Part shown: positions 1 to 24,000 of the stretch, piece after piece
How positions within the stretch are numbered: the first letter of the stretch is position 1
Layout: each line of letters begins with the position of its first letter
Source of the DNA: Candidatus Thorarchaeota archaeon
Lineage (GTDB): Archaea > Asgardarchaeota > Thorarchaeia > Thorarchaeales > Thorarchaeaceae
Reading direction: 5' to 3'
Assembly: GCA_003345555.1 (NCBI GenBank)
Contig: PRDJ01000063.1
Coordinates: 967 to 24,966 of the forward strand
Length of the DNA: 24,000 bases
Notes under the pieces: model-generated
What the model was told of the DNA's origin: nothing
The model's input: the letters and a program-made list of their open reading frames with translations, nothing else
Database searches by the model: none
Program-made: the position numbers and the translations under genes

Positions 1-229
1 AGACACCTCGGACACACGTAGATTGCTCTGGTTTTAAGCATTTGGAGCAGATTCCTCTCCAAATCGACCTTCGTTCTGCTATGAGTCGACCAAGTAATCA
101 AATCATACCGACCCCTATTGATGTCGGGATGACAGAATCACAATTCAAGAAGCCAAGCTCGGAACTGTGAGCACATACCAATTCAGCATTGAGAATGATT
201 GGCGTCAACTGTTTTCATCGTCGGCAATC

Positions 230-237
230 TTTATCAA
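230..237 (+). promoter_or_regulatory. TATA-like element (TTTATCAA) upstream of the mbf1 locus
   Basis: This is the only A/T-rich box in the upstream region. Its centre lies about 27 nt upstream of ATG 261, which fits the archaeal TATA-to-TSS spacing for a leaderless or short-leader mRNA. Spacing argument only. Confidence 0.3.
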
Positions 238-303
238 GTCAGAAGACCGTCTTGTCCAAAATGAGGGATTGCTCTGCCAAGCTGCGAACTGTGTGGTCGA
301 GAC

Positions 304-864
304 ATGAAGGGACCCGGCCGGAGTGTTATGATTGAAGGGGTCTCAATGGTTCTTTGCCCTCAATGTGCAGAACGCTTCGGAGACAGGACTGAGAGTCTAG
401 CAAAGAGCGGAAGATCCAGCAACACGACTGTTCGACCCTCTTGGCTGCCCACTGAAGAACGAAAGGCACCTACAACTCCCGCAAAGACTAGTGCCGCACG
501 CAAACCACCCGTGTTCGTGCCCTCAAAGCCCAAGCCGCCACCGAAGCGCGCAGCAACTTTAGATGAAATGATACTTGTAGAAGACTATGCAGTCGTAATA
601 CGTACGGCGAGACAAAAGGCAAAGATATCACAAGAGCAGCTTGCGCAGAAAGTTGGAGAACGCATATCAACACTCCAAGCCATAGAAGCTGGTCGTCTGA
701 AGCCTGTTGAGAAGGTCGTCAGGGGCTTGGAACGCGAGCTTGGCATTTCTCTCTTAGAACCCATTGGTACTGCGCCAATACTGCATGATCAGGATAGGGC
801 TCAGGATGGCGCAACGCTAGGCGACGTCGTGAAGGTCAAACGTAAGAAATCACAGAAGACATGA
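304..864 (+). CDS. mbf1: archaeal multiprotein bridging factor 1 (aMBF1): zinc ribbon plus Cro/XRE-type HTH
   Basis: The C-terminal ISQEQLAQKVGERISTLQAIEAGRLKP is a typical MBF1 HTH. CPQCAERFG is the second half of a zinc ribbon. The first CxxC (SCELCG, nt 280-297) is in frame but upstream of the first ATG, so the true start is probably upstream of 304 (see finding). A long Pro/Lys-rich linker joins the two domains. Confidence 0.85.
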   Translation: MKGPGRSVMIEGVSMVLCPQCAERFGDRTESLAKSGRSSNTTVRPSWLPTEERKAPTTPAKTSAARKPPVFVPSKPKPPPKRAATLDEMILVEDYAVVIRTARQKAKISQEQLAQKVGERISTLQAIEAGRLKPVEKVVRGLERELGISLLEPIGTAPILHDQDRAQDGATLGDVVKVKRKKSQKT

Positions 865-972
865 AAGCCCTTGAATGATGCAACGGCTGGTTTCACTCAG
901 CATCGACAATGATATTCATCTGAGTTTGGCACAAGAACCGGCACGCAGGCAGCAGCAACTTCAACACGAAGC

Positions 973-988
973 TAATATATAGTATATG
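973..988 (+). promoter_or_regulatory. A/T-rich TATA-like stretch (TAATATATAGTATATG) upstream of tfe
   Basis: This is the strongest A/T-rich element in the mbf1-tfe intergenic region. It would give a 5' UTR of roughly 55-75 nt. Not verified. Confidence 0.3.
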
Positions 989-1069
989 TACCATAGTAGT
1001 ATTGTACAAGGCTATTCGTGAGTAGTTTGAGTACTTCGAGTACTTCATTCAACCCGCTGATTCCTGCGT

Positions 1070-1609
1070 ATGGTGACGGCTTCGATGACACAATCAATCA
1101 ATCATGACCTGTTTCGCCTTGTGGTTGAAGAGATTGCAGGTAAGGAGGGGGTAGACGTAGCCACGGTTCTTGTGAACGCAGACGAGACTACAGATGAAGA
1201 AATAGCCACTAAGACGGACTTGAAACTCAACGTCGTGCGCAGGATTCTCTACAAACTTCATGACAATCACCTAGCTTCGTATCGAAGGATTCGTGACACA
1301 AATACAGGCTGGTTCCTATACTATTGGCGTATAGATCCAAAGAAGGCGCAGGCATTAGTTAACCACAAGAAGAGGCTCGTTCTAAGTCTCCTTGAGCAGA
1401 GACTGGAACACGAGGCAAACAACGATCTCTACGCATGCGTGAATCGTGATTCTTCTCCGGTCCCATTCGAGGAGGCCATGAATCTCTCTTTTCGATGTCC
1501 AGCGTGCAATCAACAGCTTGAGTATGTGGATAATGCAAGAGCAATTAGCTTCCTACGGAAGCGCGTGGAGGAGCTGAAGGCCGATCTCGAAGCCAGTACT
1601 TCAACATAG
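1070..1609 (+). CDS. tfe: transcription factor E (TFE, TFIIE-alpha homologue)
   Basis: The winged-helix segment TDEEIATKTDLKLNVVRRILYKLHDNHLASYRRIRDTNTGWFLYYWRID and the C-terminal ribbon FRCPACNQQLEY fit TFE. The first Cys pair of the ribbon is reduced to one Cys (YACVNRD). An alternative start exists at ATG 1085. Confidence 0.85.
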   Translation: MVTASMTQSINHDLFRLVVEEIAGKEGVDVATVLVNADETTDEEIATKTDLKLNVVRRILYKLHDNHLASYRRIRDTNTGWFLYYWRIDPKKAQALVNHKKRLVLSLLEQRLEHEANNDLYACVNRDSSPVPFEEAMNLSFRCPACNQQLEYVDNARAISFLRKRVEELKADLEASTST

Positions 1610-1701
1610 AATCTAAATCATTAACAAGCCTATTTGCTAAGGAGCTTCTCGTAACCACCTGTCTATCTCTATTACAAACGCACACGCGCGGAGGCAACTC
1701 A

Positions 1702-2475
1702 TTGACACAAGTGACCCTGCCTGTCAGAGTGTACGGCCCGTACAAAGAGAGACTAGTGGATTTGCTATCTGCGGAAATCTCCGCCTTGGCGATGAATCTG
1801 AGTATCAACATCAAACGACTAGATAGAGACGAGACCGGCCTAGTCTCCGTGGAATTCGCTGGGGAGGACGAAGAGTTTCTTGCCAACGTCTTGGTGAAGG
1901 AATACGGCACTGTTCCGAAGCTACAGGACTTGGCCATTGGGACTCCTTATCGAGGCTGGCTCGTTGATGTAGGCAAAGTTGGCTACGGCATATATGTGGA
2001 CTTGGGCATACGTCGACCTCAGAAAGTGGATAGCCTTGTTCCGCTCTTTCGTATTCGCTCACAGTTCAAGGTGCAGAAGAAACCTGCTAGGGCAATTGCA
2101 GACGCATATCTTCTCGTGGACAACTTGCCCGTCACCGTACAAGTAGTAAGATTCGACATCACCGCACTTACGATCGAGGCGGAATTCTGTGAACCATTTC
2201 TGCAACGCATTGATAAATGGCTATCCGATGACCACGAGCGTCTCATTGTATTGGGTTCTAGCAGAGACATGATTGATCAAGGCCTGTCGAGATCCAAACA
2301 CACACAAGACATTTTCGCAGTTGAACAACTTGGCCGGTTTGAATACTGCCTTGTCTGCAAACGATCAACGCGCGCATCGGGTATAGTTGCAGCCATTGGC
2401 CCCTACTTGAGAGGGGTTCCCATGCACCTGTTCATTCCGCGAGAGGTTCGGGGGAAAGTTCATGCCGAGACTTGA
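1702..2475 (+). CDS. conserved-looking archaeal protein of unknown function with an S1/OB-like segment (possibly DUF2110-like)
   Basis: A 257-aa ORF with a TTG start. GWLVDVGKVGYGIYVDLGI resembles the S1-domain signature. It lies directly after tfe and overlaps the next gene by 14 nt. The DUF2110 assignment is from memory and unverified. Confidence 0.6.
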   Translation: MTQVTLPVRVYGPYKERLVDLLSAEISALAMNLSINIKRLDRDETGLVSVEFAGEDEEFLANVLVKEYGTVPKLQDLAIGTPYRGWLVDVGKVGYGIYVDLGIRRPQKVDSLVPLFRIRSQFKVQKKPARAIADAYLLVDNLPVTVQVVRFDITALTIEAEFCEPFLQRIDKWLSDDHERLIVLGSSRDMIDQGLSRSKHTQDIFAVEQLGRFEYCLVCKRSTRASGIVAAIGPYLRGVPMHLFIPREVRGKVHAET

Positions 2476-3136
2476 TGTGTGGCTCGTTGAGACGGGGCGA
2501 TTTCGGTCTAGGCAGACCGCGAAGAGAGCTATTCGCGATGGGCTCATTACAGTCAATGGAAGGTTGGCAAAGCCTTCTACTCAACTGAACGGCACGGAGT
2601 CGATTATCATTTCCGGCGCCTCAGACCTTCTGATGGGATATGACAAGCTGAGTCATCTAGATAGTCTCCTAGGAGGCAATGTGGTCAAGAGTGGTGACAT
2701 GGTACTCGACCTCGGGAGCTCGGCAGGGGGTTTCCTCGAGTACATACTGGAGAAAGGCGCTATAGCAAAGGGAATTGAGATATCTGAGCGATTCAAAGAC
2801 GGTCTTCTGCAGCTCGCCAGTACCCACCCGAACGTTTCCATAGTTATCGGAGATGCTTTCAAGATCGAACCTCTGACGCTGTTCAATGAGAGCGAGCTGG
2901 ATTTGCTCTTGGTCGACGTCACAACTGACCCTGAGGGAACGGCAGCTTTGATTGCGAAGTATTCGGAGCTATTAAAGCACGGGGGCCGTCTAATCGCGGC
3001 TTTCAAGTCAAGACTGACGCCTTCCATAGCTACTGTTCTGACGGACCGGGTTTCTGCGTTAGGGTACACTGATGTAAGCGCCATAACTCTCGATGACTCT
3101 CGTCAAGAGTTTCACGTTGCAGGAGTACGCCTGTGA
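2462..3136 (+). CDS. S4-domain SAM-dependent RNA methyltransferase (TlyA/FtsJ-like)
   Basis: The N-terminal S4-like segment is RLDVWLVETGRFRSRQTAKRAIRDGLITVNG. SAM-binding motif I is VLDLGSSAGGF, and the later LLLVDV acidic motif is typical of FtsJ/TlyA 2'-O-methyltransferases. Confidence 0.75.
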   Translation: MPRLDVWLVETGRFRSRQTAKRAIRDGLITVNGRLAKPSTQLNGTESIIISGASDLLMGYDKLSHLDSLLGGNVVKSGDMVLDLGSSAGGFLEYILEKGAIAKGIEISERFKDGLLQLASTHPNVSIVIGDAFKIEPLTLFNESELDLLLVDVTTDPEGTAALIAKYSELLKHGGRLIAAFKSRLTPSIATVLTDRVSALGYTDVSAITLDDSRQEFHVAGVRL

Positions 3137-3191
3137 ATGCTATCAAGTAGCAATGAGAGCGACGATTCTCAGAGATTGTCTTCTCACAACG

Positions 3192-3199
3192 TTTTTAAT
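3192..3199 (+). promoter_or_regulatory. TATA-like box (TTTTTAAT) for tRNA-Val
   Basis: Its centre is about 29 nt upstream of the tRNA 5' end (3225), consistent with a very short leader. Confidence 0.4.
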
Positions 3200-3224
3200 C
3201 ACAATCCCGCGAGGACTGCCTTAC

Positions 3225-3338
3225 GGGGCGGTAGTCTAGCCCGGCCATGATGACTCGCTTACACCGAGTAAGCGGTGACTCGTTAATAGTAAGTCATCGC
3301 CTCGAGGGTCACGAGTTCAAGTCTCGTCCGCCCCACCA
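3225..3338 (+). tRNA. tRNA-Val(UAC) with a 36-nt non-canonical intron (about 3271-3306, position 44/45) and encoded CCA
   Basis: The acceptor stem is GGGGCGG/CCGCCCC with A73 and CCA. The D-arm is GTCT..TGAT. The anticodon arm is ACTCG-CTTACAC-CGAGT (anticodon 3260-3262) and the T-arm is ACGAG-TTCAAGT-CTCGT. A 41-nt stretch lies between the anticodon stem and the T-stem. It contains a 9-bp hairpin (3272-3280/3292-3300) flanked by a bulge-4bp-bulge motif. Confidence 0.8.
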
Positions 3339-3419
3339 TGAACACACAATATCTCTCTTCTTTACCCTAAGATTATAACAGGGTTTCTTTCAGTCATTGA
3401 ATGGCCACCAATCTACAGT

Positions 3420-3538
3420 GCGGGAGTTGCCAAGTCTGGTCAAAGGCGGCGGACTTAAGATCACGAAATCACGGGGTCATCCGATAGGACATCCGCCCTC
3501 GTAGGAGTTCGTGGGTTCGAACCCCACCTCCCGCACCA
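3420..3538 (+). tRNA. tRNA-Leu(UAA) with a 31-nt canonical (37/38) intron at about 3460-3490 and encoded CCA
   Basis: The acceptor stem is GCGGGAG/CTCCCGC with A73 and CCA. The anticodon stem is GCGGA/TCCGC with loop CTTAAG|intron|A (anticodon 3456-3458). The long variable arm is CCTCGTAGGAGTTC and the T-arm is GTGGG-TTCGAAC-CCCAC. Confidence 0.9.
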
Positions 3539-3610
3539 TTATCATTCTGGCTGATCCTGGCCGGATAGAGTTATCATTACGTTGTGTCGCGAGTACCTGT
3601 CGTGACATCG

Positions 3611-4930
3611 ATGGGATACAAGACTCTCAAGTTTCCAAAGGGGTTTCTCTGGGGTTCTGCGGCTTCAGCTCATCAGACCGAAGGCGGCAATCACAACGAT
3701 TGGACAGAATGGGAAAGAATACCGGGCAAGATCAAGGATGGCACCAATTCAAGTGTGGCTTGCGACCATTATCATCGTTACGAAGAGGATTTCGATTTAG
3801 CAAAAGAGCTAGGCCATCAAGTCCACCGCTTTTCCGTTGAATGGAGCAGGATAGAACCGGACCGAGGGAAGTGGGATGAACGCGAGGTCGACCACTATCG
3901 TGCAGTGACAAAGACACTTGTACAACGTGGCATCCAACCAATGGTAACCCTTCACCATTTCACTAATCCCATCTGGTTTCGTGATGCTGGCGCTTGGCTC
4001 AATCCGAAAAGCCCTGACATGTTCGCTCCATATTGTCGCAAAATTGCCAAGGCGCTATCAGAATACGATGTAATATGGAACATCATAAATGAGCCCATGA
4101 ATGTCGTAGGAGGAGGCTATCTATTGGGAGAATTTCCTCCGGGTGAACACGACTATGGTAAGGCGCTTGTTGCAGCCAAGCATCTGCTAATGGCTCATGG
4201 ACTGGCTGCCAAGGGTATTCGTGAGACCTATGATGACCTAGGTCTGCACCAGCCTCAGATTGCTCCCGTTCAAGTCGTAACATACATTGAACCATATGAT
4301 CGGAGTAACGGTAGTGATGTTGAATTGGCTGAGTACGTGGACTCTCTTTACAATCAGATGTGGCTCCAAGGCGTTATGACAGCATCTATCCCCGAACCAG
4401 CAGGTGACGGCAGTCAGTACGAACCCCTAGAGAACTCTGCTGACTTCATTGGCGTAAACTACTACAGTCGCATGCGCGTTTCATCCAAGCTGGATTTCAT
4501 GGCCGGAGAAATGCCGCCCAAAGATGACAGTCTGGAGAGATGTGAAGGACTCGATTGGGAGGTCTACCCGCAAGGTTACTATCCGGTAATCAAGTCGTAC
4601 TGGGATAGGTGGCGAAAACCGCTTTTCATGACCGAGAATGGTATAGGAACTCTTGACGACCGGCTCCGATGCAGGTATATCCTAACCCATCTCCAACAAG
4701 TGCATCGGGCAATCCAAGACGGAGTAGACATTCGAGGCTACCTAGTGTGGAGTCTAACTGATAACTTTGAATGGACTGACGGACTGAGTAGTCACTTCGG
4801 CCTGATTGGAATGGACTACTCAACTCTAAAACGCACACCAAGAGAAAGCGCCTACATGTATCGTGAGATCATCCAGAAGAACGGAATAAGCGGGTCTCTA
4901 CAACAGAAGTACCTAGGCCGACATTCATAA
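3611..4930 (+). CDS. glycoside hydrolase family 1 beta-glucosidase/beta-galactosidase
   Basis: It has the N-terminal FPKGFLWGSAASAHQTEGG, the acid/base motif IINEP and the nucleophile motif FMTENG. The ORF track starts at GTG 3584. I prefer ATG 3611 (MGYKTLKFPKGF), given the usual GH1 N-terminus and the TTATCATT box at 3571-3578. Confidence 0.9.
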   Translation: MGYKTLKFPKGFLWGSAASAHQTEGGNHNDWTEWERIPGKIKDGTNSSVACDHYHRYEEDFDLAKELGHQVHRFSVEWSRIEPDRGKWDEREVDHYRAVTKTLVQRGIQPMVTLHHFTNPIWFRDAGAWLNPKSPDMFAPYCRKIAKALSEYDVIWNIINEPMNVVGGGYLLGEFPPGEHDYGKALVAAKHLLMAHGLAAKGIRETYDDLGLHQPQIAPVQVVTYIEPYDRSNGSDVELAEYVDSLYNQMWLQGVMTASIPEPAGDGSQYEPLENSADFIGVNYYSRMRVSSKLDFMAGEMPPKDDSLERCEGLDWEVYPQGYYPVIKSYWDRWRKPLFMTENGIGTLDDRLRCRYILTHLQQVHRAIQDGVDIRGYLVWSLTDNFEWTDGLSSHFGLIGMDYSTLKRTPRESAYMYREIIQKNGISGSLQQKYLGRHS

Positions 4931-4985
4931 GGCCGCCCATTCGGCAGTTCACTCCGTCATTCTCCTATGTGTGGAATCCACAAAC

Positions 4986-5549
4986 ATGCTAATTGAAGCA
5001 CTGATATCTTCTATGGGTGTTGTTTTTCTGGCCGAGCTTGGTGACAAGACCATGCTTGCGACCATTTGCTTTAGTGCACAGTGCAGGAAACCATTACTGG
5101 TTCTCGTTGCTTCAATGCTGGCATTGACATGTGCCACTGTGTTAGCAGTCGTCGCTGGAACAGTTCTAGCGGCCGCTTTACCATTGCAGCTGATAATCTA
5201 TCTGTCTGCTATTATCTTCCTCAGCATGAGTGTCTATACACTTGTCGAAATCGACAGTGGAACTGGAGATACGAACAAGATCACAGGCACGTTCCTTAGC
5301 ATGGCATCGCTGGTCTTTGTTTCGGAGTTAGGAGACAAGACTCAGCTTGCTTGCCTGGCACTTGCGGCAGAGAGTCCTTATCCCGTTGCTATATTCATAG
5401 GAGCCATTGCTGGATTCTTTGCTGCAAATAGTATAGCCGCAGTTGCTGGGCACAGGCTCGCAGGTTCCATTCCAATCCGCGTGATTAGAGGTGCAACTGC
5501 TACAGTCTTCATCATCATAGGCACTCTTGTTCTGCTGGGTGTCTTGTAG
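4986..5549 (+). CDS. UPF0016 / GDT1-TMEM165 family cation (Ca2+/Mn2+) transporter
   Basis: Two copies of the family signature E-x-G-D-K-T are present (AELGDKTMLAT and SELGDKTQLAC), within a polytopic hydrophobic protein. The ORF track start is GTG 4971, and ATG 4986 gives the typical N-terminal length. Confidence 0.85.
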   Translation: MLIEALISSMGVVFLAELGDKTMLATICFSAQCRKPLLVLVASMLALTCATVLAVVAGTVLAAALPLQLIIYLSAIIFLSMSVYTLVEIDSGTGDTNKITGTFLSMASLVFVSELGDKTQLACLALAAESPYPVAIFIGAIAGFFAANSIAAVAGHRLAGSIPIRVIRGATATVFIIIGTLVLLGVL

Positions 5550-5661
5550 GTGAATAGCTTCCCTCCAGACGTATTTCAGGCAATCATGAAGTGACGACTC
5601 AAGAGCGAAGGTTTATGACTGCCGCAGAAGCTCAAGCGTCAAGAATGAAGGTGAGGCAGCA

Positions 5662-7014
5662 TTGAGCCTGCAGGATTCCGGATATAGAGGTCTAGTTCTT
5701 AGAAAACTCGAAGAAGCCAACGCTCAGCTCGGAGACAGAATCAGGATTTCACTGAAAGATGGGGAAGTGACCGGCATACTCATGCCTCGTGCTCAAATCG
5801 GAGCCGACCCGGACCATGCGGTAATCAAGATGGACAATGGGTATAACATTGGAGTTCGCATTGACGCTCAGGTAACGGTTAGCTTGGTTCAGAAAGCCGG
5901 GGCAGGAAAGCGTCCAAGTTCAAGGGCCACCGCTGTTGAGACGCCAGGCCTTCCAAGCGTGGCTATATTGAGTACCGGGGGGACCATCGCAAGTAGAGTT
6001 GACTACCGGACTGGTGCTGTTAATCCGGCACTCACTGCAGAGGACTTGTATGACACAGTCCCGGAACTGAAAGAGCACGCCAACGTTCGTGCCAAAGTAA
6101 TCATGAGCGTCCTTTCTGAGAACATTCATCCTAAAGACTGGACAACAATCGCAGGGGCTGTAGCCTTAGAAATCAGGCGAGGTGCTGATGGAGTAGTGAT
6201 ACCACACGGCACAGATACGCTTGGAGTGACCTCCGCAGCTATGGCATTCGCACTCCAGGAATTGCCCGTACCCGTAGTATTGGTGGGTTCTCAAAGGTCA
6301 TCTGACAGGCCTTCGTCTGACGCGGCATTGAACCTCATAGGCGCAACAGAGATTGCATGTAAGGCTAATGCGGCTGAAGTCATGCTAGCTATGCACGGGG
6401 AACCTAGTGATAGCTTCATTCTTGCCCACAGGGGAACGCGTGTCCGCAAGTGTCATACAAGCAGACGAGACGCTTTTCAATCAGTGAACTGCTCCCCTAT
6501 CTTTAGGTATGATTCTGCGGGAATCACAGAGATCTCATCTCCAATCAGTCGTCGTGACACCACGAGGAAAATTCGTCTGAAGCCCGACTTTGACGACAAA
6601 GTCGTGCTCATCAAGACCTATCCGGGCATTAGTGAAGGCATGATAGACATGATCGTTGATGCCAAATACCGAGGATTGGTAATAGAGGGCACAGGCCTTG
6701 GTCATGCACCCGAACGAATTCATTCGTCCATAAGAAGGGCAATTGATGCTGGCGTCATTGTGGCCATGACGAGCCAATGCATCTGGGGGAGAGTTAACAT
6801 GAACGTGTATCGTCCGGGTGTTGAACTGCTACAGATGGGTGTAATACCCTGCGAAGACATGCTACCTGAAACAGCACTAGTCAAACTGATGTGGCTTCTG
6901 GCGAACAAGAAGGAAACCGATGAAGTTAGGACCGCGATGACCCAGAGCATTGTTGGAGAGATTGGAACCAGGACCGAGTTATCCGCAGGGGCTGGCCGTA
7001 AGGAGGGCGAATGA
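5662..7014 (+). CDS. gatD: Glu-tRNA(Gln) amidotransferase subunit D
   Basis: The N-terminal GatD-specific domain is present (IKMDNGYNIGVRI). The asparaginase-type motifs ILSTGGTIAS and HGTDT follow. TTG start. It is followed directly by gatE. Confidence 0.9.
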   Translation: MSLQDSGYRGLVLRKLEEANAQLGDRIRISLKDGEVTGILMPRAQIGADPDHAVIKMDNGYNIGVRIDAQVTVSLVQKAGAGKRPSSRATAVETPGLPSVAILSTGGTIASRVDYRTGAVNPALTAEDLYDTVPELKEHANVRAKVIMSVLSENIHPKDWTTIAGAVALEIRRGADGVVIPHGTDTLGVTSAAMAFALQELPVPVVLVGSQRSSDRPSSDAALNLIGATEIACKANAAEVMLAMHGEPSDSFILAHRGTRVRKCHTSRRDAFQSVNCSPIFRYDSAGITEISSPISRRDTTRKIRLKPDFDDKVVLIKTYPGISEGMIDMIVDAKYRGLVIEGTGLGHAPERIHSSIRRAIDAGVIVAMTSQCIWGRVNMNVYRPGVELLQMGVIPCEDMLPETALVKLMWLLANKKETDEVRTAMTQSIVGEIGTRTELSAGAGRKEGE

Positions 7015-8932
7015 GCTGGAGTCTCAAGAGCATTACAGGGCAATTGAATTGAAAATTGGCCTCGAGCTGCATCAGCAACTCGATAGTAGCCGGAAGCTGT
7101 TCTGCCACTGTGCTCCGGTCGTTCGAGAAGATGAGCCAGATGGACGTTTCATCAGACGTCTCAGACCGACAACGAGTGAAATGGGCCAGGTTGATCCTGC
7201 AGCATTGTTTGAATTCCAGAAGCAGAAGAGCTTCTATTACGAGTATTACGACGACACTACCTGCCTCGTTGAAGCCGACGAGGAGCCTCCTCATGACCTC
7301 AACCCTGAGGCTATTGACATATGTTTGACAATCGCTGCTATTCTCAAATCGACTCCAGTCCACGAAATCCACGCTATGAGAAAGATTGTGATAGATGGTA
7401 GCAATACGGCCGGCTTTCAGCGGACTGCCATAGTCGCGAATGGTGGCAGCATTCAGGTGGGAGGAAAGACAGTCGGCATCCAGATGATTGGTCTTGAAGA
7501 GGATGCCGCGAGGAAGATTGCTGATGACGATGAAAAGAACGCCAGAATATACCGTCTTGATCGACTTGGTATTCCCCTAGTTGAAATCGCGACGGCTCCT
7601 GACATTAGCTCACCGAAAGAAGCTCAGGAGGTTGCTCAAGCCATCGGCTTGCTCCTCCGGTCCACTGGTAGGGTGAAGCGCGGTCTGGGCACAATCAGGC
7701 AAGATGTCAACATATCAATTGAAGGCGGACGAGTTGTCGAAATCAAGGGGTTCCAGCAGCTTGACCTGATCAGCAGGCTTGTCGAGCTTGAGGTCCAGAG
7801 ACAAGAAGGTCTCACGGGAATACGTGACGTGCTTCTGCAAAGAGGTGTCACCCCAAACATGTTTCAACAGACACCTCAGGACATCACCGTACTCCTTGCG
7901 AATTCCGGATCCAAGCTCATTAGAGGTGCGCTCGAATCCGGCGGTGTGGTTCTTGGAGTGAAGCTTCCCGGATTTGCTGGCTTGGTTGGACAGGAATTGC
8001 AGCCAGGGCGAAGACTTGGCACCGAGCTGTCGGACTACGCGAAATTCTGGGGCGGAGTTGGAGGTATTTTCCACACAGATGAGCTGCCCAAGTACGGAAT
8101 CACATCTTCCGATGTTGCGAAGATGCGGGAATCTCTGAATGCCGATGACATGGACGCAGTGGTCATAGTCGCTGCTTCGAAGAGGAACTGCGAAGATGCT
8201 CTCCACGCTGTTCTGGATAGGGCTCGTGCCGCATTAGAGGGAGTGATTTCCGAGACACGAACACCCCTACCGGATGCGTCGTCAAAGTACGCTCGGCCCC
8301 GGCCTGGCGCACAAAGGATGTATCCCGAGACCGATGTGCGGCCCGTTAAGGTCACTGTAGCACATCTCAAGACAATCGCCCGAAACATGCCCGAGACCTT
8401 GGAGAGCAAAGAAGAACGATTCGTGAAGGAGTATTCTCTTAGTAGAGAGATGGCATCACAAGTGACCCGGTCTTTGAATCTCGACCTCTTCGAGAAGATT
8501 GTCAAGGTCTCTTCTGTTGCTCCTAAGCTGGTTGCTACAACGTTAGAGAACACAATGGTGCGTCTTCAGAGGGACGGAGTCGCTGTTGATAGCCTAGATG
8601 AAAGGCATCTGCTGTCGGTCTTCCAAGCGGTATCAGAGGGCAAGTTAACACCCGAAGGAATCCCTACACTGCTAACGGGACTCGCCAGTAATCCCAATCG
8701 TGAAGTAGAGGAGCTGCTTGCAGCCACTCGAACTGGTACGATGAGTCACGACGAGGCGCAATCGATCATCCACCGCATAGTGGACGACCGTCGCGATTTC
8801 ATACGGGAACATGGTGAGGACTCAATTAGCGGTCTCATGGGTATTGCAATGAAGGAAATCCGAGGGCGTCTTGACGGAAAGGCGGTCAAAGAGCTACTTT
8901 CTGCCGAGGTCAAGCAAGTCCTCAAGGAGTAG
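6950..8932 (+). CDS. gatE: Glu-tRNA(Gln) amidotransferase subunit E
   Basis: ELKIGLELHQQLDSSRKLFCHC is the GatE/GatB-type N-terminus, and a GatB/YqeY-like tail is present at the C-terminus. The real start is uncertain. ATG 6950 overlaps gatD by 65 nt, and the better-placed ATG 7011 is out of frame (see finding). Confidence 0.9.
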   Translation: MLERLEPGPSYPQGLAVRRANELESQEHYRAIELKIGLELHQQLDSSRKLFCHCAPVVREDEPDGRFIRRLRPTTSEMGQVDPAALFEFQKQKSFYYEYYDDTTCLVEADEEPPHDLNPEAIDICLTIAAILKSTPVHEIHAMRKIVIDGSNTAGFQRTAIVANGGSIQVGGKTVGIQMIGLEEDAARKIADDDEKNARIYRLDRLGIPLVEIATAPDISSPKEAQEVAQAIGLLLRSTGRVKRGLGTIRQDVNISIEGGRVVEIKGFQQLDLISRLVELEVQRQEGLTGIRDVLLQRGVTPNMFQQTPQDITVLLANSGSKLIRGALESGGVVLGVKLPGFAGLVGQELQPGRRLGTELSDYAKFWGGVGGIFHTDELPKYGITSSDVAKMRESLNADDMDAVVIVAASKRNCEDALHAVLDRARAALEGVISETRTPLPDASSKYARPRPGAQRMYPETDVRPVKVTVAHLKTIARNMPETLESKEERFVKEYSLSREMASQVTRSLNLDLFEKIVKVSSVAPKLVATTLENTMVRLQRDGVAVDSLDERHLLSVFQAVSEGKLTPEGIPTLLTGLASNPNREVEELLAATRTGTMSHDEAQSIIHRIVDDRRDFIREHGEDSISGLMGIAMKEIRGRLDGKAVKELLSAEVKQVLKE

Positions 8933-9097
8933 GCGTCGTTTACTGACAAGGATCGGCGACACGATTCCTCACCTACTCACTCGTGCACGTGCTTAGAAGA
9001 ACCCAGAGTCATTCATATTATCGCAGACTCCTGTCCTTCCAGCTAGATTTAATAATGAATCACAGATGCTTGCCGAGCCAACCAAGCGAAAAGCCAT

Positions 9098-9237
9098 GCC
9101 GCAGTGGCCTAGTTGGCTAGGGCGCGAGACTCATAATCTCCTCGAACTCGTCGGGGTACACATGGGGTCACAAGGTCTCGACCCAAACCAGATAAGCGAT
9201 CTCGAAGTCGGGGGCTCGAATCCCCCCTGCGGCACCA
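9098..9237 (+). tRNA. tRNA(CAU), elongator Met or Ile2, with a 63-nt canonical intron (about 9136-9198) and encoded CCA
   Basis: The acceptor stem is GCCGCAG/CTGCGGC with A73 and CCA. The D-arm is GCCT-AGTTGGCTA-GGGC. The anticodon stem is CGAGA/TCTCG with loop CTCATA|intron|A (anticodon 9132-9134). The variable loop is AAGTC and the T-arm is GGGGG-CTCGAAT-CCCCC. It is not an initiator, because it has G1-C72 and lacks the GGG/CCC anticodon stem. Confidence 0.85.
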
Positions 9238-9354
9238 TCCCATTGCTGCTCCAAGGGGTCGGGAACTCGGGGACCCCGCAGCCCAACTAGACTCTCCGTT
9301 CTTATGGCAATGCCTATATTCCAATAAACTGACACGGTTCTCGGGAAAACAGAA

Positions 9355-10563
9355 TTGTCATTGCCGTTTAAGACGCTTAATGATGTACAGTATGCAGGAA
9401 AGCGGGTGCTTGTGCGCGCCGACCTCAATTCCTCGTTGGACCCTAAGACGAAAGCAATCCTCGACGATTCGAGAATAATCGCCTCTCTTACCACGCTGAA
9501 AGAGCTGGCCAAGAGCAAGGTCGTCGTCATGGCACATCAAGGTCGACCTGGTGATGAGGACTTCACTTCATTGGAGAAGCATACAGAGGTTCTGAAGAAG
9601 AATGGAATCAAAGCAAGCTTCGTCAATGACATCTTTGGTCAGAAGGCAAAGGATGCAATCAAGCAGGTGAAGGTCGGTGAAGTGCTTGTTCTGCAGAATA
9701 CACGATACTTCGAAGGTGAGATGAAGACAGGTACTCCTGAGGAAATGGCAAAGGAACCCATTGTGCAAGAGCTTTACCCTCTGTTCGACCTCTTTGTCAA
9801 TGATGCCTTTGGTGCGGCACACAGGGCTCAACCATCGATAGTTGGCTTCACTACAGTTCTCCCTTCAGTCGCAGGACGACTCGTGGAGAAGGAGATACGC
9901 ACCCTGACCGCCGCCACTGCAACAGGCAAACATCCGTGGACTCTAGTGCTCGGCGGGGCGAAAGTAGAGGACAAGGTTCAGACACTCCAAAAGCTACTTG
10001 CTACTGGTCGAGTAGACAATGCACTTCTGGGTGGTCTCGTAGGGACGTTGTTCCTTGTTGCGCAGGGATCCATCCCAAAGGAATACGCTAGCTCAATCAA
10101 GGGCTATGAGTCGTCGCTGACTATCGCCAAACAGCTACTTGACAAGTATCCCAAGGTCATAGGTCTGCCAGTTGACGCCGCTGTTGAGAAGGACGGGAAG
10201 CGTGTTGAGTGCAAACTCGATCAGACGAAAGGAGCCCCTCTCCTAGACATTGGACCCTTGACAACGGACAAGTTTGCCAAGACCATTACCCAGTCAGCTG
10301 TGGTGTTTGCCAACGGGCCCATGGGTTACTTCGAGAAAGCACCTTTCGCAGTCGGAACTGAGAAGGTACTCGACGCAATTGTCAAATGCAAAGGTGTCAC
10401 GATAGTTGGCGGAGGGCACGTGGGCGCCGTTGCTCAGATGAAGGGCGTAGCAGGCAAAGTCACCCACATAAGCACCGGCGGTGGTGCAACCATCAATTTT
10501 CTAACAGGCAAGAAACTTGAGCTCGTTGCTGCACTTGAGGCCGCGGCAAAAAGGATGAAATAG
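9355..10563 (+). CDS. pgk: phosphoglycerate kinase
   Basis: A 402-aa ORF with a TTG start. RVLVRADLNS, AHQGRPG, NDAFGAAHR and STGGGA are all typical PGK motifs. Confidence 0.9.
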   Translation: MSLPFKTLNDVQYAGKRVLVRADLNSSLDPKTKAILDDSRIIASLTTLKELAKSKVVVMAHQGRPGDEDFTSLEKHTEVLKKNGIKASFVNDIFGQKAKDAIKQVKVGEVLVLQNTRYFEGEMKTGTPEEMAKEPIVQELYPLFDLFVNDAFGAAHRAQPSIVGFTTVLPSVAGRLVEKEIRTLTAATATGKHPWTLVLGGAKVEDKVQTLQKLLATGRVDNALLGGLVGTLFLVAQGSIPKEYASSIKGYESSLTIAKQLLDKYPKVIGLPVDAAVEKDGKRVECKLDQTKGAPLLDIGPLTTDKFAKTITQSAVVFANGPMGYFEKAPFAVGTEKVLDAIVKCKGVTIVGGGHVGAVAQMKGVAGKVTHISTGGGATINFLTGKKLELVAALEAAAKRMK

Positions 10564-10616
10564 TCACTTCAGCGCGGACGGGATGGGTCGACGCTATTCT
10601 TCCCTCCGGCCTCGCG

Positions 10617-10622
10617 TTTTTT
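10617..10622 (+). terminator. oligo-T run (T6) about 55 nt downstream of pgk
   Basis: The sequence GCGTTTTTTCT follows the pgk stop. Archaeal termination typically uses oligo-T tracts. On the opposite strand, CTTTTTCTT (10659-10667) immediately follows the CCA of tRNA-Thr. Confidence 0.4.
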
Positions 10623-10668
10623 CTGGGAATGACACCTCTAGCGAGTTTGGCTCGTGCGCAAGAAAAAG

Positions 10669-10780
10669 TGGAGCCTCGGGCGAGTCTTGAACTCGCGACC
10701 TTCCGCTTTTCCGGCCTGCAGGCTGCGCTCCTGCTGCAAAGCTTACAAGGCGGATGCTATAACCCCTAAGCCACCGAGGC
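10669..10780 (-). tRNA. tRNA-Thr(UGU) with a 36-nt canonical intron (about 10708-10743) and encoded CCA
   Basis: Read on the reverse complement, the acceptor stem is GCCTCGG/CCGAGGC with U73 and CCA. The D-arm is GCTT-AGGGGTTA-TAGC. The anticodon stem is TCCGC/GCGGA with loop CTTGTA|intron|A (anticodon = plus 10745-10747). The variable loop is AGGTC and the T-arm is GCGAG-TTCAAGA-CTCGC. Confidence 0.9.
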
Positions 10781-10810
10781 CTGACTTGGCTGAAAACCAA
10801 CCCAGTTCTC

Positions 10811-10817
10811 TAATAAA
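10811..10817 (-). promoter_or_regulatory. TATA-like box (TTTATTA on the minus strand) for tRNA-Thr
   Basis: Its centre is about 34 nt upstream of the tRNA 5' end (10780), which implies a leader of about 7 nt. Confidence 0.4.
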
Positions 10818-10935
10818 GGTTTATCATGATTGCAGCAATAACCACAGGCTTCGTCAGTGAGAACGTATGAAATCCATGTCCATCTGTTTCCCTTGCAGAG
10901 TCCGTCTCGCTCCGCTTCAGTGTGTCGTCGCTGTT

Positions 10936-11478
10936 CTATACATTGAGACTAGCATCACTAACCACTATGGCATAAGCAAGAAGCAAGAGTCTGTCCATCT
11001 CAGGATCCTCAATGTCAATCACGTATGTTTCTACGAACCCTGGACCTAGATGAGACATTCGTTCCCAACAGCCCGCTTTCGTGATAGTCGCGCAGTCTCC
11101 GCCGCCCCTTCTTGGATTGCTTATTACGAACTCCCATCTGACTGCATTGCCTGTTGCCCTGAGCAATTCCTCGTTGTCAGTCGAATACATTCTCATGAAA
11201 TCTTTGAATCCGCCTGCTGTTCTCTTGGCTCTGCCTAGCTGCCTTCCAGCAGCATCCGTGACATCGTAAACAGGATTCAAACCCGTGGTCTTTCTGTGCA
11301 CTGCACACAGAACACTACTATCGGTATCAAGGACCTGAATCTCGGTTCGCATGAGCAGAAGCTTACGCTTCACGGAACCGACTGCTTCACCCGCCTCATT
11401 CTCTATGTCACCAGCTCCGACTTTCCACGCTTTCCCGCTCAGAATGTAGCGCATTATTGACGGGTCCAGCAATCTCAT
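10936..11478 (-). CDS. LURP-one-related / YxjI (DUF567, tubby C-terminal-like or scramblase-fold) family protein
   Basis: The pattern matches what I recall of B. subtilis YxjI. GNAVRWEFVI corresponds to GDFWDHDYSI, ATITKAG to ASISKKW, and ETYVIDIEDPEMDRLLLLAYAIVVSD to DTYVLDIADEQDELLALAVVLAIDCV. An alternative start exists at the MRYILSG Met. Confidence 0.7.
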   Translation of the reverse strand: MRLLDPSIMRYILSGKAWKVGAGDIENEAGEAVGSVKRKLLLMRTEIQVLDTDSSVLCAVHRKTTGLNPVYDVTDAAGRQLGRAKRTAGGFKDFMRMYSTDNEELLRATGNAVRWEFVISNPRRGGGDCATITKAGCWERMSHLGPGFVETYVIDIEDPEMDRLLLLAYAIVVSDASLNV

Positions 11479-11774
11479 GATGACATGCCTTCTGCGAGTC
11501 CTCTCTTTACAGCATTTAAGCCAATCTGGAGCAGAGCGTTGTCCTTGGGTCTCCTTGCATATACAGGGGGTCGTTTACCCGTCAATAATGGCAGTCTGCT
11601 CAATCACATCGAGGACATCTTTATGAGTCCTCACGTAGACATAGAGAATTGACACTGCTGCGCCAGAAAGGGGCAGCATCACGCGTGTGATACAAAGAAA
11701 CAATATTCAAGAGAAGACTAAAATATCACACAGAACACGGCTGCCTCGAACGGAGTGCCACAAGGTGATACCGG

Positions 11775-12689
11775 ATGCAGATTGATGAGATCTTTGACAA
11801 TCTACTAGCTGCCATGGGCATAGGCACAGGAGTATTCTTCATTATCTACACTGCAATCTTTGTCGGTATCATCCTGTTTCTAGTACATCGTATGCAAGCC
11901 GGCAGCAAAGGACTGCCGGAGGGCGTCACTAGGATAATCGCCTCCACAGGTGACGTGTCCGCAGGGATTGTAGGAGCCAAGAAGCTGAAATTCATCAAGA
12001 CGCCTTCTACAGCTCTGGTGTTTCTGAAAATCGAAGAGAATGCAATCCAACAGGCACTCTCTGCCGCCGATTACTTCGCTCAGCAAGGCGAGATTGATGA
12101 GTCAACAAAGAGCAAGATAGCTGAGGCATACCAAGCACGACTTGACGCTGTACGAACAGCCATTGCCAGAGACGAAGAGCTCAGAGAAGTGATGGCGACA
12201 TCCTCGGCTGTAGACAAGGCTCGTTCTGATTACCTAAGAAAGATGGCCGCTATGTCCGGGACGGCGGTCGAAGCGGAGACAGAGGCCGCAGGGCCGACAA
12301 GCGTGGGTATGCCTACTCCGGGTCGACCATCAGGCCTCAAGCCCGGGAAGGGTTTGACAGCTCCGCCTGCAGGAGGTCCACCATCGGGAGGTCCACCATC
12401 AGGAGGCCCACCTTCAGGAGGCCCGCCGTCAGGTGGTCCGCCACTGGGCGGCCCCTCCTCTGAAGCTGCACCCAGTGCCGGAGGTCCGCCAGTTGCAGTT
12501 CCGGACATTGGTGGTCCGCCTTCTGGCCTGCCAATGCCATCATCCAGCCCGCCCAGCGGCCCATCTCCAGCTGTTGGCCCTGCTCCTGCCGCGAGCAGTC
12601 GACCAACACCAGCGGGAGCTGCTAAGAGTTCCCTCCAGTCGGAAATGCTTGCTGAGATGGAACGGCTTAGGGCTCTCATGGGTGAGTAA
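11775..12689 (+). CDS. membrane-anchored coiled-coil protein with a Pro/Gly/Ser-rich tail containing (GGPPS)n repeats; function unknown
   Basis: It has an ATG start and an N-terminal TM helix (LLAAMGIGTGVFFIIYTAIFVGIILFLV). A helical, charged middle region follows, then about 130 aa of low-complexity Pro-rich sequence, then a terminal amphipathic helix SLQSEMLAEMERLRALMGE. The antisense ORF 12230-12769 is a mirror artefact of the repeat. Confidence 0.7.
   Translation: MQIDEIFDNLLAAMGIGTGVFFIIYTAIFVGIILFLVHRMQAGSKGLPEGVTRIIASTGDVSAGIVGAKKLKFIKTPSTALVFLKIEENAIQQALSAADYFAQQGEIDESTKSKIAEAYQARLDAVRTAIARDEELREVMATSSAVDKARSDYLRKMAAMSGTAVEAETEAAGPTSVGMPTPGRPSGLKPGKGLTAPPAGGPPSGGPPSGGPPSGGPPSGGPPLGGPSSEAAPSAGGPPVAVPDIGGPPSGLPMPSSSPPSGPSPAVGPAPAASSRPTPAGAAKSSLQSEMLAEMERLRALMGE
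12372..12461 (+). repeat. six tandem 15-bp units encoding GGPPS x4, then GGPPL and GGPSS
   Basis: The units are GGAGGTCCACCATCG, GGAGGTCCACCATCA, GGAGGCCCACCTTCA, GGAGGCCCGCCGTCA, GGTGGTCCGCCACTG and GGCGGCCCCTCCTCT. Differences are mostly synonymous, so the peptide repeat is conserved more than the DNA. Confidence 0.9.
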
Positions 12690-12871
12690 ATCATCAACTC
12701 TTCGTTCTGGATAGGCTTTCCGAGGGACAGGACGCTATCGAGTATCGATTTCTGCTCTTCGCGCGCCAAGAGACCGGAGTACTGTAGTTGCAGCTTTTCT
12801 AACGCCGGGGAAGAGGCATTCGAACAAAACCAGTCTTGCCCCGTTATTAGGTGGGCTGGCTACAGATTAGT

Positions 12872-13090
12872 ATGCATGCTGAGAGATGGCACGTAGTAGG
12901 CGGCCAGGTCTACAGGCTGGCCAACGTATTTGCGACTAGCCGGGAAGCGGTGATAGTGGCACGATTGCTGAGAAGCCGCCTTTACGTAGTCATATCTAGG
13001 GACGAAGATGGTTTCTGGGCCGTCTACTGGCGACCGAAGACCAATCCCGCAGAGTCGTCGACGGGATGTTGTGGAGTTACCAGAGCATAA
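12872..13090 (+). CDS. possible small protein (72 aa from ATG 12872; the ORF track starts at GTG 12851); unknown
   Basis: WHVVGGQVYRLANVFATSREAVIVARLLRSRLYVVISRDEDGFWAVYWRP looks like a beta-alpha-beta-beta mini-domain rather than random sequence. I recognise no family motif. It competes with an antisense ORF that looks like junk. Confidence 0.35.
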   Translation: MHAERWHVVGGQVYRLANVFATSREAVIVARLLRSRLYVVISRDEDGFWAVYWRPKTNPAESSTGCCGVTRA

Positions 13091-13188
13091 AGCATCTTGA
13101 CCCAATACAGAATCAGACTCTCTCGGAAGCCTTATTGAGCGGATGAACCGATACGATTTGTACAGCCTGTGGAGACGTCCGAAGGGAA

Positions 13189-13872
13189 TTGTCAGAGGCA
13201 AAGGCAAATGCGGCTAGGAGTGTACTGAAGCTACTCCCAAGGGAGGGTGCAATCGGGCTTGGAAGCGGCTCCACGGTAGCTCTCTTTGCAGAAGGGCTCG
13301 GCCGTCAAGTTTCTGAAGGCAAGACGAAAGTATCAGTTGTCCCGACTTCATATCAAGCCTATCGACTTGCAGTAGAGTACAAAATACCTCTGACCAATCT
13401 TGATCTTAATCCCGAGCTCTTGCTCACCGTGGATGGGGCCGACGAAGTCGACAGGCAGCTAAACCTCACAAAAGGCGGTGGAGGTGCGCTCCTTCGGGAG
13501 AAGGTGGTTGCTGCAGCTTCTCGAAAACTCGCAATAATCATTGACGAATCGAAACTAGTTGACAACCTCGGAATCAAGTTTCCGATTCCAATTGAGGTCT
13601 TGCCCTTTTCGCTCGGGTTTGTCAGAAGAAGAATAGACACGATGGGCATTGCTTCATCCATTCGTGAATCCCAAGGCAAGCTGGGTCCAGTCATCACGGA
13701 CAACGGCAATTTCATAATTGACCTCAAGTTCCCCAAACCCATTAGTGATCTAGCTGGTACGTCGACCGGTTTGAAGATGATTCCAGGCGTTGTGGAGACC
13801 GGTCTCTTCGTTGGCATGGCAAACGAAGTGCACGTTGGTACTGCGACCAAATCCTATGTGCTCAAGAAATAG
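13189..13872 (+). CDS. rpiA: ribose-5-phosphate isomerase A
   Basis: The RpiA signatures GLGSGSTV, DGADEVD and KGGGGALLREK are present. TTG start. Confidence 0.9.
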   Translation: MSEAKANAARSVLKLLPREGAIGLGSGSTVALFAEGLGRQVSEGKTKVSVVPTSYQAYRLAVEYKIPLTNLDLNPELLLTVDGADEVDRQLNLTKGGGGALLREKVVAAASRKLAIIIDESKLVDNLGIKFPIPIEVLPFSLGFVRRRIDTMGIASSIRESQGKLGPVITDNGNFIIDLKFPKPISDLAGTSTGLKMIPGVVETGLFVGMANEVHVGTATKSYVLKK

Positions 13873-13881
13873 CCAAGGGCA

Positions 13882-13992
13882 TGGCGGGCCCGGTGGGATT
13901 CGGACCCACGATCACCAACTTAGGAGGCTGGTGCTTTATAATCCTCTCACAAGAATACGCGTTCTCGCAAGTCCAGGCTAAGCCACGGGCCC
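13882..13992 (-). tRNA. tRNA-Arg(CCU) with a non-canonical intron of about 32 nt inside the D-loop (about plus 13941-13972) and encoded CCA
   Basis: Read on the reverse complement, the acceptor stem is GGGCCCG/CGGGCCC with G73 and CCA. The D-stem GCTT...AAGC is separated by 43 nt instead of 8-11. The anticodon arm is CCAGC-CTCCTAA-GTTGG (anticodon = plus 13922-13924). The variable loop is TGATC and the T-arm is GTGGG-TCCGAAT-CCCAC. The insert contains the hairpin GAGAA-CGCGTA-TTCTT. Confidence 0.8.
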
Positions 13993-14018
13993 AAAGCGAC
14001 TGAGTTTGTGGCAGGCTG

Positions 14019-14025
14019 TTAAAGC
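14019..14025 (-). promoter_or_regulatory. TATA-like element (GCTTTAA on the minus strand) for tRNA-Arg(CCU)
   Basis: Its centre is about 30 nt upstream of the tRNA 5' end (13992). Confidence 0.3.
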
Positions 14026-14077
14026 TTTTGAAGTTCCTCAACCTATTCTCGGCCAAAGAACTGGAGAGAATGAAGTT

Positions 14078-15745
14078 CTAGTCAATATCTCCTGACTGCG
14101 CTACCTTTGCCGTAAGAGTCGCATTCTCTTCCAAGGCGTCTACGAGGGCGCTTCCCTGTCTTGTCTTAATCCGTATTGATGCCTCTCCATTTCGACCGGT
14201 TACCGTTGTGAGAAGGTACTGGTCGTTAGCAAAGATGTCTAATCGCATCTTCACGTACTTCTTGCCAGCATACACCGTGACTTTCTTGTGCGAGTAGCTT
14301 ACCGAAATTGGGACGCTTTCTCCCGGTGTCCCCCGTTCGAAGGTCTCTCGGCGTTCCCCCATAACAGGTCGGGTCTCACCGTGAACGGGAACCACGACTT
14401 TCTCTCCACCGAAAGTGAATATCTCGTATTCAAGCACTCCGCGCTCAAAGTCACGTACCTCAATGACAGGTCTCGCTAAGTCTCTTTGTGAGCTGCTCAT
14501 TCCAGTTGGGAGCTTGACCTTTAAGGAGAGGGCAGCAACTTTCGCAACACGCCCTGCCTCTATATGTAAGACAGTATCCACAGTGCTTGGCAGCTGGCCC
14601 AATTCAACTCGGCCACCGAGTATCAACCGCTGTATGGCATCAATGGCAGAGCCGGCATGCACTACTCCTACCATGCCGACACCTGCAGATCTCAGGTCGG
14701 AATACACCTGAAAGTCAGAGTTCTTTCGTAATTCGTCGTATACAACATAGTCTGGCCGTACCAGCAGTAGGATGTCTGCGGTCTTCTCCATGCTTCGATC
14801 AAGCGGAGCATACTGAACGATATCATCAGTTACTTGAAGGTCTCGAGGTTGCTCCAATGTCTTGACAACATTTCCCTTCTTACTATAGAACTCTGCAAGT
14901 GCAGCTGCAAACGTACTCTTTCCGGATCCGGGCGAGCCCGAAATGAGAATGCCTTCGGCACGGCTTTCTAGCCTGTTCATGAGTTTCGGGCTAAGGCCAT
15001 AGTAATCGATGTCGAGCTTCGTGATGGGACGAATCGCTGAGATTTCCATCTTGTCACTAAAAGGTGGACGCGCGATGGCGATACGGTAGTTTCTGAGTTG
15101 AACGACTGTCGCACCGAATTCCTCGATTTCTATGAATGAGGCTCTGTCCTGCCGTGCTCTCTCGAGTATTGTATTGGCTAGCTGATCCAGTTCCTCAAAA
15201 GCGAGAACATGGTCTGACAGGTCCACCAATTCCCAATCTCCGGGTTCTCCTCTCTTTGCCCGGGGAGGATTGTTCTCCACGAGATGGACACTCATGGTAC
15301 GTTCATCGAAGAACTCCTCTAGGGTGACAATAGAATCGGGGCGTTTCTTTGCAATTACAGTCACCTCGAGTCCCATGATACGACCCGCCGCCGCTTGGAC
15401 ACTGTCAGATGTCACTAGCGTCGCGCCAAGCTTTGATGCAGTATCACGAACCAAAGCATCCAATTCGCCCCTGTCTGCATCATGGACTTGGGCAATAGAT
15501 GGTCTCTCGCCGGTGAATTCCAGCACGATGATACCGTTATCGGCGAGAGATCTGAGTCGTTCAAGTTCATTGAGGCCTAGCTTTCCTACGTCCCTCTTCT
15601 GATTCGCCATGTGCTCGATTTCTGCCAGTACAACGTTCGGGACGACTATTCGAAATCCTCTGTAGTCCCCGGATTCCACTTGGTGCGATACCCACCCGTC
15701 TATTACTACGCTAGTGTCAAGCACAATGACATTGTTCGTCATCAC
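14078..15745 (-). CDS. PIN-domain plus PilT-like ATPase with a KH-like C-terminus (COG1855-type archaeal ATPase)
   Basis: The N-terminal PIN signature is NVIVLDTSVVIDG, followed by later acidic residues. The Walker A motif is ILISGSPGSGKSTF. An extra C-terminal region of about 130 aa is present. The start GTG/ATG overlaps the stop of the upstream endA-like gene. Confidence 0.8.
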   Translation of the reverse strand: MMTNNVIVLDTSVVIDGWVSHQVESGDYRGFRIVVPNVVLAEIEHMANQKRDVGKLGLNELERLRSLADNGIIVLEFTGERPSIAQVHDADRGELDALVRDTASKLGATLVTSDSVQAAAGRIMGLEVTVIAKKRPDSIVTLEEFFDERTMSVHLVENNPPRAKRGEPGDWELVDLSDHVLAFEELDQLANTILERARQDRASFIEIEEFGATVVQLRNYRIAIARPPFSDKMEISAIRPITKLDIDYYGLSPKLMNRLESRAEGILISGSPGSGKSTFAAALAEFYSKKGNVVKTLEQPRDLQVTDDIVQYAPLDRSMEKTADILLLVRPDYVVYDELRKNSDFQVYSDLRSAGVGMVGVVHAGSAIDAIQRLILGGRVELGQLPSTVDTVLHIEAGRVAKVAALSLKVKLPTGMSSSQRDLARPVIEVRDFERGVLEYEIFTFGGEKVVVPVHGETRPVMGERRETFERGTPGESVPISVSYSHKKVTVYAGKKYVKMRLDIFANDQYLLTTVTGRNGEASIRIKTRQGSALVDALEENATLTAKVAQSGDID

Positions 15746-16440
15746 TGTTCACCGGCCCGATTTCGTAAAGTCGCACGTGATACCTTATAGAAGTTCACTT
15801 CCCCGTTCTGGTCCACGAGGGCAAATACAAGCTTCTTACGTGCAGCAGAGGCTGCTTCAGTGACCATGTCCAAGTCTTGAAGCGATATCGGTTCTCCTTC
15901 TTTGAGGACATACACAAGCTGGCTGGCGGTTGCCGCACTGGGCCTGTCTCCTCTTGCATAAACCCTGAATCCGATTCCTCCACCGAAACCCTGACGCACT
16001 GCGTATCCCCTGCTTCTGAGGTCTCTGAATACCAGATAGCGGGTCCAGAGATCAGGATCTCCTTTCATAAGTTCATCCACTATCTGCCTTGCTTCAATCT
16101 GCTCTCCGGTAAGTGACCTTGTGAGGATCCTTTTCCTTTCAAGAAGATGAAGCATTTCGACAGGGTCGAGCTGCAGTCTGCCGTCATCTAGACGGGTTCC
16201 GTAGAAACCATCCTGTGATATCCTATCAGCCTCGGCACCAGAAACGTAGCCGTACCTATCGTAGAATATGGCTTCCGCTGGTTCCTCCTGAAGCTCTGTC
16301 AGCTCTTCTGCAATTTTCTCGTCATCAGGATTTCCTGTTTCCTCTGACTCTGGGTTCTCGCCATCTTTATCGGGCAACCAGTCTCGCCTGATAGAGCAGG
16401 ACCTCAGCCGATTCGAGAAAAACCCTTCGTCGAGGTACAT
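15742..16440 (-). CDS. endA: tRNA-intron (splicing) endonuclease family subunit lacking the catalytic His (probable structural or atypical subunit)
   Basis: The C-terminal domain YLVFRDLRSRGYAVRQGFGGGIGFRVYARGDRPSAATASQLVYVLKEG...AARKKLVFALVDQNGEVNFYKV aligns without gaps to my recollection of M. jannaschii EndA (YLVYKDLRTRGY...DFRLYERGANIDKEHSVYLV...SVRKKLLIAIVDADGDIVYY). Tyr and Lys are kept, and the His position is Thr171. An acidic insertion of about 45 aa sits in the N-terminal domain. Confidence 0.75.
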   Translation of the reverse strand: MYLDEGFFSNRLRSCSIRRDWLPDKDGENPESEETGNPDDEKIAEELTELQEEPAEAIFYDRYGYVSGAEADRISQDGFYGTRLDDGRLQLDPVEMLHLLERKRILTRSLTGEQIEARQIVDELMKGDPDLWTRYLVFRDLRSRGYAVRQGFGGGIGFRVYARGDRPSAATASQLVYVLKEGEPISLQDLDMVTEAASAARKKLVFALVDQNGEVNFYKVSRATLRNRAGEQ

Positions 16441-16477
16441 TGCGAGAATCTAGGCAAGTATTTGGACCAGTGAGCCT

Positions 16478-17008
16478 GTGATGAAAAGCATGCTGGAAGA
16501 AGGCCTCAGAAGGTTCATCTCTGGGGCCAAACGTGTGGCGGTTCTAGGGATAGGGAACGACCTGAGAAGTGACGATGGTTTAGGCCCGTTTATAGTTGCG
16601 GGGTTGAATCTACAGCATCCGGACCTGATTGTAGAGAACGTTGGATCCGTTCCAGAGGCCTTTGCACGCCCTTTGGCCGATTTCGGTGCTGAGCGCGTAA
16701 TCATGGTCGATGCAGCTGACATGAGAAAGCCCGCAGCGCACATCGACCTGATAACAAAGGAGCGAATAGGCGGTATCACCATAAGTACACACAGCATGCC
16801 ATTGTCTTTGCTCATGATGTACCTAGAGCAGGAGACTGGGGGCAAGACCGTCCTTCTCGGTGTGCAACCGAAAAGCATCGTTTTTGGCGAAGGGCTGACT
16901 CCCGAAGTACGGCTTGCTGCTCAGAAAGTTATTAGAATCCTGAGAAGAGTTCTGCAACAGCACTTGGGAGACTCCAGAGATGTTTCGGACGATAGAGTGG
17001 CTAGATGA
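16478..17008 (+). CDS. hydrogenase maturation endopeptidase (HycI/FrhD/HyaD family)
   Basis: VAVLGIGNDLRSDDGLGPFI is the family GNxxxxDDGxG motif. The later MVDAAD and STHSMPL supply the Asp and His metal ligands. ATG 16481 is an alternative to GTG 16478. Confidence 0.75.
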   Translation: MMKSMLEEGLRRFISGAKRVAVLGIGNDLRSDDGLGPFIVAGLNLQHPDLIVENVGSVPEAFARPLADFGAERVIMVDAADMRKPAAHIDLITKERIGGITISTHSMPLSLLMMYLEQETGGKTVLLGVQPKSIVFGEGLTPEVRLAAQKVIRILRRVLQQHLGDSRDVSDDRVAR

Positions 17009-18047
17009 TAACACAGTCCGCTACGTAGACCAGACAAAGCTTCCTCTTGTAGTGGAGCACGTGACTACTAGGGAGCACGAACGAATAGCACACGCGATTC
17101 AGCTGATGGAAATCAGAGGCGCACCTGCAATTGGTGCAGCCGCAGCCATGGGAATGGCACTGGCAGCACTGGAGAGTCACGCGGCATCAAAACCAGAATT
17201 AGTGCAGTCCCTAAAGCATGCCGCTATGTCATTGAACGTGCGCCCCACTGCCGTGAACCTGACTTGGGCAACCACTCGCATGTTGCGGTTGGCAGACACT
17301 GCGAAAGGCAGCGTAAGCGACACAATCAAGGCCCTGATAGATGAAGCGAAAGAAATCGCCGAAGAGGACATACGAATGTGCAGAAGCATAGGGGAGAATG
17401 CGTTACCGCTCATTAAGTCTGGCTGGACGATACAAACCATCTGTAATGCAGGATCGTTGGCAACGGTTCTCCTTGGTACCGTGGGTGCTGTGATTCGAGT
17501 TGCAAATGAGAAGTACGGCAACATCAAGGTCTATGCTGCTGAGACTCGCCCAAGACAACAAGGTGCAAGGCTAACAGTGTTTGAATTCATGCAGGACGGT
17601 ATAGACACTACCTTGATTACTGATGGAATGATTGGCACAGTGTTTCGGCAAGGACGGGTGAACTGCTGTGTTGTGGGCGCAGACAGGATATTGAAGACCG
17701 GCCATGTGACAAACAAGATAGGCACGTACACAATGGCGATCACTGCAAACTATCACAAGATACCGTTCTATGTGGCAGCTCCGAGTTCGACAGTTGACAT
17801 GGACAGTAGAATCGAGGGCGTCAAGATTGAAGAGCGCGACCCTGACGAGGTTCGAATCATAAACGGGCAGTATGTGACTGTGCCGACTGCGAAGGTATAC
17901 AACCCCGCATTTGACGTGACACCACCCGAACTCATCTCTGCAATAATCACCGATAGAGGAGTTGTGCGCAGGCCCAACGAACAAAAGATGAAGAAGCTCT
18001 TCGGGGCGTTGGCGCCAACAAGCACAAATTCCATTTCCTGCGAATAG
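16980..18047 (+). CDS. mtnA: S-methyl-5-thioribose-1-phosphate isomerase (MtnA; eIF-2B alpha/beta/delta-like family)
   Basis: The N-terminus IEWLDDNTVRYVDQTKLP and the motif MEIRGAPAIGAAAAMGMALA are typical of MtnA-type aIF-2B-like proteins. The C-terminal motifs GADRI and AFDVTPPELISAIITDRG are also present. Confidence 0.8.
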   Translation: MFRTIEWLDDNTVRYVDQTKLPLVVEHVTTREHERIAHAIQLMEIRGAPAIGAAAAMGMALAALESHAASKPELVQSLKHAAMSLNVRPTAVNLTWATTRMLRLADTAKGSVSDTIKALIDEAKEIAEEDIRMCRSIGENALPLIKSGWTIQTICNAGSLATVLLGTVGAVIRVANEKYGNIKVYAAETRPRQQGARLTVFEFMQDGIDTTLITDGMIGTVFRQGRVNCCVVGADRILKTGHVTNKIGTYTMAITANYHKIPFYVAAPSSTVDMDSRIEGVKIEERDPDEVRIINGQYVTVPTAKVYNPAFDVTPPELISAIITDRGVVRRPNEQKMKKLFGALAPTSTNSISCE

Positions 18048-18065
18048 CCGTGTGCATTCTGTGCT

Positions 18066-19208
18066 TTGTCGATGACACAATCTTCTGAGGAGCGATGGTT
18101 GAGCACGACTCCGGACCGGATTTCATATCTCAGGGCTGATTCCACAGGATGGTTGCTCGAGCAGGACAACGCATCTGTTCGTTACTTCGCTCTAAGAGAC
18201 CTTCTTGAATGTCCCCCCAAAGACCCAGAAGTCCTTGATGCCAAACTCAGAATTGGAGCATCCGAGCAAGTCACGAAGATATTCCTGAAGCAGAAACCGG
18301 ACGGTCACTGGGAAAGGCCCGAAGAGCCGTATCAGCCCAAGTACAAGGCATCCTACTGGCAAGTTATGCTTCTGGGCATGCTGGGTCTTGACAAATCGGA
18401 TGAGCGAGTCAGGAGTGCTATCAATCACATCTTTTCGTTTCAGCATGAAGAAGGTGGTTTTGCTCAGTACGGAGCGGAAGGAGCTCGTGCGGAATACGAC
18501 TACGTCTCTCATAGGGCATCACGATATGGAAAGACTATTCTTTCATTCAGGCCTTGGGCCGAGAAGGAACTCCATGACTCCCAGATGTCTTGCCTCACGG
18601 GGAATGTCTCTCTTGCTTTGATTCGGCTAGGGTATTCCAGAGATGCCCGACTGCGCAAAGCATTGAATTGGCTGGTGAAGGTACAGAACCTCGACGGCGG
18701 CTGGTTGTGTCCGTACTGGGGGGCCCACATACATGACAAGCATGGCTGTTTCATGGGCACCATCACTCCTCTTCATGCATTCGCTGAGTATCCCAAGAAG
18801 TACAGGACACCGGGTATGCAGAAGGCCATCGAAACCGGTGTCGAATTCCTTCTAATGCACAGGCTGTTCAAGGCGGACAATCATGGCTTCAAGGTGATCA
18901 AACCGTCTTGGCTCACCCTCAGTTTTCCGCAGTTCTTCTATGACATATTGCGTGCCCTTCTGGTGGTGACTAGCCTGGGATACGCTGCTGACGAGCGAAT
19001 AGATGACGCACTGAAAGAGATCCTTCACAGGCAGAATGAGAAAGGCAGATGGGCTGTCGAAGCTACCTTGGCCGGCAGACTGCAAACTACCTTGGAGAAG
19101 CAAGGCCGACCGAGCAAGTGGATTACCCTAGATGCTCTGAGAGTGATTAAGAACGTTGTCAAAGAGAGAGGTCAGTTGAACACCGGCGGAGGCGGTTCCG
19201 AACCGTGA
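18066..19208 (+). CDS. alpha/alpha-toroid protein with prenyltransferase/terpene-cyclase-type repeats
   Basis: Four spaced Q-x-x-(x)-[DEK]-G-x-[WF] motifs are present: KQKPDGHW, FQHEEGGF, VQNLDGGW and RQNEKGRW. They resemble the prenyltransferase/squalene-cyclase repeat. The precise function is unknown. TTG 18066 or ATG 18072 could be the start. Confidence 0.55.
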   Translation: MSMTQSSEERWLSTTPDRISYLRADSTGWLLEQDNASVRYFALRDLLECPPKDPEVLDAKLRIGASEQVTKIFLKQKPDGHWERPEEPYQPKYKASYWQVMLLGMLGLDKSDERVRSAINHIFSFQHEEGGFAQYGAEGARAEYDYVSHRASRYGKTILSFRPWAEKELHDSQMSCLTGNVSLALIRLGYSRDARLRKALNWLVKVQNLDGGWLCPYWGAHIHDKHGCFMGTITPLHAFAEYPKKYRTPGMQKAIETGVEFLLMHRLFKADNHGFKVIKPSWLTLSFPQFFYDILRALLVVTSLGYAADERIDDALKEILHRQNEKGRWAVEATLAGRLQTTLEKQGRPSKWITLDALRVIKNVVKERGQLNTGGGGSEP

Positions 19209-19252
19209 CTTGTCAAAAACCCAAGGCGATGTTGAACGCCTGCTTGACCAAG

Positions 19253-19330
19253 TGGCGGGCACGGTCGGATTTGAACCGACGACATCCAACTCCGAAGGCT
19301 GGTGCCTTGTCCAAGCTAGACTACGTGCCC
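19253..19330 (-). tRNA. tRNA-Arg(UCG), intron-less, with encoded CCA
   Basis: The reverse complement reads GGGCACG TA GTCT AGCTTGGACA AGGC A CCAGC CTTCGGA GTTGG ATGTC GTCGG TTCAAAT CCGAC CGTGCCC G CCA. This is a perfect cloverleaf with the anticodon at plus 19293-19295. Confidence 0.92.
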
Positions 19331-19402
19331 CTTGATGGCCCATGAAAACCGGCGCCTTAAGGACTTTTACTCCCGAACCTCTGAAGAGGCAGAGGTCGTC
19401 TC

Positions 19403-19636
19403 TCATTTCCTTGATCTCTTCCCCCAGATTCCTAAGAAATTATCGAGGGACCGATCGTAGGTCTTCTCGGCCTCGGGCGGGAAGAGACACCCGGGAAGTT
19501 CGTGATTCTTCCAGTGATACTGGAGGCAATCACAACAGTAGCCCTTTCTAGGGCAGCCTGCGTACGTACAAGCACAGCGTTGCCTATTCCTTTCCGAATT
19601 ACAGACTCTGTCCGTCATTCTCGTCTTGTCTGCCAC
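19403..19636 (-). CDS. small Cys-rich protein (8 Cys, 77 aa), probable metal-binding; unknown function
   Basis: The pattern CACTYAGCPRKGYCCDCLQYHWKNHELPGCLFPPEAEKTYDRS resembles a small conserved Cys-rich family that I recall as a DUF (possibly DUF6485), unverified. ATG start. Confidence 0.6.
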   Translation of the reverse strand: MADKTRMTDRVCNSERNRQRCACTYAGCPRKGYCCDCLQYHWKNHELPGCLFPPEAEKTYDRSLDNFLGIWGKRSRK

Positions 19637-19696
19637 TTGCCTTAACGATTAAACCTGTTTGGTCTGGGCGATACGCTAATAGACCAGAGGGCGTGA

Positions 19697-20494
19697 TTGT
19701 CTGGCACAATGGTCATCTTGAAGGGTCTGGGCAGTGACTTGACAGGGGTTGATGGCACCAAGCTTGATCCATCCCGTCTTACAACACTTGAGGATATCTT
19801 GAAACAGGCGTTCGGTGCCAGTACCAAAGCAACAGTCGTACGAAGATTCGAGAGCAAGAAGAACGTCGTTCTTCAACTCAGGATTGAGGGCAAGAGAAAG
19901 GCTGCTCAAACCAACATGGTTGCGAAGCTGTTTGTAACTGACCGTTTTGAGATAGAGCTGCAATTGCTCAATGCATGTCATGAGCGTGGGCCCGATGTAC
20001 CAGAGGTTCTTGCTGGCAAAGAAGGCGTGATATTAATGTCATTCATATCTGGGGAGCTTCTAGTTGAAGCAATCAACCGGACCTTCGACTCCGGATTGAT
20101 TGACACACTTGTTGCATGGTACTACGAATATCACACCCTACACAAGCTCACCAAAGGCGATCCTAAGCTGAAGAACTTCATCTACAATGATGGTGTGATT
20201 TTCGGTATAGACTTCGAAGAATCCCGACCCGGAGACTGGATGTTAGATATCGGGGGTATTGCCGCCAGTCTGCTCGATACAACACCTGTTTTTGACAAGC
20301 GGAAGAGAATCTTAGCTTGGCATCTACTGGAGCAATACTTGAGGCTTAGGAACGAGACCCGCAACCATGACATTGATCATACATTCCTTCAAACAGTATC
20401 AAGTGCGCTGAAAGAAACTGCTCACTGGCGCAAAGACAACAGCCTTCTTTTGCTCGCCGAGAGCGTCTCTCGCTTCGGAATTCCTATCGAGTGA
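19697..20494 (+). CDS. protein-kinase-like fold phosphotransferase (APH/Bud32/RIO-like)
   Basis: A beta3-type Lys is present (MVAKLFV). The catalytic-loop-like segment is KGDPKLKNFIY and the DFG-like segment is FGIDFEES. An alternative start exists at ATG 19709. Confidence 0.55.
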   Translation: MSGTMVILKGLGSDLTGVDGTKLDPSRLTTLEDILKQAFGASTKATVVRRFESKKNVVLQLRIEGKRKAAQTNMVAKLFVTDRFEIELQLLNACHERGPDVPEVLAGKEGVILMSFISGELLVEAINRTFDSGLIDTLVAWYYEYHTLHKLTKGDPKLKNFIYNDGVIFGIDFEESRPGDWMLDIGGIAASLLDTTPVFDKRKRILAWHLLEQYLRLRNETRNHDIDHTFLQTVSSALKETAHWRKDNSLLLLAESVSRFGIPIE

Positions 20495-20553
20495 GATATT
20501 GCCATTCCAAGGTCTTTGGCTGCCTTTCCCTAATCTTCATATTACCATCTCCG

Positions 20554-20583
20554 TACTGATATGTTCACTCGAACATATCAGTA
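20554..20583. promoter_or_regulatory. perfect 13-bp inverted repeat with a 4-nt spacer (TACTGATATGTTC-ACTC-GAACATATCAGTA)
   Basis: Read directly from the sequence. It lies 23 nt upstream of ATG 20606, just downstream of the A/T-rich CTTCATATTACC (20535-20546), and 60 nt after the stop of the preceding gene. Confidence 0.6.
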
Positions 20584-20605
20584 GGCTCACATGGAGACTC
20601 CTTGA

Positions 20606-22153
20606 ATGAATCGTGGAGCAGCTGTACTTGTGCTCTCGTTGGTACTAGTGGCCGCAGGCCTCGCAGTGGGTCTGTTTGTCTTTCAACCCATAAGAGAATC
20701 TCCAGCAATCTCGGTCCAAGGGGGATACCTAGTTGGTACGTCAAGTGATACTGCATTGGTTCGGGCTATGAGCCTAAGTCTAGACATCACGCTGCTTTGG
20801 GAATCTCAGTCAGGAGTCGGCTTGTTCAGAATCAATGTGACCAACATAGATACCGAGAGAATGATTGCAGAATCGGATGCACAGGTCACCGTTGTTGCAG
20901 TCGGGTATAGCTCCAAGACTTTCGAAGTACGTACGACCGCACTGAAGGCCGAGCTCAGTCTACGGCATACGTCCTCAGATTCCATTCGATTCTATGTCTT
21001 CGGCGATTCACAAGGCTATCAAGGCGGAATGCAGCAAATCGTATTATCTGCGAACGAGAACAGACCAGACTTTCTGTTCCACTGCGGAGACCTTACGCCC
21101 TTCGGTCAGGAGAACCAGTACGTTAGTTTCACGCAGGCTCTTCATAATCTGACAATACCTTTGTTCGCTACCACTGGAAATCACGACGTACGCAAGGGGG
21201 GCGACTTGCGATACCTTCAACACTTTGGTCCTTCCAGTTATTCGTTTGATTTTGGCGCTGCACACTTTACAGTTCTCGATACTTCCAGTGGCAATGTTTC
21301 GGAGGCGGCCTATAGTTGGCTAGCTAACGATATCATCGGATCTTCTGCAGAATGGAAGATTGTATTCACTCACATTCCCCCGTTTGATCCACGCCCCGGA
21401 GGAAACCATACGTTAGGTAATACCACTACAGCCGAACGGTTGATGAATCTGTTCAAGACTTCGGGTGTAAACATAGTGTTTGCCGGCCACATTCATGTAT
21501 TCAATGAAACCATCTTCGGTGGTGTGCATTATGTAATCACAGGGGGCGCCGGCGCGACCGTATCTCCGAGTTCACAAGGAGGAACGTACCACTATGTCAA
21601 CGTCACATTACAAGGGTCAAATCTCCTGATGAATGTCATACCGTTGAGTCCTCCAATTCTGGCCGTTGGCACAATTACAATTCGAGGGGTTTTAGATAGT
21701 ATGACGGTCTCGCTTGAGGATTTGGGAACACTCACAACTATCGTGGGTTCATCGTCATTCCAGAATCAGTATGGCAACTGGGGCGGACTAGGCGAATACA
21801 GAGGAGTCCGAGTATCAGACTTGGTCGACATGGTTGGTGGAATGACAACGAATGAATTACTGTCCGTGTCAGCGTTCGATGGTTACCAACGACTGTACTC
21901 CTACTGGAATGTCTATCCCAATGATTCTTGGCATTCACTGCAGGGCGACATGATACTCGCATATGAGTTCAACGAGACATTGGGCCCAACTTGGCAAGAC
22001 GGTCCGAGGATCGCAATGCTCGCACCCGACGGCGCTTACAGCAACGATGACTGTTTGGCTACTTCGGCTCCGGGGCTAGGCTTCTACTATTACCCGTCTG
22101 CGGGCGCGCTCTGGGTTAGGTGCGTAGTACTTATTGAGGTGAATCACGAGTGA
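20606..22153 (+). CDS. membrane-anchored extracytoplasmic metallophosphoesterase (purple-acid-phosphatase-like layout) with a C-terminal molybdopterin-oxidoreductase-like beta domain
   Basis: An N-terminal signal-anchor is present (AAVLVLSLVLVAAGLAVGLFVF). The phosphoesterase motifs are FGDSQG, HCGDLTPFG, TGNHD, FTHIPP and AGHIHVF. There are eight N-x-S/T sequons. The C-terminal 160 aa (YRGVRVSDLV, SVSAFDGY, ILAYEFNE, WVRCVVLIEV) resemble the SUOX/YedY-type fold. Confidence 0.8.
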   Translation: MNRGAAVLVLSLVLVAAGLAVGLFVFQPIRESPAISVQGGYLVGTSSDTALVRAMSLSLDITLLWESQSGVGLFRINVTNIDTERMIAESDAQVTVVAVGYSSKTFEVRTTALKAELSLRHTSSDSIRFYVFGDSQGYQGGMQQIVLSANENRPDFLFHCGDLTPFGQENQYVSFTQALHNLTIPLFATTGNHDVRKGGDLRYLQHFGPSSYSFDFGAAHFTVLDTSSGNVSEAAYSWLANDIIGSSAEWKIVFTHIPPFDPRPGGNHTLGNTTTAERLMNLFKTSGVNIVFAGHIHVFNETIFGGVHYVITGGAGATVSPSSQGGTYHYVNVTLQGSNLLMNVIPLSPPILAVGTITIRGVLDSMTVSLEDLGTLTTIVGSSSFQNQYGNWGGLGEYRGVRVSDLVDMVGGMTTNELLSVSAFDGYQRLYSYWNVYPNDSWHSLQGDMILAYEFNETLGPTWQDGPRIAMLAPDGAYSNDDCLATSAPGLGFYYYPSAGALWVRCVVLIEVNHE

Positions 22154-23214
22154 GTCTTGACCGTTCAACGGCACAAATGACCCGTGAAATCGTAACGGTC
22201 GCTGTTCTGGCCTCCCTCGGTGGCGCTCTAAGCACCTTTGTAGGCTATCTAGGTAATCTCATAAATGCCGGCCTGGGTGTGCCATTTGGAGCAGGCCAGT
22301 TCATGGCTGGTCTCCATGTCTTCTGGATTGTGCTGATCAGACTATTGGTGCCGAAGAGGGGGGTCGGAACCGCAGGAGGTCTTCTGAAGGGCTTCGTTGA
22401 GTTCCTGACAGGCAGCACACACGGAATTGTCGTTGTGTTGGTATCCGTCATTCAGGGCGCTATTGTGGATCTGGGTGCTACCTTGGGGGGAAGACCATCC
22501 CCCGCAGGACCCGGGGCGAAGCTCGTGTGGTGGCTTTCAGCCGGTGTCTCTTCTGCTTCCAACGTGTTAGCGCTCCAATTCCTCTACTTCTCAGGCGCAC
22601 CTGCAATCTACCTCTTCCTAATCGCAGTCCTCGCTTTCTGCTCTGGAATCATCTTTGGCGGCTATTTCGCATGGGAAACAATGCAGTTCCTATATGACGC
22701 AAGAGTCATAGTTCCCGTCTCTGAAGCGGCGGTGCCAGTTCTCTCATCTAAGCGGAGGATAAGGATTCGAAATCTCCCGGCCATAGTACTGATTCTTTTC
22801 CTAATTGTCGGCTCATCCTTCTATCTTGCGTTTGTGATGAAGGCTTTGTCAGACCCGTACTCTTGCGAAGTTACGGGGCTCGTCACAAATCCGTATACTT
22901 TCACATACTCAGCATTTGCTGGTGAGCAGGTTACAATTGTGGCCGAACTCAAGGGCGCGTATATCTCTCTCCCTCCCGCGAATTACACTGGGGTTCTTCT
23001 GAGTGTAATTCTGGCGAATGCAAGTCCGCAGTCAGGAGCTTCCATGTTGAGCGTGAGCGCACGGGATGGCTACGTTGTAGATTTCGGCCTGGATGGCGTT
23101 CTCGCTGATGGCCATTTACTGCTGACAAGAGCTGACGATGGTCTCTGGCTTATTGCCGGAAACTATGCCGGTTCGATGTGGGTAAAACAGGTCACTACTC
23201 TCAGAGTGTACTAG
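22150..23214 (+). CDS. ECF-transporter S-component-like membrane protein (YkoE-like) fused through an extra TM helix to an extracytoplasmic domain paralogous to the upstream phosphoesterase C-terminus
   Basis: There are six hydrophobic helices, with GLLKGFVEFLTGSTHGIVVVLVSVIQGAIVDLG resembling YkoE/ABC_cobalt-type S components. A KRRIRIR loop follows, then TM7 (LPAIVLILFLIVGSSFYLAFVM), then a 124-aa domain (YTGVLLSVIL, SVSARDGY, WVKQVTTLRV). The GTG start overlaps the upstream stop (GTGA). Confidence 0.7.
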   Translation: MSLDRSTAQMTREIVTVAVLASLGGALSTFVGYLGNLINAGLGVPFGAGQFMAGLHVFWIVLIRLLVPKRGVGTAGGLLKGFVEFLTGSTHGIVVVLVSVIQGAIVDLGATLGGRPSPAGPGAKLVWWLSAGVSSASNVLALQFLYFSGAPAIYLFLIAVLAFCSGIIFGGYFAWETMQFLYDARVIVPVSEAAVPVLSSKRRIRIRNLPAIVLILFLIVGSSFYLAFVMKALSDPYSCEVTGLVTNPYTFTYSAFAGEQVTIVAELKGAYISLPPANYTGVLLSVILANASPQSGASMLSVSARDGYVVDFGLDGVLADGHLLLTRADDGLWLIAGNYAGSMWVKQVTTLRVY

Positions 23215-23226
23215 GCGAGAACCACT

Positions 23227-24000
23227 ATGCTTGAAGCGCGTCACGTCACTTTCTCCTATGATGGAATACAACCTGTACTTCGTTCCATAGACCTGACGCT
23301 TCAACGAGGGGAGACTCTACTAATCACGGGCCCAACCGGTTCGGGAAAGTCGACTCTGGCCAAGTTCCTCTGTGGATTCATACCACGAATCGTCCGTGGC
23401 GAATGTTCCGGTGTACTGTCCATCGACGGTGACGACGCCGATTCTCTTACACTAACCGAAATTGCGCGGAAAGTATCTCTCGTACAGCAGGATCCCGAGA
23501 GCCAGATTTGTACCCTTACGGTAAGTGACGAGGTAGCATTCGGACCAGAGAACTACCTGATTAAACCCGAAGTTATGACCCGCCTAGTTGACTCGTCGTT
23601 GGCATCTATCGGATCATCTCATCTTGCTGGTCGTTTGACTTATGCATTGTCCGGTGGAGAGAAACAGCGGGTTGTGATAGCTTCAATGCTTGCGTGCCAA
23701 CCTGACTATCTGATTCTAGATGAACCCTCGTCGAGTCTAGATCAGAAAGGCATTCTCCAGCTCGGACAGATATTGAGTGAGCTGAAGAAAAAGAACTTGG
23801 GTGTCATATGCATTGAACATCATCTTGAGCCATTCCTGCCGTCGGCAGACCGTGTTCTATCATTATCTGAGGGCAGACTGTTTCCTTGGGCCCAAGACGT
23901 TGGCCGGAGGGGCGGCCCATTCCAAAATCATTCTGTTCTGCCAATCGAGACCGATGCCCTCGCTTCAATGAAGAATGTCAGTTTTGCCTATGCAGACAGG
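23227..24000 (+). CDS. ECF/ABC transporter ATP-binding protein, apparently a fused double ATPase (YkoD-like); partial, runs off the window
   Basis: I translated this by hand and found it open to nt 24000. The Walker A motif is GPTGSGKST, the Q-loop is VQQDPESQI, the signature is LSGGEKQR, the Walker B is LILDEP and the H-loop is CIEHH. A second ABC domain starts after residue 245 (MKNVSFAYADR). Confidence 0.85.
   Translation, partial: MLEARHVTFSYDGIQPVLRSIDLTLQRGETLLITGPTGSGKSTLAKFLCGFIPRIVRGECSGVLSIDGDDADSLTLTEIARKVSLVQQDPESQICTLTVSDEVAFGPENYLIKPEVMTRLVDSSLASIGSSHLAGRLTYALSGGEKQRVVIASMLACQPDYLILDEPSSSLDQKGILQLGQILSELKKKNLGVICIEHHLEPFLPSADRVLSLSEGRLFPWAQDVGRRGGPFQNHSVLPIETDALASMKNVSFAYADR

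Follow-up and report, generated by a model that had tools for sequence, protein, structure and literature searches.

A conserved ECF-type transport operon with SUOX-like surface domains in Thorarchaeota and its possible role in molybdenum/tungsten-cofactor metabolism

Results

Organization of the locus

In the window (the whole stretch of 24,000 nucleotides of Candidatus Thorarchaeota DNA analysed here), three co-directional genes encode a metallophosphoesterase (MPE; gene 1), an ECF S component (gene 2) and a fused ECF ATPase (gene 3). Genes 1 and 2 overlap through a GTGA sequence (22150-22153), and a spacing of 12 nt (23215-23226) separates genes 2 and 3. The coordinates and junctions that a previous, sequence-only reading had assigned to these genes were borne out exactly, and the T component that it expected past position 24000 was found on inspection of the parent contig (L001), where gene 3 in full encodes 484 aa with two ABC domains, confirming it as a double ATPase, and precedes the gene for a T component of the CbiQ family (252 aa). 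The matches of gene 3 to ABC_tran (3.4e-26) and ECF_ATPase_1 (2e-52) are strong. That reading overlooked a further gene, here termed K, which encodes a protein of 265 aa with no transmembrane (TM) segment.

A perfect 13-bp inverted repeat with a 4-nt spacer (TACTGATATGTTC-ACTC-GAACATATCAGTA) sits between a TATA-like box and the start codon of gene 1. The window contains a single match to the pattern GATATG-N10-CATATC, whereas none of 100 shuffles contains one. In 8 related loci the palindrome recurs ahead of the MPE gene, and 31 of 35 Thorarchaeota loci have a CATATC half-site close to the start of that gene. The palindrome is a candidate operator (Table 1).

Table 1. Coordinates of genes, domains and sites in the window
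Feature	Coordinates	Strand	Remarks
Kinase-like gene K	19697..20494	+	Outside the coordinates of the sequence-only reading
13-bp inverted repeat	20555..20584		Candidate operator
Gene 1, surface-anchored metallophosphoesterase with C-terminal SUOX-like domain	20606..22153	+	515 aa
Gene 1, hydrophobic signal-anchor	20618..20683	+	About residues 5-26
Gene 1, N-terminal pre-domain	20687..20968	+	Residues 28-121
Gene 1, binuclear metallophosphoesterase domain	20984..21589	+	Residues 127-328
Gene 1, C-terminal SUOX-fold domain, PruR-like	21638..22150	+	Residues 345-515
Gene 2, ECF S component with extra TM helix and external SUOX-like domain (predicted)	22150..23214	+	354 aa
Gene 2, six-helix YkoE-like S core	22162..22698	+	About residues 5-183
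Gene 2, cytoplasmic linker and predicted seventh TM helix	22699..22845	+	Residues 184-200 and 201-232
Gene 2, C-terminal shortened SUOX-fold domain	22846..23211	+	Residues 233-354
Gene 3, 5' part of fused double ECF ATPase	23227..24000	+	258 of 484 codons; continues past the window end

The phosphoesterase and the kinase-like neighbour

The earlier description of gene 1 as an N-terminally anchored metallophosphoesterase is substantiated by a Pfam match to PF00149 (Metallophos, E 9.5e-18) and by a hydropathy peak at residues 7-25 that constitutes the anchor. The signal-anchor contains no twin-arginine motif, and anchors are found throughout the MPE family, with a loose RR pattern in only 6 of 120 members. 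The protein had also been called sequon-rich, with 8 N-x-S/T sites; the count is 9, against 4.2 +/- 1.8 expected by shuffling (p about 0.02), and the enrichment is hence modest. The metal-binding motifs (GDSQG, GDL, GNHD, TH and GHIH) are invariant in 118-120 of 120 homologues, and the nearest solved relatives are the GpdQ glycerophosphodiesterase (2e-7), purple acid phosphatases (5e-6) and Rv0805, the protein being, from its motifs, apparently an active binuclear enzyme. The pre-domain is optional: it is missing from about 75% of homologues (420-425 aa), and a Pur_ac_phosph_N domain takes its position in the separate MPE of bacterial relatives. In some bacteria, the operon encodes a separate, purple-acid-phosphatase-like enzyme in place of the MPE. 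The phosphoesterase is not a universal partner: in some loci (L037, L043, L064 and L078) only SUOX-like proteins adjoin the transporter.

The K protein retains an intact catalytic set (K77, E87, G154-D155, N160 and D172), and the catalytic residues of its family are invariant. Pfam returns weak APH/RIO1 matches for the protein of the window, while APH (PF01636) is matched by 33 of 38 family members (best 7.9e-17) and RIO1 by 27 of 38, and the family profile recovers Bud32/PRPK and RIO kinases from the PDB (4e-9). The K protein is hence assigned a protein-kinase-like fold of the APH/RIO/Bud32 type, with predicted activity. The gene neighbours the operon at 55 of the 81 loci, its position and orientation varying across Thorarchaeota, Thermoplasmata and Bacillota, and it is co-operonic in L097, L098, L106 and L107.

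The S component

Gene 2 matches PF09819 (Pfam, E 4.8e-15), its model matches YkoE (5edl) in Foldseek (E 2.3e-5, TM-score 0.75 normalised to target), and the family profile matches 5edl at 5e-4, in agreement with its proposed identity as a YkoE-like S component. The residues with which YkoE binds the pyrimidine ring, E77 and Q95, have invariant counterparts in E84 and Q102, whereas W49, Y46 and D131 of YkoE are replaced by invariant H56, A53 and Q143, such that three of the five thiamine-contacting residues have changed. S components have six TM helices and both termini in the cytoplasm. In the AF2 model of gene 2, helices at residues 152-183 and 201-232 flank a cytoplasmic K/R-rich linker (residues 184-200, SSKRRIRIRN) of low pLDDT, and the charge distribution obeys the positive-inside rule; residues 201-232 are hence predicted to form a seventh TM helix that carries the C-terminal domain outside.

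These features can be set against YkoEDC, the group-I ECF thiamine transporter of Bacillus subtilis (5EDL; PMC5037267). Both systems have an S component of the PF09819 family, a fused double ATPase (YkoD-like), a CbiQ-type T component (YkoC-like), a dedicated operon and the Glu and Gln that hydrogen-bond the pyrimidine ring. Unlike YkoEDC, the system described here has the predicted seventh helix, an external SUOX-like domain, partner surface proteins, a kinase and altered thiamine contacts, and its bacterial relatives lie under Moco/Tuco, not TPP, riboswitches.

SUOX-like domains on both surface proteins

The C-terminal domains of gene 1 (about 170 aa) and gene 2 (about 120 aa) had been proposed to be paralogous. 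Their pairwise BLASTP match (E 0.058) is not significant alone, but their homology is upheld by the alignment of the two family profiles with hhalign (probability 85%, E 5.7e-6) and by AlphaFold models that match the same SUOX-fold structures (E about 1e-5). A joint profile matches the sulfite dehydrogenase SorA (7e-11) and PruR (3.6e-5), and the blocks previously named as shared (Y-x-G-V, D-G-Y and W-V-[RK]-x-V) form the conserved core of the SUOX fold. The gene 1 domain (AF2 model, pLDDT 88) matches PruR (7kos/7kom/7rkb) and SorT/SorA/SoxC/YedY in Foldseek (E 1e-5 to 1e-3), PF00174 is matched by 27 of 33 members of its family, and its N47-W48 and D81-G82-Y83 align, respectively, to the P-W and N-D-Y motifs of PruR. 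For gene 2, PF00174 is matched by the window protein (E 0.0028) and recorded for many homologues, the full model matches SorA, YedY, SoxC and PruR (E 9e-6 to 2e-3), and D306-G307-Y308 and W344 are invariant in the family. The Mo-ligand Cys is absent from both domains, and the hairpin segment contains no Cys. Both domains, to which the sequence-only reading had given no name, are cysteine-less and of a SUOX/PruR-like, molybdenum-cofactor/pterin-binding-like fold, with ligand binding predicted.

The domains share fold and sequence family with the SUOX molybdoenzymes (SorA, SorT, SoxC and YedY/MsrP; PF00174) but differ in having a truncated hairpin and neither dimerisation nor haem domain. Together with the missing Mo-ligand Cys and export by Sec or lipoprotein signals rather than Tat, the truncated hairpin argues that they are not Moco enzymes. 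Closer parallels are found in PruR (7KOS, 7KOM, 7RKB and 7KP2), which provides the top Foldseek hits and groups small exported SUOX-fold domains that also lack the Mo-ligand Cys and carry a hairpin Trp (P-W, here N-W), a conserved stacking Tyr and a C-terminal Trp. PruR is a free periplasmic sensor that regulates the c-di-GMP enzyme DcpA in Proteobacteria (PMC11194511), whereas the domain described here is found in fusions with a transporter subunit and with a phosphoesterase, occurs in archaea and Firmicutes, and has no DcpA partner; identity is 12-16%, and domains of the gene 1 type contain an insertion of 28 residues that includes a near-invariant Cys.

An extracytoplasmic location is predicted for both SUOX-like domains and for the phosphoesterase. 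Archaeal SUOX-like proteins carry signal-anchors and bacterial ones lipoboxes or SLH domains, and no Tat motif was found in the exported SUOX-like proteins. In many genomes the domain is also present on extra lipoproteins (one of 184 aa in Thermovorax) or on S-layer-anchored or multi-domain (multi-SUOX) surface proteins, and the family extends to surface proteins with DUF4430 (B12-binding-type), Shr-HID and PKD modules. The domains might be conceived as docking or assembly modules that bind no ligand and keep the phosphoesterase and other surface proteins at the transporter; the S pocket alone would then determine specificity, and any substrate would be admissible. The existence of multi-domain arrays of the fold, the dimerisation of SUOX enzymes and the shortening of the gene 2-type domain, which lacks the Trp of the P-W-like motif, would fit such a role. 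It is nonetheless improbable, given that D-G-Y and the C-terminal W, aligned to pterin-contacting positions, show little or no variation in either family, and that stand-alone single-domain lipoproteins adjoin the S gene, at the position where substrate-binding proteins sit.

Conservation and regulatory context

The order MPE-SUOX, S-SUOX, fused ATPase and T is kept in 80 GTDB species-representative loci from Thor-, Heimdall- and Hermodarchaeota, Thermoplasmata and Bacillota, and the operon is also found in about 80 metagenome loci; S-SUOX fusion proteins in bacteria number more than 1000 at E<=1e-20. The survey hence supports the view that the three genes form one module, and the outcomes by which the sequence-only reading might have failed (dissimilar domains, lack of co-conservation or a cytoplasmic phosphoesterase) did not materialize. 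No description of the system was found in the literature.

The Moco/Tuco riboswitch (RF01055) was detected on the coding strand directly upstream of bacterial operons (L058, L084, L085, L091, L095, L100, with two in tandem, L101, L105, L108, L111, L113, L115-118, L121, L122, L136, L153/154 and L162, from the cultured Thermovorax subterraneus), with scores of 53-80 bits where the gathering score is 36. Metagenomes and MAGs account for 22 of the hits, with 19 distinct sequences, and L162 adds one more. Stem P3 is missing in all riboswitches with an inspected junction (L162 not among them), and a terminator-like hairpin lies 3' of the aptamer in L058. The P3-less class correlates with tungsten-cofactor genes (Regulski et al.; PMC2408646). 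Roughly a third of the scanned bacterial-type loci, several of them cut at the 5' end, gave no hit, and none was found within the window itself, the link being provided by bacterial homologues that are 40-47% identical. In five Thorarchaeota loci, a gene for a bis-MGD oxidoreductase (molybdoenzyme) lies between the kinase and MPE genes. A ModABC/Wtp-like transporter beside the operon in L100 provides one more link to Moco/Tuco.

This context bears on the substrates initially put forward (thiamine, HMP, pyridoxal and flavin phosphates), which would be dephosphorylated at the surface, as thiamine/HMP phosphates, PLP or FMN/FAD, and imported in the manner of YkoEDC. Such a scheme draws on the YkoE-like S component, on its retention of the pyrimidine-binding E84 and Q102, on source annotations that name it a thiamin/HMP permease, and on the resemblance of the APH-family kinase neighbour to the thiamine kinase family. 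However, none of the scanned operons is preceded by a riboswitch for TPP, FMN or another vitamin; a single TPP element was detected, on the opposite strand, where it serves a divergent gene. Combined with the Moco/pterin-binding fold of the shared domain, the Moco/Tuco riboswitches and the replaced YkoE contacts, this makes a phosphorylated vitamin a very improbable substrate.

Salvage of a pterin other than Moco, such as a neopterin- or monapterin-like compound or a precursor of folate or methanopterin, would combine PruR-like receptors with a phosphoesterase acting on neopterin phosphates. PruR proteins are the closest small solved relatives, one structure containing neopterin, and W48 and Y83 align with the P-W motif and stacking Tyr of PruR; furthermore, extracellular pterins are abundant and no pterin transporter is known (PMC13259868). 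Yet no THF or folate riboswitch was found at the scanned operons, and MPT is made from GTP via cPMP rather than from such simple pterins, so that both the Moco/Tuco riboswitch and the embedded bis-MGD gene would go unexplained. We regard this alternative as unlikely.

The main rival is uptake of the oxyanions themselves, through an ECF-type tungstate/molybdate importer in which the external SUOX-like domains, possibly along with the binuclear site of the phosphoesterase, capture the oxyanion for the S component. Moco/Tuco riboswitches classically control Mo/W oxyanion transporters, those found here are of the P3-less, tungsten-correlated class, and group-I ECF metal systems with extra external subunits exist (CbiMNQO and NikMNQO). 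Purple acid phosphatases bind tungstate and molybdate as phosphate mimics, and enzymes of this type are inhibited by both. The S core, however, belongs to the YkoE family, which binds an organic heterocycle, and not to CbiM/NikM, and it keeps the ring-binding Glu/Gln; the SUOX fold without pterin is not known as a binder of free oxyanions; the conserved kinase and the strict catalytic motifs of the phosphoesterase would have no role; and a ModABC/Wtp-like system lies right beside the operon in at least one genome (L100). Oxyanion uptake is thus considered rather unlikely, if less so than the other alternatives.

Discussion

We hold with middling confidence that the window contains the archaeal version of a group-I ECF uptake system that is conserved, has no previous description and serves molybdenum/tungsten-cofactor metabolism, and we infer the nature of its substrate from fold ancestry and regulatory context. 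Its S component, of the YkoE type, has acquired a seventh TM helix together with a cysteine-less, PruR-like domain of SUOX fold that faces outward. Such external domains would arrive cofactor-free, because they are Sec-exported, and could pick up from their anoxic environment a pterin of the molybdopterin type, be it Mo- or W-molybdopterin, a dinucleotide form, a precursor or a breakdown product. The phosphoesterase may then trim the pterin, by cleaving a nucleotide pyrophosphate or removing a terminal phosphate, and the S-tethered domain would hand it to the S pocket, whose Glu/Gln pair recognises an aminopyrimidine ring in YkoE. After import by the ECF module, the cytoplasmic kinase would put the phosphate back, and cofactor sufficiency would turn expression off through the riboswitch in bacteria and perhaps through the palindromic operator in Thorarchaeota. 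The logic of dephosphorylation and import advanced in the sequence-only reading thereby gains support from the conserved neighbouring kinase-like gene.

Several observations count against uptake of a molybdopterin-type pterin. Free Moco is labile, we know of no MPT kinase, the nearest solved relatives of K are Bud32/RIO protein kinases, and some loci have no phosphoesterase or kinase. Moreover, pockets of the PruR type are reported to be of insufficient length for full Moco (PMC11194511), and the riboswitch alone cannot separate pterin from oxyanion uptake, since Moco riboswitches also precede molybdate/tungstate transporters, besides Moco-using enzymes (PMC2408646).

Known systems provide partial precedents for the proposed arrangement. 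ModABC, WtpABC and TupABC belong to the same bacterial regulon, with RF01055 upstream (PMC2408646), but they are type-I ABC transporters with a periplasmic oxyanion-binding protein, in contrast with the ECF architecture, heterocycle-type S pocket, phosphoesterase and kinase seen here. CbiMNQO, and NikMNQO with NikK/L, are precedents for ECF transporters needing extra extracytoplasmic components, although they rely on S components of the CbiM/NikM family and small accessory proteins, with no SUOX-S fusion. The same trim-import-trap logic as proposed here operates in NAD salvage by the NadN-PnuC-NadR system of Haemophilus influenzae, where an extracytoplasmic enzyme of the metallophosphoesterase family trims a cofactor that is phosphorylated or a dinucleotide, the dephospho-form is taken up and a cytoplasmic kinase traps it. 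That system differs in its substrate and in using PnuC rather than an ECF transporter, and its enzyme and transporter share no binding domain. Should the proposed reading hold true, the operon may represent the first known system for scavenging the molybdenum/tungsten cofactor from the environment.

Organization and distribution of the operon

The three genes at the 3' end of the window run in the same direction with minimal spacing, as the sequence-only reading had described. The ORF table and junction reads show that gene 2, which encodes a YkoE-like ECF S component with a C-terminal domain resembling the sulfite oxidase molybdenum-cofactor-binding fold (SUOX; the fusion is termed S-SUOX here), starts with a GTG overlapping the TGA stop of gene 1 (GTGA at 22150-22153), a metallophosphoesterase (MPE) with a SUOX-like domain of its own, and that 12 nt separate gene 2 from the ECF ATPase encoded by gene 3. 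A T component had been expected just beyond the window, correctly so, because on the parent contig, a 141-kb Thorarchaeota metagenome contig with a 100%-identical copy of gene 2, the ATPase, of which the window holds the first ABC domain, is complete as a 484-aa double ATPase followed by a 252-aa CbiQ-family T component. Two ABC ATPase domains and a CbiQ/EcfT component are thus encoded with the S component, as in ECF group I, and the same is seen in 60-70 other loci. The AlphaFold2 model of gene 2 contains the six core helices of the S fold and matches YkoE (5edl, TMt 0.75), as well as RibU and ThiT, in Foldseek searches. Taken together, sequence and model predict a group I ECF importer with a dedicated operon and ATP-driven import.

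Coordinates of features in the window and in homologous loci (L-numbers)
Feature	Sequence	Position	Strand or direction	Detail
tRNA genes (five)	window	3225-3335, 3420-3535, 9098-9234, 10672-10780, 19256-19330	last (-)	Rfam
Alpha-toroid protein gene	window	18066-19208		380 aa; weak squalene-hopene-cyclase/prenyltransferase alpha-toroid repeat matches
Kinase-like gene	window	19697-20494	same strand as operon	
TATA-like box (TTCATATT), then perfect 13-bp inverted repeat	window	20535-20584		TACTGATATGTTC-ACTC-GAACATATCAGTA
Gene 1	window	20606-22153	same direction as genes 2 and 3	515 aa; calcineurin-like metallophosphoesterase, PF00149 E 9.5e-18
Gene 2	window	22150-23214	same direction as genes 1 and 3	354 aa; PF09819 (YkoE family) E 4.8e-15
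Gene 3	window	23227 to past window end	same direction as genes 1 and 2	ECF-type ATPase
Codon of near-invariant Cys, gene 1	window	about 22052-22054		residue about 483 (C139 of domain)
Codon of C239, gene 2	window	22864-22866		
Multi-PF00174 surface proteins adjoining transporter	L059; L055; L045; L033	1763-5497; 340-4074; 2339-5329; 5754-7226		
Domain with Cys near hairpin position	L059	3749-4207		
bis-MGD oxidoreductase gene	L030	3336-5312		
Tandem RF01055 aptamers	L100	2417-2540, 2591-2710		one operon
Unannotated ORF	L100	2733-3233		166 aa
TPP riboswitch	L153; L154	2159-2271; 2273-2385	(-); (-)	
MotA/ExbB-family gene and DUF2149 gene	L162	861-1833		
Mirror-image operon copies	L161	782-10167 (4164-5657 and 5844-7337, and so on)	(+) and (-)	

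Judged by the names of its homologues, the window belongs to Thorarchaeota, a group of Asgard archaea. When GTDB was scanned with one genome per species, 80 loci had a full-length S-SUOX fusion; they belong to Thor-, Heimdall- and Hermodarchaeota, to many Thermoplasmata and to two Bacillota. HMM annotation found the order MPE-SUOX, S-SUOX, double ATPase and T component in nearly all of them, in agreement with the co-conservation in other genomes that the sequence-only reading had presupposed; a few loci (L037, L043, L064, L078) encode SUOX-like proteins only, and no phosphoesterase. A second scan, of metagenomes and seeded with two bacterial S proteins, added 80 further loci of the same composition, many of them assembled from bioreactors or fermentations, others from JGI samples whose origin is not given. 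Bacterial S-SUOX proteins number more than 1000 at E<=1e-20, and their hosts include Syntrophomonadaceae, Desulfotomaculaceae, Desulfitobacteriaceae, Dethiobacteria and the cultured Thermovorax subterraneus. In the latter (L162) a single 793-aa protein combines the ATPase and T components, and one of the SUOX-like proteins is a lipoprotein of 184 aa (7395-7949). Upstream of the genes under riboswitch control, the L162 cluster has two genes for SUOX-like surface proteins that flank a MotA/ExbB-family gene and a DUF2149 gene. In one locus (L161) two mirror-image copies of the operon are present, for which a palindromic assembly error is the likeliest cause.

In Thermoplasmata, an extra upstream surface protein of up to 1244 aa bears two to four tandem domains similar to PF00174 (Oxidored_molyb, the molybdopterin-binding domain of the sulfite oxidase family), and some Thorarchaeota encode a comparable protein 3' of ecfT. 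Members of the compact gene 1-type domain family (751 clusters at 50% identity and E<=1e-3, 120 at E<=1e-30) are found fused to an MPE, as PruR-like single domains, in multi-domain arrays and in giant surface proteins. In the giant proteins (P0362, P0365, P0360) the domain occurs together with PKD, DUF4430 (B12-binding-type), Shr-like haemoglobin-interacting (Shr-HID) and NosD domains, a co-occurrence that suggests, at the level of domain architecture, a general external cofactor-capture module.

The remaining genes of the window are housekeeping genes and uninformative. Four of the five tRNA matches are longer (109-137 nt) than the 71-nt model, suggesting introns of the archaeal kind; the fifth stands between the cluster and the upstream prenyltransferase/cyclase-like gene. 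As far as seen, the 380-aa alpha-toroid protein and a 288-aa leucine-rich-repeat protein in the neighbouring slot of Thorarchaeota locus L027 (cluster c10, 11 loci) are unrelated to the module.

Export and topology

Gene 1 begins with an N-terminal hydrophobic anchor (residues 7-25), as do its 120 homologues, and no twin-arginine motif was found in it or among them. The gene 1 product had been described as sequon-rich with eight N-x-S/T sites; the count is corrected to nine against 4.2 expected, a modest enrichment. In gene 2, both sequons lie within the C-terminal domain. After the six-helix S core come a linker rich in K and R (SSKRRIRIRN) and then a seventh helix (residues 201-232), and the charge distribution fits the positive-inside rule. 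S components have both termini in the cytoplasm, so the additional helix and the charges predict an extracytoplasmic position for the C-terminal domain. In bacterial relatives, the SUOX-like proteins bear lipoprotein lipoboxes or S-layer-homology (SLH) domains. Cofactor loading in the cytoplasm would be marked by a cytoplasmic protein or by Tat export, and what was found instead were signal-anchors, lipoboxes and SLH domains, and no twin-arginine motif. With anchor, lipobox, SLH or transmembrane tethering and no Tat signal, the SUOX-like domains would therefore reach the surface unfolded and free of cofactor.

The shared domain and its relation to pterin-binding proteins

The sequence-only reading had proposed that the C-terminal domains of the phosphoesterase and the S component are related. 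BLASTP alone, run directly between the two proteins, gives a non-significant E of 0.058, and the relationship emerges from profiles of the two regions (120 homologues each), which hhalign aligns with a probability of 85% and E 5.7e-6, and from the SUOX-fold structures that both models match. AlphaFold models of full-length gene 2 (mean pLDDT 81) and of the gene 1 domain (pLDDT 88) retrieve SorA, SorT, SoxC, YedY and nitrate reductase in Foldseek (E about 1e-5 to 1e-3), and also PruR, the "putative pterin binding protein", including 7RKB, which was solved with neopterin. Gene 2 has a weak match to PF00174 (E 0.0028), and within the gene 1 domain family 27 of 33 proteins match it (best 5.5e-8). 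When 34 diverse domains of this kind are aligned jointly, their profile reaches SorA (7e-11) and PruR 7KOM (3.6e-5) from sequence alone. This match needed the wider alignment (A3), and neither the narrow gene 1-domain profile (A2) nor a single stand-alone domain (from L042) retrieved a SUOX protein in the PDB. By profile and model, the fold of both C-terminal domains is the SUOX Moco-binding fold. The gene 2-type domain, at about 120 aa, is a shorter version and has no Trp at the hairpin, and the gene 1-type domain carries a 28-residue insertion with a near-invariant Cys. This residue (C139) belongs to an SNxDC motif within the insertion, and C239 of gene 2, near-invariant or invariant, belongs to a YSCEV motif just after TM7; the position of neither corresponds to the SUOX Mo ligand.

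In enzymes of the SUOX family, the Mo ligand is a cysteine located on a long beta-hairpin. From the first strand to the Y-x-G-V motif, both window domains and 33 of the 34 aligned domains are free of Cys, and the FCECAAN segment of SoxC is an insertion in the alignment to the window-type domains. One domain of the L059 protein does have a Cys close to the hairpin site. A reading in which these SUOX-like proteins are Moco enzymes, and are regulated as Moco users, was rejected, because they do not have the Mo-ligand Cys and are exported by Sec or lipoprotein signals or a transmembrane tether, and not by Tat.

In PruR, the hairpin is truncated and a Trp (P-W motif) takes the place of the Cys, the pterin being sandwiched between Y104 and W160 and hydrogen-bonded by N102 (PMC11194511). 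When the alignment is truncated to its N-terminal part (A4), PruR chains become the top PDB matches (E 0.037-0.07), with the near-invariant N47-W48 of the gene 1-type domain aligned to the P-W of 7rkb and 7kp2. The gene 1-type domain is, like PruR, a small exported SUOX fold with no ligand Cys and a Trp in its place. The gene 2-type domain is unlike PruR in this respect, with a near-invariant Y271 and no Trp at the P-W position. D81-G82-Y83 of the gene 1 domain aligns with the N-D-Y of PruR (N102, Y104), so that the Tyr has an aligned counterpart in both window families (Y83, Y308), and the Asn is replaced by an invariant Asp (D81, D306). A C-terminal Trp is conserved in both (W159, W344), its match to PruR W160 being one of position only. 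Genomic partners also differ: no gene for a DcpA-type diguanylate cyclase-phosphodiesterase was found in any of the roughly 160 loci, where the partners of the domain are ECF components. The window domains are putative pterin binders.

Two alternatives bear on this resemblance. The SUOX-like domains could be purely docking modules, which would be compatible with any substrate; this is given little weight. The system could also salvage a pterin other than Moco; this too is judged improbable, and is to be read beside the regulatory evidence below. A point against Moco itself as the ligand is that PruR pockets have been described as too small for it (PMC11194511).

Phosphoesterase and kinase-like neighbour

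The calcineurin-like metal-ligand motifs (D, GD, GNH[DE], H, GHxH) are all present in gene 1, and 118-120 of its 120 homologues keep the binuclear-site motifs GDSQG, GDL, GNHD, TH and GHIH unchanged. The closest solved relatives are the glycerophosphodiesterase GpdQ (2e-7, the best), purple acid phosphatases (5e-6) and Rv0805; the Tyr ligand of purple acid phosphatases (GDxxY) is absent in gene 1, where the motif reads GDLTP. Judged by these motifs, the phosphoesterase is probably active. Most homologues (420-425 aa) have the SUOX-like domain and no N-terminal pre-domain, and in some bacterial operons the phosphoesterase is a separate protein that resembles purple acid phosphatases (Pur_ac_phosph_N plus Metallophos), the SUOX domain being a small lipoprotein encoded beside the S gene.

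Clustering of flanking ORFs identified a 225-300-aa protein adjoining the operon in 55 of 81 loci. Its gene lies directly upstream on the same strand in Thorarchaeota, including the window; in Thermoplasmata and Bacillota locus L058 it comes right behind ecfT, on the opposite strand; and in L097, L098, L106 and L107 it is co-operonic and stands 3' of ecfT. This linkage across three phyla in differing arrangements argues for a functional tie to the operon; the synteny that other upstream genes show in Thorarchaeota (clusters c5, c7-c10) was set aside as an effect of kinship. The protein has a protein-kinase-like fold, no transmembrane segment and an intact catalytic set (K77, E87, G154-D155, N160, D172). 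Pfam APH is matched by 33 of 38 family members (best 7.9e-17) and RIO1 by 27 of 38, and the closest solved relatives are Bud32/PRPK and RIO kinases. We know of no MPT kinase.

Association with the Mo/W cofactor

Rfam scans at gathering threshold (36 for RF01055, the riboswitch of the Mo/W cofactor, Moco/Tuco) place this element directly upstream of bacterial operons. In Bacillota locus L058, a full-length RF01055 (67.8 bits) lies on the coding strand directly 5' of the first operon gene, followed by a terminator-like hairpin and a ribosome-binding site. The element also precedes the operon in L084/L110, L085, L091, L095, L100 (two in tandem), L101, L105, L108, L111, L113, L115-L118, L121, L122, L136, L153/L154 and L162 (T. 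subterraneus), with scores of 53-80 bits. Since several metagenome loci are near-duplicates, riboswitches were counted as distinct sequences, the 22 metagenome and MAG matches amounting to 19, with one more in L162. The P3 stem is deleted in six of six printed alignments, and the other inspected junctions, L162 not among them, agree. P3-less variants correlate with tungsten-cofactor (Tuco) genes (Regulski et al.; PMC2408646), a correlation and not a proven specificity. In L100, an unannotated ORF lies between the tandem aptamers and the first SUOX-like gene. No riboswitch was detected in the window, where tRNAs are the only Rfam family, or in the archaeal loci scanned, and the RF01055 class is, to our knowledge, not known in archaea; riboswitch support for the window is drawn from its bacterial homologues.

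A link to the Mo/W cofactor independent of the riboswitch is provided by five Thorarchaeota loci (L030, L031, L034, L039, L011), in which a gene for a bis-MGD molybdopterin oxidoreductase of about 659 aa (PF00384, PF01568 and Fe4S4) is inserted between the kinase-like and phosphoesterase genes. In L100, a ModABC/Wtp-like transporter adjoins the operon. An ECF-type importer of tungstate or molybdate would share this metal-related context; it is considered unlikely, if the least so of the alternatives. In the window, a 13-bp palindrome about 22 nt before the gene 1 ATG may be an archaeal operator, and as a sequence-based candidate it recurs, whole or as a CATATC half-site, 5' of the phosphoesterase gene in 31 of 35 Thorarchaeota loci (the strict pattern in 8 of 35, the half-site count being more informative).

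The pocket of the S component bears on the substrate as well. The S-family profile aligns to YkoE with E 5e-4, a distance at which residue-level alignment is tentative. Of the thiamine contacts of YkoE 5EDL (Y46, W49, E77, Q95, D131), E77 and Q95 hydrogen-bond the pyrimidine ring (PMC5037267), and these two correspond to invariant E84 and Q102 in the S family, whereas W49, Y46 and D131 are replaced by H56, A53 and Q143, all invariant, so that three of five contacts are not kept. Because E84 and Q102 are retained and the other three positions replaced, the pocket tentatively looks suited to a heterocycle with an aminopyrimidine-like edge, such as pterin has, and not to thiamine. The sequence-only reading had proposed a phosphorylated vitamin or cofactor precursor, with thiamine and HMP among the compounds to assay. 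Thiamine/HMP as the main model was rejected on the replaced YkoE contacts and on the presence of RF01055, and no TPP riboswitch, upstream of the operons: the Rfam scans found no TPP (RF00059), FMN, THF or other vitamin riboswitch on the coding strand before any operon. A TPP riboswitch does adjoin the Moco riboswitch of the operon in L153 and L154, on the opposite strand, where it serves a divergent 436-aa gene and not the ECF operon. Even with the kept pyrimidine-binding pair, vitamin phosphates are now very improbable substrates.

A proposed salvage model for the Mo/W pterin cofactor

We hold it probable that the operon encodes an uptake system related to the Mo/W cofactor, while the narrower proposition that its substrate is a pterin cofactor or precursor is an evenly balanced call. 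The full proposal, which we put at somewhat short of an even chance, is that Asgard archaea, Thermoplasmata and syntrophic Firmicutes of anoxic habitats have a dedicated pathway for taking up and salvaging the Mo/W pterin cofactor, or its pterin moiety, which would be the first such pathway in prokaryotes. In this model, cofactor-free SUOX-like domains at the surface would capture a molybdopterin-type pterin (Mo-/W-MPT, a dinucleotide form, a precursor or a breakdown product), and the tethered or co-encoded phosphoesterase would remove a nucleotide or phosphate. The SUOX-like domain fused to the S component would then pass the product to the S pocket for entry through the ECF module, and the new kinase would put the phosphate back, expression being shut off when the cofactor is plentiful. 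The logic is that of NAD salvage by NadN, PnuC and NadR.

Each element is known by itself: ECF transporters, pterin binders of the SUOX fold, and salvage by dephosphorylation before import. Their combination was not found in the literature searched, and neither was an S component with a fused external receptor domain common to a surface enzyme, nor the placement of such an ECF system in a Moco/Tuco regulon; searches for a prokaryotic Moco importer or bacterial Moco uptake, and for ECF with a Moco riboswitch, returned nothing relevant. Transfer of Moco between organisms is documented in that literature only for nematodes, which can live on dietary, protein-bound Moco (PMC7849362, PMC9793310), and according to a 2026 review, the way in which pterins pass through bacterial membranes is not known (PMC13259868). 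The question is open to direct test, given a cultured carrier in T. subterraneus and domains that are small and soluble.

Among ECF S components, the gene 2 type would be the first to carry a receptor domain fused on the outside, and even a tungstate importer would amount to a new kind of Mo/W transporter. If the salvage model is true, the Moco-binding fold would gain a second, non-catalytic life as a transporter receptor, genome-based inference of Mo/W cofactor auxotrophy in Asgard archaea, Thermoplasmata and syntrophs would change, and anoxic communities, for instance in sediments and digesters, would trade an expensive, labile cofactor among their members as a public good.
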